A stretch of DNA of 64,000 nucleotides, from the NCBI GenBank assembly GCA_016870485.1, contig VGBM01000001.1:293068-357067 (forward strand), given 5' to 3'. The stretch is from Actinomycetota bacterium (GTDB taxonomy: Bacteria > Actinomycetota > Thermoleophilia > Gaiellales > F1-60-MAGs149). The notes beneath the pieces are model-generated. The model made no database searches. It saw only the letters and a list, made by a program, of their open reading frames with translations, and had not been told where the DNA came from. Made by a program: the position numbers and the translations under genes. Of the stretch, positions 1 through 64,000 are shown one piece after another (the first letter of the stretch is position 1; every line of letters starts with the position of its first letter).

Positions 1-330
1 GAAGGCGCTGGCCTGCGCGTGCTGGATCGCGTGGCCGACCTCGTGCGTCGCGATCGCGATCGCGGCGGGGGTCGGGTGGTCGAAGGTGGACTCGCTCAGG
101 CGCACGGTGCGCGAGCGCGGGTCGTAGTGGTCGGACAGCTGGCCGGGGACGCGCTCGACCGGGACGGACGAGAGGCCCTCGCCGTCGAGGACGACGCGGG
201 CCGCCTGGGCGCCGGTCAGGCCGCTCGAGACACGCACGTTGCTGCCCTTCTTGTGCGCCGAGCGGACCCACGCCTGCGCGGCGAAGCCGGCTCCCAGCAT
301 CGCGATGATGATGATCCAGGTGATGCTCAT
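1..330 (-). CDS. Putative neutral zinc metallopeptidase (YugP/Zn_peptidase_2 family), partial: 3' end runs off the window
   Basis: Manual translation from ATG at 330: MSITWIIIIAMLGAGFAAQAWVRSAHKK...GLTGAQAARVVLD...LSDHYDPRSRTVRLS...AIATHEVGHAIQHA. Has the DHYDP and HExGH motifs typical of the family. Not in the supplied ORF track. Confidence 0.88.
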   Translation of the reverse strand, partial: MSITWIIIIAMLGAGFAAQAWVRSAHKKGSNVRVSSGLTGAQAARVVLDGEGLSSVPVERVPGQLSDHYDPRSRTVRLSESTFDHPTPAAIAIATHEVGHAIQHAQASAF

Positions 331-508
331 GGTGGTGCGGGGCCTCCAGATGAAACGGTGCACCCGTCATGGTGGCAGCGCATTGCGGGGGTTTCCCTGT
401 CGGATTCCGGCAAGAAACGGGTCATCAGCCTTACCCGAAGTTGCCGGAAGCAGTCCGACCGGCGCGATGGCCCCGGCACCCGCGGGGCGTTCGCGGGGCG
501 ACCCCCAG

Positions 509-579
509 AGGCGACGACCGGAATCGAACCGGTGTGGACGGCTTTGCAGGCCGCTGCCTAGCCACTCGGCCACGTCGCC
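509..579 (-). tRNA. tRNA-Cys(GCA)
   Basis: Minus strand GGCGACG..GCCGAGTGGCTAGGC..GCGGC-CTGCAAA-GCCGT..ACCGG-TTCGATT-CCGGT-CGTCGCC-T. Full cloverleaf; CCA not encoded. Confidence 0.96.
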
Positions 580-627
580 ACGCCTCCGCAGGGGGGCTCG
601 GGAAAGACTACAGCGCCTCGGGCCGCA

Positions 628-1779
628 TCAGAGGCGGAGGGTCGTGAACACGGCTCCGCCGAGGGTGACGCGCACCGTCGCGACGCCCTTGACCCCCTTC
701 AGCGACACCATCCGCGTCACCGTCCCCGGCTTCGCCTCGGTGGACGAGCGAGTGACGAAGCGCCCGCGCACCTTGACGGCGATCACCAGCGGCTTCCCGG
801 CGGACGACGCCGGGACGGTCACCCTGACCTTGGCCTTGTCGCCGACGCGGGTGGCGACGGCACGAGCCGTGGTCGCGAGGGACGGTGCGGTCAACCGGTA
901 GGTCGGGCGTGAGAACGTGACCCGCGGGACGTCGATGAGCAGCCCGCCGACGCCCGCCGCCACCGTGAACTGCGTCCCGGGAGTGAGAGTGGTCGATTCC
1001 TCGGCGGTCTCGCTGCGGGTGATCTGCAGGGCCGTGACGATCTGCGCCAGCGTTGCTCCGCCGAAGCACGCCGAGGCCGTCGCCTCGGGGATGAGGGCCT
1101 GAAGCGCACCCGTGTTCAGCACCGGCGGACTGAGAGTGCCAGCCGTCAGGTGCGGTGCCGCCATGACGACCGAGATCGAGCCGCCCTCGGCGGATCCGCT
1201 CGCTCCCCCGGTGCCGTAGTTCGGGCAGGAGCCGCCCATCTTCACTTCGTACCAGCTCGCGCTGGCGCCGATCCACATGCCGACGAGCCCGTGGGGCGGT
1301 GCCCCGCTCGGCGTGAACCGGATCCCTCCGGTGATACGGGCGATGCTGTCCTGCAGCGGAACGAGGTCCGGGCCCGCGCTGGTCGTCGCGACCGGGGTCA
1401 GCACGAGGGTGATGTCCCGGCCATTCGGGCCGATGACGTACGACCTGACCCCCGCGTAGAGCTCGGCCGACGTGGTGGACGCGCCGTCGGGCAGCGCGAA
1501 GCCGAGGGTGAAGACGCGCGTCGCGTTGGCAGTGCCGAGATCCTCGATGCCGTCCGCCTGGGCGATGACGATCGAGTACGCCTCGCTGCCGTTCGGGAAG
1601 ACGCAGGCCATGTAGCCGGTGCCGTCCGCTGTCACCGTCGTACCGGTCGCCTCGGCGACACTGAGCGTCGCGGCCAGCGCAGGCGATCGATTGCACGCCG
1701 TGATCGCCGCGTCGGCCGGCGCGGGCAGGACCGAGGTGGCCGTGACGGCGATAACCGCGAAGAGGACAGCGGCGAGCAC
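628..1779 (-). CDS. Secreted hypothetical protein (signal peptide, Cys-containing core, basic beta-rich C-terminal domain)
   Basis: 383-aa ORF with an N-terminal hydrophobic signal ending PAPADA. No recognisable catalytic motif. Confidence 0.75.
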   Translation of the reverse strand: MLAAVLFAVIAVTATSVLPAPADAAITACNRSPALAATLSVAEATGTTVTADGTGYMACVFPNGSEAYSIVIAQADGIEDLGTANATRVFTLGFALPDGASTTSAELYAGVRSYVIGPNGRDITLVLTPVATTSAGPDLVPLQDSIARITGGIRFTPSGAPPHGLVGMWIGASASWYEVKMGGSCPNYGTGGASGSAEGGSISVVMAAPHLTAGTLSPPVLNTGALQALIPEATASACFGGATLAQIVTALQITRSETAEESTTLTPGTQFTVAAGVGGLLIDVPRVTFSRPTYRLTAPSLATTARAVATRVGDKAKVRVTVPASSAGKPLVIAVKVRGRFVTRSSTEAKPGTVTRMVSLKGVKGVATVRVTLGGAVFTTLRL

Positions 1780-1844
1780 GGATGGCGGCCTGCGCGTAGC
1801 CCTACGCTACGCCACTACGCTTGCGGACGCTAGAGTCCTCCCCG

Positions 1845-2828
1845 CTACAGCGCCTCGGCCAGCGCCCGTTCCAGCACGAGCGCCGGCGGCATCCGCGACA
1901 TGCCCTTGAGCGCCGCGTCGGCCTCGTGCATGCGACTGAGCGCGTGGCTGGCGTCGGCCGGCGACCAGACGCCGAGGGCGGCGAGCATCTTGCCGGCCCG
2001 AAACGGCGCCACGCCGAGCTCCTTGGCCAGCGCCTCCCGCGAGGGGCGCCCCTCCTCCCCCAGCTCGACCGTGCGCCGCACGAGCTCCACATGCCGCGTC
2101 AGCTGCGGCAGCACGCGATGCGGCTCCGCAGCGCCCGCCATCAGCCGCGTCAGCTCGCCGATCGCGCCGCGCCGGTCGCGTTCGGTGACGCAGTCGAGGA
2201 GCGCCCACGGCGCGTCGTCGTGGCGGGCGGCAACCATGGCCTCGACGAGGCCGAGCTCGACGGGGCCGTCGGGGCCATAGGTGGCGAGCTTCTCCAGCTC
2301 ACGCGTGATCTCGTCGGGGCGGTCGCCGAGCAGGTCCGTGAAGCGGGCCATCGCGTCCGGCGCGAACGCGAGGCCGAGGCGCTCCGCCTCCTGGCGAGCG
2401 AAGGCCGCGCTCTTCGGGGCGTCGAAGCGCAGGACCGCCTCCTTGCCGCCCGCCGTGCGCACGGCCTTCAGGAGCGGGTCGTCGTCGGGCCAGACGGGCT
2501 TGCGCGGATCGGCCGGCGCGTCGGCGACGAGGAGCAGCACGGTGCCCGGGCTCGGGTCCTGCACGTAGGCCACCAGCGGGTCGAGCCGCCCCGCGCGGCG
2601 GGGCTTGACCCAGGCGTCGATGCCCTCCACGACCACCAGCCGGTCGCGCGCGAAGAGGCCCTGCTGCGCGCACAGGAGCGCCACGTCCTGCGGGTCGGAT
2701 TCGGACGCGAGCAGCACGTCGACGGCGTCAGCGGGGAAGCGCCCGCGCAGCCGCTCGGCGGCGCGCCGCACCTTGCCGCGGTCCGTGCCCATCAGGAGGT
2801 AGGCGGGGCTGAGGGGCTGCGCGGCCAC
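1845..2828 (-). CDS. holA: DNA polymerase III delta subunit
   Basis: PAYLLMG start, GLFARDRLVVVEG, ELEKLATY. Canonical position downstream of comEC. Confidence 0.9.
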   Translation of the reverse strand: MAAQPLSPAYLLMGTDRGKVRRAAERLRGRFPADAVDVLLASESDPQDVALLCAQQGLFARDRLVVVEGIDAWVKPRRAGRLDPLVAYVQDPSPGTVLLLVADAPADPRKPVWPDDDPLLKAVRTAGGKEAVLRFDAPKSAAFARQEAERLGLAFAPDAMARFTDLLGDRPDEITRELEKLATYGPDGPVELGLVEAMVAARHDDAPWALLDCVTERDRRGAIGELTRLMAGAAEPHRVLPQLTRHVELVRRTVELGEEGRPSREALAKELGVAPFRAGKMLAALGVWSPADASHALSRMHEADAALKGMSRMPPALVLERALAEAL

Positions 2829-4218
2829 GGCCAGATCCTACCCGCCGGGCCGCGACGAGGCAGGCCGCGCCGGCAAGCGCCGGCACGGCCCACGCGGGCA
2901 CCGCGGCGCCGATCGCCGCGCCGCCGCGCGCGCACAGCACGATCCACGCGGCGGGCCACTGCGCGCACCAGGCAAGGCCGTCTGCAGCGGCCGGCGCGAC
3001 AGGGTCGACGGCGACCGCGGCGAGGGCGGTCCAGAGGACCAGCGGCACGGCCGGGGCCGCCGCGAGGTTGGCCGGTACGGACGCCGCGAGCGCGACCTGA
3101 CCGAAGTGCCACCAGCTGATCGGCGCCGTGGTCAGCGTCGCGGCGGCGGTCACCGCCGCGGCCGCCGCCACGACGTGTGGCAGGCGCGTCGCGGCCGCGA
3201 GGGCCCGCGTGTGCGGGGCGACCAGCAGGATGCCCGCCACCGCGGCGAACGACAGCTGCAGGCCGGGGTCGAACAGGCTGTGCGGGTTCCAGACGAGCAG
3301 AGCGGCCGCGCCGAGCCCGAGCACCCGCCACGCGGCCCGCGGCCGTCCAGCGAGCAGCGCGATGCAGCCGGCGCCGCCTGCGATCCCGGCCCGCACGACG
3401 CTCGGGTCGGGCCCGACCACCGCGACGTAGGCGAGGATCGCGGCGATCGCCGCCCCGAGCGCGTGGCGGCGGCTCCCCCCGAGCGCCCACGCCGCGAGCA
3501 CGACGAGGGCCACGAGCAGGGCCACGTTGCCGCCCGACACGGCCATCAGGTGCGCGAGGCCCGAGGCGCGCAGGTCGGCCACGGCGCCCGGCGAGAGCCC
3601 GGCGTCCGCCCCGAACGCGAGCCCCCGCACGACGGCGCCGGGATCGCCCTCGCCGGCGCCGGCGAGGGCGTCGAGGGCGTCGATCCGCAGGCGATCGGCG
3701 GCGCCCCACGCCCCGCCCCGCATCCCGACGACCTCGTAGCGGCGGATCCGGAGGACGGCGTGGACGCCCTGGCGGGCGAGCCAGGCCGCCTCGTCGAAGC
3801 CGTCCGCGGACGTCCGCGGCCGCTCCAGCCGCCCCGCGACGCGGAGCACGGCGCCGCGCGGAGGCGGCGCCCCCGACTCGAGGCGCAGGAGCACCGGGCC
3901 GCCGCCGGCGAGCTCCCCGACGGCGAGGCGCAGCCGGCCACCGCCGCGCCAGGCCTCGGCGACCGTGACCCGGCCGTCGACGACGGCCTCGCCGATCCGG
4001 ACGGCGAGGGGCTCGCGGGCGAGCGCCCCGAGCCGTGCGCCGCCCACGAGGCCGCCGAGCACGGCGAGGACCACGAGGGCGACCCCGCTGCGGCGGCGCG
4101 CGAGGACGGCCGCGCCCGCCCCGGCGAGCGCGATCGCGAGCGGCCCGGCGAGGAGGCTCGCGGCGGCCCCGGTCGCGAGCGCCGCCCCGACCAGGTCCGC
4201 CGTGACGGGGCGCCTCAC
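2728..4218 (-). CDS. comEC: ComEC/Rec2 competence membrane protein lacking the C-terminal metallo-beta-lactamase domain
   Basis: In-frame part of ORF 2728..4860 from GTG 4218, overlapping the comEA stop. Motifs GLAHLMAVSGGNV, PSVVRAG, NPHSLFDPGLQLSFAAV. Confidence 0.88.
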   Translation of the reverse strand: MRRPVTADLVGAALATGAAASLLAGPLAIALAGAGAAVLARRRSGVALVVLAVLGGLVGGARLGALAREPLAVRIGEAVVDGRVTVAEAWRGGGRLRLAVGELAGGGPVLLRLESGAPPPRGAVLRVAGRLERPRTSADGFDEAAWLARQGVHAVLRIRRYEVVGMRGGAWGAADRLRIDALDALAGAGEGDPGAVVRGLAFGADAGLSPGAVADLRASGLAHLMAVSGGNVALLVALVVLAAWALGGSRRHALGAAIAAILAYVAVVGPDPSVVRAGIAGGAGCIALLAGRPRAAWRVLGLGAAALLVWNPHSLFDPGLQLSFAAVAGILLVAPHTRALAAATRLPHVVAAAAAVTAAATLTTAPISWWHFGQVALAASVPANLAAAPAVPLVLWTALAAVAVDPVAPAAADGLAWCAQWPAAWIVLCARGGAAIGAAVPAWAVPALAGAACLVAARRVGSGRGRAAPQPRLPPDGHGPRQGAARRRAAARALPR

Positions 4219-4790
4219 GGGGCGACGAGGTCGCGCAGCTGGTCGAGCTTCGCCGGCCCGATCCCGGGCACCTCGACGAGCTGCTCGACGCTCGAGAAGC
4301 CGCCGTGCTCGTCGCGCCAGGCGATGATCCGCTCCGCCGTCGCCGGCCCGATCCCGGGCAGGGCGTCGAGGTCCTCGACGCTCGCGCCGTTCAGGTGCAC
4401 GAGGCCCGTGGTGCCGGTCGCGTAGCCCGCGCCGGCCTCGGGCACCGCGCCGATCGGGGCGAGCTCCGGCACGAGCACCTGCTCGCCGTCCGCGAGGAGC
4501 GAGGCGAGGTTCAGGGCCACGGCGTTGCCCTGGCGGGTGATCCCGCCGGCCCGCTCGATCGCGTCCACGACGCGGGAGCCGCGCGGCAGCGCGTACACCC
4601 CGGGCTCGCGGACCGCTCCCGTCACGTGCACGATGACGGGCTCCTCGGGCACCGGGGCGACCGCGCCGACCGTCTCGACCGACGCGGGCGGCTGCCCGTC
4701 CCCGCGCCCGCGCACGGCCGCGACGGCGGCCGCCAGGAGGAGGGCGACGGCCAGGCCGATCAGGAGCGTCCGGCGGCGGGGCGGGGACAT
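4215..4790 (-). CDS. comEA: ComEA DNA-binding competence protein (SLBB + helix-hairpin-helix)
   Basis: VHVTGAVREPGVY, LNLASLLADGEQVLVP, LDALPGIGPATAERII, EVPGIGPAKL. Confidence 0.93.
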   Translation of the reverse strand: MSPPRRRTLLIGLAVALLLAAAVAAVRGRGDGQPPASVETVGAVAPVPEEPVIVHVTGAVREPGVYALPRGSRVVDAIERAGGITRQGNAVALNLASLLADGEQVLVPELAPIGAVPEAGAGYATGTTGLVHLNGASVEDLDALPGIGPATAERIIAWRDEHGGFSSVEQLVEVPGIGPAKLDQLRDLVAP

Positions 4791-4872
4791 ACCCGGATCG
4801 TCGCCCGGCGCCGGGCACGGGACGGTGCCGCAGGCGCGCGGGTCGCGCGCGGCGGCGCACGCGGGGCGCGCG

Positions 4873-7371
4873 CTAGCGCACGACGATGTTGACGAGCTTG
4901 TCGGGGACCACGATCTCCTTCACGATCGTCTTGCCCTCCACGAGCTCCGCGATGCGCGGCAGCGCCTTGACGGCGGCCAGCACCTCGGACTCCGGCAGGT
5001 CGCAGGCGAGCTGCACCCGCTCGCGCAGCTTGCCGTTGACCTGCACGACGCACTCGAAGGCGTCGGCGACGAGCAGCGCCGGATCGGCCACGGGCCACGG
5101 CGCCTCCCACAGCCGCTCCCCGCCGAGCCGCCCCCAGAGCTCCTCGGCGATGTGCGGCGAGAAGGGCTGCACGAGCCCCACCAGGGTGCCCGCGGCGTGG
5201 CGCAGGGCCTGCGCGCCCACCGGATCCCCGATCAGCTCGTCACGGCCCCGCTCGATCCCGTTCAGGAGCTCCATCGTGGCCGCGATCGCCGTGTTGAACT
5301 GCAGGCGCCGGTCGATGTCCGCGGTCACGCGCTGGATGGTGCGGTGCGTCAGGCGCAGGAGCTCGAGCACGTCGCCCGCGGCGTCGGCGGGTGCGGCCGG
5401 CACGGGCGCGCCCGTGGTCTCCGCGGCGATCCGCCCGACCGCCTTCCAGAGCCGGTCGAGGAAGCGCGCCGGGCCGAGCACACCCGAGTCGGACCACTCC
5501 TTGTCCTGGTCGGGCGGACCCATGAAGAGCACGTACATGCGCAGCGCGTCGGCGCCGTAGCGGTCGACGATCGCGTCCGGGGCGACGACGTTGCCCTTGG
5601 ACTTGGACATCTTCGCGCCGTCCTTGTAGATCATCCCCTGCGTGAACAGGTTCGCGAACGGCTCGCGGAAGCCGACGTAGCCCGCGTCGTAGAGGACCTT
5701 CGTGAAGAAGCGGCTGTAGAGCAGGTGCAGGATCGCGTGCTCGACGCCGCCGATGTACTGGCCGACGGGCAGCCACCAGTCGACGTCGGCGCGCGTGAAG
5801 GCCTCCGCGTCGTCGTGCGCGTTGACGTAGCGCAGGTAGTACCAGGACGAATCGACGAAGGTGTCCATGGTGTCCGTCTCGCGCTGGGCGGGGCCGCCGC
5901 AGGACGGGCAGGCAACGGCGCGCCACTCCTCCGCGCTCGCGAGCGGCGAGCGCCCCTTGGGGGCGTAGTCGTCGATCTCGGGCAGCCGCACCGGCAGGTC
6001 GGCGTCGGGCACGGGCACCAGCCCGCAGGCGGGGCAGTCGACGATCGGGATCGGCGCGCCCCAGTAGCGCTGCCGTGAGACCAGCCAGTCGCGCAGCCGG
6101 TAGGCGGTCGTGCGCTCGCCGCGGCCGTCCTCGGCGAGCCAGGCCGGGATGGCCTCCTTCGCCGCGGCCACGGTCAGCCCGTCGAAGCGCCCCGAATTGA
6201 CGAGCACGGCGTCGTCGCCCGCGTCCGTGAAGGCCTCGGCCTGCACGTCGACCGCGCCCTCGACCGGGGCCACCACCTGGCGGATCTCGAGCCCGAAGGC
6301 GCGCGCGAAGGCGTGGTCGCGGTCGTCGTGGGCGGGCACCGCCATGATCGCGCCCGTGCCGTACTCGACGAGCACGTAGTCGGACACCCAGACCGGGATC
6401 TCCTCGTCGGTGACCGGGTTAAGGACGCGCCGGCCCGTATCGACGCCGGTCTTCGGGCGGTCCTCGCGCATCCGGTCCGCGACGGACTCGGCGCCGCGCC
6501 GGCGCACGTACTCCATGACCTCGTCCTCCGCGGGCGTGCCGCGCACCAGGTCGTGAACCAGCGGGTGCTCGGGGGCCAGCACGAAGAAGGTCGCGCCGAA
6601 GAGCGTGTCGGGGCGCGTCGTGAAGACGGGGATCGCCGCGTCGCCCCCGATCACGGGGAACCGCACCTCGGCCCCGTGCGAGCGGCCGATCCAGTTGCGC
6701 TGCATGGTCAGGACGCGCTCGGGCCACGACTCGAGCAGCTCCATGTCGTCGAGCAGCCGGTCCGCGTAGTCGGTGATCCGGAAGAACCACTGCTCAAGGT
6801 CGCGCGCCTCGACCTCGGTGCCGCAGCGCTCGCAGCGGCCGTCGACGACCTGCTCGTTGGCGAGCACCGTCTGGTCCTGCGGGCACCAGTTGACGGCGGC
6901 GCCCTTCTTGTAGGCGAGGCCACGCTCGAACATCCGCAGGAAGAGCCACTGCGTCCAGCGGTAGTACGCGGGGTCGGAGGTGGCGAGCTCGCGGCTCCAG
7001 TCGATCGACCAGCCCATCCGCAGCATCTGCTCGCGGATCCGCGCGATGTTGCGAGCCGTCACCTCGGCCGGCCTGCCGCCGGTCTTGATGGCGGCGTTCT
7101 CGGCGGGCAGCCCGAACGAGTCGTAGCCCATCGGGTGCAGCACCTGGAAGCCGGTGCGGCGGCGGAAGTGCGAGACGACGTCACCCATCGTGTAGTTGGT
7201 CACGTGCCCCATGTGCAGGTCGCCGGAGGGGTACGGCAGCATCTCCAGGACGTAGGCGCGGGGGCGCGCGTCCGCCGCCGAGTCGGCGGGGTTCGGGGTC
7301 TCAAAGGCCCGCTCGGCGGCCCAGAAGGCCTGCCAGCGGGCCTCGATCGCGTCGGGCTCGTAGCGTTCCAC
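4873..7371 (-). CDS. leuS: Leucine--tRNA ligase
   Basis: MLPYPSGDLHMGH (HIGH), KMSKSKGN (KMSKS), YIGGVEHAILHLLYSRF; 832 aa. Confidence 0.98.
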   Translation of the reverse strand: MERYEPDAIEARWQAFWAAERAFETPNPADSAADARPRAYVLEMLPYPSGDLHMGHVTNYTMGDVVSHFRRRTGFQVLHPMGYDSFGLPAENAAIKTGGRPAEVTARNIARIREQMLRMGWSIDWSRELATSDPAYYRWTQWLFLRMFERGLAYKKGAAVNWCPQDQTVLANEQVVDGRCERCGTEVEARDLEQWFFRITDYADRLLDDMELLESWPERVLTMQRNWIGRSHGAEVRFPVIGGDAAIPVFTTRPDTLFGATFFVLAPEHPLVHDLVRGTPAEDEVMEYVRRRGAESVADRMREDRPKTGVDTGRRVLNPVTDEEIPVWVSDYVLVEYGTGAIMAVPAHDDRDHAFARAFGLEIRQVVAPVEGAVDVQAEAFTDAGDDAVLVNSGRFDGLTVAAAKEAIPAWLAEDGRGERTTAYRLRDWLVSRQRYWGAPIPIVDCPACGLVPVPDADLPVRLPEIDDYAPKGRSPLASAEEWRAVACPSCGGPAQRETDTMDTFVDSSWYYLRYVNAHDDAEAFTRADVDWWLPVGQYIGGVEHAILHLLYSRFFTKVLYDAGYVGFREPFANLFTQGMIYKDGAKMSKSKGNVVAPDAIVDRYGADALRMYVLFMGPPDQDKEWSDSGVLGPARFLDRLWKAVGRIAAETTGAPVPAAPADAAGDVLELLRLTHRTIQRVTADIDRRLQFNTAIAATMELLNGIERGRDELIGDPVGAQALRHAAGTLVGLVQPFSPHIAEELWGRLGGERLWEAPWPVADPALLVADAFECVVQVNGKLRERVQLACDLPESEVLAAVKALPRIAELVEGKTIVKEIVVPDKLVNIVVR

Positions 7372-7537
7372 GGCAGGCAGGATACGGACTCACCCCGGGG
7401 GCGGAGCCGCCCGCCGCGTTGACCCACCCCTCACCCTCATGACGGAAACTTGTTAGAGCAGTCGCCCGAAAAGTTGCGATTCTTTCGTCAGATCGCCGGA
7501 ATCACTCCGGCAGGGACAGAGCAGGGGGAACACCACG

Positions 7538-8254
7538 ATGGAACTGACCTCGTCGCAGGAGCTGATCCTGTGGCTCGGCACCGCAGGCATGGCCGCCGGC
7601 GCCGCGATCATCGCCGCAATCGGCTTCAGCCTGCCGAACCACCAGCGGCACCACGTCACCGCGAGCTTCTTCGTCTGCGCAATCGCCGCCTGCGCCTACC
7701 TCGCGATGGCCACCGGCTCGGGCGTATGGATGGTCGACGACCAGCCCGTCTACTACGCCCGCTACCTCGACTGGCTCGTGACCACGCCGCTGCTCCTGCT
7801 CGGCCTGCTCACGGTCGGGTTCGCCCCGCTCACGGGCGGTGGGGAGGCCGGACGCACCCGCAACGGCCTGATCGGCTGGGTGCTCGGCGCGGACGTCCTG
7901 ATGATCGCCACCGGCCTCGTCGCGTCGCTGCGCGGCGACAGCAGCGATCGCTGGATCTGGTACGCCATCAGCCTCGTCTTCTTCCTGCTCGTGCTGTGGG
8001 GCCTGTTCGGCCCGGTCAAGCAGCACCTGGACGCGAAGATGACGCCGCTCTACACGAAGCTCCTGGGGATCCTGACGATCCTCTGGGTCATCTACCCGAT
8101 TCTCTGGGTCCTCGGCACCGAGGGCACCGGCGCGATCGGCCTGACCGGGGAGATCCTGGTCTTCGCGGTGATCGACGTGCTGAGCAAGGTCGGCTTCGGC
8201 ATCCTGCTGGTCCTCGGCATCAAGAGCATGTCGCGCTCGCACGCCGCGGCCTGA
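7538..8254 (+). CDS. Microbial (type-1) rhodopsin, DTG motif, probable outward proton pump
   Basis: Seven hydrophobic helices. Helix C RYLDWLVTTPLLLLGL (BR R82/D85/T89/G at 96), GADVLMI (D115/M118), LWVIYPILW, helix G IDVLSKVGFG (D212/K216). Confidence 0.95.
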   Translation: MELTSSQELILWLGTAGMAAGAAIIAAIGFSLPNHQRHHVTASFFVCAIAACAYLAMATGSGVWMVDDQPVYYARYLDWLVTTPLLLLGLLTVGFAPLTGGGEAGRTRNGLIGWVLGADVLMIATGLVASLRGDSSDRWIWYAISLVFFLLVLWGLFGPVKQHLDAKMTPLYTKLLGILTILWVIYPILWVLGTEGTGAIGLTGEILVFAVIDVLSKVGFGILLVLGIKSMSRSHAAA

Positions 8255-8265
8255 CGCTCCTCGGA

Positions 8266-8298
8266 CCCCCGCGCGGCGCCCCCGGGCCCGCGCGGGGG
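8266..8298. terminator. GC-rich hairpin between the convergent rhodopsin and enolase-like genes
   Basis: 11-bp inverted repeat CCCCCGCGCGG / CCGCGCGGGGG. No U-tract. Confidence 0.5.
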
Positions 8299-8299
8299 C

Positions 8300-9568
8300 C
8301 TAGGCGTCCCCCCACGGCTCAAGCCGCCCGCCGTCCGCCCGGACGGCGCTCTCGCGCAGGAGCCGGTTGTACTTCGCGAGGCGCTCCGACCGGGTCAGCG
8401 AACCGACCTTGAGCTGCGCCGGGCCCGCGGCGATCGCGAGGTCGGCCAGCCAGTCGTCCTCGGTCTCCCCCGAGCGCGCCGACACGACCGCGCGCCAGCC
8501 CGCCGCGCGGGCGCGGGCCGCCACGGCCAGCGCCTCCGTCAGCGTGCCGACCTGGTTCGCCTTCACGAGCACCGCGTTGGCGGACGCGTCGCCGATCGCC
8601 CGCTCGAGGCGGTCGAGCTGCGTGCAGAGCAGGTCGTCGCCGATCACCTGCACGCAGTCGCCGACCGCGGCCGTGAAGGCGGGCCAGGCCGGCCAGTCGT
8701 CCTCCCCGAACGGGTCCTCGACGGACACCACCGGGTAGCGGCGCGTCCAGTCGGCGACCCGCTCGCCCCATGCCGCCGCGTCGAGGACCGCGTCGTCGGC
8801 GGCCAGCCGGTAGCCCGCGGCCGTCGCGAAGTGGCTCGCCGCCACGTCGAGGCCGATCGCCACGTCGCGGCCCGGCTCGAGGCCGGCGCGCTCGATCGCC
8901 CGGGTCACGATGATCAGGCCATCCTCGTTCGCGCCGAAGGCCGCGAAGCCGCCCTCGTCGGCGCGCAGGAGCGTCCGGCCAAGCTCGCCGAGCTCGACGG
9001 CGAGCGCGGCGAGGACGCGCGAGACGTCCTCGATCGCCTGCGGGAACGTCTCCGCGCGCAGCGGGATCGCCAGGTAGTCCTGCAGGTCGACGGCGCGCCC
9101 CGCGTGCAGCCCGCCCGAAAGCGCGTTCACCATCGGCCGCGGCAGGGCCGCGTGCTCCGCCCCGCCGAGGTGCCGCCAGAGCGGCAGGCCCAGGCTCGCC
9201 GCACCGGCCCGCGCGCACGCCACGGACGCGGCGAGCAGCGCGTTGCCGCCGAGCCGCGAGCGCTCCGGCGTGCCGTCCAGGGCCACCAGCGCGGCGTCGA
9301 TCGCGGCCTGGTCGGCGGCGTCCATGCCGCGCAGCCGCTCCGCGATCTCCCCGGTGACGTGGGCCGCGGCACGCAGGACGCCGCGCCCGCCGTAGCGGTC
9401 GGGGTCGCCGTCGCGCAGCTCGAGCGCCTCGTGGCGCCCCGTGGACGCGCCGGACGGGACGCTGGCACGGGCCAGGGTGCCGTCCTCGAGCACGACCTCG
9501 GCCTCGACGGTCGGCCGGCCGCGCGAGTCGAGGATCTCGAAGGCGCGCACCGCGTCGATCCGGCTCAC
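8300..9568 (-). CDS. Enolase-family protein (divergent phosphopyruvate hydratase paralog)
   Basis: EILDSRGRPTVEAEV, VPSGASTG, DEGGF, GDDL, LVKANQVG, RSERLAKYNRLL. QE is replaced by QD and SHRSGE by SARSGE. Confidence 0.9.
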   Translation of the reverse strand: MSRIDAVRAFEILDSRGRPTVEAEVVLEDGTLARASVPSGASTGRHEALELRDGDPDRYGGRGVLRAAAHVTGEIAERLRGMDAADQAAIDAALVALDGTPERSRLGGNALLAASVACARAGAASLGLPLWRHLGGAEHAALPRPMVNALSGGLHAGRAVDLQDYLAIPLRAETFPQAIEDVSRVLAALAVELGELGRTLLRADEGGFAAFGANEDGLIIVTRAIERAGLEPGRDVAIGLDVAASHFATAAGYRLAADDAVLDAAAWGERVADWTRRYPVVSVEDPFGEDDWPAWPAFTAAVGDCVQVIGDDLLCTQLDRLERAIGDASANAVLVKANQVGTLTEALAVAARARAAGWRAVVSARSGETEDDWLADLAIAAGPAQLKVGSLTRSERLAKYNRLLRESAVRADGGRLEPWGDA

Positions 9569-10560
9569 GCCCCCACCTCCACGCGCTCGAGCGCGCGCAT
9601 CACGGTCGCGGGCGGGTCGAGCACCAGCGAGCGGCCGAGGGCGCGGGCGCGGTCGCGGGAGCGCGCGTCGAGGTACTCGGCCGGCGACTTGCCATCGACC
9701 CGGGCCACCATCAGGACCCCGAGCTCCGCCACGACCGCCGGCTCGTCGGCGAGCCCGGGCGCCGCCTCGGCGTGGGCGCCGTGGAGCGCCCGCGCCAGCG
9801 CGACCAGGAGCGCGCGCTGGCGCGGCAGGTGCAGGGCCTTGAGGCAGAGGTGGTTGAGACAGAAGGCGACATCGAAGGCCGGATCGCCCCAGTGCGCCAC
9901 CTCGACGTCGATGACGAGCATGCGGTCCGGGTAGGCCAGCAGGTTCTTCGGGGCGTAGTCGCCGAGGACGAGCGCGCGGCGGGTGCCTAGGAGCCGCTCG
10001 ACCTCCGCCGCGATCGCGGGGGCGAGATCGGGGTGGCGGGCGGCGGTGAAGCGGTGGTACGGGTCGATCCGGCCCTCGACCAGCGTGGTCAGGTCGTCGA
10101 ACGCCGCCGACACCGCCGGATCGGCCGCCGAGGCCGCGTGGACCCGGCCGAGCAGGTCACCCGCGCGATAGGCGTCGCGCATGTCGATCTCGCCGGCTAG
10201 GAGCCGCTCCTTCCACGGAGCGCCGCCCGCGGGCGCGCACTCCATCGCGAACACGTGCCGGTCCTCGTCGGCGAAGACCACCGCTGGCGCGTGGCCCGGG
10301 CCGAGCAGGCGGCCGATCGTCGCGAGCGCGCGCTGCTCCACGGAGCTGCGCCCCACGTCGTACGCCCACACCTCCTCCACGCGCAGGAAGGGCAGCGCCT
10401 GCTTGACGACGATCCCGTCGCCGCCGCCCGGCCAGCGCACGCGCCAGACGTCGTTGGAGATGCCGCCGCCGAGCGCGTCGATCTCGAGCGCGACCCCGGC
10501 AGGGACGGCGCCATGCGCCGCCAGGTACGCGGGCAGATCGGCGGCGGTGAGCGCCTCCAC
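9565..10560 (-). CDS. APH/choline-kinase-fold phosphotransferase, methylthioribose kinase (MtnK)-like
   Basis: C-terminal part of ORF 9565..11463 from GTG 10560: GGGISNDVWRV, VVKQALPFLRV, LGDYAPKN, IDVEVAHWGDPAFD. Stop overlaps the enolase start by 4 nt. Confidence 0.85.
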   Translation of the reverse strand: MEALTAADLPAYLAAHGAVPAGVALEIDALGGGISNDVWRVRWPGGGDGIVVKQALPFLRVEEVWAYDVGRSSVEQRALATIGRLLGPGHAPAVVFADEDRHVFAMECAPAGGAPWKERLLAGEIDMRDAYRAGDLLGRVHAASAADPAVSAAFDDLTTLVEGRIDPYHRFTAARHPDLAPAIAAEVERLLGTRRALVLGDYAPKNLLAYPDRMLVIDVEVAHWGDPAFDVAFCLNHLCLKALHLPRQRALLVALARALHGAHAEAAPGLADEPAVVAELGVLMVARVDGKSPAEYLDARSRDRARALGRSLVLDPPATVMRALERVEVGA

Positions 10561-10596
10561 GGCCGGAGTATCCCCGATCGCGCCTACCCTGTGCCC

Positions 10597-11507
<911 letters not shown>

Positions 11508-11511
<4 letters not shown>

Positions 11512-12404
11512 GCGCGCGGATCCACGACGTCCGCTACCGCCCCTTCGGCGGGGAGCTGCAGGGCTCGACGCCCCGCGCCGTCACGTCGATGGGGCGCTGG
11601 AGCGCGCTGCGCGCCCTCGGCGCGCGCCGGCCCTGGACGGCGAAGGTGGTGCCGGTCGTGCTTGCCCTGATCGCCCTCGGGCCCGCCGTCACCGTGCTCG
11701 GGGTCAAGAGCCTGATCGGCGGCGACTTCGCGGAGCAGCTGCCGACGGACCTCGTCCCGTACGCCTTCTACTACACGCTGATCGGGTTCGCGATCTGGGC
11801 CTACGCGGCGATCGTCATCCCCGAGACGATCTGCCCCGACCGGCGCAGCCGCGTCCTCGACCTCTACCTGTCGACGGCGATGAGCCCGCTCGAGTACGTG
11901 CTCGGGAAGATCGTCGCGTCGCTCGTGCCGCTCCTGGCGGTCACCACCCTCCCCCTCGCCGTCCTCTACGTCGGCAACGTCTTCTTCGCAACCGACCCGT
12001 TCGGCTACATCGGCGACAACCTGCGCGAGATCCCCGCCATCCTCGGCGGTGGCATCCTAATCGCGTTCGTCTACACGCTGATGGGGCTGGCCGTGGCCTC
12101 CCTGACCAGCCGCCGCGCGTTCGCAAGCGTCGGCTTCATCCTGCTGCTCGTGATCTCCGGCCTCGGGGCCGGCGCGCTGGCGGAGGTCGCCGACCTCGGC
12201 CCGAACGCCCGCATGGTCAACCTGCAGGCCCTGCCCGTGTGGGTCGCGCAGATCATGATCGGCGGCGAGCAGATCGACGGTGGCGACGGCCCGTTCGCCG
12301 CTGCCAACCGCCCCGACCTCGTCCCGCTGTTGATTGCCAACGCCGTGGTGATCGTCGTCTGCACGGGCGTTCTCTGGCTGCGCTACCGGAGGCGGGGCAC
12401 GTGA
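11508..12404 (+). CDS. ABC-2 type transporter permease
   Basis: Multi-TM ORF with ICPDRRSRVLDLYLS...EYVLGK motif. 4-nt overlaps with both flanking ATPases. Confidence 0.88.
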
Positions 12405-13333
12405 ACGCGCTGCTCGAGTTCGACCGAGTATCGAAGTGGTTCCGCGACACGGTCGCCGTCGGCGACGTCTCCTTCGCGATCGAGCCCGGCGTCACCGGCC
12501 TCCTGGGCCACAACGGCGCCGGCAAGTCGACGGCTATCCGCCTCGCGGCGGGCCTCGCCCGCCCCGACGAGGGCGCGGTGCGCATCCTCGGCGAGGACCC
12601 GCGCACGAGCGGCGCGGCCCGCGCCTCGCTCGGCCTCGTGCCGGACGGCGACGGGATCTGGCCCGGGCTGACCGCGCGCGGCTTCGTCGAGGCCTGCGCG
12701 CGCCTGCGCGGCGTCGGCGGCCCCGGCGCCGCCGCGGACGCGGCGCTCGCCGCGGTCGACCTGGCCGACGTCGCGGACCGCGACGTCAAGGGGTTCTCGC
12801 AGGGCATGCGCCAGCGGGTCAAGATCGCGCAGGCGCTCGTGCACCGCCCCCGCGTCCTGATCCTCGACGAGCCGCTCAACGGCCTCGATCCGGGCCAGCG
12901 CGAGAGCGTGATCGCGCTCCTGCACCGGCTCGGCGCCGACGGCACGGCGATCGTCTTCTCGAGCCACGTGCTCGGCGAGGTGGAGCGGATCGCCGACCGC
13001 GTGCTGGTGCTCGTCAACGGCCGGCTCGTGGCGGAGGGCGCGCCGCCCGCGCTGCGCGCCCTGATGGAGGAGCGCCCTCGGCGCGTGCGCGTCGAGACCG
13101 ATCGCCCGCGCGTCCTCGCGGCGGGCATCGCCGGCCTCGAGGGCGTCGGACGCGTGGACGTCGACGAGGACGCGCTGGTCGTCGAGACCAGCCGCCCCGC
13201 CGACCTCGCCCTCGTCCTGCCGGGGCTCGCCCGCGACGCCGGCGCCGACCTCACCGCCGTCGAGCCCACCGACGAGGACCTCGAGAGCGTCTACAGCTAC
13301 CTGACCGAGCGGGCCCGCGGGGTGCGCCGGTGA
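12401..13333 (+). CDS. ABC transporter ATP-binding protein (second ATPase)
   Basis: From GTG 12401: GHNGAGKST, FSQGMRQR, ILDEPLNGLD, SSHVL. Confidence 0.93.
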   Translation: MNALLEFDRVSKWFRDTVAVGDVSFAIEPGVTGLLGHNGAGKSTAIRLAAGLARPDEGAVRILGEDPRTSGAARASLGLVPDGDGIWPGLTARGFVEACARLRGVGGPGAAADAALAAVDLADVADRDVKGFSQGMRQRVKIAQALVHRPRVLILDEPLNGLDPGQRESVIALLHRLGADGTAIVFSSHVLGEVERIADRVLVLVNGRLVAEGAPPALRALMEERPRRVRVETDRPRVLAAGIAGLEGVGRVDVDEDALVVETSRPADLALVLPGLARDAGADLTAVEPTDEDLESVYSYLTERARGVRR

Positions 13334-14043
13334 TCGTCACGCGGCTCGCGATCCGCGCACTCCTCCTGCGCCGGCGCTCGCTCGCGCTCCTCCTGCCCGT
13401 CGCCAGCGTGCCGTTCTTCGTCGCGCTCGGGATCGTGCGTGGCGACGTCACTCCCGACTCGCAGGCGATCATCGTCGGACGCCTGCTCGTGACCACCGTA
13501 ACCCCGCTCGTCGCGCTCGTCCTCGCGGTGACGGCGATCGGCGACGAGCGCGAGAGCGGCACCATCGTCTACCTGGCCACGGCGCGGCTGTCCCGGATCC
13601 GGGTGGCCGCCGAGAAGGCGCTGGCCGCGATCGCGTGCTCCGTCGTCCTGCTCTCCCCCGCTCTCCTCGCCGCAGCCTACTTCGGCGTGCACCTCGGGGT
13701 CGGCGTGGACAACATCCTGCGCGGCGTGCTCGGCACCATCCTCGTGGCCGCGGTCTACGCCGCGGTCTTCGTAGCCGTCGGGCTCCTGCTCAAGCGTGCG
13801 CTCGTGGCCGGCATCGTCTACGTCCTGATCTGGGAGGGCGCGATCGCCACGGTCGCGCCGTCCGCCGAGCGCTTCTCCCTGACCGCGTGGGGCCGCGCCA
13901 TCACCGACGGCGGCCTGTCGCCGCTCGAGGACGGCCTCGTGCCCACCCTGTCGGCCCAGACCGGCGTGGTCGCGCTCCTCGTCGTCACCGCCGCGGCCAT
14001 CCTGCTCGCCGGGCTCCGCCTCGGCCGCATGGACCTGCCCTAG
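13330..14043 (+). CDS. ABC-2 type transporter permease (second)
   Basis: From GTG 13330: IGDERESGTIVYLATARLSRIRVAAEK; six hydrophobic segments. Confidence 0.88.
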   Translation: MIVTRLAIRALLLRRRSLALLLPVASVPFFVALGIVRGDVTPDSQAIIVGRLLVTTVTPLVALVLAVTAIGDERESGTIVYLATARLSRIRVAAEKALAAIACSVVLLSPALLAAAYFGVHLGVGVDNILRGVLGTILVAAVYAAVFVAVGLLLKRALVAGIVYVLIWEGAIATVAPSAERFSLTAWGRAITDGGLSPLEDGLVPTLSAQTGVVALLVVTAAAILLAGLRLGRMDLP

Positions 14044-14618
14044 GCCGGTCCCGCGAGGGCGGCGAGCTCGGCGTCGAGCAGCCCCCGCACCGCACGCGGC
14101 GCCTTCGTGCCGCAGCGCAGGTGCCAGATCAGGCCGCCGAGGAGCGTGCCGAGGCGCTCCGCGGCCACGCGCGGCTCCACGTCCGCGGGCAGTTGGCCGG
14201 CCACCCGGGCGGCCTCGATCTCCCGGGCCAGCGCCCGCTCCCAGCGCTCGTTGCGCGCGCGCACGGCGCGCCGCACCGCCGGGTCGAACGCGGCGATCCG
14301 CTCGTACTCCGCGAAGACAGCGCGGTACTCGCGCGCCGCCGCCGTGTCGGCGATCTCGTGGACCAGCAGGAGGCGCAGGCGCGCGAGCGGGTCGTCGAGC
14401 CGGGCCAGGGCGCGGTCCGAGCGCGCCCACTCGCGCTCCTCGTGGTGGGCGAAGGCGGCCAGCACGATCGCCTCCACGGTCGGCCAGTAGTAGAGCGGCA
14501 GCCCCCGCGAGACGCCGGCCTCGCGGGCGATCACCCCGGCCCGCACGCCCGGGGCGCCGTCCCGCGCGATCACTCGGCAGGTGGCCTCGAGGATCTGGGT
14601 GCGGCGGTCGGGCTCCAC
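14040..14618 (-). CDS. TetR family transcriptional regulator
   Basis: RRTQILEATCRVIARDG...IAREAGVSRGLPLYYW HTH. Start GTG 14618 (ORF extends to 14660). Confidence 0.9.
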   Translation of the reverse strand: MEPDRRTQILEATCRVIARDGAPGVRAGVIAREAGVSRGLPLYYWPTVEAIVLAAFAHHEEREWARSDRALARLDDPLARLRLLLVHEIADTAAAREYRAVFAEYERIAAFDPAVRRAVRARNERWERALAREIEAARVAGQLPADVEPRVAAERLGTLLGGLIWHLRCGTKAPRAVRGLLDAELAALAGPA

Positions 14619-14742
14619 GCGGGGATGATGGCGGATCCCCGGGCCGCAGGTTGGGGCCATCGCGGGCGCGGCGGGACGCCGCCTCGGCGGAGGTCAGGCC
14701 CGCGGCGTCCACCCCGGCATCGTGGGTCGTCGCCACGGGGCG

Positions 14743-14768
14743 GGGCGCCTGGCGCGCCGCAGGCGCCC
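14743..14768 (-). terminator. Hairpin downstream of tRNA-Ala
   Basis: GGGCGCCTG-N8-CAGGCGCCC inverted repeat about 20 nt past the tRNA 3' end. Confidence 0.45.
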
Positions 14769-14789
14769 TGCGGCACCGCCGCCGTCAGG

Positions 14790-14862
14790 TGGACCCAAGC
14801 GGGATCGAACCGCTGACCTCCGCGCTGCCAGCGCGGCGCTCTCCCAGCTGAGCTATGGGCCC
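14790..14862 (-). tRNA. tRNA-Ala(GGC)
   Basis: GGGCCCA-TA-GCTCAGCTGGGAGAGC-G-CCGCG-CTGGCAG-CGCGG..AGCGG-TTCGATC-CCGCT-TGGGTCC-A cloverleaf. Confidence 0.96.
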
Positions 14863-14900
14863 GTGCGGATGGGAAGATAGCGCAGGCCGGGCGGGCCGGG

Positions 14901-15299
14901 CTACGCCTCCGCCACCTGCGTGTGCGGGACCTGCCCCCACAACTCGTCGAGGCGATAGTACGCGCGCGCCTCCGGGTCGAAGACGTGCGCCACGACGTCG
15001 ACGAAGTCGACGAGGACCCACGTCCCTTCCTTGCGTCCCTCGATGCGCGCCGGCAGGAGGTCCTGCTCCTGCTTGAGCCGGAACACGATCTCCTCGGCGA
15101 TCGCCTGCACCTGGCGGGGGTTGCGGCCGCTCATGACCACGAACCAGTCGGTGTAGTCCACCACGCCGCGCATGTCGAGAAGCACGATGTCCTCGGCCAG
15201 CTTCTCCGCCCCGATCGTGGCGATCCGCTCGGCGAGAAGGGCGGAATCGCTCAGGGGGTCAGTCCTCTGCTCCCGACACGCCTGCACCCTACCACGCAC
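14901..15299 (-). CDS. rsfS: Ribosome silencing factor (Iojap)
   Basis: EKLAEDIVLLDMRGVVDYTDWFVV, WVLVDFVDVVAHVF..R.YY.L..LW. True start may be about 15 codons downstream. Confidence 0.93.
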   Translation of the reverse strand: MRGRVQACREQRTDPLSDSALLAERIATIGAEKLAEDIVLLDMRGVVDYTDWFVVMSGRNPRQVQAIAEEIVFRLKQEQDLLPARIEGRKEGTWVLVDFVDVVAHVFDPEARAYYRLDELWGQVPHTQVAEA

Positions 15300-15340
15300 C
15301 GGTCCGGGTTTCGACCCGGATTCCCCGGGTCGTCAGCGGC

Positions 15341-15895
15341 TCACAGGTAGAGCCCGTCGGCCCGTATCCGGGCCTCCACGTGGGGGGTGACGAGGCCCTC
15401 GATCGGCTCTCCGGCCCTCACGCGACGGCGCACCTCGGAGCTCGAGACGTCGATCGGCTCCATCGCGATCGTCTCGTGGTCGCCGGGCGGGAGCGGCGTC
15501 CCGGGGCGCTCGGCGACGGCGATCCGACAGCGGGCGCGCACGAGATCGGGCTCGTGCCAGGTGTCGAGCGCGGCGTACTGGTCGGAGCCGAGCAGGAGCA
15601 CGAGCTCGCCGAGGGGTGCGAGCCCGAGCAGGGTGTCCGCCATGTAGGAGGGCCCGGGCCGGTCCACCTCGACGCGCGAGGCCTCGAATACGGGCGCGTC
15701 CGCCGCCACCGCCTCGGCGAGGCGCCACCGCACGTCGGGGCCCTCCGCGGGGGCCGGCCGGTGCGACGGCGCCCCGGTGGGCACGAGCAGGACGCGCGCG
15801 AGCTCCAGCTGCGCGGCCGCGGCCCGGGCCAGCGCGACGTGGCCGACGTGCGGCGGATTGCAGAGCGAGCCGAGCACCCCGATCCGGTCACGCAC
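15341..15895 (-). CDS. nadD: Nicotinate-nucleotide adenylyltransferase
   Basis: NPPHVGH (HxGH), PSYMADTL, LLLGSD, DVSSSEVRRR; located between obg and rsfS. Confidence 0.92.
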   Translation of the reverse strand: MRDRIGVLGSLCNPPHVGHVALARAAAAQLELARVLLVPTGAPSHRPAPAEGPDVRWRLAEAVAADAPVFEASRVEVDRPGPSYMADTLLGLAPLGELVLLLGSDQYAALDTWHEPDLVRARCRIAVAERPGTPLPPGDHETIAMEPIDVSSSEVRRRVRAGEPIEGLVTPHVEARIRADGLYL

Positions 15896-17210
15896 GGTAC
15901 GCCACCTCGCGATCCCCCACCTTGACGGTGATCCCCTTCTTGGCGCCGGCCCGCACGAGGAGCGGCGTCAGCCGCCGCTCCGCGACGTAGTGGGCGAGCA
16001 GCGCCTGGGCGGCCGCGTCGTCGAGGCGGGCGAGGTCATCCTCGATCGCGGCGCCCACGAGCCGCACCCCGTCCTCGCCGCGCAGGACGCGCACGGTGGC
16101 GCCGCCGCGCCGGCCGGGCCGGTAGACGAGGTAGTCGGCGAGCTCCTCCTCGGCCTCGGGCTCCGCCTCGGGCTCGGGCACCCAGCGGGCGAGCGCGGCC
16201 GTGAGCTCGTCGACGCCGTCGCCGGTGGCGCAGGAGACGCCGATGACCACGGGCCGACCGTCCTCGCCCCGCACCAGGTCGCGGGCGGCCGGAGCGTCGC
16301 CGAGCGCCGCCACGAGCCCCGCGAAGTTCGCGGCCTGCTCGGCGCGCGGCGCGGCGACGAGGTCGCTGCGGTTGAGCACCACGACGCGCGGGCGGCGGGC
16401 GAGGTCGGCCTGGTAGGCGGCGAGCTCGGCGTGGATCGTCACCAGCCCGCGCACCGCCTCGTCGGGCTCGAGTGCCGCGTCGACGACGTGCAGGAGCAGC
16501 CGAGCCCGCTCGAGGTGCGCGAGGAAGTCGCGCCCGAGCCCGTGCCCCTCCGCCGCCCCCTCGAGCAGCCCGGGCACGTCCATCACCGTGACCTGCCGGT
16601 CGACGGCGAGGTCGACGACGCCGAGCACCGGCTCGATCGTCGTGAAGGGGTAGTCGGCGACCTTCGGCCGCGCGTTCGAGAGGCGGCGCAGGAGCGACGA
16701 CTTGCCCACGTTCGGGAACCCGAGCAGCGCCGCGTCGGCCAGGAGCTTGAGCCGCAGGTCGAGCGTCAGCTCCTCCCCCAGCCCGCCCAGCTCGGCCGTA
16801 CGGGGGGCCTGGCGCACCGCGCTGCGGAAGCGGCGGTTGCCGGCCCCGCCGCGGCCGCCGTGCGCGACGACGGCGCGCGCGCCGGGCCGGGCTAGGTCGA
16901 CGAGCAGGATGCCCTCCTCGTCGAGCACCTGCGTGCCCACGGGCACGCGCACCTCGGTGTCCTCGCCCGTCGCACCCGTGCGGTTCGAGCCCTCGCCACC
17001 GCGGCCGTCGACCGCCCGCACGTGCGGGTGGCGGCGGACCGCCATCAGGTCGCGCAGGCCCGGGTCGGCGACGAGCACGATGCTGCCGCCGTCGCCGCCG
17101 TCGCCGCCCGAGGGGCCGCCGCGCGGGACGTACTTCTCGCGCCGGAAGGCGACGGAGCCGTCACCGCCGCGCCCGGCGGCCGCGTGGATGGTCGCGCGAT
17201 CGGAGAACAC
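15888..17210 (-). CDS. obgE: GTPase ObgE/CgtA
   Basis: FRREKYVPRGGPSGGDGG, GFPNVGKSS, ADYPFTT, DVPGL. Confidence 0.97.
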   Translation of the reverse strand: MFSDRATIHAAAGRGGDGSVAFRREKYVPRGGPSGGDGGDGGSIVLVADPGLRDLMAVRRHPHVRAVDGRGGEGSNRTGATGEDTEVRVPVGTQVLDEEGILLVDLARPGARAVVAHGGRGGAGNRRFRSAVRQAPRTAELGGLGEELTLDLRLKLLADAALLGFPNVGKSSLLRRLSNARPKVADYPFTTIEPVLGVVDLAVDRQVTVMDVPGLLEGAAEGHGLGRDFLAHLERARLLLHVVDAALEPDEAVRGLVTIHAELAAYQADLARRPRVVVLNRSDLVAAPRAEQAANFAGLVAALGDAPAARDLVRGEDGRPVVIGVSCATGDGVDELTAALARWVPEPEAEPEAEEELADYLVYRPGRRGGATVRVLRGEDGVRLVGAAIEDDLARLDDAAAQALLAHYVAERRLTPLLVRAGAKKGITVKVGDREVAYRA

Positions 17211-17230
17211 GGGGGGATCCCCCCTTCCAG

Positions 17231-17488
17231 CTAGTCCCCGGCCGGGACGACGGACACGAAGCGCTTGCCGCGCCGCTGGCCGAACTCGACCGTGCCGTCG
17301 ACGGTGGCGAAGATCGTGTGATCGACGCCGAGACCGGTGCCCGCGCCCGGGTTGAAGCGGGTGCCGCGCTGACGCACGATGATGCCGCCCGCGCGGATCT
17401 CCTGGCCGGCGAAGACCTTCACGCCGAGCCGCTGCGACTGGGAGTCGCGGCCGTTCTTGGAGGAGCCGAGGCCCTTCTTGTGCGCCAT
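17231..17488 (-). CDS. rpmA: 50S ribosomal protein L27
   Basis: [16 protein letters not shown]...RLGVK. Confidence 0.98.
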
Positions 17489-17489
17489 C

Positions 17490-17945
17490 TCAGTCCCCTG
17501 TCTTCTTCTCGGTGGGCTTCTTCGCGGCCGCCTTGGCGGCCGCGGGCCTCTTCGGCGCCGCCGGCTTCTTCGCGGTGGCAGGCTTCGCCGCGGCCGTCTT
17601 CTCGGTCGGCGTCTTCCCGGCCGACTTGGCGGTGCCGCCGAGGGCGATCGACTCCACTTCGATCACGGACTGGCGGGCCCGAAAGCCCATCCGCCGCGAC
17701 GAGCTCTTCTTCGCGCGGTACGTGCGGATCGCGATCTTCGGGCCGAGCGTGTGCTCCTTGACCCGCACGGACACCTTGACGGGCTTGAGCTCGTCGGCCG
17801 TCGCGAGCGTCTTCGCGCCGTCGGAGGCCAGCACGACGTCGGGCGCGAGCGTGCCGCCGGCGTCGACCGCAAGGCGGTCCACGACGAGGCGCTCACCCTT
17901 GGTGACGCGGTACTGCTTTCCTCCGAGCGAGATGACGGCGAACAT
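17490..17945 (-). CDS. rplU: 50S ribosomal protein L21 with Lys/Ala/Pro-rich C-terminal extension
   Basis: [14 protein letters not shown]..., [14 protein letters not shown] followed by about 45 aa of low-complexity basic tail. Confidence 0.95.
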
Positions 17946-18026
17946 GCGGTGTCCTGAGTCGGGCCGCCACGGGCGGCGAACGGCGGGACCGTAGCAGAGG
18001 AGCGGGCCCCGGGCTCCGCCTCCCGG

Positions 18027-20434
<2,408 letters not shown>

Positions 20435-20438
<4 letters not shown>

Positions 20439-21088
20439 GGGGTCTCCGTGGCCCCCACGCGCGCCGGTCGTGGCGCCGTGTGGACCGCTAGTCGGGTGAT
20501 GGCCGCCCGCCCGAGGTCGGCGTCCGCGCACGCCTGGAGCGCGCGCGCGACCTCGTCGGGCTTGGCCGAGCCATCCTCCAGGATGGCGATGCGGACATGG
20601 ACCGCCCCGTCCGCGACCGTGGGGTCGGGGGCGAAGCGCCGGACGTCGATCTGGCGGTGACCCTTCGGACCGGACCGCTCGACGACGAGCTCGGGGACGG
20701 CGCGGTAGGCCGCGCACGCCCGCTCGAGCTCGGCCGCCCCGGCCGAGAAGCCGAGGCGGTAGCTCGCGCCCGAGACGTCGGCCTTGGGGCCGGCGGGGGC
20801 GCAGGACAGCGGGACGACGCCACGCGGGCAGGTCGCGGCGAGCCGCTCCAGAACCTGCGCGGGGTCGAGGTCCTCGCCGACCAGGTCGACGGCGAGGTGC
20901 TCGTCCTCGGACGCGACGCCGACGCCGCGCGCGAGGGCCAGGGAGATGACGGGCTTGGGCCGCATCCCCTGGGAGAGGGTGACCGCGTAGCCGGCGCGCC
21001 GCAGCGCGGCGAGCAGGACGTCCACCATCTCGAGGTGGCTGAGGAAGCGGGCGCGGTCGCGCACCGCGAGGCGCAGCTCGAGCCTCAA
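20435..21088 (-). CDS. Radical SAM-linked protein (TIGR03936/DUF2344 family)
   Basis: RFLSHLEM...RRAGYAVTLSQGMRPKPVIS; probable TTG start at 21088, directly after the radical SAM gene. Confidence 0.85.
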
Positions 21089-21116
21089 CGCGGCCGATTC
21101 CCGCGGACGACCGGCA

Positions 21117-22895
21117 TCAGGCCTCCACCAAGCGGTTGCGGACGGGGCCGACGCAGGCGCCGCAGTCGCTGCAGCCATCCCATCGGCAGTCCCCCGTCAG
21201 CCGCTCGGCGCGACTCTGGTACCACTCGTCCAGCAGGAACTCCTTGCTCACGCCGCTGCGCACGTGGTCCCACGGCAGCGGGTCGAGGGGGCCGCGCTCG
21301 CGCGTCGCCTCCACCTCGAGGTCGCGGCCGGCGGCGCCGAAGGCGGCGCGCCAGACGTCCTCGCGGTGGTGCTCCGTCCAGGCGTCGAAGCGCGCTCCCG
21401 CGCGCCACGCCGCCTCGAGCACGTCCCCGGTGATCGCATCCCCACGACCGATCGCGGCCTCGAGCAGCGAGGTGCGGACGTCGTGGAGCGACAACTTCAG
21501 CTGGCGGCCCCTGAGCGCGCGCCGCAGGTAGTCCTGCTTGACGCGCAGCTGGTCGGGCGGCGCCATGCCGTCCCACTGGAACGGCGTGTGCGGCTTGGGC
21601 ACGAAGTTGGAGACCGAGACGTGGACGGTGAAGCGCCCGCCCTCGCCGTGGTGCCGGCGTCCGATCTCCCGCGCCCGGTAGCCGAGGTCGGCGATCCCCT
21701 GGACCTCCTCGAAGGTCTCGAGGGGGAGGCCGATCATGAAGTACAGCTTCAGGCTCGTGTAGCCCGCCGCGAAGGCGGCGTCGATCGCCCGCTCGATCAT
21801 CTCGTCGGTGATCGTCTTGCAGATGATGTCGCGCATCCGCTGGGTCGCCGCCTCCGGCGCCAGCGTGATCGAGCGCTGCCGGCCGTTGGCGGCCGCCGAC
21901 AGGGCGACCGGGCCCGTGTCGACCCGGTTCGAGGGAAGCGACAGGTGCAGGTCCGGCTTGGCGGCCTTGATCTCGCGGATCGCACGCTCCACGCCCGAGT
22001 AGTCACTCGTGGCGAGGCTGGTCAGCGACAGCTCGTCGTAGCCGGTGCAGCCGAGCTGCTCGAGGCCGGCCCGCACGACGTCCTCGACGGGCCGCTCGCG
22101 CACGGGCCGGTACCAGGTGCCCGCGTGGCAGAAGCGGCAGCCGCGCGTGCAGCCCCGCATCACCTCGACCGAGGCCCGCGAGAAGATCGCGCTCGCGTAG
22201 GGCACGACCGGGTGAGTCGGGGCGGTGTCGATCGCGAAGTCGGTGAAGATCGCCCGCTCGACGGGCAGGTCGCCCTGGGCGGGCAGGTACAGGTAGGGCA
22301 GCTCGCCGAGCCGGCGCAGCCGCTCCGCCCGGTCGGGGATGGCCTCGAGGATGGCCACGATCCGGTCGAGCCCCTCCTCGGCCTCGCCCATGTAGAACGC
22401 CTCGACGAAGCGGGCGAGGGGCATCGGGTTCGAGGCGCTCGGGCCGCCCGCGAGCACGATCGGGTCGCCCGGGCCGCGGTCCGCCGCGTGCAGCGGGATG
22501 CCCGCCAGGTCGATCAGCTCGAGCACGTTCGAGTAGGTCAGCTCGGCCTGCAGGGTGATGCCCAGGAGGTCGCAGTCGGCGACGGGCCGCCACGTCTCCA
22601 GCGTGAACAGCGGTACCCCCGTACGCCGCATCGCGTCGGCCATGTCGGGCCACGGGCAGTAGACGCGCTCGGCGGCCGCCGGGGTACGGTCGTTGACGAG
22701 CCCATAGAGGATCTGGAGGGCCTGGTTCGAGATGCCCACCTCGTACGCGTCGGGGTAGGCGAGGGCAACCCGGACGGCCGCGTCGGGCTTGACCGTCTCG
22801 TTCGTCTCGCCGCCGATGTAGCGGGACGGCTTCTCGACGTAGCCCAGCAGATCCTCGATCCGCTCTTGGAGGTCGTGCTGCTCCACGCAGGGCAT
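21117..22895 (-). CDS. B12-binding radical SAM protein (TIGR03960 family)
   Basis: VEKPSRYIGGE, PDAYEVGISN, CTRGCRFC (CxxxCxxC), FVPKPHTPFQW. Confidence 0.93.
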   Translation of the reverse strand: MPCVEQHDLQERIEDLLGYVEKPSRYIGGETNETVKPDAAVRVALAYPDAYEVGISNQALQILYGLVNDRTPAAAERVYCPWPDMADAMRRTGVPLFTLETWRPVADCDLLGITLQAELTYSNVLELIDLAGIPLHAADRGPGDPIVLAGGPSASNPMPLARFVEAFYMGEAEEGLDRIVAILEAIPDRAERLRRLGELPYLYLPAQGDLPVERAIFTDFAIDTAPTHPVVPYASAIFSRASVEVMRGCTRGCRFCHAGTWYRPVRERPVEDVVRAGLEQLGCTGYDELSLTSLATSDYSGVERAIREIKAAKPDLHLSLPSNRVDTGPVALSAAANGRQRSITLAPEAATQRMRDIICKTITDEMIERAIDAAFAAGYTSLKLYFMIGLPLETFEEVQGIADLGYRAREIGRRHHGEGGRFTVHVSVSNFVPKPHTPFQWDGMAPPDQLRVKQDYLRRALRGRQLKLSLHDVRTSLLEAAIGRGDAITGDVLEAAWRAGARFDAWTEHHREDVWRAAFGAAGRDLEVEATRERGPLDPLPWDHVRSGVSKEFLLDEWYQSRAERLTGDCRWDGCSDCGACVGPVRNRLVEA

Positions 22896-22921
22896 TCTAC
22901 CCGGGGCCGGCGTCTGACCGG

Positions 22922-24115
22922 TCAGGCCGTCTCGGGCGGCGCGTCGGACGGGTCGCCGCGGCGCACGCCGCGACGCCCGCTCCAGCCCGGCTCAAGGGCG
23001 TCACGCGGCAGGGCTCGGGCGCCGACGGCGAGGGCCAGCCCCATCGCCACGAGGTTCGTGATCGTGTTCGACCCGCCGTACGTCATGAAGGGCAGCGGGA
23101 TGCCGGTGGTGGGCGCGATGCCGAGCACCATCCCGACGTTGATCGCCACCTGCGTCAGGAGCATCCCGAACACGCCGGCGGCGATGAACGACTCCTCGAG
23201 GGTGCGGGCGCGGGGCACCATCCGCCCGATCCGCCACAGGCAGAACAGGTACAGGAGCAGCGCAATCGCGGCGCCCGCGAAGCCGCGGTCCTCCCCCACC
23301 ACCGCGAACACGAAGTCCGAGTGGTGCTCGGGCAAAAACGAGCCGGCGGTCTGGCTGACGCCCTCGCCGCGCCCGGTCAGGCCGCCAGAGCCGATCGCGA
23401 TCTTGGCCTGCTGCGACTGGTACGCGGCGGGGCTGCCGCCCTCGGGGTCGAGGAAGGCGACGATCCGCTCGGACTGGTACGGGCGCAGGAGCGGCAGGCC
23501 GATCGACGGCAGGATGCCGAGCACCACCACCACCAAGCCGACGCCGATCCCGCCGAGCACGGCGACGATCCGCCCGGGCAGGCCCGCGACCACCAGCAGG
23601 GTCAGCGCGATCGCGATGTACACGATCGAGGTGCCGAGGTCCGGCTGGATGAAGACCAGCGCGAACGGCGGCAGTATCACAAGGACGACGCGCAGCACCA
23701 TCCCCCAGCCGCGGATGCCGCGCCGGACGCAGTCGGCGAGGATCACCGACACGCAGACGATCATCGCGACCTTGCCGATCTCCGACGGCTGCAGCGTGAA
23801 GAAGGGCAGCGGGATCCAGCGCTGCGAGCCACGCACCGCGGAGAAGCCGAGCACGACGATCAGGAGGCCGATCGTGCCGCCGTAGACGAACCAGAACACG
23901 CGCCGGTAGACGCGCGGATCGACGAGCACCGCGACGGCGGCGAGCGCCAGGCCGAGCGCGATGTAGATGATGTGGCGGCGGACGAAGTAGCCCGGGTCGC
24001 CGAGGAAGTCGGACTGGGTGACGGAGCGCACGGCCTGCTCGCCGATCACGAGCAGGAGCCCGATGGCGGCCACGAGCAGCCAGTCGACGCGGCGCAGGAT
24101 CTCGCGGCTCACCAT
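22922..24115 (-). CDS. rodA: Rod shape-determining protein RodA (SEDS)
   Basis: GSQRWI, QPSEIGK, QPDLGT, PEHHSDF, GIPLPFMTYGGS. Confidence 0.95.
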   Translation of the reverse strand: MVSREILRRVDWLLVAAIGLLLVIGEQAVRSVTQSDFLGDPGYFVRRHIIYIALGLALAAVAVLVDPRVYRRVFWFVYGGTIGLLIVVLGFSAVRGSQRWIPLPFFTLQPSEIGKVAMIVCVSVILADCVRRGIRGWGMVLRVVLVILPPFALVFIQPDLGTSIVYIAIALTLLVVAGLPGRIVAVLGGIGVGLVVVVLGILPSIGLPLLRPYQSERIVAFLDPEGGSPAAYQSQQAKIAIGSGGLTGRGEGVSQTAGSFLPEHHSDFVFAVVGEDRGFAGAAIALLLYLFCLWRIGRMVPRARTLEESFIAAGVFGMLLTQVAINVGMVLGIAPTTGIPLPFMTYGGSNTITNLVAMGLALAVGARALPRDALEPGWSGRRGVRRGDPSDAPPETA

Positions 24116-26352
24116 CAGTCGGTCCGCTGCGCCTCGCGGGCGGGGTCGCGGCCGAGCGCGGGACCGTCGTAGACGCCCGCCTCCTGGGCCTGCTGGATCT
24201 GCGCGATCGTCGCCTCGTCGACGCCGAACGCCCGCGCCATCACCTGGCGCACCGCCGGCGCGGCGGTCTCGCCGCCGAAGCCGCCCTGCTCGATCACGCA
24301 GACGACCACGAGCTCGGGGTTCGACGCGGGCGCGTAGCCCGCGAACCAGGCGAAGTCGCGCTTGCCCTTCTTCTCGGCGGTGCCCGTCTTACCGGCGACC
24401 GGGATCGGGAAGCCCGCGAAGGCCGCGTAGGCGGTGCCGTCGGGGTCCTGGACGGCACCCTCGAGCCCGCGGCGGATCGCCGCCAGCACGTAGGGGTCGA
24501 TCGGGACGCGCTCGCCGGGGGCCGCCTCGAAGGTCTCGCGGACGGTCCCGTCCTGGCCGACCACGCTCGCCCCGATGTACGGCGTGACGAGCGAGCCGCC
24601 GTTGGCGAGCAGGGCGTAGAGGCGCGCGATCTGGAGCGGGGTCACCTCGACGTCGCCCTGGCCGATCGACTGCAGGATCGCGTCGCCCGACGTCCAGCGG
24701 TTCTGGATCCGGTCGTCGCCGAAGCGGCGCCGCTTGTAGGCGGCGTCGGGCACGCGGCCCGGCGTGTCGCCGCCGATGTCGATGCCGGTGGGCTCGCCCA
24801 TGCCGAGGCGGCGCGCCCAGAGGGGCTGCGGCTCGAAGCCGCCGTTGCGCGGCGTCGCGCCGTAGAGGCGCTGGCCGAGCTCGTAGAAGTAGGTGTCGCA
24901 GGAGGTGGTCAGGGCCCGCACGAGGTCCATCGGCTCGTCGACGTCGGACTCAAAGTTGCGGTAGCGCTGGCCGTCGACCTCGACGTACGGGCTGCACTGC
25001 AGGATCGCGTTCGGCTGGGCCTGGCGCGCCGCCACGGCGGCGATCGCCGTGACCGGCTTCCACGTCGAGCCGGCCGGGTAGAGCCCGGCCAGCGCGCGGT
25101 CGAGGAGCGGCGAGCCCTTGCTGTCCGCGGCCAGCCGCCGCCAGTAGTCCTGGCCGTCGGGGCCGGCCAGCTGCGCCGGGTCGAAGCCCGGGTACGAGGC
25201 CATCGCGCGGATCGCGCCGGTGCGCGGGTCGATCGCGACGATCGCGCCGGCCTCCGCGGCGGGGTGCCCGGTGGCGCGCGCGTAGGCGATCGCGTCGCGC
25301 AGCGCCGACTCGGCGGCGGCCTGCACGCCGATGTCGATCGTCAGGCGCACGTTGTCGCCCGGCTTCGCGGCCTCGGAGCGCACGATCGGGCCGACGGGGT
25401 CGCCGAACGCGTTGACGCGGCGCTCGAGCGAGCCGTTCGTGCCGCGCAGGTAGCGGTCGAAGGCCCGCTCCACGCCGCGCTGCCCGACGACGTCGCCGGG
25501 CTCGGCGTCGCGGTAGGTGACCTGGTCCGTCATCTGGGCGGACGAGACCTCGGCGAGCTCGCCCCACAGGTGCGGGGCCATCGGCCGGCGCACGCCGTCA
25601 GCGCCGCGCACCGTGCGGTAGTCGCGCGCCGCGCCCTCCACGATGCGCAGGCCGGGGTACAGCGCGGCGCGCTCCTTGAGGAAGAAGAGGACCGCGCGGT
25701 TGACGTCCTCGGCGATCACGATCGAGTCGAACGGCGCCTTGCTCGCGGCCTCGTGGATCGCGTCCTCCATCGACGCCACGGTGATGCCCGCGTCGCGGGC
25801 CAGCTCGGCGAGCTGCGGGTGGTCGTCGGTGCAGCCGGCCCAGGCGCGCACCTCGGTGCCGCCCGAGAGCTGGCGGTCGATGACCGCGATCCGCGCGCGG
25901 CGGCGCTCAGGGCCGAGCGCGTTCGCGGCCGTTACGGCAGCGGAGATCCGGAGCGCGCGCAGGTCGTCGTCGCGCAGGTCCGGCGGGCCGGCGACGTCGC
26001 GGCCGCAGGCGACGAGCAGATCCGGGAAGCGCGTCGGGTCGATCGCCACCGCGTTCGCCGGGCGGCTGCCGACCAGCACCTTGCCCTGCGCGTCGAGGAT
26101 CTGGCCGCGCGGCGCGGGCACGCTGATCGAGCGCAGGCCGTTGGAGACGGCCTGCGCGCGGTAGCGCTGCACGTCGAGGACCTGCAGGGACCACAGCCGC
26201 AGGACGAGGATCGCGACGAGGCCGATCGCCACCGCCCCGAGAATCGCCATCCGCCGCGCGATGCGGTCGCGGTCGAAGCCGTCGCCGGGCGGCCGCGGCG
26301 GGGGCGGCGGCTCGTACTCGCGGGTCGGCTCCCCCATCACAGGCGTGCTCAC
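24115..26352 (-). CDS. mrdA: Penicillin-binding protein 2 (class B)
   Basis: APRGQILD, GSTWK (SxxK), SCD (SxD), KTGT; located between mreD and rodA. Confidence 0.93.
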   Translation of the reverse strand: MSTPVMGEPTREYEPPPPPRPPGDGFDRDRIARRMAILGAVAIGLVAILVLRLWSLQVLDVQRYRAQAVSNGLRSISVPAPRGQILDAQGKVLVGSRPANAVAIDPTRFPDLLVACGRDVAGPPDLRDDDLRALRISAAVTAANALGPERRRARIAVIDRQLSGGTEVRAWAGCTDDHPQLAELARDAGITVASMEDAIHEAASKAPFDSIVIAEDVNRAVLFFLKERAALYPGLRIVEGAARDYRTVRGADGVRRPMAPHLWGELAEVSSAQMTDQVTYRDAEPGDVVGQRGVERAFDRYLRGTNGSLERRVNAFGDPVGPIVRSEAAKPGDNVRLTIDIGVQAAAESALRDAIAYARATGHPAAEAGAIVAIDPRTGAIRAMASYPGFDPAQLAGPDGQDYWRRLAADSKGSPLLDRALAGLYPAGSTWKPVTAIAAVAARQAQPNAILQCSPYVEVDGQRYRNFESDVDEPMDLVRALTTSCDTYFYELGQRLYGATPRNGGFEPQPLWARRLGMGEPTGIDIGGDTPGRVPDAAYKRRRFGDDRIQNRWTSGDAILQSIGQGDVEVTPLQIARLYALLANGGSLVTPYIGASVVGQDGTVRETFEAAPGERVPIDPYVLAAIRRGLEGAVQDPDGTAYAAFAGFPIPVAGKTGTAEKKGKRDFAWFAGYAPASNPELVVVCVIEQGGFGGETAAPAVRQVMARAFGVDEATIAQIQQAQEAGVYDGPALGRDPAREAQRTD

Positions 26353-26957
26353 AGGACGCTCCGCTCCGGGACGCCGAGGGCCCGCCGCATGAGCGGCAGG
26401 AGCGCGATCGCCACGAGGACCGTGAACATCGTCGCGGCGACGGCCGACACCGCGAGGTCAGCCCACGCGATCGGCTGCCCCTGCACCGCGGCCTCGACGG
26501 CCGGGTCGCCGAGCGCGTGCGCGAGGGCCGCGGCCCCCGTCACGATCACCGCCATCCCGAGCGACACCCGCCGGCGGCTACGCCCGAAGGCGCCGACGGC
26601 CCAGCCGATCGGGGTCAGGACGAGCGACGAGGAGCCGAGCGGCAGCTGCAGCGCCGCGTCGAAGACGAGCCCGGCGGCGAACCCGGCCGCGGCGCCCCAG
26701 GCCGGCCCGTAGCGCAGCGCGATGGCGACGATCACGATCACCGCGAGGTCGGCGACGGCCCCGAGCACGCGTCCGTCGATCGCGAGGGCGACCTGCAGGT
26801 AGACGGCGACGAGGAGCGCGAGCGCGGCGACGAGCGGCGGCAGGGCCCGCGCGCCGCGGCCGCGCCCGGGGACCGGCGCCGCCTCCGCGAGCTGTGACTC
26901 CAGCTCGGTCAGGGGGTCGGCGGGGTCGAGCGGCCCGACGGCGTCGGGCGCGCTCAC
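26349..26957 (-). CDS. mreD: Rod shape-determining protein MreD
   Basis: Hydrophobic C-terminal part of ORF 26349..27914 from GTG 26957 (GAAAGFAAGLVFD); overlaps the mreC stop. Confidence 0.8.
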   Translation of the reverse strand: MSAPDAVGPLDPADPLTELESQLAEAAPVPGRGRGARALPPLVAALALLVAVYLQVALAIDGRVLGAVADLAVIVIVAIALRYGPAWGAAAGFAAGLVFDAALQLPLGSSSLVLTPIGWAVGAFGRSRRRVSLGMAVIVTGAAALAHALGDPAVEAAVQGQPIAWADLAVSAVAATMFTVLVAIALLPLMRRALGVPERSVL

Positions 26958-27856
26958 GGCGCCGCCCCCGCGCGGGTCAGGACGACGACGTTCGCGAACG
27001 AGCCGAGCTCGACCCACGGCACGACGAGGACGCTCTTGTAGGTGTCGGTGTCGGATTGGCGCGCCTCCGAGACGACGCCGATCGGCAGGCCGCGCGGGTA
27101 GGCCGATCCGAGGCCCGAGGTCGGGTCGATGAAGCCGCTCGTGACGACGCGGTCGCCCTGGCGCACCACGCTCGAGCGCGGCACGAACCCGAGCACGAGC
27201 ACGCCCGGGTCGGCGGCGCTCGGCTGCAGGATGCCGTCGGCGCCGCGGCGGCCCGCGACGGCCGCCCCGACCGCCACGGTGGCGTTCGAGAGCAGCGCCA
27301 CGGTCGCGGTGCGCTCGGTGACCGCCTCGACGCGACCCACGAGCGCCGCGCCACCGACGTCGGCCGCCTCCGAGACCCCGGCGAGGACCGGGTCGCCGAC
27401 CTGCACCCCGACCGCGGAGCCGGCGTCGACGACCACGGTGCTCGAGGTCAGCGACGGCGAGCGGGCGACGATCCGCGCGGCGCGGGGCGCGTAGTCCTCG
27501 ACGCGCGGGAAGTCCGGGGAGCGCACGTAGCCGAGCAGACCGCGCAGCTCCTCGGCGTCCTGGCCGCGCGCCTCGAGGCGCGCGAGGTCGGCACGCAGGA
27601 CGGCGTTCTCGGCGGCGAGGCGGTCGCGCTCGACGCGCGCCACGCGCAGGTCGCCGAACCAGCCGACCAGGTCGCGCACCGGCTGGGTGACGCGGCGGGC
27701 CGCCTCCTGGGCCGCGACCTGGGCGTCGGCGGCGCGCGCCGTGCCCTCGCCCACGCGGTCCTGGGCGCGGATCGACACCGTCACCAGGGCGACGGCGACA
27801 AGGACGAGCACGACCGGGACGATCCGGCGGGCGTGACGGGTGCGGGTGGAGGGCAT
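26954..27856 (-). CDS. mreC: Rod shape-determining protein MreC
   Basis: TM anchor, coiled coil (LAAENAVLR), VVVDAGS, GDRVVTSG, YPRGLPIGVV. Confidence 0.92.
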   Translation of the reverse strand: MPSTRTRHARRIVPVVLVLVAVALVTVSIRAQDRVGEGTARAADAQVAAQEAARRVTQPVRDLVGWFGDLRVARVERDRLAAENAVLRADLARLEARGQDAEELRGLLGYVRSPDFPRVEDYAPRAARIVARSPSLTSSTVVVDAGSAVGVQVGDPVLAGVSEAADVGGAALVGRVEAVTERTATVALLSNATVAVGAAVAGRRGADGILQPSAADPGVLVLGFVPRSSVVRQGDRVVTSGFIDPTSGLGSAYPRGLPIGVVSEARQSDTDTYKSVLVVPWVELGSFANVVVLTRAGAAP

Positions 27857-27968
27857 CCGGGGTCGAGGGGTCGGGGGCGGGCGGGAAACCCGCCCCGGCG
27901 GGATGCGAGCACACGCATTCTAACCGTCGGGCCGTGCGCGGACGGTGGTGCGGCTTCCCGCGCCGGCG

Positions 27969-28295
27969 TCAGGCCACGTGGCCCGAGCACGGCCGACCGG
28001 CCGCGACCCAGGCCTGCATGCCGCCCGCGAGGTTGACGCAGCCGGCCCGCCCCGCCGCGGCGAAAGCCTCCGCCGCGGCCAGCGAGCGACCGCCCGAGCG
28101 GCAGACGAACACCGTCCGGTCGGCGCCGGGGACCTCCTGCCAGGTGGCCGCCAGGGTCGACAGCGGGAAGTGCAGGGCGCCCGCCACGTGGCCGGCGTCC
28201 CACTCGTCCTGCTCGCGCACATCGACGAGGATGGCGCCGGCCGCGACCAACGCGGCGGCCTCGTCGGGGGCGATCTCCTCCACCTCGGGCTCCAC
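27969..28295 (-). CDS. Rhodanese-like domain protein
   Basis: From GTG 28295: LVDVREQDEWDAGHVAGA, VCRSGGRS, NLAGGMQAW. Confidence 0.92.
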   Translation of the reverse strand: MEPEVEEIAPDEAAALVAAGAILVDVREQDEWDAGHVAGALHFPLSTLAATWQEVPGADRTVFVCRSGGRSLAAAEAFAAAGRAGCVNLAGGMQAWVAAGRPCSGHVA

Positions 28296-28305
28296 GCGGC
28301 GCAGC

Positions 28306-29694
28306 CTAGCCGCTCGCGCGCGTTTCGCGCGCGAAGGCGATCGCGTCCGCCTCGCTGGCGATCGCGCCCGCGGCCTGCTCCTCCGCGATCCGCGCGAGCA
28401 GCTCGCCGAGCTCCGGCCCCGGCGCGACGCCGAGCGCCTCCGCCAGGCGGTCGCCGCGCACGAGCGGCGCCGGGAGCGGCGCGGCAAGGGCGAGCGCCAT
28501 CCGCTCGGCGAGCTCGGTGTGGCGGCGGATCCAGCGCTGACGGGCGCGCGTGCCGCGCGTCGACCAGCGGTCGGCGAGCGACACCACGAGGCTCGCCGTG
28601 GCGTACGGGTCGGTGGCAACGCGGTAGCGGTGGACCGCACGCGCGTCGGGCTCGCTGGCCGAGACGAGGAAGCCGAGCCGCAGGTGCTCGCGCACGAGCA
28701 CGGCGACGCAGCGGCGCAGCGCCGTCGAGGCGCGCAGCCGCCCGAGGATCGCGTCGGCCACCTCCGCGCCGAGCTGCGCGTGGCCGGGGAAGCCGATGTG
28801 CCCGTCGTCGAAGACGGCGCGCGTCTGGGGCTTGGCCACGTCGTGCAGGAGCGCGGCCCAGAGCACCGCGAGCGCCACGTCGGACTCGGCGTCGAGGGGC
28901 TCGGCCAGCGCGGCGCGGACGGCCTCCGTCGCCGCCCCGAAGCCCCCGGCCGGGTGCTCGACGAGGTCCGCGGCCGCGTCGACGACCTGGAGCGTGTGGT
29001 CGAGGACGTCGAGGTGGTGGTAGCGGTTCTGCTCGACCGCGGCGAGCACCGCGACCTCCGGCAGGACCACGGCGAGCAGGCCGAGGTCGCCCATCAGGCG
29101 CAGGGCGTCGACGGGGTCGCGGCTGCGCAGCATCCGCTCGAGCTCCATCCGCTGCCGCTCCCCCGCCGCCCGGGCGGCGAGCGCGGCGTCGCGCCGGGCC
29201 AGGTCGGCGGTCCCCGCCTCGACCGCGAGGCCGAGCTCGGCGTGGAGGCGCACAAGCCGCAGCAGGCGCAGCGGGTCGTCGCGGAAGGCGCCGTCCGAGA
29301 CGGCACGCAGGACGCCCGCCTCGACGTCGGCCCGGCCGCCCGGCGCCTCCTCGACCCGCCCGTCGGCGAGCCGCAGCGCGATCGCGTTGACGGTCAGGTC
29401 GCGGCGCGCGAGGTCCGCGGCGACGCCGTCCGGGGCGCCGGTGACGTCGATCTCACGGCCGCGGTCGGCGACGCGCCAGGCGCCGTGGCGCTCCGAGAGC
29501 GGGAACACCGGCGCGTCGACCGCGCGGCCGACGCGGCGGGCGAGCGCCTCGGGGTCCCCCTCAGTGACGAGGTCCCAGTCGGCGAGCGGGCGTCCGAGCA
29601 GGGCGTCGCGGACGGCGCCGCCCACCAGCCACGCGCCAGGGTCGTCGACGACGCGGGCGACCTCGGCCCGCGCGGCCTCGAGCCGCGCGTCCAT
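28306..29694 (-). CDS. CCA-adding/poly(A) polymerase-family nucleotidyltransferase with HD domain
   Basis: From ATG 29694: LVGGAVRDALLG..DWD, DLARRDLTVNAIA, DDPLRLLR, HHLDVLDH, LLHDVAKP. Confidence 0.92.
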   Translation of the reverse strand: MDARLEAARAEVARVVDDPGAWLVGGAVRDALLGRPLADWDLVTEGDPEALARRVGRAVDAPVFPLSERHGAWRVADRGREIDVTGAPDGVAADLARRDLTVNAIALRLADGRVEEAPGGRADVEAGVLRAVSDGAFRDDPLRLLRLVRLHAELGLAVEAGTADLARRDAALAARAAGERQRMELERMLRSRDPVDALRLMGDLGLLAVVLPEVAVLAAVEQNRYHHLDVLDHTLQVVDAAADLVEHPAGGFGAATEAVRAALAEPLDAESDVALAVLWAALLHDVAKPQTRAVFDDGHIGFPGHAQLGAEVADAILGRLRASTALRRCVAVLVREHLRLGFLVSASEPDARAVHRYRVATDPYATASLVVSLADRWSTRGTRARQRWIRRHTELAERMALALAAPLPAPLVRGDRLAEALGVAPGPELGELLARIAEEQAAGAIASEADAIAFARETRASG

Positions 29695-30788
29695 CAGCGC
29701 GCCTCCCGGCGGGCCCGCGCCGGCGCCGTGCCGATCCCACAGGTGACCTCGTAGGCGATCGTGCCGAGTCGCTGCGCGTGCTCCTCCGCGCGGATCCGGT
29801 CGTCGCCCTGCGCGCCGATCAGGACGACCTCGTCCCCCTCGGAGACGCCGAGGTCGTCCGGCAGGAGCGCCGCCAGCTGATCCATCGAGACGGTCGCAGC
29901 GACGCGGCAGCGGCGGCCGCCGATCAGGACCTCCCCGTGCCCGCTCAGCCCGCGCCGGTAGCCGTCGGCGTAGCCGACGGGCACGAGCGCGACACGGCAC
30001 GGCGCCTCCGCGACGAAGCGCCGCCCGTAGCCGCAGGAGTCGCCCGCGGCGAGCGCGCGCACGCTCGCCACCGCGCTCGTCCAGCGCAGCGCCGGCACGA
30101 GGCCGCGGGCGGCGGGGTCGACGTGGAACGGGTCCATGCCGAGCACGGCGAGCCCGGGGCGCACCGCGTCCCAGACGAGGTCGGGCCGGCGCAGCGTCGC
30201 GGCCGAGTTGGCGAGGTGGCGCGGGCAGGCCGGGAACGCCGCCGCCAGACCCGCGAAGGCGGCCGCCTGGCGGTCTGCGAAGGCGCCGTCGTCCTCGTCG
30301 GCGGTCGCGAGGTGGCTCATCAGGCCGTGGAGGCGCTCGGGCCGTGGGCCCGCGGCCAGCTCCCGGCCCGCCACGAGGGCGAGCTCGGGCGGCAGGCCCC
30401 AGCGCCCCATCCCCGTCTCGACCTCGACGTGCACGTCGAGGTCGTGGCGGTCGCGGGCCCGCGCCCAGGCCGCGGGCGTCGAGACGACGGCGGCGCAGCC
30501 GAGCCGGACGGCCTCGTCCTCCTCGCCGGGCCGCAGCGGCAGCAGGGCGATCAGGGGTGCGCCGGGCAGGGCGTCGCGCAGGGCGCGCGCCTCGCCGAGC
30601 GTGGCCACGCAGAGGCGGGCCGCCCCGGCCTCCAGCGCAGCGCGGCCGACGTCGACGGCGCCGTGGCCGTAGGCGTCCGCCTTGACGACCGCCCACACCT
30701 CCGCCCCGCCCGCGGCGGCGCGCAGGCGGCGGACGTTCCCGGCGACGGCCGCCAGGTCGATCGCGACCAGGCTGCGCGGCGCGTGCAC
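29694..30788 (-). CDS. alr: Alanine racemase
   Basis: AVVKADAYGHG (PLP Lys), MSHLATAD, NSA, VRPG, GYADGY, SMDQ. Confidence 0.96.
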   Translation of the reverse strand: MHAPRSLVAIDLAAVAGNVRRLRAAAGGAEVWAVVKADAYGHGAVDVGRAALEAGAARLCVATLGEARALRDALPGAPLIALLPLRPGEEDEAVRLGCAAVVSTPAAWARARDRHDLDVHVEVETGMGRWGLPPELALVAGRELAAGPRPERLHGLMSHLATADEDDGAFADRQAAAFAGLAAAFPACPRHLANSAATLRRPDLVWDAVRPGLAVLGMDPFHVDPAARGLVPALRWTSAVASVRALAAGDSCGYGRRFVAEAPCRVALVPVGYADGYRRGLSGHGEVLIGGRRCRVAATVSMDQLAALLPDDLGVSEGDEVVLIGAQGDDRIRAEEHAQRLGTIAYEVTCGIGTAPARARREAR

Positions 30789-30790
30789 GG

Positions 30791-31276
30791 CTAGCCGGCG
30801 CCGCCGAACTCGAAGCGGTCCAGCGCGCGGATCACCCCGACCCGTGTCAGCATCCCCGCGTAGCGCCCGTCGTCACCGACCACGGGCAGCTGCGAGACAT
30901 CCTCGTGGGTCATCAGCTTGGCCGCCTCGTGCACCGTCGTGGCGGTGGTGGCGGTGTGCACCGCGGCCGTCATCAGGTCGGCCACGGCCACCGCGAAGGC
31001 CTTCTCGACGTGGCGCTCCCAGCTGCCGAGCGAGGCGACGCCCATCGCCCAGTCGACGAGGCCGTTGGAGTGCGGCATGTCCTCGTCGGCCTCGACCTCC
31101 TGGTAGAGCAGGTCGCCGCCGGTCACGATCCCGACCACGGCGCCGCCCGCGTCGACGACGGCGACACCGTCGAGGCCTCGCTCTGCGAGCAGGTGCACGA
31201 GGTCGCCGGTCGTGGTGTCCGCCATCACGGTCGGCGCGTCCTGGTCCATCACGTCGGAGACGGGGCGGTCGATCAC
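30791..31276 (-). CDS. Tandem CBS-domain protein
   Basis: From GTG 31276: VSDVMD, VAVVD..VVGIVT, VADLMT, LPVV..GMLTR. Confidence 0.85.
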   Translation of the reverse strand: MIDRPVSDVMDQDAPTVMADTTTGDLVHLLAERGLDGVAVVDAGGAVVGIVTGGDLLYQEVEADEDMPHSNGLVDWAMGVASLGSWERHVEKAFAVAVADLMTAAVHTATTATTVHEAAKLMTHEDVSQLPVVGDDGRYAGMLTRVGVIRALDRFEFGGAG

Positions 31277-32787
31277 GCGGGGCTCCCGGGTCGGTCGGCT
31301 GCCGCGAGGCACCCGATCAGGTCTGTGGCAATGATAGCCCCGCCCTGCGCGCGGGCCGCCGCCCGCCGTCCGGCGTCGACGTGGAGCGCGGCCGCGGCGA
31401 CCCCCGCGGTCCACGGGTCGGCCCCGCGCGCGAGGCAGGCGGCGGCGACGCCGGCGAGGACGTCGCCCGACCCGGCGGTGGCGAGCGCGGCGCACGCGCG
31501 GGCGCGCACGCCGAGCCGACCGTCGGGAGCCTGCACGAGGGTGTCGGCGCCCTTCAGGAGCGCGACGGCGCGGGTGCGCTCCGCGAGCGCCCGCGCGCTC
31601 GCGAGGCGGTGCGCCTCGATCTGCCCCGCGTCGCACCCGAGCAGGCGCGCGGCCTCGCCCGCGTGCGGCGTGATCAGGGTCGGGGCCGTGCGGGCGGCGA
31701 GGGGTGCGGGATCGGCGGCGCACCACCAGAGCGCGTCGGCGTCAACCACGAGCGGGCGCTCCAGCGCGAGCGCGGCCCGCACGATGCCGTCGGCGGGCGC
31801 GTCGCGGCCGATCCCGGGCCCGAGCACCACGGCCGCGGCGCGCTCCGCGTAGGCCGCGATCCGGCCCGCCGGGTCGTCGCCGAGCGGGCGCACCATCGCC
31901 TCGCGCAGGAGCCCCGACGCGGCGGGCTGGACGGCGTCGGGCACGAGCACGGTGACGACCCCGGCGCCCGCGCGCAGCGCCGCCTCGGCGGCGAGGAGCG
32001 GCGCCCCGACCATGCCGACGCCGCCGCCGACGACGAGGACGGCGCCCGCGTCGTACTTCGAGCCCGTCTCGGAGCGCGGCGCGATCAGCCCCGCCGCCGC
32101 GGCGACCCGCACGGCGGCCGGCGCCACCGGGAGGCCGGCGGGAATCCCGATCGGGGCGACGACGACCTGGCCCGCCAACCCGCGGCCCGGCTCGATCCGC
32201 AGCCCGACCTTGTCGCAGTGGTAGGTGACGGTGCAGTCGGCCTGGACGGCCGGCCCGGGCGCCTCGCCGGTCGAGGCGTCGACCCCGCTCGGCACGTCGA
32301 GCGCGAGCACCGGCAGACCGCTGGCCGAGACCACGCCGATCGCCCGGGCGATCCCGCCACGCGGGGCGCCCGCGGCGCCCGTGCCAAGCAGCGCGTCGAC
32401 GACGAGGTCGGCTCCGGCCAGGTCGTCCTCGAGCGCGCCGTCGGGGCGCTCCAGGATCGGCACGCCCGCCGCCGCCGCGTCGGCCTGCGCCCGTGCCGCG
32501 TCGCCCGCGCTCGCGCGCTCGGCGACGCGCAGGACGACCGCCGCACAGCCGGCCGCGCGGGCCAGCCGGGCGACCTCGCAGCCGTCGCCGCCGTTCTGGC
32601 CTGGGCCGGCGAGGACGACGACGCGCCCGCGCCCCGCGTAGCGCCCGCGGCGCACGCGGTCGGACGCGCGCCCGGCGGCGCGCATCAGGTCGATGCCGGG
32701 CAGCCCGAGCCCGTCGATCGCGGCGCGGTCGAACGCGCGCGCGCCGGCGGCGTCGTAGAGCGGGGTCTGGGCCTCGGCCGGGTCCAC
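31273..32787 (-). CDS. nnr: Bifunctional NAD(P)H-hydrate epimerase/dehydratase (YjeF/Nnr)
   Basis: From GTG 32787: GPGQNGGDG, VDALLGTG, DVPSG, VLGPGIG, VVDADAL, ITPHAGEAARL, ATAGSGDVLAG. Confidence 0.95.
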   Translation of the reverse strand: MDPAEAQTPLYDAAGARAFDRAAIDGLGLPGIDLMRAAGRASDRVRRGRYAGRGRVVVLAGPGQNGGDGCEVARLARAAGCAAVVLRVAERASAGDAARAQADAAAAGVPILERPDGALEDDLAGADLVVDALLGTGAAGAPRGGIARAIGVVSASGLPVLALDVPSGVDASTGEAPGPAVQADCTVTYHCDKVGLRIEPGRGLAGQVVVAPIGIPAGLPVAPAAVRVAAAAGLIAPRSETGSKYDAGAVLVVGGGVGMVGAPLLAAEAALRAGAGVVTVLVPDAVQPAASGLLREAMVRPLGDDPAGRIAAYAERAAAVVLGPGIGRDAPADGIVRAALALERPLVVDADALWWCAADPAPLAARTAPTLITPHAGEAARLLGCDAGQIEAHRLASARALAERTRAVALLKGADTLVQAPDGRLGVRARACAALATAGSGDVLAGVAAACLARGADPWTAGVAAAALHVDAGRRAAARAQGGAIIATDLIGCLAAADRPGSPA

Positions 32788-32828
32788 GCGGGCAGGGTAC
32801 CCCCGCGCGCCAGGCCGTCGCTGCGGGC

Positions 32829-33293
32829 CTACGCGCCCTTCGCGGCCTGCATCACGGCCGACGCGATCTTCTGGTAGCCGGTGCAGCGGCAAAGGTTGCC
32901 CGCGAGGGCGAGCCGGATCTCCTCCTCAGAGGGGTCGGGGCTGTGGCGCAGGAGCGCGTGCGCGGAGACGAGCATCCCCGGCGTACAGAACCCGCACTGG
33001 ACGCCGCCCTGGTCCAGGAAGGCGGCCTGCAGGGCGGACAGCTCGTCGCCGTCGGCGAGGCCCTCCACCGTGGTCACCTCGGAGCCGACGGCCTGCAGGG
33101 CGAAGTAGGTGCACGAGTTCACGGGCCGGCCGTCGACCATCACCATGCAGGCGCCGCACTCGCAGTCGTCGCAGCCCTCCTTGGTGCCGGTCAGGCCGAG
33201 TTGGTCGCGCAGCGCCTTCACGAGCGTGGTGTCGCCGTCGAGCTCGACCGGGTAGGCGATCCCGTTGACGGTCAGGGTGGCGGCGTGCTTCAT
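32829..33293 (-). CDS. Xanthine-dehydrogenase-family small [2Fe-2S] subunit (CoxS/CutS-like)
   Basis: From ATG 33293: GTKEGCDDCECGAC, QCGFCTPG, GNLCRCTGY. Confidence 0.95.
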   Translation of the reverse strand: MKHAATLTVNGIAYPVELDGDTTLVKALRDQLGLTGTKEGCDDCECGACMVMVDGRPVNSCTYFALQAVGSEVTTVEGLADGDELSALQAAFLDQGGVQCGFCTPGMLVSAHALLRHSPDPSEEEIRLALAGNLCRCTGYQKIASAVMQAAKGA

Positions 33294-34201
33294 CAGGCGG
33301 AGCCCTCCATGAACGCGGGGGTGGCGGGGACGGGGAAGTCCTCGCCGCGGGCTCGGCGCAGGGCGACGTCGATCGCCCGCTTGGCGATCACGCCGGCCAT
33401 CGCGCGGCGGTAGTCCTCGTTGGCGCGCAGGTCGGAGATCGGCCGCGCGTCGGCGGCGGCCCCGGCCTGGGCGGCGGCGAGCGCCGCGGCATCGCCCGCG
33501 GTCCCCGTGACCGCGGCCTCGGCGGCGGGGCTGCGGATGATCGTCGGGGCGAGGGCGGTCAGGGCCACGCGGCAGGCGGTGACCGTGCCGTCCTCGGCAA
33601 GGGTCGCGCAGGCGCTTGCGCCGACGATCGCGATCTCCATCGCGCGCCGGTACTCGAGTCGCACGTAGGCGCTGCCCGTGCGCTCCGCGGGGCGCGGCAC
33701 CATCACGCGGGTCAGGAGCTCGCCCGGCTGGGCGGCGGTGCGGCCCGGCCCGGTCCACAGCTCCTCGACCGCGACCTCGCGGGCGCCGGCCGCCGAGCGC
33801 AGCTCGACGCGGCCGCCGAGCACGACGAGCGGGCCGCCGGTCTCCATCGCGGGCGAGGCGTTCATCAGGTTGCCGCCGACGGTGCCGACGTTGCGGGTGG
33901 CGTGCGAGCCGACGAGGGACGAGGCGTCCGCCAGGGCGGTCCAGGTCGCGCGCACCGCTGGGTCGGCCGCGAGGTCGGCGTGCGAGACGAGCGCGCCGAG
34001 GACCAGCTCGTCGTCGGCCTCGAGGTCGTGCAGCTCGGCGATGCGGTGGATGGCGACCACGTTCGCGGGCAGCTCGCGCCCGCCGCGGGCCTGCACGACG
34101 AGGTCCGAGCCGCCGGCCACGACGCGCGCGTCGGAGCCGTCGCCGACGAGGGCCAGCGCCTCGTCGACCGTCGTCGCCGTATGGAATGCCACGTCCGCCA
34201 T
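33293..34201 (-). CDS. Xanthine-dehydrogenase-family FAD-binding medium subunit (CoxM/CutM-like)
   Basis: From ATG 34201: VAGGSDL, TRNVGTVGGNLMNASPA, ISDLRANEDYR. Confidence 0.92.
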   Translation of the reverse strand: MADVAFHTATTVDEALALVGDGSDARVVAGGSDLVVQARGGRELPANVVAIHRIAELHDLEADDELVLGALVSHADLAADPAVRATWTALADASSLVGSHATRNVGTVGGNLMNASPAMETGGPLVVLGGRVELRSAAGAREVAVEELWTGPGRTAAQPGELLTRVMVPRPAERTGSAYVRLEYRRAMEIAIVGASACATLAEDGTVTACRVALTALAPTIIRSPAAEAAVTGTAGDAAALAAAQAGAAADARPISDLRANEDYRRAMAGVIAKRAIDVALRRARGEDFPVPATPAFMEGSA

Positions 34202-34318
34202 TTCGTCGTACCTCCGCGCCGATTCTGCGTGCCGACGGGATCCTATGCGGAAAGCCCCCGGGACGGAAGCGGGATCCGCGCGAGACGCGTGCGGCCGCCG
34301 GCGGCTACCCTCCCCGGC

Positions 34319-35845
34319 GTGGACGACGACCTGCTGGACGAGCACGGCGAGTTCGAGAACCCGTTCGCGCAGGACGTGCCCGGCGGCGGCGTGCGCCCCG
34401 CCACGTTCGTGCTGTTCGGGGCGACCGGCGACCTCGCCGCGAAGAAGCTCCTCCCGGCCCTCTACAACCTCGCCGCCGAGGACCGCCTGCCCGACCGCTT
34501 CCGCGTCGTCGGGGTCGCCTCGTCGATGCAGGAGCACACGTTCCGCGAGCACATGCAGTCCGCCGTGCAGGCCAACTCGCGCAGCGGCGTCGTGCAGCCC
34601 GTGCTCGACCGGCTGATGGACCGCGTCGACTACCTCCGGGGCGACGTCAACGACCCCGCGCTGTTCGACCGCCTGCGCCAGAACCTCGTCGACGGCGACC
34701 AGGCGCTCGGCGGGCCGACGCGCCGGCTCTTCTACCTGGCGGTGGCGCCGCGCCTGTTCGGGCCGATCGCGCAGGCGCTCGACGGCGTCGGTCTCGCCCG
34801 CGGCGCCGACCCCAAGTCGGTCGTGATGATCGAGAAGCCGTTCGGGCACGACCTGCGGAGCGCCGAGGAGCTCAACCGCGAGGTGACGACGGCCTTCGAC
34901 GAGCGCGACATCCTCCGCCTCGACCACTACCTCGGCAAGGAGACGGTCCAGAACCTGCTCGTCTTCCGCTTCGCGAACGGCATCTTCGAGCCGCTCTGGA
35001 ACCGCCGCTACATCGACCACGTGCAGATCACGGTGGCCGAGGACCTCGGGATCGGCAACCGCGCCGGCTACTACGACCAGGCCGGCGCGATCCGCGACAT
35101 CATCCAGAACCACGCGATGCAGCTCGTGGCGCTGACGGCGATGGAGCCGCCGGCGACCTTCGGCGCGGACGAGATCCGCGAGGAGAAGGCGAAGGCCCTG
35201 CGCTCGATCCGCTGCGTCCGCTCCGCGCGCGGGCAGTACACGGCAGGCCACGTCGACGGCGGGCCCGTGCCGGGCTACCTCGAGGAGCCGGACGTGCCGG
35301 CCGACTCGCAGACCGACACCCTGGCCGTGCTCAAGCTCGAGGTCAACAACTGGCGCTGGGCGGACACGCCGTTCTACGTGCGCGCCGGCAAGCGCGTGCC
35401 GCGCCGCTCGACCGAGATCACGATCGCCTTCCGGCCGGTGCCGCACAAGCCGTTCGCCGACCCGCGCATCAGCGGCAGCATCCGCCCGAACCTCCTGACC
35501 CTCTCGATCCAGCCGAACGAGGGTGCCTCGCTGCGGATCGAGGCCAAGGCGCCCGGCGCGGAGACCGAGCTCAGGCCGGTGCGGATGGACTTCCTCTACG
35601 GCGAGACCTTCACCCGCGACACCCCCGAGGCCTACGAGCGGCTGCTCCTCGACGCCCTGCGCGGCGACGCCACCCTCTTCACCCGCGCGGACGAGGTCGA
35701 GCAGGCCTGGCGGATCGTCGACCCGGTGATCGCCGCCTGGCGGGCCGGCGAGGTGCCGCTCGAGCCGTACGAGGCGGGCACGCCCGGGCCGCCCTCCGCC
35801 GACGCCCTGATCCGCGACGACGGCCGCAAGTGGCGGCGGCTGTGA
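34319..35845 (+). CDS. zwf: Glucose-6-phosphate 1-dehydrogenase
   Basis: From GTG 34319: FGATGDLA, IEKPFG, RLDHYLGKE, RDIIQNH, EAYERLL. Confidence 0.97.
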   Translation: MDDDLLDEHGEFENPFAQDVPGGGVRPATFVLFGATGDLAAKKLLPALYNLAAEDRLPDRFRVVGVASSMQEHTFREHMQSAVQANSRSGVVQPVLDRLMDRVDYLRGDVNDPALFDRLRQNLVDGDQALGGPTRRLFYLAVAPRLFGPIAQALDGVGLARGADPKSVVMIEKPFGHDLRSAEELNREVTTAFDERDILRLDHYLGKETVQNLLVFRFANGIFEPLWNRRYIDHVQITVAEDLGIGNRAGYYDQAGAIRDIIQNHAMQLVALTAMEPPATFGADEIREEKAKALRSIRCVRSARGQYTAGHVDGGPVPGYLEEPDVPADSQTDTLAVLKLEVNNWRWADTPFYVRAGKRVPRRSTEITIAFRPVPHKPFADPRISGSIRPNLLTLSIQPNEGASLRIEAKAPGAETELRPVRMDFLYGETFTRDTPEAYERLLLDALRGDATLFTRADEVEQAWRIVDPVIAAWRAGEVPLEPYEAGTPGPPSADALIRDDGRKWRRL

Positions 35846-36783
35846 GCGCACCCACCCACGCCCCCGAGGACCTGATCCGCGGCCTGCACTGGGCCGCGAC
35901 GGACACGGGCACGGACCGCGTCGCCGCGGCCCTCGCGCGCCTCCTGCGCGACGCCGAGCACCTCGGCGGCGACCACGTGTCCCTGCGCACCATGAACCTG
36001 CTCGTTGCTCCGCGCGCGGGGCCCGTCGCCCCCGTCCCCCACGACGGCGGCTCGCGCGAGGAGCTCGCGCTCCACCCGGCGCGGATGGTGCGCCTGACCC
36101 GCCACGACGCGGACCGCCTCGACGGCGAGGTGCGGGTGCGCCTCGTACGGGTCGGCGAGGCCCACATGGACGTCCTCGTCGAGGACGTGCACCTCAGGGC
36201 CGACGAGGACCGCCTCGCGCACGCGCCGAGCCTGATCGCGCCGCTCCTGGCCCGCGGCATCCCCACCGTGGCCTGGCTGCCCGGCTGCGACCACGGCGCG
36301 GTCGCCGCCGCGCTAGCCGTGACGGCGCACGTGACCGTCTTCGACTCGGACCGCGACCCGAACCCGGCCCGCGCGCTGGCCTTCGCCCACGCCACGGCGC
36401 TCGAGCACCCGAGCCGCGACCTCGCCTGGCTGCGCACGCGCTCGTGGCGCCAGCGGATCAGCGCCGCCTTCGAGCCCGAGGACGCCCGCGGCCTGCTCGC
36501 GTTCGCCCCGTCCGCCCACGTGGTCGGCGACCCGGCGAGCCCCGCCGCGCTGCTCCTCGCCGGCTGGATCGCGGCCCGCGCCGACGTCAACGTGTCGCTC
36601 AGCCCCGGCACGGGCGCCACGCCCGTCGAGGCCGTCACCATCGCCGGCCGCGCAATCGCCCCGCGCCCCGGCGACGCCGGCGACGCGGCGGTCCTCTCCC
36701 AGGCCCTCGACACCGTCTACTCCGCCCCGCGCGGCTACGAGGACGCGCTGCGCAGCCTCGGCCGCGTCGTGCTGATGCCGTGA
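35842..36783 (+). CDS. opcA: OpcA/G6PD assembly protein
   Basis: Immediately follows zwf with a 4-nt overlap; RTMNLLV, HPARMV, VFDS, DLAWLRTRSWR. Confidence 0.8.
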   Translation: MSAPTHAPEDLIRGLHWAATDTGTDRVAAALARLLRDAEHLGGDHVSLRTMNLLVAPRAGPVAPVPHDGGSREELALHPARMVRLTRHDADRLDGEVRVRLVRVGEAHMDVLVEDVHLRADEDRLAHAPSLIAPLLARGIPTVAWLPGCDHGAVAAALAVTAHVTVFDSDRDPNPARALAFAHATALEHPSRDLAWLRTRSWRQRISAAFEPEDARGLLAFAPSAHVVGDPASPAALLLAGWIAARADVNVSLSPGTGATPVEAVTIAGRAIAPRPGDAGDAAVLSQALDTVYSAPRGYEDALRSLGRVVLMP

Positions 36784-37784
36784 CCGCGGTCCTCGCCGGC
36801 GACATCGGGGGCACCCACGCCCGCTTCGCCCGTGCGCTGCCCGGGCCGGGCCGCGTGGAGCTCGTCGACCGCGCCGCCTACCCCGTGCCCGGGTCGGCGT
36901 CGCTCGGCGCGCTCGTGCGCCGCTACCTGGACGAGCACCCCGGGCCGGCCGACGCGGCCGCGATCGGGGTCGCCGCGCCCCTCGTCGGCGGCCGCGCCGC
37001 GCCGATCAACCTGCCGTGGGCGGTCTCCGAGGACGAGCTGCGCGACGCGATCGGGCACCCCGGCGCGCACCTGGTCAATGACCTGCTCGCCAACGCGTGG
37101 GGCATCGGCGAGCTCGGGCCGGAGGCGCTCGCCGAACTCCAGCCGGACCGGATCGGCCTCGGCGGCAACCGCGCCGTCTGCTCGGCCGGCACCGGCCTCG
37201 GCATCGCCGGGCTCATCCCCGCCGGCACGGGCTGGACGCCCTTCGCGAGCGAGGGCGGCCACGTCGACTTCGGCCCCCGCGACGAGCGCGAGGACGCGCT
37301 GCTCCTGTGGCTGCGGGCCCGCCACCCCGAATGGGGCCACGTCTCCGCCGAGCGCGTGGCCTCGGGCCTCGGGCTGCGCGCCATCCACGACTTCGTGGTC
37401 GACACCGGCCGCGCCGCCCTTGGCCCCGCGCTCCGCGCCGCGTTCGCGGACGGCGACGCGGGCCGCGCGCTCGCCGACGCCGCGCTAGCCGGCACCGACG
37501 CCAGCGCGATCGAGGCGCTCGACCTCTTCACGCGCGCCTACGGGGCGGTCGCCGGCAACGTCGCCCTGATGCTGCTCTCGACCGGCGGCATCTACCTCGG
37601 CGGGGGCATCGCGCCGCGGATCCTGCCCCTGCTCGAGCGCGGCGGCTTCCTCGACGCGTTCCACGCCAAGGGCCGCTACGGCGGCCTGCTCGAGCAGATG
37701 GCCGTGCGCGTGATCCTCGACGACGACTGCGCCCTGCGGGGTGCCGCCCGCTACGCCCTCACCCGACTGACGGAGGACGCCTGA
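36780..37784 (+). CDS. glk: Glucokinase
   Basis: From GTG 36780: LAGDIGGTHARF, INLPW, LVNDL, AGTGLG, SEGGHVDF, GIYLGGGIAP. Confidence 0.93.
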   Translation: MTAVLAGDIGGTHARFARALPGPGRVELVDRAAYPVPGSASLGALVRRYLDEHPGPADAAAIGVAAPLVGGRAAPINLPWAVSEDELRDAIGHPGAHLVNDLLANAWGIGELGPEALAELQPDRIGLGGNRAVCSAGTGLGIAGLIPAGTGWTPFASEGGHVDFGPRDEREDALLLWLRARHPEWGHVSAERVASGLGLRAIHDFVVDTGRAALGPALRAAFADGDAGRALADAALAGTDASAIEALDLFTRAYGAVAGNVALMLLSTGGIYLGGGIAPRILPLLERGGFLDAFHAKGRYGGLLEQMAVRVILDDDCALRGAARYALTRLTEDA

Positions 37785-38146
37785 TGCAGGTCCGCAACCT
37801 CGACCGCGACGCCGAGCCGTTCACCACGGTCGACGGCTCGACGATCCGCGAGCTCCTCAACGTCGCGCACCCGCCGACGGCCAACCAGAGCCTCGCCGAG
37901 GCCACCCTCGCGCCCGGCGCCGCCACGACGCGGCACCACCACCGGGTCTGCGAGGAGATCTACTTCCTGCTCGAGGGCACGGGCGTGATGGAGATCGACG
38001 GCGAGGAGCGCGAGGTCGGGCCGGGCGACGCGATCCTGATCCCGCCGGGCGCGCGGCACCGGATCACGGCGCACGCCGGCCGACGGCTGCGCTTCCTCTG
38101 CTGCTGCGCCCCGCCCTACCGCCACGACGACACGTTCCTCGACTGA
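37784..38146 (+). CDS. Cupin-domain protein
   Basis: From ATG 37784: QSLAEATL, HHHRVCEEIYFLLEG, PPGARH. Confidence 0.88.
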   Translation: MQVRNLDRDAEPFTTVDGSTIRELLNVAHPPTANQSLAEATLAPGAATTRHHHRVCEEIYFLLEGTGVMEIDGEEREVGPGDAILIPPGARHRITAHAGRRLRFLCCCAPPYRHDDTFLD

Positions 38147-38233
38147 CGCGCGGCGCTGCGGCCGCGCCGCGCCGCGCCCGCGTGGCGACCGGCTAGAGTC
38201 TCGCCGTATCCGGATTGACGCGGAGGGACAGAC

Positions 38234-39307
38234 GTGACGGGAATGGGCATCGACGGCATCACCGAGGTCCTCGGGGACACGGCCGACTACCTGCTCGGGC
38301 ACACGTGCTCGACCATCGACAAGGGCCGGCTGCACCTGCCGGGCCCCGACTACGTCGACCGCGTGGTGCGCGACAGCGACCGCTCCGTGCCGGTCCTGAA
38401 GAGCCTCCAGGCGATGTACGGCCACGGCCGCCTCGCCGGGACGGGCTACCTGTCGATCCTGCCCGTCGACCAGGGCATCGAGCACTCCGCCGGCGCCTCC
38501 TTCGCCAAGAACCCCGACTACTTCGACCCGGCAGCGATCGTCGAGCTCGCGATCGAGGGCGGCTGCAACGCCGTCGCCTCGACCCTCGGCGTCCTCGGTT
38601 CCGTGTCGCGCCGGTACGCGCACCGGATCCCGTTCATGCTCAAGCTCAACCACAACGAGTTCCTGAGCTACCCGAACGGGTACGACCAGATCATGTTCGC
38701 GTCGATCAACCAGGCCTTCGAGCTGGGCGCGACCTCGGTGGGCGCGACGATCTACTTCGGCTCCGAGGAGTCGAAGCGCCAGCTGCAGGAGGTCTCCGAC
38801 GCCTTCCAGGCTGCGCACGAGCTCGGGATGGCGACGGTGCTCTGGTGCTACCTGCGCAACTCGGCCTTCTCGGCCAAGGACGGCGGCCCCGACTACCACG
38901 TCGCCGCCGACCTGACCAGCCAGGCCAACCACCTCGGCGTCACGATCGCGGCCGACATCATCAAGCAGAAGGCGCCGGAGACGGCCGCCCCCGGCTTCCT
39001 CGACCTGACGTTCGGCAAGACCGACAAGCGCGTCTACGACGAGCTGATGTCGGACCACCCCATCGACATGACCCGCTACCAGGTCGCCGGCTGCTACATG
39101 GGCCGCGCCGGCCTGATCAACTCGGGCGGCGCCTCGGGCGACAACGACCTGCACGACGCGGTCTCCACCGCCGTCGTCAACAAGCGGGCCGGCGGCATGG
39201 GCATGATCTCGGGCCGCAAGGCCTTCCAGCGCCCTCGCGCCGAGGGCATCGCCCTGCTCAACGCGATCCAGGACGTCTACCTCTGCGACGACGTCACGGT
39301 CGCGTAG
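38234..39307 (+). CDS. fbaB: Class I fructose-bisphosphate aldolase (DhnA/FbaB type)
   Basis: [52 protein letters not shown]-like motif. Confidence 0.93.
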
Positions 39308-39317
39308 CGGCCACCCG

Positions 39318-40773
39318 TCAGCCGTCGCGCAGAAGCCGGCCGAGCGGCCGCGCGATCGCGAGCATCGCGAGCCCCGCGACCAGCGCGATCACGCCGAGCA
39401 CCGCGAAGTAGGTCGCCTGCCCCCACTGGTCGTAGTGCTGGGCGAGGCGGCCGCCGACGGCGTCCCCGACCGAGGTGGCGAGGAACCAGACGCCGATCGT
39501 CTGCGAGACGCGGTCGGCCGGGGCCAGGCGGGACGCCGCGCTGAGCCCGCCGGGGCTCAGCATCAGCTCCGCGACCGTCTGGATCGCGAACACCGCGACG
39601 AGCCACGTCGCCGCCACCCGCGCGGTCTCGGCGGACGGCGCGGCCAGCACCATCACCACTATCGAGACGAAGACGAGCACGAGCGACCCGCCGAACTTGA
39701 CCGCCGTGCCCGGCTGGCGGCCGCGCGCGCCGAGCGCGGTCCAGAGCGCCGCCATCACGGGCGCGAGCAGGCTGATCAGGAGCGGGTTGACCGTCTCGAA
39801 CCGGCTCGACGGGAAGTGCGCGCCGAGGATCTCGTGGCGGGTGTCGTCCTGCACGAAGATCGTGATCGTGGAGCCGGCCTGGTCGGAGACGAGGAAGAAG
39901 ACGGCCGCGGCCATGAACAGGATCCCGAGCACGATCACGCGGTGGTAGTGGTCCGGATCGGAGCGGCGCTCCGTGCGCGTGAACCGGTGGATCGGAATCG
40001 CCACGATCAGGAGCGTGATGCCGAGCTCGATCGAGTCGGTGGGGAGGTGGAGCACGGTGATCTTGAGGACGACGAGCGCGACGAACACCGCAAACCCGGC
40101 CAGGCCGTAGAGGCCGTAGCGCCGGCGCAGGCCCGCCGGCAGCGGGTTCTCGGCGACGAGGCCGATCGGGCCGAGGCCGCGCTCGCCGAGCACGTACTGG
40201 ACGAGCGCGAGCACCATCCCGACCGCCGCGGCGCCGAAGCCGAGCCCCCACGAGACCTCCTGGCCGAGGAAGCCGCAGACGAGGGGCGCGAGCGGGGCGC
40301 CGAGGTTGACCCCCGTGCAGTAGATCGAGAAGCCGGCGTCGCGCTGCTCGTCGTGGCCGCCGTAGATGCCGGCCACCATCGCGGTCAGGTTGGGCTTGAG
40401 CAGGCCCGTGCCGACGATGATCAGGAGCAGCGCGAGGTGGAGGCCGGTGCCGGCACCGAGCTGCTCGACCCGCCCGGGCCGGGCCGTCCAGCAGCCGTTG
40501 CCGCCGATCTCGACGGCGTACTCGACCCGCAGCACGCTCACCTGCGAGGCCAGGTCGAGGTCGACGACGCAGGCGGAGCGGTCGTCGGCGCCGCGGCAAT
40601 CGACCCCGCGCAGCGCGACCAGCGGCGCCCCCGCGGCGAGGCGCGCGCACGGCGTCGGCGAGCGACTCCTCGAGGGCGGCACTCGGCCCGTCGCCGACCG
40701 CGCCGCAGCCCGCGGCCGCGAGCGCCACGAGCGCGGCCACGGCGAGGGCGCGGATCGGCCGGAGGGCGCGCAT
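39318..40773 (-). pseudogene. Chimeric degenerate locus: frameshifted lipoprotein N-terminus fused to a 5'-truncated POT/PTR peptide transporter
   Basis: ATG 40773 gives the lipobox LAAAGC; a frame change follows near 40645. The POT sequence starts about 40455 (GTGLLKPN, RDAGFSIY..VNLG, ELMLSPGGLS) and lacks the N-terminal ExxERFxYY region. Confidence 0.75.
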
Positions 40774-40832
40774 GGCGTGAGGACAGTCCGCGCTGCCGCT
40801 AGCATTCGCTCTCACCCGCGAGCGAGGATCCG

Positions 40833-41603
40833 ATGGCCGACGCGAAGAAGAAGACCCCGCCCAAGCGCGCAGCCGAGACCGGCGGCTCCCGCCGCGGCCT
40901 CTGGATCACCCTGATCGCGGCCGGGGCCGTGGCGATCGTCGTCGCGGGCGTCCTGATCTTCCTGTCGCAGCGCTCCGGCGAGGGCGGCGCGGGCGGCGCC
41001 AACGCCGCCGAGGTCGAGGCCGGCAAGCTGAAGGGGGTCCAGGAGGTCGAGGCCCGCTTCGCCGGGATCCCGCAGGAGGGCGCCGTCCTCGGCGACCCGG
41101 ACGCGCCCGTCACGATCACGGAGTTCGCGGACCTGCGCTGCCCCGCCTGCCGCCTGTTCGCGACGGACTACTTCCCCACGGTCGTCGACGAGCTGGTCAA
41201 GACGGGCAAGGCCAAGTACGAGTTCCGGATCTGGCCGATCCTCGGCACCGACGCGGTGCTCGCCGCGCAGGCCGGCATCGCCGCCCAGCAGCAGAACAAG
41301 CTGTTCGAGTACCAGGACCTCTGGTACGTCAACCAGCAGGACGAGTCGCGCGACTACGCGACCGACGCGTACGTCGACGGCGTCGCCCAGGCGCTCGGCC
41401 TCGACCTCGAGCAGTTCCAAGCCGACCGCACGGATGACGCGCTGTGGACGCCCCTGATCCAGGACGTGCAGGTGATCGCCGCCCAGAACAACTTCGGCGG
41501 GACGCCGACCTTCCTGATCTCCGGCCCCGGGGGCGAAAAGATCCTCACCGGCAGCGTGCCGGAGGCCTCCACCATCGCCGACGCGGTCGCCGAGGTCTCC
41601 TAG
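40833..41603 (+). CDS. Membrane-anchored DsbA-family thioredoxin
   Basis: N-terminal TM, EFADLRCPAC (CxxC), GTPTF cis-Pro loop. Confidence 0.9.
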   Translation: MADAKKKTPPKRAAETGGSRRGLWITLIAAGAVAIVVAGVLIFLSQRSGEGGAGGANAAEVEAGKLKGVQEVEARFAGIPQEGAVLGDPDAPVTITEFADLRCPACRLFATDYFPTVVDELVKTGKAKYEFRIWPILGTDAVLAAQAGIAAQQQNKLFEYQDLWYVNQQDESRDYATDAYVDGVAQALGLDLEQFQADRTDDALWTPLIQDVQVIAAQNNFGGTPTFLISGPGGEKILTGSVPEASTIADAVAEVS

Positions 41604-41606
41604 GCG

Positions 41607-42962
41607 TTGACCGGCGACGCGGCGTCCCAGCTGGTCGCCGAGTCGCCGAGCGCCATCTGGCGGCGCGTCGAGTCCACGCTGGGCGAGCTGGGCGGCGGGG
41701 TCGTCGAGGGCGAGGTCCAGCAGGTCACGCGGGCCGCGTCGGGGCACGTCTACCTCGACCTGTCCGACGGCGAGGCGCGGATCGGCTGCGTGATCTGGCG
41801 CTCGACCGCCGACGGGCTGGGCGAGCTGCCCCGCCAGGGCCAGCTGATCCAGGCCCGCTACCGCCGGATCCGCGTGTACGCGCCGCGCGGCACGGTCTCC
41901 CTCGAGGTCGACGCGATCCGCGCGGCGGGCGAGGGCGAGCTCCTGCGGCGCGTCCAGGAGGTCCTCGCCGGGCTCGTCGCCGACGGGCTGACCGACCCCG
42001 AGCGCAAGCCGCCCCTGCCCGCCTTCCCGCGCCGCGTCGGCCTCGTCACCGGCCGGGCGTCCGACGCCGAGGCCGACGTCGTGCAGGCGCTGCGCGACCG
42101 CTTCCCGCCCGTCCGGATCAGCGTCGCGCACGCCCTCGTGCAGGGCGTCGACGCCGTCAACTCGCTGATCGACGCGCTCGGGCGGCTCGCCTCCGAGCCC
42201 GAGGTGGACGTGATCGTGCTGGCCCGCGGCGGGGGCTCGGTCGAGGACCTCCTGCCCTTCTCGGACGAGCGCCTGTGCCGCGCCATCGCCGCCCTCGACG
42301 TGCCCGTGGTGACCTCGATCGGCCACACCCGCCAGCGCCCGAACTGCGACTTCGTCGCCGCCGCGGCGGCCGAGGTGCCGGCGCGGGCCGCCGAGCGGGT
42401 CGTGCCGAGCGCGGCCGAGCTCGCGACGCGCCTCGAGCGCACCGGCGACGACCTCGCCGGCTGGGCCGCGGCCACGCTCGAGCGCGCCACGGGCCGCGTC
42501 GAGCGGTCCGCGATGCGCCCCGCCGGGCAGGCCGCGCTCGTAGCCCGCAGCGGCCGGGTCGACCTGGCGGGCCAGGCGCTCGCCCACGCCGCGGAGCGCG
42601 CCACGGGCGATCCGCGCGAGCGCCTCCTGGCCGCGGGCGGGGTGCTCGGCCGGGCGCTCGGGCGGGTGCCGCAGGCCGCCACCCTCGACGCGGCCCGGGC
42701 GCGCCTCGGGGCCGGTGCGGGCGCGCTGCGCCACCGCCTCGAGCTCGGCGAGCGGTCGCTGGCCGGGGCGCTCGGGCTGATCCGGGCGCGCGACTGGCGC
42801 GAGCGCGGGTTCGCCCTCGTGCGGCTGCCCGACGGGCGGCTCGTGCGGGACGTCGGCGACGTCGCGCCCGGCCAGGCCGTGACGATCGAACTCGGAGGCG
42901 GTACGCTCGAGGCCGAGGTGCGCGCGGTGCGCCCCGAGGACGCGGAGGACGGCGCGGCGTGA
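41607..42962 (+). CDS. xseA: Exodeoxyribonuclease VII large subunit
   Basis: GEVQQ..SGHVYLDL, LPAFPRRVGLVT, VIVLARGGGSVEDL, IGH. Confidence 0.94.
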   Translation: MTGDAASQLVAESPSAIWRRVESTLGELGGGVVEGEVQQVTRAASGHVYLDLSDGEARIGCVIWRSTADGLGELPRQGQLIQARYRRIRVYAPRGTVSLEVDAIRAAGEGELLRRVQEVLAGLVADGLTDPERKPPLPAFPRRVGLVTGRASDAEADVVQALRDRFPPVRISVAHALVQGVDAVNSLIDALGRLASEPEVDVIVLARGGGSVEDLLPFSDERLCRAIAALDVPVVTSIGHTRQRPNCDFVAAAAAEVPARAAERVVPSAAELATRLERTGDDLAGWAAATLERATGRVERSAMRPAGQAALVARSGRVDLAGQALAHAAERATGDPRERLLAAGGVLGRALGRVPQAATLDAARARLGAGAGALRHRLELGERSLAGALGLIRARDWRERGFALVRLPDGRLVRDVGDVAPGQAVTIELGGGTLEAEVRAVRPEDAEDGAA

Positions 42963-43213
42963 CGAAGCCGAGGAAGGTCTCGTTCGAGGAGGGGCTCGAG
43001 CGGCTCGAGGAAATCGCCGAGCGGCTCGGCGAGGCCGAGCTGTCGGTCGAGGAGACGATCCGCCTCCTGCGCGAGGGCAAGGGCCTCGAGCAGGCGCTGC
43101 GCGCGTACCTGGAGACCGCCGAGCGCGACCTCCAGGAGATCGAGGCCGGCCGCGGCCTCGACGCCTTCGTGGTGGACCGGCCGTCCGACGACCCTGCCGC
43201 CGCGGGCGCCTGA
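42959..43213 (+). CDS. xseB: Exodeoxyribonuclease VII small subunit
   Basis: From GTG 42959: SFEEGLERLEEIAERLGEAELSVEETI. Confidence 0.88.
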   Translation: MTKPRKVSFEEGLERLEEIAERLGEAELSVEETIRLLREGKGLEQALRAYLETAERDLQEIEAGRGLDAFVVDRPSDDPAAAGA

Positions 43214-43244
43214 GCGCGTCCCGGGCCGCCGTCCGGGCTCTGGC

Positions 43245-44285
43245 ATGATGCCGCCGATGGAGCACGTCTCGCAGGCGCTCGACGCCGACTGCCATCCGGC
43301 GCCCCTGCCCGCGCTCCTCGGCGACACCGTCCCGGTCGGTGAGCACTTCGTGCGCAGCCACTTCGGCACCCCGCGGATCACCGAGGACGACTACACCCTC
43401 GAGGTGACGGGCCTCGTCACGCGCCCGCTGCGCTGGCGCCTCGCCGACCTGCGCAAGCTCTCGCACGTCGCCCGGCACGTCGCGCTCGAGTGCGCCGGCC
43501 ACCGCCGCACCGAGCTCGACCCGCCGGCCGCCGGCGTGCCGTGGGCACTCGGGGCCGTCTCGCACGCGCGCTGGGCCGGCGGCTCCCTGGCGGACCTCCT
43601 CAGCATTGTGCGGCCGCTGCCCGAGGCGACGCACATCGTCTTCCACGGCGCGGACGCGGGCGCCTGCGAGGAGCGCGACGCGCCCGAGGCCTTCGCGCGC
43701 GCGCTGCCCCTGCGCGACCCCGTGGTGGGCGACGCGATCCTCGCCTGGGAGATGAACGGCCGCGCGCTTGCCCCCGAGCACGGCTATCCGGTGCGGCTGG
43801 TCGCCCCCGGCTGGTACGCCGTCTCTTCGGTGAAGTGGCTGACCCGGATCGAGCTGATCGCCGGCGACTTCGACGGCTTCTTCCAGGCCGTCGACTACCG
43901 GCTCGTCGAGGCGGGCGAGGACGGCCCCGGACGCGAGCTGACCCGGATGCCCGTCCACTCGCTGATCGTGGCGCCGGCCGACGGGGACGCGGTGGCGGCC
44001 GGACCGGTGCGGGTCGAGGGCGTCGCCTGGGGCGGCACGGGCGGCATCGGCCGGGTCGAGGTCCAGGTCGGCGACGGCGAGTGGCGGATGGCGCGGATCG
44101 ACCCGGGCCCGGGCCTCTTCGCGCCGACCCGCTTCTCGCTCGAGGTCGAGCTGGCCCCGGGCGAGCACCTCCTGCGCAGCCGCGCCCGCGACCGCGACGG
44201 CGCGGAGCAGCCCGCCGCGACCCCCTGGAACGCCCGCGGCTACGGCGTGCACCACGTGCGCGCGAGCCGCGTCACGGCCCGCTGA
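43245..44285 (+). CDS. Sulfite oxidase-family molybdoenzyme
   Basis: FVRSHF, LECAG (Mo-ligand Cys), HGYPVRLVAPGWYAVSSVKWL, WNARGY. Confidence 0.92.
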   Translation: MMPPMEHVSQALDADCHPAPLPALLGDTVPVGEHFVRSHFGTPRITEDDYTLEVTGLVTRPLRWRLADLRKLSHVARHVALECAGHRRTELDPPAAGVPWALGAVSHARWAGGSLADLLSIVRPLPEATHIVFHGADAGACEERDAPEAFARALPLRDPVVGDAILAWEMNGRALAPEHGYPVRLVAPGWYAVSSVKWLTRIELIAGDFDGFFQAVDYRLVEAGEDGPGRELTRMPVHSLIVAPADGDAVAAGPVRVEGVAWGGTGGIGRVEVQVGDGEWRMARIDPGPGLFAPTRFSLEVELAPGEHLLRSRARDRDGAEQPAATPWNARGYGVHHVRASRVTAR

Positions 44286-44301
44286 CCCCCGCCGTTGCGC
44301 G

Positions 44302-45150
44302 CTAGCGTGCGCCCGGGCGGGTCGTGCTCGCGGACGCGGCGGCAACCGCATCGCGGACGGCGGCCTCGAGGCCGAGCCCGGCGGCGAGCCCGGCGGCGAG
44401 GGTGCCGCAGAGGGCGTCGCCCGCGCCCGTCGTGTCGACGGCGTCGACCACGGGGGCGGGGATGCGCGTGGCGGCGCCGTCGGCGCGGACCAGGGCCCCG
44501 GCGGCCCCGAGCGTGACCACCACGGGTGCGCCGCTGAGGGCGGCGAGCCGCTGCGCCGCGGCCGCGGGGTCGTCCGTGCCGGCAAGGGCCGCGGCCTCGT
44601 GCTCGTTGGGCACGAGCACGGGCCCCGCCGCGAGGAGCGCCGGGTCGAGCGTGCGCGGCGGCGCGGGGTTGCAGACGACCGTCCAGCCCGCCGCGCGCGC
44701 CGCCCGCACGGCCTCCACGAGCACGGCGTCGGGGGCCTCGAAGGAGAGCAGGACGCAGCCGGGCCCGGCGTCGAGGAGCCCCGCGGGGAACGGCCCGATC
44801 GCGCGGTTGGCGCCCGGCGCGACCGCGATCTGGTTGCGACCCTCGCCGTCCACGGCGATCAGGGCGACCCCCGTGTGCGCATCCGCGTCGCGGGCGACGT
44901 GCGCGACGTCGATCCCGAGCGCGGCGAGCTCGGCCAGCGCCGCGTCGCCGTCGGAGTCCGTGCCGACCCGCCCGACGATCGCCGTGCGGGCCCCGGCGCG
45001 GGCGGCGGCGACCGCCTGGTTTGCGCCCTTGCCGCCGCCGTGGCGGGCGAAGCTGCCGCCCGAGACGGTCTCGCCCGGGGCGGGCAGACGCGGGAGGCGC
45101 ACGACGAGGTCGACGTTCACCGACCCCACGACGACGACGCGGCCCGCCAC
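44302..45150 (-). CDS. rbsK: Ribokinase (PfkB family)
   Basis: From GTG 45150: VVGSVNVDL, GGKGANQAVA, PNEHEA, VDTTGAGD. Confidence 0.9.
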   Translation of the reverse strand: MAGRVVVVGSVNVDLVVRLPRLPAPGETVSGGSFARHGGGKGANQAVAAARAGARTAIVGRVGTDSDGDAALAELAALGIDVAHVARDADAHTGVALIAVDGEGRNQIAVAPGANRAIGPFPAGLLDAGPGCVLLSFEAPDAVLVEAVRAARAAGWTVVCNPAPPRTLDPALLAAGPVLVPNEHEAAALAGTDDPAAAAQRLAALSGAPVVVTLGAAGALVRADGAATRIPAPVVDAVDTTGAGDALCGTLAAGLAAGLGLEAAVRDAVAAASASTTRPGAR

Positions 45151-45263
45151 ACGGCCAAACCTACCAGCGAACACACGTGCGGCGTCGTCACGATTCTCGC
45201 TTTTCCCCGTGGCCCGGGTGTGGCAGGATGGGCCGGTCCGCGTTTCCCGACAGGCCCCCTCGC

Positions 45264-46431
45264 ATGCCCGCACGCCCCCGCCTGAGCACCCGCGCCGCCG
45301 TCGTCGCGCTCGTCGCCGTCGCGCTGCTTGCCCCTGCCGGCGCTGGCGGGCGCGAAGGCGTCGCTGAAGGTCGGGTTCCTCGACAACACCTACGTCACCG
45401 CCCAGTCGGCCGCGTTCTGGGCGGACGTGGACCAGCTCAACGTCGGGATGATGCGCTGGGACGTGCAGTGGAAGTACGTGGCGCCGACGAAGCCCGCCAA
45501 GCCGCGCGACCCGGCCGACCCGGCCTACCAGTGGGGCGAGACCGACGCCTTCGTGCTCAACGCCACGGCGCACGGGCTGCAGGACCGCGTCCTCTTCACG
45601 CTCTGGCGCACCCCCGTCTGGGCCTCGTCCCTCTCGAACACGAAGGCGATCGAGACGCACATGCCCAAGACGCAGTACTGGCGCGACTTCGTCTACGCCG
45701 CCGCGAAGCGCTACTCGGGCAGCTACGTCCCGCCCGGCGCGACCGAGCCCCTGCCCCGCGTCGTCCTCTGGGAGACGTGGAACGAGCCGAACGCGTACTT
45801 CGCCTTCCGCCCGCAGGTCGTCAACGGCCGGGCCGTCTCGCCGCGCAACTACACGACCCTCCTGCGGATCCTGCGCAGCCAGGTCGAGCCACAGATCCCG
45901 AAGGCCCGCTTCCTCGCCGGCGCCCTCTACAAGCAGGGCGGGCCGCGCAGTGTCACCCCGCTCGACTTCCTGCGCGGCATGCAGGCCGCCGGGGCGCGCT
46001 TCGACATCCTCTCGGTGCACCCCTACAACAACACGCCGCGGCTCGGCCTCAAGGACGGCGCGAACCAGAGCCGCACGAACCCGTCCTTCATCGGGATCGG
46101 CAACTTCGACACCTTCATCACCCTCGCCAACCAGATCTTCGGGCGCAAGTACCCGATCTGGGTGACCGAGTTCGGCTGGGCGACACCCGCCGCGGACAAG
46201 GCCCAGTACACCGTCTCGTTCAAGCAGCAGGCGACCTTCCTGTACGACTCGGTGCAGCGCTTCAAGCAGCTGCCCCAGGTCGAGGTGATGATCTGGTTCC
46301 TGGTCGAGGACAACCCGCCACGGACCGAGGGCGCCTGGTACACGACGGGCCTGCGCAAGTCGACCGGCGTGCAGAAGCCGTCCTGGCAGAGCTGGATCGC
46401 CGCCGCGGGCACGCTCGCCAAACAGCACTAA
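45264..46431 (+). CDS. Secreted clan GH-A glycoside hydrolase (GH5/GH39-like); signal peptide displaced by a +1 frameshift
   Basis: ATG 45264 encodes the signal peptide MPARPRLSTRAAVVALVAVALLA. The catalytic frame (45328..46431) has WNEPN (acid/base) and WVTEFGW (nucleophile). One extra C in the run at 45331-45334 separates the two frames. Confidence 0.8.
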
Positions 46432-46531
46432 CCCGCGCGCCGGCCGCGGCCTGCGAACGTGGGGCAGTATGGGGCGGATGCCGGGGACCGGAAGGCAGGG
46501 CTGCGCCCGCGGGGCGCGAACTCGTGCGGCG

Positions 46532-48022
46532 ATGCGCGCGCGTCTCGCCATGGCCGCGATCGGCGCCGTCGCGGCGTGCCTCGGGGCGCTCGCCCCGGCC
46601 GCGGCCGCGCAGACCGCGACGGGGATGCCGCCGCGCCCGCAGCAACTCGGCTCGTACTGGATCACCTACTACTGGTTCGTCCCCGAGTCCGCCTTCACGG
46701 GCGCCCGCATCGTCCCCGAGGGCCTGAAGACCGCGTACCGCGAGGACTTCCTGTACTCCGCGCGCGGCATCGCGATGCAGGGCACGGGCACAGCCGACGA
46801 CGGCAAGATGCTGCACTGGCGCAGCGGCGCCGGCCCGTGGGTCAACAAGGAGGGGCTGGAGACGCGCACCTCGGCCGCCGGGTTCACGAACGGCTCGCCG
46901 TACGCGCGCCCTGGCGGCTGCGTGTGGTGGGCGCTCGACCCGGCGACGGGCCGCCCGCACCCCGCGGCGACCGACACCCTCCGCCCCACCTTCCCGAACG
47001 AGGACGGCAGCTGGGCCAACCCGCCCGCGAACCCGATCGCCTATGCGCCGATCTGCGACCGCGCGGCCGTGGCGGCCGGCGGCGAGGACAACAAGGCCGT
47101 CCGCAACTACCCGGACACGTTCGGGATCGGGATGGGCACCGCCGTCATCGCGTGGGAGTCGATCGCCACGGACCGCTCCGTGATCCCGAAGGGCGCGCGC
47201 ATCTACATCGAGGCGCTCAAGAACACACCGGCGCAGGGCTGCTTCTCCGCCGACGACACGGGCGGCGCGATCATCGGCAAGCACATCGACGTGCTGGTCC
47301 CGTACGGCACGAAGGGGCTGCCCTCGAAGGGCGACCTCCTGCTCCTGCCCGACGGCGTCGACTGCCCGCCGCCGACCGCGCTCGCCCCCGGCCCCCTCGG
47401 CGACCTCACGCTCTCCTACCTGGTGCCGGCCGCCGAGGCCCAGGCGCGCGCCGCGACGGCGCCGGCCGGGGGGCTCACGAGCCGCTTCCGCGAGGACTTC
47501 CTGTACGGCACCGACGGCGTCGTGGCCCGCTCGCTCGGCACCACCGCCCGCGGCCGCCAGCTGGTCGCGCTCGGCGGCGGCTGGTGGGTCGACGCCGCGG
47601 GCCGCAAGACCGTGCTGCGGGCGGACGGCACGTGGTCGAAGGGCGCGCCGAAGTGGCGCGACGGCGGCTGGCGCACCCGCCGGGGCCGCCCCACCTACCG
47701 GCGCGCGGACGGCAGCTGGGCCTGGGGCGTCGGCGTCCGCCAGCTCGCCTACCGCGACCGCTTCCGCTGGGCGAAGGCCGGCGAGTACGTGCCGTGGAAG
47801 TCGACGGCCGCCGCGAAGGCGACGGCGCCCGCCGGGACGCTCCTGCGGGTCGGCGGGCTCGCGTCCGCCCCGTGCCTCGTCGTCACCCGCGCGGCCGAGC
47901 TGCCCGCGAACACGCTCCAGGTCGTCGTGCCCGCCGGCACCGACCTCGCGACGCTGCCGACCCTCGGGCCGGCGACGGTGCTGGCGGCGAACGCCGCCAC
48001 CGGCGACGGCTGCCCGGGCTAG
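46532..48022 (+). CDS. Secreted 3D-domain (MltA/RlpA-like) protein with internal duplication
   Basis: Signal peptide from ATG 46532; ADDTGGAIIGKHIDV (three-Asp 3D motif); REDFLY occurs twice. Confidence 0.75.
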   Translation: MRARLAMAAIGAVAACLGALAPAAAAQTATGMPPRPQQLGSYWITYYWFVPESAFTGARIVPEGLKTAYREDFLYSARGIAMQGTGTADDGKMLHWRSGAGPWVNKEGLETRTSAAGFTNGSPYARPGGCVWWALDPATGRPHPAATDTLRPTFPNEDGSWANPPANPIAYAPICDRAAVAAGGEDNKAVRNYPDTFGIGMGTAVIAWESIATDRSVIPKGARIYIEALKNTPAQGCFSADDTGGAIIGKHIDVLVPYGTKGLPSKGDLLLLPDGVDCPPPTALAPGPLGDLTLSYLVPAAEAQARAATAPAGGLTSRFREDFLYGTDGVVARSLGTTARGRQLVALGGGWWVDAAGRKTVLRADGTWSKGAPKWRDGGWRTRRGRPTYRRADGSWAWGVGVRQLAYRDRFRWAKAGEYVPWKSTAAAKATAPAGTLLRVGGLASAPCLVVTRAAELPANTLQVVVPAGTDLATLPTLGPATVLAANAATGDGCPG

Positions 48023-48038
48023 GCGTCACACTGCCCCG

Positions 48039-48716
48039 GTGACGCTCGTCGCCGCCCTCGCGATCGCGATCGCCTGCGTGGCGGTCGCGGAGCCGCGCCT
48101 GCTCGGCCGGGCCTGGCCCGACCCGGTGCTGTCGTTCGGGGCGGGCATCGGCATCAGCTACGTCGTCCTGCACCTGCTGCCGGAGCTCGCCCGTGGCGTC
48201 GGCACGATCTCCGATGGTGTCGGCGCAGACCTGCCGACCGGCGAGGTCCTGGTCTACGGCCTCGTCCTCGTGGGCATCCTCGGCACGCTCGCCCTGCGCG
48301 CACTCCAGCAGGGCCGCCACGGCCTCGCCCCGCATCCGCGCATCCGCCTCCTGCAGCCCGCCCTCGCGGCCCTGATCGTCGGCTACCTGCTGGCCGTCCA
48401 CGACGACCCCGAGATCCAGCCCGTGCTCGTCTTCGCGCTCGCGATCGGGCTGCACATCGCGCTCAACGTCCATGCGCTCGCTACGAAGCTCGGCTCGCCG
48501 CTCGGGGGCGTCGCCCTGGCCGTGGCCATCGTCGCGGGCTACGGGCTCGGCTCGGTCGCCGAGGCGCCGGCAGCCTGGGTCGCCGGCATCACGGCGCTCC
48601 TCGCGGGCGGCGTGATGACGCGCACGATCCACGAGCTGCTCGACGAGGAGCGCCATCTCGTGGCGCTGACCCTCGGCGCCGCGGCCGAGAGCGCGCTCCT
48701 GCTCGCCCTCTTCTAG
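48039..48716 (+). CDS. Integral membrane protein, ZIP-like
   Basis: 7-8 TM segments; SFGAGIGISYVVLHLLPEL and GLHIALNVH resemble ZIP metal-transporter-like motifs. Confidence 0.65.
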   Translation: MTLVAALAIAIACVAVAEPRLLGRAWPDPVLSFGAGIGISYVVLHLLPELARGVGTISDGVGADLPTGEVLVYGLVLVGILGTLALRALQQGRHGLAPHPRIRLLQPALAALIVGYLLAVHDDPEIQPVLVFALAIGLHIALNVHALATKLGSPLGGVALAVAIVAGYGLGSVAEAPAAWVAGITALLAGGVMTRTIHELLDEERHLVALTLGAAAESALLLALF

Positions 48717-48719
48717 GGA

Positions 48720-49988
48720 TTAATCGAGGATGCTGCCGACGTCGGCGAGCACGCCTTGCGGCTGCCCTACGGGCGGCGGCCAGTCGCACGAGGGGTCGGG
48801 TGGCGGATCCGCGAAGCGCGCGTACAGCCACGGCACGACGGTGACCGCACCGACCTGGAGCGCCTGGATATGGCCGACCCCGCCCAGCCAGACCATCGTC
48901 AGGTCGGCGCCGGCGCCGCACCACTCGACCTGCAGGGCGGCGTTCGTGGCGGGCGGGATCACGGAATCGCCCGTGCCCTGCAGGACCATCAGGGGCAGCC
49001 CGTCGGGCGGCGGCTGCGGGGTCTGTGCGGCGACCGCCTCGTACATCCGCGGGTCGGCCACCGGGTTGCCGTCGAAGAACGGCACGCCGAGCGCGGCGAC
49101 GCCCATCGCGGCGATGGTCGGGACGGGGATGCCCTCTCCGAGGCAGGCGTCGGCGACGGGCCGGTACCAGCGGCGGCCCGCGTCGGAGACGACGCGGTCG
49201 TAGTCGACGTCGGGCGTGACGGCCGGCCAGGAGGCGTAGACCTCGGCCCCCACGCCCCAGCCGATGCCCGTCGACCACTGCGCGCCGACGATGCGCACGA
49301 GATCGGCAGCGGGCGCGATCGCCCCCGCGCCGACGAGCTCGCGCTCGGGCATCAGCTCGGCGGCGAGCTGGGCGGTCCAGAGGGCGGCGTGCCCGCCCTG
49401 CGAGTGCCCCATCACAGCCCACGGCCGGCCCGGTTCGGCGCCCGGCACGTCGTCGAGAGCGCGCACGGCGTTGACGACGTCGTGCGCCTCGGCACGGCCG
49501 AGCAGGTACTGCGGCGGGCCCGCGGTGCCGAGCCCGGCGTAGTCGGTGGCGACGACGGCAAAGCCCAGCCGGACGGCCTGCGGGATCCACTCGCGGCCCG
49601 GCCCGACGGGCTCCTTGCGGCGGCTGGGCGCACAGCCGCGGCCGAGTCCGATCGTGCCGTGCGCCCAGGCGAGAACGGGACGCCCCGCGGTGGGCGCCGG
49701 CTGCGCGGGCACGTAGGCGATGCCACCGGACACCGACGGCGAGCCGTCCTCGCGCACGGACCGGTACAGGATGCGGTACGCGGTCGCGCCCTCGACGTCG
49801 GCGTCGGGCAGGGACTCGACGCGCAGGAGCGTGCCCGGTGCGGCTTCCTCGAACCCGTCGGGCGCGGCGTAGAAGGCATCGAGGCCGTCCTGGCGGTGCG
49901 CGTCGGCGACGCGGTGCGCGAGCGCAGTCAGGCCGGCGCCGGCGGCGATTACCCCAAGGGCGACGAGGATCCCGGTCTTGATCGACAT
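48720..49988 (-). CDS. Secreted lipase (LIP/alpha-beta hydrolase family)
   Basis: From ATG 49988: AWAHGTIG, GCAPS, ATDYAGLGT, GHSQGG nucleophile elbow, QGTGD, H near the C-terminus. Confidence 0.9.
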   Translation of the reverse strand: MSIKTGILVALGVIAAGAGLTALAHRVADAHRQDGLDAFYAAPDGFEEAAPGTLLRVESLPDADVEGATAYRILYRSVREDGSPSVSGGIAYVPAQPAPTAGRPVLAWAHGTIGLGRGCAPSRRKEPVGPGREWIPQAVRLGFAVVATDYAGLGTAGPPQYLLGRAEAHDVVNAVRALDDVPGAEPGRPWAVMGHSQGGHAALWTAQLAAELMPERELVGAGAIAPAADLVRIVGAQWSTGIGWGVGAEVYASWPAVTPDVDYDRVVSDAGRRWYRPVADACLGEGIPVPTIAAMGVAALGVPFFDGNPVADPRMYEAVAAQTPQPPPDGLPLMVLQGTGDSVIPPATNAALQVEWCGAGADLTMVWLGGVGHIQALQVGAVTVVPWLYARFADPPPDPSCDWPPPVGQPQGVLADVGSILD

Positions 49989-50035
49989 CGCGGCGATGCT
50001 ACCAAGGGGCCGATGGGCGCCTGCCCGCCAATCCC

Positions 50036-50197
50036 TCATTGACAGGAAGGTGGGGGTACCGAGCGGTCGTCCCGGACGAGGTACGCGCGGAAGGCGGCCT
50101 CGGGCAGCGTGCCGTCGGCGCTGCCCTGCACGAACGGGTGCCGGGTGCAGGCGCACCAGTCGTCGGTGCGGGCGTCCCGCAGGTCGCCGATCAGGAC
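50036..50197 (-). pseudogene. TenA/thiaminase II N-terminal remnant
   Basis: W..CTRHPFVQGSADGTLPEAAFRAYLVRD matches the TenA N-terminus; the similarity stops after about 45 codons. Confidence 0.65.
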
Positions 50198-51360
50198 GCG
50201 GGCAGCCTCGGGGGGCCGGATTCGAGCGCATCCATCTGCTCGAGCTCCGTGCCCTTCGTCTCGCGCACGAAGCGCCACACGTAGAGGAGCGACAGCACCG
50301 CAGATACGGCGAACAGGCCGCAGGCGATGCCGAGGCCGACCTGCACGAGCTCGGGGAACCTCTCGGAGACGACGAAGTTGGCGATCCAGTTGGCCATCAC
50401 GCCGACGGACAGCGCGGCGGCGCGGACGCTGTTCGGAGACATCTCGCCGAGCAGGACCCACACGACGGGGCCCCAGCTGGCGGCGAAGAAGGCGACGAAC
50501 ACGTTGAGGGCGACGACGGCGATCGGCCCCTGCGCGCCGTCGAGCTGCGGCTGGCCGTCGACGCGGCCCGCGGTCTCGAAGACGACGGCGAGGGTGCCGA
50601 GGCCGAGCGCCATGCCGACGCTGCCGACGAGGGGCAGCGGCTTGCGGCCGACGCTCTCAGATCAGGTTGGAGTAGTAGAAGACGGCGTTGCTGCCGACGA
50701 ACTGCTGGAAGACGGCGATGCCGATGCCGATCCAGACGACGGGCAGGAGCCCGGAGCCCTTCGCGCGCAGGTCCGAGAGGCGCGAGGCGCGGTCGTCGGC
50801 GAGGGACGCGCGGATCGCGGCGAGCTTCGGGGCGACGTCGTCGACGTAGATCGACTGCAGCACGGAACGGGCCTCGCCGTCGCGCTCGGCGTCGACGAGG
50901 TAACGCGGCGATTCGGGCAGGCGCGCGGTGAGCAGGCCCCAGGCCGTGGCCGGGACGACCATCAGCAGGAACATCCACTGCCATGCCTCGAGCGGGCCGA
51001 GCGGGTTCGAGGCGGAGTCGCCGGCGAGGTTGAAGATCACCTGGTTTACGAGCTGGGTCGCGAAGATGCCGATCACGATCGCGAACAGGAAGAGCGACGA
51101 GAGCCGGCCGCGGAGGTGCGCGGGGGCGATCTCCGCGATGTACATGGGCGAGACGACGGCGGCGAGGCCGATCGCGAAGCCGCCGACGACGCGCCAGGCC
51201 GTGAAGTCCCAGATCCCGATCGGCAGCGCCGTGCCGACGCCGGCGACGAGGAAGAGCAGCGCCGCGACCAGCATCACGCGGCGCCGGCCGAAGCGGGCCG
51301 CGATGCGGCCGCCGACAAAGGCGCCGAGGGCGGCGACGAGCGCGAGCGCGACGACGCACC
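50191..51360 (-). pseudogene. Sugar porter (MFS, GlcP/GalP-like) pseudogene in two pieces
   Basis: RFGRR, MYIAEIAP..RG, LPESPRYL, FQQFVGSNAVFYY then a stop at 50657; the C-terminal piece has SWGPVVWVLLGEM and ETKG..LE. TM1 and an internal segment are missing. Confidence 0.85.
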
Positions 51361-51631
51361 CGCTGCGGACGCACTCGGGCGGCCCGTCGGGGCCGGGGGC
51401 GGCGGGGGCGTGCATCGCGGCGACGGTACCGGTCGGGGGCCGCCGGACGCCGGGATGATCCGTATCCGATGCGTCGGAAAAACACATAGGTGAAAAACAA
51501 TCTCTGTAAGTTCCAATGCCATGCAAGAACTATTCGTACTCTGCCTATGAATGCCGCGAGTCGCGTGTTTACCGGTGCGTCCGTACATCGCTTGGCCCTA
51601 TGCCGATTGGCTACCCGGGTAGGATCCCGGC

Positions 51632-52261
51632 GTGCAGCTGCCCCTGACCCCCGACGAGCTCCTCACCACCACCCGCGCCGTGCGCAAGCGCCTCGACCTC
51701 GAGCGCCCCGTGCCGCGCGACGTGCTGGAGGAGTGCGTGGCCCTCGCCCTGCAGGCCCCGAGCGCCGGCAACACGCAGACCTGGTCGTTCGTGATCGTCA
51801 CCGACCAGGCCGCGAAGGACGCCGTCGCGGGCTGGTACCGGACCTCGTTCGCGGCCTACGCCGCCGCGGGCGGCCCCGTGGAGGCGATGGCCCCCGCCGC
51901 GCGGCGCATGGCCGAGTCGGCGCAGCACCTCGCCGACCACATGCACGAGGTGCCGGCGCTGGTGATCCCGTGCGTCAAGGGCCGGCTCGAGCACCGCGCC
52001 CTCGACGGCCAGGCCGCCGGCTGGGGCTCGATCGTGCAGGCCGGCTGGAGCTTCTGCCTGGCCGCCCGCTCGCGCGGCCTCGGCACCTGCTGGACGACGC
52101 TGCACCTGACCTACGAGCGTGAGGTCGCCGACGCGCTCGGGATCCCGTTCGAGGAGGTCACCCAGACGTGCCTCCTCCCCGTCGCGTACACGAAGGGCAC
52201 GGACTTCAAGCCGGGGCCGCGCACGGACGCGGCCGACGTGATCCACTGGGACCGCTGGTAG
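51632..52261 (+). CDS. Nitroreductase family protein
   Basis: LLTTTRAVRKRLD, ALQAPSAGNTQTWSF, LAARSRGLGTCWTT. Confidence 0.92.
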   Translation: MQLPLTPDELLTTTRAVRKRLDLERPVPRDVLEECVALALQAPSAGNTQTWSFVIVTDQAAKDAVAGWYRTSFAAYAAAGGPVEAMAPAARRMAESAQHLADHMHEVPALVIPCVKGRLEHRALDGQAAGWGSIVQAGWSFCLAARSRGLGTCWTTLHLTYEREVADALGIPFEEVTQTCLLPVAYTKGTDFKPGPRTDAADVIHWDRW

Positions 52262-52297
52262 CCGCCGGCCCGTCACCGCCTCGCCACCCGCTCCCGG

Positions 52298-52352
52298 TTG
52301 ACAGCCGGCGCCCGTGCGGGACAATCGGCGGTGATCCCCCGACGGCAGGAGG
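52298..52352 (+). promoter_or_regulatory. Housekeeping-sigma-type promoter and RBS of the acidic microprotein
   Basis: TTGACA (52298-52303), 16-nt spacer, GACAAT (52320-52325); AGGAGG (52347-52352) 5 nt before the ATG. Confidence 0.7.
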
Positions 52353-52357
52353 CGACG

Positions 52358-52492
52358 ATGGCCGACGAGCCCGCAGACGACGAGATCGCCGAGGACGACG
52401 ACGAGGTGGAGATCGACGACCCCGACGCGCTGGCCGATGAGGACTGGAGCGACTTCACGTACGGCCAGGGCGGCGTCGACGAGGACGACTGA
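52358..52492 (+). CDS. 44-aa hyper-acidic small protein
   Basis: MADEPADDEIAEDDDEVEIDDPDALADEDWSDFTYGQGGVDEDD; strong RBS and promoter, GC3-biased codons. Confidence 0.7.
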   Translation: MADEPADDEIAEDDDEVEIDDPDALADEDWSDFTYGQGGVDEDD

Positions 52493-52535
52493 GCGCCGTC
52501 CGTAAGGCGCGCCGCCGGGTCGGCGACCCGGGGGC

Positions 52536-52769
52536 ATGCGCCTCCTCCGGATCGCCCTCGCGATCCCCCTGATCGCCGTCGGCGCCTACCTCGCCCTAGT
52601 CTCGCTGCTCGTCGGCTGCGCGAGCCTCGCCGCGGGTCCGCCGGAGCGGACGGGGCTCCCGCTCCTGACGGGCCTGCCGACCTCGCTCGGCGAGTGGGTC
52701 GTCGGCGCCGCGGGGATGGTGCTGATCGGCCTCGGCTGGGCGCTCGCCACGGGCGGGCGCCCGCGCTGA
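52536..52769 (+). CDS. Small two-TM membrane protein
   Basis: 77 aa with two hydrophobic segments; ATG start. Confidence 0.6.
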   Translation: MRLLRIALAIPLIAVGAYLALVSLLVGCASLAAGPPERTGLPLLTGLPTSLGEWVVGAAGMVLIGLGWALATGGRPR

Positions 52770-52773
52770 GGGG

Positions 52774-53907
52774 TCAGCCGATCCGGCCGGCGGCGTGCAG
52801 GAGCCCCACGACCTGCTCGCGCGGCAGGGCGGGCATCCGCCGGCCCTTGCGCCCCGTCATCTCGCGGTTGGCGACGAGCGCGTTGACGACGGCCTCCTCG
52901 ACGCACTGCACGACGGCCGCGAACAGCGGGTCGAGACGCCCCCAGGGCAGGAAGCGCAGGGCGGCGATCTCCGCGTCTGCGGGCTCGCCGAGCGGGAACC
53001 CCGTCGCGAACGCGCCCGGGTTGGCGGTGGACAGGGCGAGGAAGAGGTCGCCGGAGAAGTGCGAGCCCGTGGTGCCCGTGCGGGCGAGGCCGAGCGGGAC
53101 GCGCCGCGCGAGCGCCTTGGCCTGCTGGGGCAGAAGCGGCGCGTCGGTGGCGATGATGGCGATCACGGACCCCGCGCCGCGCGGCACCACCCAGTCGCTG
53201 TCGTTGAAGGGGTCGTCGGCGGCCAGCGCGGCGCCGAGCGGCACCCCGGCGATTGCAAGCTCGGGGCGGTCGCCGAAGTTGGCCTGCACGAAGGCGCCCA
53301 CGGTGTAGGCCCCGCTCCCCCATCTGACGACGCGCGAGGCGGTGCCGGAGCCGCCGCTGAAGCCGTAGCAGTTCATGCCGGTGCCGCCCCCGACGGAGCC
53401 CTCCTCGAGTGGCCCCGCGGCCGCGCCATCGAGGGCCGCGTGCACCTCGGCCTCGGTGATCCGCCGGCCGTAGAGGTCGTGGAGGAAGCCGTCCCAGGTC
53501 TCGGCGGCGACGGGCAGCATCCAGACGTCGTTGGGGTCCGGGTGGCGATCGGCCACCCACGACACGGTGGCGGCGTGCGCGAGGCCCACCGCGGCCGTCG
53601 AGGTGATCGTGATCGGCAGGGACGTGGTGCCGGACTCCTCGATCCAGGCCCAGCCCGTCAGCTCGCCGTTGCCGTTGAGCGAGTGCACCCCGGCCGCGCA
53701 GGGGTCGTAGGGGTTCGCCCGCCCGCGCGGGTGGATGGCCGTGACGCCGGTGCGCACGTCGTCGCCCTCGATCACCGTGGCGTAGCCCACCTCCAGCCCC
53801 GGCACGTCCGTGATCGCGTTGGCCGGGCCCGGGACGCCGTCGAAGGGGATCCCGAGGCCCCGGGCGCGGGGCAGGCCCGAGGGCGTCGCGCGGTGCGGGT
53901 CGGCCAT
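52774..53907 (-). CDS. P1/S58 family (DmpA-like) aminopeptidase
   Basis: NAITDVPGLEVG, RTGVTAI, NGNGELTG, GSVGGGTGM, HFSGDLF autoprocessing region, EEAVVNAL. Confidence 0.92.
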   Translation of the reverse strand: MADPHRATPSGLPRARGLGIPFDGVPGPANAITDVPGLEVGYATVIEGDDVRTGVTAIHPRGRANPYDPCAAGVHSLNGNGELTGWAWIEESGTTSLPITITSTAAVGLAHAATVSWVADRHPDPNDVWMLPVAAETWDGFLHDLYGRRITEAEVHAALDGAAAGPLEEGSVGGGTGMNCYGFSGGSGTASRVVRWGSGAYTVGAFVQANFGDRPELAIAGVPLGAALAADDPFNDSDWVVPRGAGSVIAIIATDAPLLPQQAKALARRVPLGLARTGTTGSHFSGDLFLALSTANPGAFATGFPLGEPADAEIAALRFLPWGRLDPLFAAVVQCVEEAVVNALVANREMTGRKGRRMPALPREQVVGLLHAAGRIG

Positions 53908-53991
53908 GCCGGGACCCTACCCGACCGGTGCGCGCCGAGCCGGTCAGCTCGATCGGCGATCGCTATGGGGATGCGGAAATACCCCGATTAC

Positions 53992-54008
53992 GATAGCCCG
54001 TGGCTATC
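53992..54008. promoter_or_regulatory. Perfect palindrome upstream of the fds operon, putative operator
   Basis: GATAGCC-CGT-GGCTATC; contains T-N11-A. Lies in an AT-richer divergent intergenic region. Confidence 0.5.
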
Positions 54009-54102
54009 ACAACAGAGGGGCTCGCGATTGGCGGTTGGCCGCCGCGCAGCGGATACTGCGCGGGACGGGCGGGACGCCGCCCGGGGACGCCGGGGAGCAG
54101 GC

Positions 54103-54582
54103 ATGACGGACGAGCAGACCGAGAGCGAGACCCACCGCCGGGCGACCGAGATCGCCACGGGCCTCGCGCACCTTGAAGGCCCCCTCCTGCCCATCCTCCA
54201 CGCCGTCCAGCACGAGTTCGGCTGCGTGCCCGAGGACGCGATCCGGGCGATCGCCAAGGTCCTCAACCTGGGCCGCGCCGAGGTGCACGGCACGATGACG
54301 TTCTACCCCGACTACCGCGCGGAGCCCGGCGGCGCCCACACGCTCAAGCTGTGCCGCGCCGAGGCCTGCCAGTCGATGGGCGGCGACGCCCTCGCCGACG
54401 AGGCGCGCCGGATCCTCGGCATCGACTTCCACGAGACGACCGCCGACGGCGCGCTCACCCTCGAGCCCGTCTACTGCCTCGGGCTCTGCGCCTGCGCGCC
54501 CGCGGCGATGCTCGACCACGAGGTCCACGGCCGTGTCACCGCGGAGACGATCGGCCGGATCGCCGAGGGGGTCGGCGCATGA
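54103..54582 (+). CDS. fdsG: NAD-dependent formate dehydrogenase gamma subunit (NuoE-like)
   Basis: From ATG 54103: GPLLPILHAVQ, AEVHGTMTFY, CRAEACQSMG, VYCLGLCACAP. Confidence 0.93.
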   Translation: MTDEQTESETHRRATEIATGLAHLEGPLLPILHAVQHEFGCVPEDAIRAIAKVLNLGRAEVHGTMTFYPDYRAEPGGAHTLKLCRAEACQSMGGDALADEARRILGIDFHETTADGALTLEPVYCLGLCACAPAAMLDHEVHGRVTAETIGRIAEGVGA

Positions 54583-56132
54583 CGCGCGTCTACGTCCCCC
54601 GCGACGCCGCCGCCCTCGCGCTCGGCGCCGACGCCGTCGTCGTCGCCCTCGAGACGGAGGCCGCCGTGCGCGGCCTCGACCTCGAGATCGTGCGCAACGG
54701 CTCGCGCGGCATGATCTGGCTCGAGCCCCTGGTCGAGGTCGAGACGGCGGCGGGCCGCGTCGCCTACGGCCCCGTCGGCGCCGCCGACGTGCCCGGGCTC
54801 CTCGACGCGGGCCTCCTCGACGGCGGCGACCACGCGCTCGGCCACGGCCCGACCGAGGAGATCCCCTTCCTCGCCCGCCAGACCCGCCTGACCTTCGCCC
54901 GCTGCGGCGTCACCGACCCGCTCTCGCTCGCCGACTACGAGGCGCACGGCGGCCTCCAGGGCCTGCGCGCCGCGATCGCGATGGCCCCGGCCGACGTCGT
55001 GCAGGCCGTCACCGACTCGGGCCTGCGCGGCCGCGGCGGCGCCGGCTTCCCGACGGGCATCAAGTGGCGCACCGTCCTCGAGACGAGCGCGGACCGCAAG
55101 TACATCGTCTGCAACGCCGACGAGGGCGACTCCGGCACCTTCGCCGACCGCATGATCATGGAGGGCGACCCCTTCGTCCTGATCGAGGGCATGGCCATCA
55201 GCGGCCTCGCCGTCGAGGCCACCAAGGGCTTCATCTACGTGCGCTCCGAGTACCCGCACGCGATCGAGGCGCTCGAGTCCGCGATCGCCACCGCGAACGC
55301 GCACGGCATCCTCGGCCCCGACGTGCTCGGGTCGGGCCGCGCCTTCGACCTCGAGGTGCGGGTCGGCGCCGGCGCCTACGTCTGCGGCGAGGAGACCTCG
55401 CTCCTCAACAGCCTCGAGGGCAAGCGCGGCATCGTGCGCTCGAAGCCGCCGCTGCCCGCCCACGAGGGGCTGTTCGGCAAGCCGACGGTGGTCAACAACG
55501 TGATCTCGCTGGCCTCCGTGCCGGTGATCCTCGCCGCGGGCCCCGCCGCCTACCAGGAGTACGGCGTCGGCCGCTCGCGCGGCACGATCCCGATCCAGCT
55601 GGCCGGCAACGTCAGGCACGGCGGCCTCTTCGAGGCGGCCTTCGGCATGACGCTCGGCGAGCTCGTCGACGACGTCTGCGGCGGCACCGCCTCGGGCCGG
55701 CCCGTCAAGGCCGTCCAGGTCGGCGGCCCGCTCGGCGCCTACTTCCCCCGCGCGCTCTTCGACACCCCGTTCGACTACGAGGCGTTCGCCGCCAAGGACG
55801 GGCTGATCGGCCACGCCGGCGTGACCGTCTTCGACGACACCGCCGACATGCTCAGCCAGGCCCGCTTCGCCTTCGAGTTCTGCGCCGTCGAGAGCTGCGG
55901 CAAGTGCACCCCGTGCCGGATCGGCTCGACGCGCGGCGTCGAGACGATCGAGAAGATCCGCCGGGGCGAGGACGTCCCCGCCCAGATCGAGCTGATCGAG
56001 GACCTCTGCGAGACCATGAAGTACGGCTCGCTGTGCGCCCTCGGCGGCTTCACCCCGTACCCCGTGATGAGCGTGCTCAACCACTTCCGCGACGAGGTCG
56101 TCTCCGCGCCGCAGGAGACCCCCGCCCGCTAG
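54579..56132 (+). CDS. fdsB: NAD-dependent formate dehydrogenase beta subunit (NuoF-like)
   Basis: SGLRGRGGAGFPTG, CNADEGDSGTF, GAYVCGEETSL, CGKCTPCR, SLCALG. Confidence 0.95.
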   Translation: MTRVYVPRDAAALALGADAVVVALETEAAVRGLDLEIVRNGSRGMIWLEPLVEVETAAGRVAYGPVGAADVPGLLDAGLLDGGDHALGHGPTEEIPFLARQTRLTFARCGVTDPLSLADYEAHGGLQGLRAAIAMAPADVVQAVTDSGLRGRGGAGFPTGIKWRTVLETSADRKYIVCNADEGDSGTFADRMIMEGDPFVLIEGMAISGLAVEATKGFIYVRSEYPHAIEALESAIATANAHGILGPDVLGSGRAFDLEVRVGAGAYVCGEETSLLNSLEGKRGIVRSKPPLPAHEGLFGKPTVVNNVISLASVPVILAAGPAAYQEYGVGRSRGTIPIQLAGNVRHGGLFEAAFGMTLGELVDDVCGGTASGRPVKAVQVGGPLGAYFPRALFDTPFDYEAFAAKDGLIGHAGVTVFDDTADMLSQARFAFEFCAVESCGKCTPCRIGSTRGVETIEKIRRGEDVPAQIELIEDLCETMKYGSLCALGGFTPYPVMSVLNHFRDEVVSAPQETPAR

Positions 56133-56149
56133 GCCGCGAGGAGGATGCG

Positions 56150-59035
56150 ATGACCCTGATCCACGAGACCGACTACGGCACCCCCGCCTCGAGGGCCGAG
56201 GAGACCGTCACCCTCACCGTCGACGGCTTCGCGGTGACGGTGCCCGCGGGCACGTCGATCATGCGCGCCGCCGTCGAGGCCGGCATCGAGATCCCGAAGC
56301 TGTGCGCGACCGACATGCTCGACGCGTTCGGCTCGTGCCGCCTCTGCCTGGTGGAGATCGACGGTCGCAACGGCACCCCCTCCTCCTGCACGACGCCCGT
56401 GGCCGAGGGCCTCGTCGTGCGCACGCAGACCGAGCGCCTGAAGCAGCTGCGCCGCGGCGTGATGGAGCTCTACATCTCCGACCACCCCCTCGACTGCCTG
56501 ACCTGCGCCGCCAACGGCGACTGCGAGCTGCAGGACCAGGCCGGCGTCGTCGGCCTGCGCGCCGTCCGCTACGGCTACGACGGCGACAACCACGTCTTCC
56601 CGAAGACCCGCGACGGGGCCGACAACTTCAAGTACATGGCGAAGGACGAGTCGAACCCGTACTTCGCCTACGACCCCTCCAAGTGCATCGTCTGCTCGCG
56701 CTGCGTGCGCGCCTGCGAGGAGGTGCAGGGCACCTTCGCCCTGACGATCGAGGGCCGCGGCTTCGAGAGCCGCGTCTCGGCCGGCATGCACGAGTCGTTC
56801 CTCAACTCCGACTGCGTCTCCTGCGGCGCCTGCGTGCAGGCCTGCCCGACGGGCACGCTGATGGAGAAGTCGGTCTACGAGATCGGCACCCCCGACCGCT
56901 CCGTGGTCACGACCTGCGCCTACTGCGGCGTCGGCTGCAACTTCAAGGCCGAGCTGCGCGGCGACGAGCTCGTGCGGATGGTGCCCTATCGTGAAGGCAA
57001 GGCCAACCGCGGCCACTCGTGCGTCAAGGGCCGCTTCGCCTTCGGCTACGCCGCGCACCCCGACCGCATCCTCAACCCGATGGTCCGCGACGCGGTCACC
57101 GACCCCTGGCGCGAGGTCAGCTGGGACGAGGCCTTCGCGTACGTCGCCGAGCGCTTCACGGCGATCCAGGCCGAGCACGGCGTCGCCTCGGTCGGCGGCA
57201 TCACCTCGTCGCGCTGCACGAACGAGGAGACCTACCTCGTCCAGAAGCTGATCCGCCAGGGCTTCCGCAACAACAACGTCGACACCTGCGCGCGCGTCTG
57301 CCACTCGCCGACCGGCTACGGCCTCGGCCAGACCTACGGCACCTCCGCGGGCACCCAGGACTTCGACTCGGTCGAGCACACCGACGTCGTGATCGTGATC
57401 GGCGCCAACCCGACGGACGGCCACCCCGTCTTCGCCTCGCGCCTCAAGCGGCGCCTGCGCCAGGGCGCCCGGCTGATCATCGTCGACCCGCGCCGCATCG
57501 ACCTCGTGCGCAGCGCCCACATCGAGGCCGACTACCACCTGCCGCTGACCCCCGGCACCAACGTCGCCGTGGTCACCGCGCTCGCGCACGTGATCGCGAT
57601 GGAGGGCCTCTACGACGAGGCCTTCATCCGCGAGCGCTGCGACTGGGACGAGTTCCAGGACTACATCGACTTCGTCTCCGACCTGCGCCACTCGCCCGAG
57701 GCCCTCGAGGCCGTCACGGGCGTCCCCGCCGACCAGCTGCGCGGCGCGGCCCGCCTCTACGCGACCGGCGGCAACGGCGCGATCTACTACGGCCTCGGCG
57801 TCACCGAGCACTCGCAGGGCTCGACGACCGTGATGGCGATCGCGAACCTCGCGATGCTGACCGGCAACATCGGCCGCCCCGGCGTCGGCGTCAACCCGCT
57901 GCGCGGCCAGAACAACGTGCAGGGCGCCTGCGACATGGGCTCCTTCCCGCACGAGCTGCCCGGCTACCGCCACGTCTCCGGCGAGGAGGTGCGCGACGTC
58001 TACGAGGAGATCTGGGGCGTCCCGATCTCGTCCGAGCCCGGCCTGCGCATCCCCAACATGCTCGACGCGGCCGTCGAGGGCACCTTCAAGGGCATCTACA
58101 TCCAGGGCGAGGACATCCTCCAGTCCGACCCCAACACGCACCATGTGCAGGCGGGCCTCGCCGCGATGGACTGCGTCGTCGTCCACGACCTGTTCCTCAA
58201 CGAGACGGCCAACTACGCGCACGTCTTCCTGCCCGGCTCGACCTTCCTGGAGAAGGACGGCACCTTCACGAACGCCGAGCGCCGCATCAACCGCGTGCGC
58301 GAGGTGATCGCGCCCCGCAACGGCCTCGCCGACTGGGAGGTCACGCAGCGCCTCGCGCAGGCGATGGGCCTCGACTGGAGCTACGGCCACCCGTCCGAGA
58401 TCATGGACGAGATCAGCCGCACCACCCCGACCTTCACGGGCGTCTCGTACGACCTGCTCGACGAGGTCGGCTCCGTGCAGTGGCCCTGCAACGAGAAGGC
58501 CCCGCTCGGCACGCCCGTCATGCACGTCGACGGCTTCGTGCGCGGCAAGGGCCGCTTCATCCGCACCGAGTACGTGGCCACCGACGAGCGCACCGGGCCG
58601 CGCTTCCCGCTGCTCCTCACCACCGGCCGGTTCCTCTCCCAGTACAACGTGGGCGCCCAGACGCGGCGCACCGCCAACGTCATCTGGCACGAGCAGGACA
58701 TCCTCGAGATCCACCCGCACGACGCGGAGCAGCGCGGCATCGGCGAGGGCGACCTCGTCACGCTCGCGAGCCGCGCCGGCGAGACCTCGCTCAAGGCCAC
58801 GATCACCGACCGGGTCTCCCCCGGCGTCGTCTACACGACCTTCCACCACCCCGACACGCAGGCCAACGTGATCACGACGGACTTCTCCGACTGGGCGACG
58901 AACTGCCCGGAGTACAAGGTCACGGCCGTCCAGGTCACGCCCGCCTCGCAGCGCACGGAGTGGCAGGAGGAGTACGCCGAGCACGCGGAGCTGAGCCGCC
59001 GGATCATCGAGCGAGAGCCCGTCCATGGCGACTGA
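56150..59035 (+). CDS. fdsA: NAD-dependent formate dehydrogenase alpha (Mo-bisMGD) subunit
   Basis: From ATG 56150: N-terminal Fe-S clusters (CRLC, CLTC, CIVCSRC, CVSCGAC), CAYCGVGC, DTCARVCH (Cys-His Mo ligand, no Sec), LRGQNNVQG. Confidence 0.96.
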   Translation: MTLIHETDYGTPASRAEETVTLTVDGFAVTVPAGTSIMRAAVEAGIEIPKLCATDMLDAFGSCRLCLVEIDGRNGTPSSCTTPVAEGLVVRTQTERLKQLRRGVMELYISDHPLDCLTCAANGDCELQDQAGVVGLRAVRYGYDGDNHVFPKTRDGADNFKYMAKDESNPYFAYDPSKCIVCSRCVRACEEVQGTFALTIEGRGFESRVSAGMHESFLNSDCVSCGACVQACPTGTLMEKSVYEIGTPDRSVVTTCAYCGVGCNFKAELRGDELVRMVPYREGKANRGHSCVKGRFAFGYAAHPDRILNPMVRDAVTDPWREVSWDEAFAYVAERFTAIQAEHGVASVGGITSSRCTNEETYLVQKLIRQGFRNNNVDTCARVCHSPTGYGLGQTYGTSAGTQDFDSVEHTDVVIVIGANPTDGHPVFASRLKRRLRQGARLIIVDPRRIDLVRSAHIEADYHLPLTPGTNVAVVTALAHVIAMEGLYDEAFIRERCDWDEFQDYIDFVSDLRHSPEALEAVTGVPADQLRGAARLYATGGNGAIYYGLGVTEHSQGSTTVMAIANLAMLTGNIGRPGVGVNPLRGQNNVQGACDMGSFPHELPGYRHVSGEEVRDVYEEIWGVPISSEPGLRIPNMLDAAVEGTFKGIYIQGEDILQSDPNTHHVQAGLAAMDCVVVHDLFLNETANYAHVFLPGSTFLEKDGTFTNAERRINRVREVIAPRNGLADWEVTQRLAQAMGLDWSYGHPSEIMDEISRTTPTFTGVSYDLLDEVGSVQWPCNEKAPLGTPVMHVDGFVRGKGRFIRTEYVATDERTGPRFPLLLTTGRFLSQYNVGAQTRRTANVIWHEQDILEIHPHDAEQRGIGEGDLVTLASRAGETSLKATITDRVSPGVVYTTFHHPDTQANVITTDFSDWATNCPEYKVTAVQVTPASQRTEWQEEYAEHAELSRRIIEREPVHGD

Positions 59036-59255
59036 GACCCTGGTGCGGATGGCGAACCAGATCGCCACCTTCTTCCACTCGATGCCCGAGGCCGAGCGCG
59101 TCCCCGGCGTGGCCACCCACATCAACAAGTTCTGGGAGCCGCGCATGCGCGCGGAGCTCTTCCAGCTGATCGACGCGGGCGGCGACGGCCTCGACCCGCT
59201 GGTGCTCGAGGCGGCGGACCAGATCCGCCGGCCCGAGCACGTCGACGCGCGCTAG
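59025..59255 (+). CDS. fdsD: Formate dehydrogenase delta subunit
   Basis: LVRMANQIATFF..VATHINKFWEPRMR. Confidence 0.93.
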   Translation: MATETLVRMANQIATFFHSMPEAERVPGVATHINKFWEPRMRAELFQLIDAGGDGLDPLVLEAADQIRRPEHVDAR

Positions 59256-59271
59256 CGGTGGGCGGCGCTAG

Positions 59272-59478
59272 CCGCCGGGCGAGGTGCGCACCCTGACCGT
59301 GACCGACGACTGCGAGGAGATGCAGACGGTGTTCTTCATCCTCGGACCCGTCCTCTACACGGACGAGCACGAGGTCGTGGTCCACGTCGAGGACAACGTC
59401 GGGCTGATCCAGCACTGCAAGAAGGCCGACAAGGCGAACGGCCTCGGCGAGGACTTCGTCGAGCAGTTCAGCCGCTGA
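59272..59478 (+). pseudogene. C-terminal remnant of a 2,4'-dihydroxyacetophenone dioxygenase (DAD)-like cupin
   Basis: Directly after an in-frame TAG: PPGEVRTLTV..EEMQTVFFILGPVLY.D...ED......CKK....GLGEDFVEQF.R. Recalled family resemblance; the N-terminal part is absent. Confidence 0.6.
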
Positions 59479-59608
59479 CGCCCCCGGCGCGCGCCCCTTG
59501 GACGCGCGCCGCGGAGCGGGTAGTGTGCCGTCGAACGGGCGGCCCGACCCCGGGCCGGGCCCGTCGACACGGATGCGGTGCCCCCGGGCGCCGGGGAGGA
59601 GAGACAGC

Positions 59609-60739
59609 ATGGCGACCGGGTTCCTCTGGCATGAGCGCTACGCCTGGCACAACACGGGCCGCGGGTCGGGCCCCTACCACGCGGACGCCTCCGCCTGGAA
59701 CGAGCCCGACGTGCGCCACAGCGAGAACGCGGACGGCAAGCGCCGCTTCCGCAACCTGCTCGACGTGACGGGCCTGCTCGACCAGCTCGTCGTGCTGACG
59801 CCGCGCCCGGCCACCGTCGAGGAGGTCTGCCGCTTCCACACCCCCGACTACGTCGAGCGGATCGCCGCGATGTCGGCGATGCACGGCGGCGACGCCGACA
59901 TGAACGTCGGCGAGGGCGTGCCGTTCGGCAAGGGCTCCTACGAGGTGGCCCTGCTCGCGGCGGGCGGCACGATCACGATGTGCGACGCGATCATGGACGG
60001 CACGGTCGCCAACGGCTACGCGCTGACGCGCCCGCCGGGCCACCACGCGCTCGCCGACTCCGGGATGGGCTTCTGCATCTTCGGCAACGCCGCGATCGCC
60101 GCGCACCACCTGCTCGCCGCCCGCGGGCTGAGCCGCGTCGCGATCGTCGACTGGGACGTCCACCACGGCAACGGCACGCAGGCCGCCTTCTACGACGACC
60201 CGCGCGTCCTCACGATCTCGCTCCACCAGGACAACAACTTCCCGCCGGACTCGGGCCTCCTGACCGAGACGGGCACGGGCGACGGCACGGGCACGAGCCT
60301 CAACGTGCCGCTCCCGCCGGGCTCGGGCAACGGCGCCTACGAGGAGGCCTTCCGGCGCGTCGTGGTGCCCGCCCTCGAGCGCTTCCAGCCGGAGTTCATC
60401 ATCATCGCGTCGGGCTTCGACGCCTCGGCCTGGGACCCGCTCGGCCGGCAGATGGTGACCCCGCGCGGCTACGGCCGCCTGACCCGCCAGATGCTCGACG
60501 CCGCGGGCGCGATCTGCGGCGGCCGACTCGCCCTCACCCACGAGGGCGGCTACTCCGAGGTGCTGGTGCCGTTCTGCGGCCTCGCCGTGATGGAGGAGCT
60601 CAGCGGCATCGAGACGGAGGCACGCGGCTCCATGCTCTACGAGACCGGCGACATCATGGGCTACCAGGACCTGCAGGCCCACCAGGCCGCCGTGATCGAC
60701 GCGGCCGCGGCCCTGATCGACGGGATCCCGACGCCGTAG
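59609..60739 (+). CDS. Class II histone deacetylase-like amidohydrolase (HDAH/acetylpolyamine amidohydrolase family)
   Basis: From ATG 59609 (RBS GGAGGAG): RPPGHH, GFCIFGN, DWDVHHGNGTQ, GFDA, EGGY. Confidence 0.93.
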   Translation: MATGFLWHERYAWHNTGRGSGPYHADASAWNEPDVRHSENADGKRRFRNLLDVTGLLDQLVVLTPRPATVEEVCRFHTPDYVERIAAMSAMHGGDADMNVGEGVPFGKGSYEVALLAAGGTITMCDAIMDGTVANGYALTRPPGHHALADSGMGFCIFGNAAIAAHHLLAARGLSRVAIVDWDVHHGNGTQAAFYDDPRVLTISLHQDNNFPPDSGLLTETGTGDGTGTSLNVPLPPGSGNGAYEEAFRRVVVPALERFQPEFIIIASGFDASAWDPLGRQMVTPRGYGRLTRQMLDAAGAICGGRLALTHEGGYSEVLVPFCGLAVMEELSGIETEARGSMLYETGDIMGYQDLQAHQAAVIDAAAALIDGIPTP

Positions 60740-60761
60740 CGCGAGCGAGGCCGCGGAGACC

Positions 60762-61913
60762 GTGCCGACGCCGGGCTCCGCGGCCGCCGTGCTCTGCGAT
60801 CATCGTCCCGTGCGCACCTGCCGCGCAGCCATCCTCGAGGCCTACGACGCCCCGCTGGTGATCCGCGACGACCTCGAGGTCGCGGGTCCCGAGCCGGGCG
60901 AGGTGCTGGTGCGGCTCGGCGCGAGCGGCGTCTGCCGCTCGGACCTGCACTCGATCGACTGGACCGACCGCCTGCCCCTGCCCTCGATGCTCGGCCACGA
61001 GGGCGCGGGCACCGTCGAGGCCGTCGGCACCGGGGTCGAGTCGGTCCGGGTCGGCGACCGCGTCGTGATGGCGTGGGTGGCGCCGTGCGGCACGTGCCGC
61101 ATGTGCCGCCGCGAGCGCCCGGCGCTCTGCACCGAGCAGGGCGGCTACGAGGCGGGCTTCATGGTCGACGGCACGAGCCGCTACTCGCTCCAGGGCCAGA
61201 CGGTGCACCACTACTCCTGCTCGACGTTCTCCGAGTACGCCGTGATCCCCGAGGTGGCGGCGATCCGGGTCGAGACGGACCTGCCCTGGGAGCATCTGGC
61301 CCTGATCGGCTGCGCGGTCACGACGGGGGTCGGCGCGGCCATCAACACCGCCCGGGTGCGGCCCGGCGACACCGTCGCCGTCGTCGGCTGCGGCGGTGTC
61401 GGCCTCAGCGCCATCCAGGGCGCCCGCATCGCCGGGGCCTCCCGGATCATCGCCGTCGACACGCAGACCTCCAAGCTCGCCCTGGCCCGCACGTTCGGAG
61501 CCACCGACGCCGTGGATGCCGCGACGGCCGACCCGGTCGAGGCCGTGCGCGAGCTGACCGGCGGCGTCGACCACGCCTTCGAGGCCCTCGGCCTCCTCCC
61601 CACCATCGACCAGGCGATCCGGATGACGGGCCGCGGCGGCCAGACCACCCTGATCGGGATGGTCGAGGCCCACGAGCTGACCGAGATCGCGACGATGCCG
61701 ATGATCGTCGAGGAGCGGGCGATCGCCGCCTCCTGGTACGGCACGTTCGTGCCGCAGCGCGACTGGCCGAAGATCGTGGGCTGGCTCGAGTCCGGCGACC
61801 TGATGCTCGACCAGATGATCGAGCGGATCGCACTCGACGACGTCAACACGGCCTTCGACCGCATCCGCACGTCGGAGGCGGCGCGGCAGGTCGTGGTCTT
61901 CGACGGGGCCTGA
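60762..61913 (+). CDS. Zinc-dependent alcohol dehydrogenase (MDR family)
   Basis: GVCRSDLH, GHEGAG, CGTCRMC..C, GCAVTTG, GCGGVG. Confidence 0.94.
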   Translation: MPTPGSAAAVLCDHRPVRTCRAAILEAYDAPLVIRDDLEVAGPEPGEVLVRLGASGVCRSDLHSIDWTDRLPLPSMLGHEGAGTVEAVGTGVESVRVGDRVVMAWVAPCGTCRMCRRERPALCTEQGGYEAGFMVDGTSRYSLQGQTVHHYSCSTFSEYAVIPEVAAIRVETDLPWEHLALIGCAVTTGVGAAINTARVRPGDTVAVVGCGGVGLSAIQGARIAGASRIIAVDTQTSKLALARTFGATDAVDAATADPVEAVRELTGGVDHAFEALGLLPTIDQAIRMTGRGGQTTLIGMVEAHELTEIATMPMIVEERAIAASWYGTFVPQRDWPKIVGWLESGDLMLDQMIERIALDDVNTAFDRIRTSEAARQVVVFDGA

Positions 61914-61921
61914 GCGCGGCC

Positions 61922-62224
61922 TCAGCCGGCGGCGAGCCCGAGCGCGTCCACGACCTGCGCGAGCGCCCCAAGGTGCCCGTCGGGCGACGTCAGGCCCAGG
62001 CCCATCGTGTCCATCGAGATGTGGGTCGCCCCCGCATCGCGCCACGCGCCCGTGATCGCCTGGATCTCGTCCCGCGTGATGTCGGGGCGCCCGTTGAGGC
62101 GCCCCTCCATCCCGATCGCGGACGGGTCGCGACCCGCCTCCTCGGCGGAGCGGGCGATCATCTCGAGCGCCGCGTCGAGCTCGGGGCCCGGCTGCACCCC
62201 GGGGAACCAGCCGTCGCACTCGCC
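61922..62224 (-). pseudogene. C-terminal remnant of an LLM-class (F420-dependent-like) oxidoreductase
   Basis: CDGWFP..AEEAGRDPSAIGMEGR..WRDAGATHIS; the 5' part is replaced by foreign sequence. Confidence 0.65.
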
Positions 62225-62862
62225 AGAAGCCACCACCCGGCATTGATCGCGACAAGGTTCCCATCTGCAAGCACTGTGGCGGCAGCACCGACTTCGAGAG
62301 CTTCGTCGAGATCGCCGAGGGCGAGCACGAGCTCCGCTTCCGCTGCTCGCTGCCGACCACGACTGCCTGCGAGCGGATGCAATCGCTAAGCGCAACGATT
62401 GATCCGAAGTTCATCGTCCCGCTATGGGCGACGAATCCGATCTTCGTCGAGCTCTCCAAGACGCATCAGACGTACGAGCGGTACCACTTCAAGGCTCGTC
62501 GCCGCAACCAGACGGGCCCGAAATCGCACACGACTGCTCCGCGTCGGGTCGGCATCACGTGCCAGCAGCTCCGAGCGACGATCGGCAACATGCTCAACCG
62601 GCTGACACTCTGCATCAAGTACGGCTGGATCGGCACGCATCGCCCTCGTTTCGAGGTCAAACGCAACCGCAACGCGGGCCCGTGGGTTCGCTTCATCACC
62701 AAGCGGCGTGATCGTCGTCGCGCTGCCGGCACTCCTGGCGGCGGCGCTCGCATTCGACACGAATGCTCCGCAGGGTCGACGCAACCTAGGGGAGCGCGGG
62801 CAGGCGCAAGCCTACCCCTAGTCGTACTCCGGCCCTACCCACGCGCCGATTCGAGTGCCTGA
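62221..62862 (+). mobile_element. Possible transposase-like remnant (lower GC, start-less frame)
   Basis: The open frame extends upstream of ORF 62377 (PICKHCGG..LRFRC..YERYHFK..GITCQQLRA..GW), with atypical codon use, and abuts the truncated LLM gene near the tRNA-Trp 3' end. The family assignment is a recollection only. Confidence 0.4.
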
Positions 62863-62950
62863 CGCCGCTCGGAGGGCTTCCGAGGACTGGCGCAATGGGC
62901 TTGGACCCTCAACGCGGACCCTCACGCGGAGAGTGCTGCGAAGAGACGCA

Positions 62951-63023
62951 CAGGGCCGGCAGGACTCGAACCTGCAACCCCCGGTTTTGGAGACCGGTGC
63001 TCTACCAATTGAGCTACGACCCT
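62951..63023 (-). tRNA. tRNA-Trp(CCA)
   Basis: AGGGTCG-TA-GCTCAATTGGTAGAGC-A-CCGGT-CTCCAAA-ACCGG..GCAGG-TTCGAGT-CCTGC-CGGCCCT-G. Confidence 0.96.
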
Positions 63024-63129
63024 ACTGCGCTGCAGGATACCCGCACCGGGCGGGATCGGGTGGCGGGTGAAGAGCCTGCTCCAGCCCACATCTCGCCCTC
63101 GCCACGTGCGTATCATTCGCCCGCAGGAG

Positions 63130-64000
63130 ATGAAACGGGTTCGTCGTCAAAGAGTTCGCTGCGCTCTCGCACTTGTGGCTTCCGCCTCCGCTCTCGCAGC
63201 CGCAGCGGCCGCCTCGGCCGCCGTGCCGGGCAACAACGTCCACACCTGGGGAGCCCATGGCACCACGCTCAACTCCGCGCTGTACGGCACGATGGTCCGA
63301 GGCACGACCACCGTCACGACCTCGGCTCCCGGCGGCGGCGGCTCGCTCACGGCGCAGGGCACGCTCGCCGCGCCGGTCAGCAAACTCACCGCCACCAAGG
63401 CCTTCGCCAACGGGACCGAGCAGCTCGGCACGATGAGCGCCTTCGACGGCGGCACGCCGCTCTTCTTCTCCGAGACGGCGCGCGCCTCCGGCGTGCTCGC
63501 CGCGGTCGCCAACGCCACGACCGGCGCGCACGAGCTCTGGTACTGGAACTCGACATACCCCTATCCCGTCCGGCACACGTGGACGCCCGCAGCCGGCGAG
63601 GTGATCGTCGAGCTCGCCGGGTACAGCTCGGTCAATTCGAGCGGCACCTACACGACCTACGCGATGCTCACGAGGCGCGCCGGCACCACGACGGTCTACA
63701 CGTGGGGCTTCAACTGGCAGGGGCGCACCGGACAGGGCTCGACGTCCGGCTATTCCGGGGCGATCAGCGGCGCACCCGTTGAGGGCTACACGCCCACTGC
63801 CGTCGCGGCGCTCAGCGGCACCACCGTCGTCGGCATCGCCGTCGGCTACGACTTCATGCTCGCCGCCGACTCCACCGGCGCCGTCTGGACCTGGGGCAAC
63901 GACTCCCACGGCGAGCTCGCGCGCAGCGACATCGCCGTCGTATCGGCGACGCCCGTCAAGCTCGTGGACGCCAACACCGTCGGCGGCGTGGCGCCGACGG
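63130..64000 (+). CDS. Secreted RCC1/BLIP-II-like beta-propeller protein, partial (runs off window)
   Basis: Manual translation from ATG 63130 (RBS AGGAG): signal peptide, VHTWG, VYTWGFNWQGRTGQG, VVGIAVGYDFMLAADSTGAVWTWGNDSHGEL. No stop before 64000. Confidence 0.8.
   Translation, partial: MKRVRRQRVRCALALVASASALAAAAAASAAVPGNNVHTWGAHGTTLNSALYGTMVRGTTTVTTSAPGGGGSLTAQGTLAAPVSKLTATKAFANGTEQLGTMSAFDGGTPLFFSETARASGVLAAVANATTGAHELWYWNSTYPYPVRHTWTPAAGEVIVELAGYSSVNSSGTYTTYAMLTRRAGTTTVYTWGFNWQGRTGQGSTSGYSGAISGAPVEGYTPTAVAALSGTTVVGIAVGYDFMLAADSTGAVWTWGNDSHGELARSDIAVVSATPVKLVDANTVGGVAPT

Follow-up and report, generated by a model that had tools for sequence, protein, structure and literature searches.

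Light-driven pumps that carry the helix-C motif DTG or DTS and have no internal proton donor are a test case for reprotonation of the Schiff base without an internal carboxylate, and the role of the helix-B histidines in these proteins is disputed. The characterised pumps of this kind, PspR (PDB 7W74) and SpaR, are proteobacterial. The locus described here raises the question of whether an actinobacterial DTG rhodopsin, in which one of these histidines is a Ser, works in the same way. The most probable answer (roughly 0.7) is that the protein binds retinal and uses light to pump H+ outward, with a BR-like extracellular release pair, and that its Schiff base would regain a proton straight from the cytoplasm, by way of a hydrated cavity opened by a Gly and lined by His39, His38 and Ser43. 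The following features are located in the window, which is the whole analysed stretch of 64,000 nucleotides.

7524..7529, plus strand: Shine-Dalgarno-like GGGGGA, 8 nt 5' of the ATG (read from the sequence)
7538..8254, plus strand: rhodopsin coding sequence with DTG motif and seven transmembrane helices (PF01036 E = 3e-54; AlphaFold2 pLDDT 92.3; dN/dS 0.17-0.45)
7649..7654, plus strand: codons of His38-His39 (BR 41/42; SpaR H32/H33), where helix B begins on the cytoplasmic side (alignments, codons)
7664..7666, plus strand: codon of Ser43 (BR T46; gate His37 of SpaR/PspR) (alignments, codons)
7769..7804, plus strand: helix-C motif region with Asp78 (proton acceptor), Thr82 and Gly89 (D96 position) (alignments, codons)
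7844..7861, plus strand: Glu103, Arg106 and Arg108 in the cytoplasmic N-terminal extension of helix D (alignment, AlphaFold2 model)
8120..8152, plus strand: Glu195 (BR E194) and Glu205 (BR E204), a BR-type extracellular proton-release pair (alignment, codons)
8174..8188, plus strand: Asp213 (BR D212), Ser216 (BR A215) and Lys217 (BR K216, the retinal Schiff-base lysine) (alignment, codons)
8259..8304, no strand assigned: GC-rich hairpin where the convergent rhodopsin and enolase-like genes meet (dG = -39.7 kcal/mol, z = -3.0 against shuffles)

The rhodopsin gene begins with ATG, ends with TGA and encodes a product of 238 aa. Residues 7-228 match the Pfam family Bac_rhodopsin (PF01036) with E = 3.1e-54 and a score of 184.3 bits, against a gathering cut-off of 24.6, which places the protein among the type-1 microbial rhodopsins. 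The N-termini of relatives (MELTS.../MDLTS...) are consistent with the chosen start. An AlphaFold2 model, built from a family alignment of 58 sequences, has seven helices and a mean pLDDT of 92.3, and Foldseek superposes it on BR, RxR and 8XX8 with TM values of 0.83-0.89. Pairwise dN/dS against 11 relatives is 0.17-0.45, stop codons are absent, and the GC3 of 0.96 resembles that of the host genome (75% GC). Because of this model, the constraint on an uninterrupted frame and the matching composition, the open reading frame is a real, native gene under selection and not a chance ORF.

A scan for consensus promoters and terminators reported nothing at the locus. The hairpin at 8259-8304 was missed by it because a T-run is absent; it was spotted by eye and then folded. 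It overlaps the stop codon of the enolase-like gene (8300-8302) and is likely a terminator common to the two genes.

Equivalences to BR were taken from an L-INS-i alignment to BR and a HMMER alignment to cruxrhodopsin-3, with the codons checked, and ungapped counting from Tyr54 (BR Y57) agrees with both. In helix B, His38 and His39 correspond to BR 41/42 and Ser43 to T46; in helix C, Arg75 corresponds to R82, Asp78 to D85, Thr82 to T89 and Gly89 to D96, which gives the motif DTG. Farther along, Glu195 (in GTEG) and Glu205 (in TGEIL) are the equivalents of E194 and E204, and Asp213, Lys217 and Phe220 are those of D212, K216 and F219. The preliminary description of this locus had named the DTG motif, the Ser at T46, the His-His pair at BR 41/42 and the equivalents of D212, K216, E194 and E204; the two alignments and the Tyr54 spacing confirm the motif, the Ser and the pair, and alignment and codons confirm the other four. 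A His at the T46 position was also sought by alignment to the proteobacterial DTG/DTS pumps, and the profile-profile alignment of hhalign retained the Ser. One alternative placement of the pair, at BR 42/43, was produced by MAFFT --auto, which set it one column later; this is regarded as an alignment artefact, superseded by L-INS-i and hhalign. The pair is assigned to BR 41/42 because the ungapped spacing to Tyr54, L-INS-i and the profile-profile alignment concur.

The product has a seven-helix, BR-like fold with the Schiff-base Lys217 in helix G. Its retinal pocket is conserved, the 24 pocket residues being MVAYDWTTLMIGYSLFWYPWFDSK, against MVAYDWTTLMIGWSTMWYPWFDAK in BR. Asp78, together with Arg75, Thr82 and Asp213, forms the acceptor arrangement of the BR-type (DTD/DTE) outward H+ pumps, and the Glu195/Glu205 pair is present. 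The carboxylic donor that those pumps carry at D96 is absent, and Gly89 takes its place.

Compared with BR, the connection between helices C and D has about 11 additional residues; in the model it extends helix D, which spans 102-131, at its N-terminus. This extension carries an R-x-R, with Arg106 invariant and Arg108 in 70/71 loci, and position 103 is mostly acidic. A lengthened C-D loop is present in SpaR-like and TTG rhodopsins too. At four sites the query alone departs from family positions that are otherwise at least 85% conserved: L95F, C146L, F184V and A216S (window 7820-7822, 7973-7975, 8087-8089 and 8183-8185). C146L is located at BR T142, the beta-ionone end of the pocket, F184V adjoins BR W182, and A216S (BR A215; Ala in nearly all relatives) adjoins the Schiff-base Lys. 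Even relatives of 92-93% identity retain L, C, F and A at these sites. The four departures could be spectral tuning or consensus noise of the metagenome-assembled genome (MAG).

Relatives were sought in about 185,000 genomes, each the representative of one prokaryotic species, and 184 were confirmed among the candidate stretches. The best 80 of the 184 are all from uncultured Actinomycetota MAGs, mostly of lakes and rivers; within these 80, the Thermoleophilia/Gaiellales relatives are 65-93% identical to the query, and those from Solirubrobacterales and 'Mycobacterium sp.' 46-59%. These labels fit the Thermoleophilia host that had been proposed from the sequence. Conservation was counted in the 71 species-level loci with a readable ORF. 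DTG is present in all 71, as are Arg106, Glu195, Glu205, Asp213, Lys217 and Phe220; the His-His pair is found in 70, the remaining locus having a masked base, and the T46 position is Ser in 68, Gly in two and Cys in one. The best 120 database matches (50-92% identity) all show the same set: HH, S (rarely G or C), DTG (one DTA), then E, E, D, K and F. When 1.8 billion 50%-identity cluster representatives were searched, this signature appeared in only two full-length clusters and in fragments. Thus the clade is compact, and the residue set is a near-invariant trait of the clade rather than a peculiarity of the query.

A tree of 140 sequences (IQ-TREE quick search, LG+C20) places these proteins in a monophyletic family of 30 rows, all HHS/EE/F, with an SH-aLRT of 99. 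SpaR, PspR and Pantoea sequences form a clade of their own (SH-aLRT 97), apart from the query's. Both belong to a DT[GS]-rich assemblage of 72 rows (SH-aLRT 93), which includes the MpR-like sequences and the TTG anion pumps, and BR, RxR and the other DTD pumps occupy the other half of the tree. Inside the assemblage, 59/72 rows have a His at BR 42 and BR 46 varies among S, H and A; outside it, 9/68 rows have the BR 42 His. Thus it is the His at BR 42, not BR 46, that most consistently accompanies the loss of the D96 carboxylate.

A neighbouring subclade contains P0135 (L089-L091), a DTS rhodopsin with HH and an Ala at BR 46. Its gene is flanked by genes for inositol-1-phosphate synthase, a CarS-like protein (CDP-archaeol synthase family) and a CDP-alcohol phosphatidyltransferase, which suggests that its host is archaeal or has unusual lipids, rather than belonging to Saccharibacteria.

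A group with these properties has already been named. He et al. (bioRxiv 10.1101/2022.08.01.502354) reported DTG opsins in a 'Myco tribe' MAG from Lake Mendota and in many Mycobacteriales and Solirubrobacterales MAGs, and called the actinobacterial DTG clade 'MycoR'. In their analysis MycoR clusters with the DTS rhodopsins of Saccharibacteria (SacR), near the xenorhodopsins. Four clear-water lakes, of average pH 7.6, account for 121 of their 130 DTG sequences, and they noted that the clade favours clear-water lakes of about pH 7.6-8. Their work covers motif, phylogeny and habitat, without experiment, and laboratory work on the MycoR-type clade was not found in the literature searched. The members of the query's clade, all DTG, come from MAGs labelled 'Mycobacterium sp.' (Lake Mendota bins among them), Solirubrobacterales and Thermoleophilia/Gaiellales. 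This clade has the motif of MycoR and the same freshwater Actinomycetota hosts, Lake Mendota included, with no known difference from it; by motif, taxa and lake of origin, rather than by the reference sequences of He et al., the clade matches MycoR. The gene is accordingly a new member of a clade named from metagenomes, and the likely function of the group has already been proposed. The His-His pair, the Ser at T46 and the E194/E204 pair are unmentioned in the description of MycoR by He et al. What is added here, as read from the sequences, is that the clade shares its HH hallmark with the DTG/DTS pumps of Proteobacteria and combines it with Ser in the gate position and a release pair of the BR type. 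The distinct subtype announced in the preliminary description therefore stands as a clade of its own, apart from SpaR and PspR, and falls as a novelty, since MycoR had been named before.

The closest comparison is with the SpaR-like pumps. Plasmid-borne homologues from Pantoea and Sphingomonas led to the sequences of PspR and PDB 8ANQ; the latter, a DTS protein, is taken as SpaR on its sequence and motif. The start of helix B reads HHTL[LM]H in SpaR and Pantoea, GHTLIH in PspR, which carries only the second His of the pair, and HHVTAS in the query, which carries both. An hhalign comparison of the query's family with the SpaR-like proteins (probability 100%, 32% identity) sets His38/His39 on H32/H33 and Ser43 on H37. 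H32/H33 are described as a highly conserved cytoplasmic-side hallmark of the SpaR-like 'mirror proteorhodopsins' (PMC10154332); H37 is named as the gate in the 'mirror proteorhodopsin' paper, and a His at BR T46 is conserved through the whole SpaR-like group. The two groups are alike in the missing D96 carboxylate (Gly or Ser), the HH pair, the lengthened C-D connection and the BR-like fold. They differ in that the query has Ser43 for the gate His37, Phe220 for the Tyr at BR F219 (PspR Y213; 95% conserved), Glu205 for the Ser/Thr at BR E204 (SpaR S199) and Cys for the Pro at BR P50, and in their separate clades. The hosts differ as well, being actinobacterial for the query and proteobacterial for the SpaR-like proteins, which are stated to occur only in Gram-negative bacteria.

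This alignment corrects two points of the earlier reading. The His-His pair had been taken as a shifted substitute, one turn away from the position used by proteobacterial pumps; it is the counterpart of SpaR H32/H33, and only the third His, at BR 46, has been lost. It had also been held that the characterised pumps use the His at T46 as a substitute donor, which is stronger than the literature allows: PspR H37N has a wild-type photocycle, and SpaR still pumps as H37A (partly, not completely blocked) and as H37N, H37K or H37R, and loses little activity as H32A/H33A. Because of these mutants, a Ser at BR T46 is compatible with pumping.

Other characterised rhodopsins are less similar to the query in the relevant residues. 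BR and RxR (Rubrobacter xylanophilus, DTD) share the fold (TM 0.83-0.85), the retinal pocket, R82/D85/T89/D212/K216, E194/E204 and F219; in contrast to both, the query has Gly for D96, Ser for T46, His for F42 and a longer C-D connection, and lies in the other half of the tree. RxR was considered as a characterised actinobacterial relative and rejected on its DTD motif and its place in the BR half. The TTG 'glycyl-halorhodopsin' SsGHR (PDB 8XX8) is the best PDB sequence match (E = 9e-37) and has the highest query-normalised TM-score, 0.89. It shares with the query the Gly at D96, which opens a cytoplasmic cavity, and a similarly long C-D connection. However, SsGHR is an inward anion pump with Thr at D85, where the query has Asp78, with SQ...Q for HH and with Tyr at F219. 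For the DTG rhodopsin of Rubrobacter aplysinae (lambda-max 541 nm, PMC7979833), the 24 pocket residues, the sole part compared, do not match the query's family specifically.

The genome supplies the chromophore from elsewhere. The neighbours of the rhodopsin in the window are housekeeping genes: holA, comEA and leuS, then, beyond the rhodopsin, an enolase-like gene with an APH-family kinase gene, an ABC transporter, rsfS and nadD. Within the window no crt or blh gene and no transducer adjoins the rhodopsin, as had been noted earlier. A search of the genome (2.13 Mb, 93.7% complete, a single rhodopsin) for retinal genes found them on other contigs. On one, crtY is directly followed by blh (PF15461, 1e-55; contig C2:167175-169400, minus strand; L003 9131-11427); on another (contig C31; L005 about 1950-5830), a gene of the FMN-dependent dehydrogenase family, possibly a type-2 idi, precedes crtI and crtB. 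Thus the host genome encodes a retinal pathway, crtY-blh and crtI-crtB, away from the rhodopsin locus. In nine more distant loci of the family (L065, L068, L075, L077, L078, L079, L050, L064 and L071), crtY/blh, in some with crtB, adjoin the rhodopsin. In Solirubrobacterales-type members crtY and blh, often together with crtB, come directly after the rhodopsin and form with it a compact cassette that is missing from the query's subclade.

The gene order around the query is itself conserved. A divergent leuS, the rhodopsin and a convergent enolase-like gene (window 4873-9568) are kept in about 15 species-level MAGs of the 65-93% identity subclade (L006-L020, L026), and across these loci LeuS is 82-94% identical against 65-93% for the rhodopsin. 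From this arrangement and these identities it follows that the rhodopsin is vertically inherited at the leuS locus and evolves faster than its neighbour. Downstream of it, at window 8300-10560, Pfam assigns the two genes as an enolase-family gene and an APH/MtnK-like kinase gene.

The pump function of the clade is read entirely from homology; in favour of the outward H+ pump, D96 is the sole pump residue that is missing, and the others are invariant in the 71 loci. The fold, the retinal supply, the homology to the donor-less pumps, the SpaR and PspR mutants, the dN/dS and the lack of a recurrent transducer count in its favour as well. By analogy with PspR and SpaR, Asp78 would take the proton of the Schiff base, which would then be reprotonated directly from the cytoplasm with no internal donor. 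The route would be a water-filled cavity opened by the missing side chain at Gly89, and His39 (PspR/SpaR His33; BR Phe42), His38 and the hydroxyl of Ser43 would line and hydrate it; the orientation of the two His side chains is predicted from helix periodicity and the description of the PspR structure. M decay would be expected to slow with rising pH. In PspR, H+ is taken up directly from the solvent, a water molecule next to Gly84 has His33, His37 and Tyr213 as its ligands, and the substitution G84E speeds up the photocycle. Two of these three water ligands are changed in the query, His37 to Ser and Tyr213 to Phe220, and since they are replaced, its cytoplasmic half may be less hydrated than that of PspR. 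Of the PspR water ligands only His39 (His33) is kept, although a hydrogen bond to or from Ser43 would still be possible. The pK of His37 has been given as the reason why SpaR is active only in acid. Since this gate His is a Ser in the clade, its members may go on pumping in the clear-water lakes they inhabit, where the pH is neutral to slightly alkaline.

A bolder version of this scheme starts from the Ser-for-His swap at the gate, together with the retained His-His pair and the BR-type release pair, and would make the clade a functionally distinct donor-less pump, active at neutral-alkaline lake pH, in contrast to the SpaR-type pumps, which are confined to acid. His39 would then pass or give a proton to the Schiff base as a true histidine relay or donor, and metal or pH might modulate it. 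This version is unlikely.

It is quite improbable that the protein is instead an acid-only pump of the 'mirror proteorhodopsin' type like SpaR, inhibited by millimolar Zn2+ and active only below about pH 6.5, with the His-His pair as a Zn2+ site. The pair does correspond to SpaR H32/H33, proposed with E92 as one Zn2+ site, and the donor-less motif and lengthened C-D connection are common to both proteins. However, the proposed pH gate, His37, is Ser in the query, the second proposed Zn site (H33-H37) is lost with it, and a clear equivalent of E92 does not align. E204 and F219, which are Ser/Thr and Tyr in SpaR-like proteins, are both retained in the query, and its clade is separate in the tree. 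Moreover, an acid-only pump would be idle in the lakes from which He et al. drew most DTG sequences.

The missing D96 donor is also typical of sensory rhodopsins, ASR among them, and a slow photocycle is predicted at neutral-alkaline pH. The single-copy gene in its housekeeping neighbourhood could further suggest a photosensor, or some other signalling rhodopsin with a slow cycle, and not a pump for energy transduction. This reading is very unlikely. Clustering of all neighbouring ORFs revealed no recurrent signalling partner beside family members, whether transducer, HAMP/MCP or other signalling gene. The E194/E204 pair and D212 are invariant, whereas xenorhodopsins and Anabaena sensory rhodopsin have Pro at the position of Asp213 (xenorhodopsin-like rows read 'PKF'). 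The closest characterised relatives that share the motif are pumps, and the small genome (2.1 Mb) would fit photoheterotrophic energy supplementation.

Scarcely credible is the transport of another cation (Na+/Li+, as reported for MpR of Methylobacterium populi, from a separate DTG/DTS clade) or a retinal-independent membrane role (a preprint proposes scramblase activity for opsins), since MpR-like proteins have E32/E33/D35 at the start of helix B where the query's family has HH, the Methylobacterium sequence falls in a different subclade, and the genome makes retinal for a fully conserved retinal pocket.

Under the preferred reading, a donor-less outward H+ pump, the find is a modest one and overturns nothing. 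The clade, widespread in freshwater Actinomycetota (184 relatives in the scan), is a natural 'mutant' of the characterised pumps, in which the His-His pair is kept, the gate His and the cavity Tyr are lost, and the BR release pair is regained. Characterisation of one member would show whether the His at BR 42, rather than that at BR 46, compensates for the loss of D96. It would also show whether light is an energy source at alkaline pH for these lake bacteria, which are abundant.

Follow-up and report, generated by a model that had tools for sequence, protein, structure and literature searches.

Enolase (EC 4.2.1.11; TIGR01060; nearest structures here 4mks and 7ckp) is regarded as an enzyme with one function, and no second function is known in the enolase subgroup. 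It closes the lower branch of the non-phosphorylative Entner-Doudoroff/glycerate route, in which a glyceraldehyde dehydrogenase/oxidoreductase or a hydroxypyruvate reductase is followed by a glycerate 2-kinase (MOFRL or GlxK/GarK) and then by enolase. A kinase of the APH fold acts together with a beta-elimination partner in the LxmK/LxmY lanthipeptide dehydratase (PDB 9dk3), where phosphate is the group that leaves. In phosphinothricin biosynthesis the enolase homologue is probably PhpH; PhpG, given as that homologue in an earlier note on the present DNA, is probably the mutase homologue and was named in error there.

The window analyzed here (the whole stretch of 64,000 nucleotides) carries an enolase paralog directly downstream of a small-molecule kinase. 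Both open reading frames are intact and lie on the minus strand. The features of the pair are as follows.

9565..10560, minus strand: kinase of the MtnK-fold/APH family, 331 aa, GTG start, defined from the open reading frame and its translation
9943..9966, minus strand: kinase catalytic loop LGDYAPKN, a variant of HGDxxxxN; 18 diverse members of the family all have G200, D201, P204, K205 and N206 and begin the loop with L or H
9565..9568, minus strand: GTGA overlap of the two genes; kinase stop TGA at 9565-9567, enolase start GTG at 9566-9568
8300..9568, minus strand: variant enolase paralog (Asp168/Ala373 type in yeast numbering), 422 aa, GTG start
9116..9118, minus strand: Ser151 (TCG codon; NGG to SGG; yeast Asn155), where the His159 loop begins; Ser in 61 of the 68 variant enolases and Gly in the others, Asn in all 18 canonical ones
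9077..9079, minus strand: Asp164 (GAC codon; LQDY; yeast Glu168); Asp in all 68 variant enolases, Glu in all 18 canonical ones
8960..8962, minus strand: Ala203 (GCC codon; GDEGG to ADEGG; yeast Gly209), two positions ahead of the catalytic Glu (yeast E211); Ala in all 68 variant enolases, Gly in all 18 canonical ones
8477..8479, minus strand: Ala364 (GCG codon; SARSGETED; yeast His373); Ala in 66 of 67 variant enolases (Gly in one), His in all 18 canonical ones

The residue counts compare 68 kinase-associated enolases with 18 housekeeping enolases from the same genomes; position 373 was readable in 67 of the 68. The 4-nt overlap described in the earlier note was confirmed by direct reading, and an identical overlap is found at L008, a locus 90% identical to the pair. 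With L008 as the reference, dN/dS is 0.13 for the kinase and 0.16 for the variant enolase; both genes are under purifying selection. A scan for promoters and terminators found none, as expected at 75% G+C. The host genome measures 2.1 Mb, and the pair stands there alone among housekeeping genes; no dehydrogenase or aldehyde-oxidizing partner was found in the window.

The variant enolase has the two-domain fold of the housekeeping enzyme (PF03952, Enolase_N, 1e-52; PF00113, Enolase_C, 1e-70) and is about 45-50% identical to it. It scores 451.6 bits against TIGR01060, above the equivalog cut-off of 300, which is why annotation pipelines call it "phosphopyruvate hydratase". Alignment to solved enolases, together with motif mapping, bore out the earlier statement that the equivalents of S39, H159, E211, D246, E295, D320, K345, R374, S375 and K396 are all kept. 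The protein thus shares with canonical enolases the Mg ligands (D246, E295 and D320), the phosphate and carboxylate binders and the catalytic pair of base (K345) and acid (E211), suggesting that the chemistry of elimination on a 2-phospho acid has been retained. The same alignment gives LQDY where solved enolases have [IV]QEF, and SARSGETED in place of SHRSGETED; hence the E168 to D and H373 to A replacements reported previously are correct, at the codon level as well. Glu168 and His373, which lie at the C3-hydroxyl/water site, are therefore both absent from the enolase of the window. The roles of the enolase residues at this site belong to established enzymology (e.g., Poyner et al. 1996, as listed in PMC4450660).

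The ADEGG and SGG changes, which had previously been missed, are likewise family-wide. On the basis of the residue counts, the four substitutions are a signature of the variant family. In a quick IQ-TREE search a single branch (SH-aLRT 99) separated the 68 variant from the 18 canonical sequences, and the window enolase fell within the variant group. Unlike the housekeeping enzyme, the variant is encoded with, or fused to, the kinase, lies outside any glycolytic or cell-division gene context and always coexists with a canonical eno. The host genome conforms to this rule: the canonical gene that the earlier note proposed to look for is present on another contig (LQEF/SHRSGE; 628 bits against TIGR01060).

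The kinase matches a single Pfam family, APH (PF01636; E 4e-10), and in NCBIfam just MtnK and LxmK, both weakly; against the MtnK model (TIGR01767) it scores 60.5 bits for a cut-off of 275, with the N-lobe alone aligned. Its AlphaFold2 model (pLDDT 93.8) has the MtnK-type bilobal fold. According to Foldseek, its closest PDB entries are the methylthioribose kinases 2pyw and 2olc (TMq 0.81-0.82, E 4e-15, 19-20% identity; best match TM 0.82), and LxmK is among the nearer fold matches. The Pfam match, the model and the location of the loop uphold the proposal of an APH/MtnK fold with an LGDYAPKN loop. The kinase has in common with MtnK the N-lobe motifs (G-loop, VKQA Lys, LRV..W) and the catalytic Asp loop, but it is about 65 residues shorter, reads [LH]GDY[AS]PKN in the loop where MtnK has GDLHTGS, and belongs to a family with conserved motifs of its own (RIDPYH and DGKSPxEY). 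That family comprises at least 669 clusters at 50% identity. The APH-superfamily residues K53 (ATP-binding Lys of beta3, VVKQA), D201 with N206 (catalytic loop), and D218 (metal-binding Asp, IDVE) are invariant in the 18 members compared; R164, H169, R287, K291 and R306 are also conserved in them and would fit an anionic substrate. Pfam and NCBIfam searches gave no homology to GlxK/GarK (PF02595), to the MOFRL class II enzymes or to plant GLYK. If the protein is a glycerate kinase, it is therefore a non-homologous one. Its annotation is either "phosphotransferase" or, wrongly, "methylthioribose kinase", and some sources label its relatives "5-methylthioribose kinase". A plain MtnK role in methionine salvage was rejected in view of the score far under the NCBIfam cut-off and the lack of salvage neighbours: tallies of 146 neighbouring ORFs contained no methionine-salvage gene.

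The association of the two genes extends well beyond the host. The variant enolase lies directly downstream of the kinase in 63 of 80 loci, spread over about eight phyla (Actinomycetota, Acidobacteriota, Chloroflexota, Planctomycetota, Verrucomicrobiota, Bacteroidota, Atribacterota and, among the archaea, Halobacteria); judging from gene order, the linkage of QD/SARS enolases to this kinase family predicted in the earlier note does hold elsewhere. Among 16 genomes checked, all have a canonical eno and 15 have the variant as well; kinase and variant lie apart in six Dehalococcoidia of this set. The SARSGETED motif occurs in four of 301 genomes of the host's phylum. In the three of these besides the host the kinase adjoins it, and nine control genomes were without the kinase; motif and kinase co-occur exactly in the 301-genome sample. 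Fusions of kinase and variant enolase into a single polypeptide also exist, as does a fusion of a D-2-hydroxyacid dehydrogenase (2-Hacid_dh) to the kinase. Altogether, these sequence comparisons support the identification of kinase and variant enolase as a real functional unit. A literature search found no publication on the pair, in agreement with the earlier remark that no characterized pathway contains it. Some kinases have no adjacent enolase or are fused to PF09370, FGGY or NTP transferase domains, so that substrates may differ within the family. The MarK aromatic kinase paper (PMC12624787), reached through PF09370/UPF0261, is about the UPF0261 domain and not about the pair's kinase.

Outside the pair, neighbourhoods are heterogeneous, with any one partner present in at most about a sixth of the loci. 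Those that recur elsewhere encode D-2-hydroxyacid dehydrogenases, aldehyde-oxidizing enzymes and sugar-acid dehydratases/aldolases. A 2-Hacid_dh gene follows the enolase immediately in some loci; Flammeovirga and Flavivirga have an aldehyde dehydrogenase (ALDH)-kinase-enolase operon; one locus (L010) places the pair in a Mo-aldehyde oxidase operon; and an AOR-like ORF, judged by eye, lies beside an unlinked variant enolase. In another locus (L028) an ILVD/EDD dehydratase and an RraA-type aldolase are directly upstream of the pair. Further neighbours are GlcD-like and xylose-isomerase-like (Hyi-type fold), and sulfatases and sulfite-oxidase-family genes are found in a few neighbourhoods. When subtyped with NCBIfam, none of the ALDH and 2-Hacid_dh genes linked to the pair scored above a cut-off; the best match of the linked dehydrogenases, below cut-off, was phosphoglycerate dehydrogenase. 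Enzymes that form D-glycerate from hydroxypyruvate or glyceraldehyde are of the recurrent partner types. A putative glycerate-forming enzyme accompanies the pair in a minority of the loci of other genomes and is absent from the window.

The most economical reading of the pair is a phosphorylate-then-eliminate logic, in which substrate, phosphorylated position and product are predicted. The kinase would transfer phosphate to the C2 hydroxyl of a small 2-hydroxy carboxylic acid, for which D-glycerate or a very close C3 analogue is the favoured candidate; it would then be a glycerate 2-kinase of a kind not described before and not homologous to the known ones. The variant enolase would take the C2 proton via the conserved Lys (yeast K345) and expel the C3 leaving group via the conserved Glu (yeast E211), delivering phosphoenolpyruvate (PEP) or a PEP analogue to central metabolism. 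In other genomes the acid might be supplied by the adjacent D-2-hydroxyacid dehydrogenases, acting on a 2-oxo acid, or by aldehyde dehydrogenases or oxidases after sugar-acid dehydratase/aldolase steps. The order suggested by these neighbours, aldehyde or oxo-acid enzyme, then kinase, then enolase, is that of the non-phosphorylative Entner-Doudoroff/glycerate branch, and one locus adds the sugar-acid dehydratase and aldolase. The pair departs from that branch in having a kinase unrelated to known glycerate kinase families, a private enolase with an altered pocket, and a substrate that is a candidate. It departs from LxmK/LxmY in that the enolase architecture implies that phosphate is kept on C2 while the C3 group leaves. 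We tentatively favour the view that the two proteins form a module of acid kinase and dedicated enolase, separate from housekeeping glycolysis, that converts D-glycerate or a close C3 analogue to PEP or its analogue.

Plain 2-phospho-D-glycerate is hard to reconcile with this dedicated enolase, since the housekeeping enolase found in every genome would suffice for it, and because there are four pocket changes, two at catalytically important positions, together with strict co-inheritance with the kinase. The invariant pocket changes thus argue against plain 2-phosphoglycerate as the enolase substrate. It is also plausible, if slightly less so than the favoured view, that the Asp168/Ala373 enolases and their private MtnK-fold kinase are the first functionally divergent family in the enolase subgroup. 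They might carry out phosphorylation and elimination on a 2-hydroxy acid beyond the reach of the housekeeping enzyme (C3-substituted, with a non-hydroxyl leaving group, or of the opposite enantiomer), to yield PEP or an analogue in hundreds of bacterial and archaeal species.

The earlier note had gone further, proposing a candidate new pathway in which the kinase product would have a longer chain than 2-phosphoglycerate or carry a C3 substituent. An enlarged pocket would accept the phosphorylated form of such an acid (erythronate, threonate, 2,3-dihydroxybutanoate and tartrate are examples) and turn it into a substituted phosphoenol-2-oxo acid. The linked functional unit and the separate housekeeping eno stand, and a private kinase strictly co-inherited despite a normal eno would suit such a substrate, as would the clustering of the invariant or nearly invariant Glu to Asp, His to Ala, Gly to Ala and Asn to Ser changes around the C3/hydroxyl site and the frequency of sugar-acid genes nearby. 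The length of the substrate is not borne out by the partners, however: these are of the enzyme types that make D-glycerate, so that a C3 acid would suit them no less well than a tetronate or pentonate would. No neighbour specific to tetronate/pentonate metabolism recurs, no conserved enzyme nearby would use a substituted PEP analogue, and ALDH, AOR, Mo-aldehyde oxidase and 2-Hacid_dh most simply fit C3 aldehydes and oxo acids. The enlargement of the pocket is itself predicted from side-chain size, and two smaller side chains give little room. We consider a longer acid unlikely. The 2-keto-3-deoxy product put forward in that note would not be formed directly; the enolase would yield an enol phosphate (PEP or an analogue).

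A dedicated enolase with PEP still as its product would also be accounted for if the carbon skeleton were unchanged and the leaving group or stereochemistry differed, PEP being formed from a 2-phospho-3-X-propanoate unusable by the housekeeping enolase. Such a substrate could be 2-phospho-3-sulfolactate (with loss of sulfite), 2,3-bisphosphoglycerate (with loss of phosphate) or L-2-phosphoglycerate. ALDH, AOR and 2-Hacid_dh fit equally well the conversion of sulfolactaldehyde or sulfopyruvate to sulfolactate, in line with the few sulfatase and sulfite-oxidase-family neighbours, and that of glyceraldehyde 3-phosphate or 3-phosphohydroxypyruvate to 3-phosphoglycerate, in line with the below-cut-off phosphoglycerate dehydrogenase match. 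Against these candidates, the two acidic residues kept beside C3 (Asp168 and Glu211) would disfavour a sulfonate or a phosphate there, the 68 sequences of the variant clade have no new basic residue in common, and no sulfite exporter or dehydrogenase recurs. The linked dehydrogenases belong to a D-specific family, which speaks against the L-enantiomer. A bypass of phosphoglycerate mutase (3-phosphoglycerate to 2,3-bisphosphoglycerate to PEP) would cost ATP and place phosphate beside two carboxylates; it is kept as a low-probability rival. Overall, a different leaving group or enantiomer appears rather improbable.

Finally, it is very improbable that the two genes share no pathway, the enolase being a redundant, moonlighting or decaying glycolytic paralog (above the TIGR01060 cut-off, as noted) and the kinase a chance neighbour for methylthioribose (the name its relatives sometimes bear) or an antibiotic: adjacency is conserved across two domains and about eight phyla, the two are tied together by fusion proteins and by exact genome-level co-occurrence in the sample, the enolases form a separate clade marked by invariant substitutions, purifying selection acts on both genes, and the MtnK score is 60 for a cut-off of 275. 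Decay or redundancy of the enolase in particular was rejected on the dN/dS values (0.13-0.16), the clade-wide signature and the fusions.

A link to cofactor F420 and 2-phospholactate was considered in light of the Dehalococcoidia kinases, which adjoin luciferase-like oxidoreductases, RibH and a MobA-like transferase. It was dropped, as an enolase can carry out no elimination on phospholactate; moreover, the Bacteroidota carriers are not known to use F420, and the MobA-like gene instead fits maturation of the neighbouring Mo-aldehyde oxidase.

If the favoured module does provide a new glycerate 2-kinase route, it would supply a step missing from the sugar-acid, glyoxylate and serine catabolism reconstructed for the carrier groups; with a substrate other than glycerate, the pair would stand for a new enzyme activity and a new way into PEP. 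The carrier lineages are abundant in soil, freshwater and the sea (Thermoleophilia, Bryobacterales, Dehalococcoidia, flavobacteria and haloarchaea), and cultivated carriers include Paludibaculum fermentans, Flavivirga algicola and Flammeovirga sp.

The kinase and variant enolase genes lie on the minus strand of the window, which has a G+C content of about 75% and belongs to contig 1 of a 2.13-Mb assembly that is 94% complete:

9565-10560, minus strand: kinase, 331-aa ORF with a GTG start
8300-9568, minus strand: enolase, 422-aa ORF with a GTG start, downstream of the kinase
9565-9568, minus strand: GTGA overlap, formed by the kinase TGA and the enolase GTG
9077-9079, minus strand: Asp codon (GAC) of the enolase LQDY motif, read directly
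8477-8479, minus strand: Ala codon (GCG) of the enolase SARSGETED motif, read directly

The 4-nt overlap reported in the earlier note was read directly as GTGA and is also kept in L008, a locus 90% identical to the pair. Compared with L008, the kinase has a dN/dS of 0.13 and the enolase one of 0.16. Very long spurious ORFs, antisense to the real genes or extending them, are found at 9565-11463 (minus strand) and 8831-9934 (plus strand); one, of 632 aa, prolongs the kinase frame upstream across an ABC ATPase gene. Such ORFs are typical of DNA with 75% G+C; the kinase itself begins at the GTG at 10560.

The only Pfam match of the kinase is APH (PF01636); the methylthioribose-kinase model matches its N-lobe weakly, at 60.5 bits (cut-off 275). 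Its AlphaFold model (pLDDT 93.8) lies nearest to MtnK structures, with which it shares the fold (TM 0.82) but just 19-20% sequence identity, followed by PsiK and LxmK. The assignment of an APH/MtnK fold with an LGDYAPKN loop thus holds. In 18 diverse relatives the kinase's ATP-binding lysine (VVKQA), its LGDYAPKN catalytic loop and its metal-binding IDVE are invariant, and the family-specific motifs RIDPYH and DGKSPxEY are shared too. Exhaustive HMMER searching (E <= 1e-30) yielded 669 clusters at 50% identity for this family.

The window enolase has complete PF03952 and PF00113 domains and scores 451.6 bits against TIGR01060 (cut-off 300). A second enolase, encoded on contig 2, reaches 628 bits, carries LQEF, SHRSGETED and GDEGG, and adjoins a mazG-like gene; it is the canonical eno that the earlier note had suggested looking for elsewhere in the genome. 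When aligned by HMMER with the solved enolases 4mks and 7ckp, the window protein shows LQDY and SARSGETED where these have [IV]QEF and SHRSGETED. Together with the codons listed, this confirms the changes Glu168 to Asp and His373 to Ala, and all ten residues listed in the earlier note as conserved are present. Two further signature changes are GDEGG to ADEGG (Ala203) and NGG to SGG (Ser151). Among enolases following the kinase, Asp168 is found in 68/68, Ala before Asp-Glu211 in 68/68, Ala373 in 66/67 (with one Gly) and Ser155 in 61/68, whereas Glu, Gly, His and Asn occupy these four positions in each of the 18 housekeeping enolases taken from those genomes. A single branch separates variant from canonical enolases in a quick maximum-likelihood tree (SH-aLRT 99). 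Poyner et al. (1996), as listed in PMC4450660, studied mutation of Glu168 along with that of the catalytic residues. An enlarged pocket may be what the changes produce.

Scanning one genome for each GTDB species with a degenerate pattern gave at least 599 matched stretches, at least 589 of which encode kinase relatives. The best 80 of these loci come from Actinomycetota, Acidobacteriota, Chloroflexota, Planctomycetota, Verrucomicrobiota, Bacteroidota, Atribacterota and Halobacteria, and in 63 of the 80 an enolase lies directly downstream of the kinase on the same strand. Canonical eno is present in all 16 genomes reached via kinase loci, accompanied by the variant enolase in 15; these 15 include six Dehalococcoidia genomes where kinase and variant enolase are non-adjacent. 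Approached from the enolase side, a SARSGETED DNA pattern hit four genomes in a phylum-wide sample of 301, namely that of the window and three others, in all of which the kinase adjoins the motif. The kinase is absent from nine control genomes that belong to the same family or order. QD/SARS (Asp168/Ala373) enolases are therefore linked to the kinase family elsewhere and canonical eno is present, so that, as far as sequence shows, neither outcome which the earlier note had named as refuting its proposal, a sole enolase with normal 2-PG kinetics or QD/SARS enolases unlinked to the kinase elsewhere, was found.

In seven Dehalococcoidia loci (L037, L046, L061, L072, L075, L086 and L087) the kinase is flanked by luciferase-like oxidoreductases, RibH and a conserved 230-aa protein rather than the variant enolase; the latter (L105-L109, L111) has cupin-like, RsmG-like and AOR-like ORFs nearby, all three recognized by eye. 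In L006 and L007, on long ENA contigs, the downstream enolase is fragmented or its N-terminus has been joined to the kinase call, a pattern suggestive of assembly indels, not real pseudogenes.

Kinase and variant enolase also occur as a single polypeptide in two protein clusters, P0139 and P0170 (L125, 252-2564), whose enolase part has QDY or QDF, ADEGG, and SARSGE or SGRSGE. Elsewhere the kinase is fused to a 2-hydroxyacid dehydrogenase (P0262), an FGGY sugar-kinase N-domain (P0156), a MobA-like NTP transferase (P0238) or, in four clusters (P0135, P0155, P0161, P0221), a PEP-hydrolase-like TIM barrel (PF09370); the PF09370, FGGY and MobA-like fusions all keep the kinase family motifs. The usual partner of PF09370 is a UPF0261 kinase domain. 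One PF09370 fusion (L124, 4068-5906) neighbours GntR, SDR, GlcD-like and xylose-isomerase-like genes, with no enolase on its 7-kb contig, and the kinase must therefore be able to work with non-enolase partners. These fusions fit a phospho-carboxylate as kinase product, without fixing which.

Although neighbourhoods of the pair vary among genomes, certain enzyme types recur. A D-isomer-specific 2-hydroxyacid dehydrogenase is encoded directly after the enolase, before the kinase or fused to it; an operon of aldehyde dehydrogenase, kinase and enolase genes occurs in Flammeovirga and Flavivirga, L010 has a Mo-aldehyde oxidase operon, and an AOR-like ORF (by eye) adjoins an unlinked Dehalococcoidia variant enolase. 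GlcD-like FAD dehydrogenases and xylose-isomerase-like barrels are among the neighbours, as are SDR, MR/MLE and FAH genes. An ILVD/EDD sugar-acid dehydratase and an RraA-type aldolase lie immediately upstream in L028, and the order in L020 is AKR-kinase-enolase-2-Hacid_dh-DeoC aldolase-FGGY kinase. The recurrent partner types are those that turn an aldehyde or a 2-oxo acid into a 2-hydroxy acid; in the glycerate and non-phosphorylative Entner-Doudoroff pathways, D-glycerate is what such enzymes yield.

Full-text literature searches found no publication on the kinase-variant enolase pair. Beyond gene structure, conservation, linkage and fusion, which are shown, we infer that the kinase would phosphorylate O2 of a small 2-hydroxy acid, D-glycerate being the simplest. 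The variant enolase would hold the 2-phospho-carboxylate with two Mg ions, the Lys345 equivalent taking the C2 proton and the Glu211 equivalent protonating the C3 leaving group; as all binding and acid/base groups are retained, elimination would give PEP or an analogue. Glycerate or a near-identical C3 acid is our favoured, if tentative, candidate. Its main difficulty is that plain 2-PG would need no private enolase with a pocket altered at four sites across all lineages, and the probability is consequently split among several readings. The longer or C3-substituted acid proposed in the earlier note, which the altered pocket might suit, seems rather unlikely; a different leaving group or the opposite enantiomer is a fainter prospect. 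Unrelated functions have little probability.

Around the window pair, and around its 72%-identical relative L121, the order is obg, nadD, rsfS, TetR gene, ABC-2 exporter, pair, rhodopsin, leuS and comEA/EC; both pairs thus sit among housekeeping genes. There is no dehydrogenase partner within the 64-kb window. The immediate neighbours are:

10600-14660, divergent from the kinase: ABC-2-type exporter of four genes (two ATPases, two permeases) with a TetR regulator
7538-8254, plus strand: microbial rhodopsin, 238 aa (PF01036, E 3e-54)

The exporter-TetR block, syntenic in L121 (3958-7982), shows no evident functional link with the pair. The rhodopsin gene is convergent with the enolase, with 45 nt between the stop codons, and the order kinase-enolase-rhodopsin-leuS is repeated in L121. 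The retinal lysine of the rhodopsin lies within DVLSK; by eye, its helix C, RYLDWLVTTPLLLLGL, shows a D-T-G pattern.
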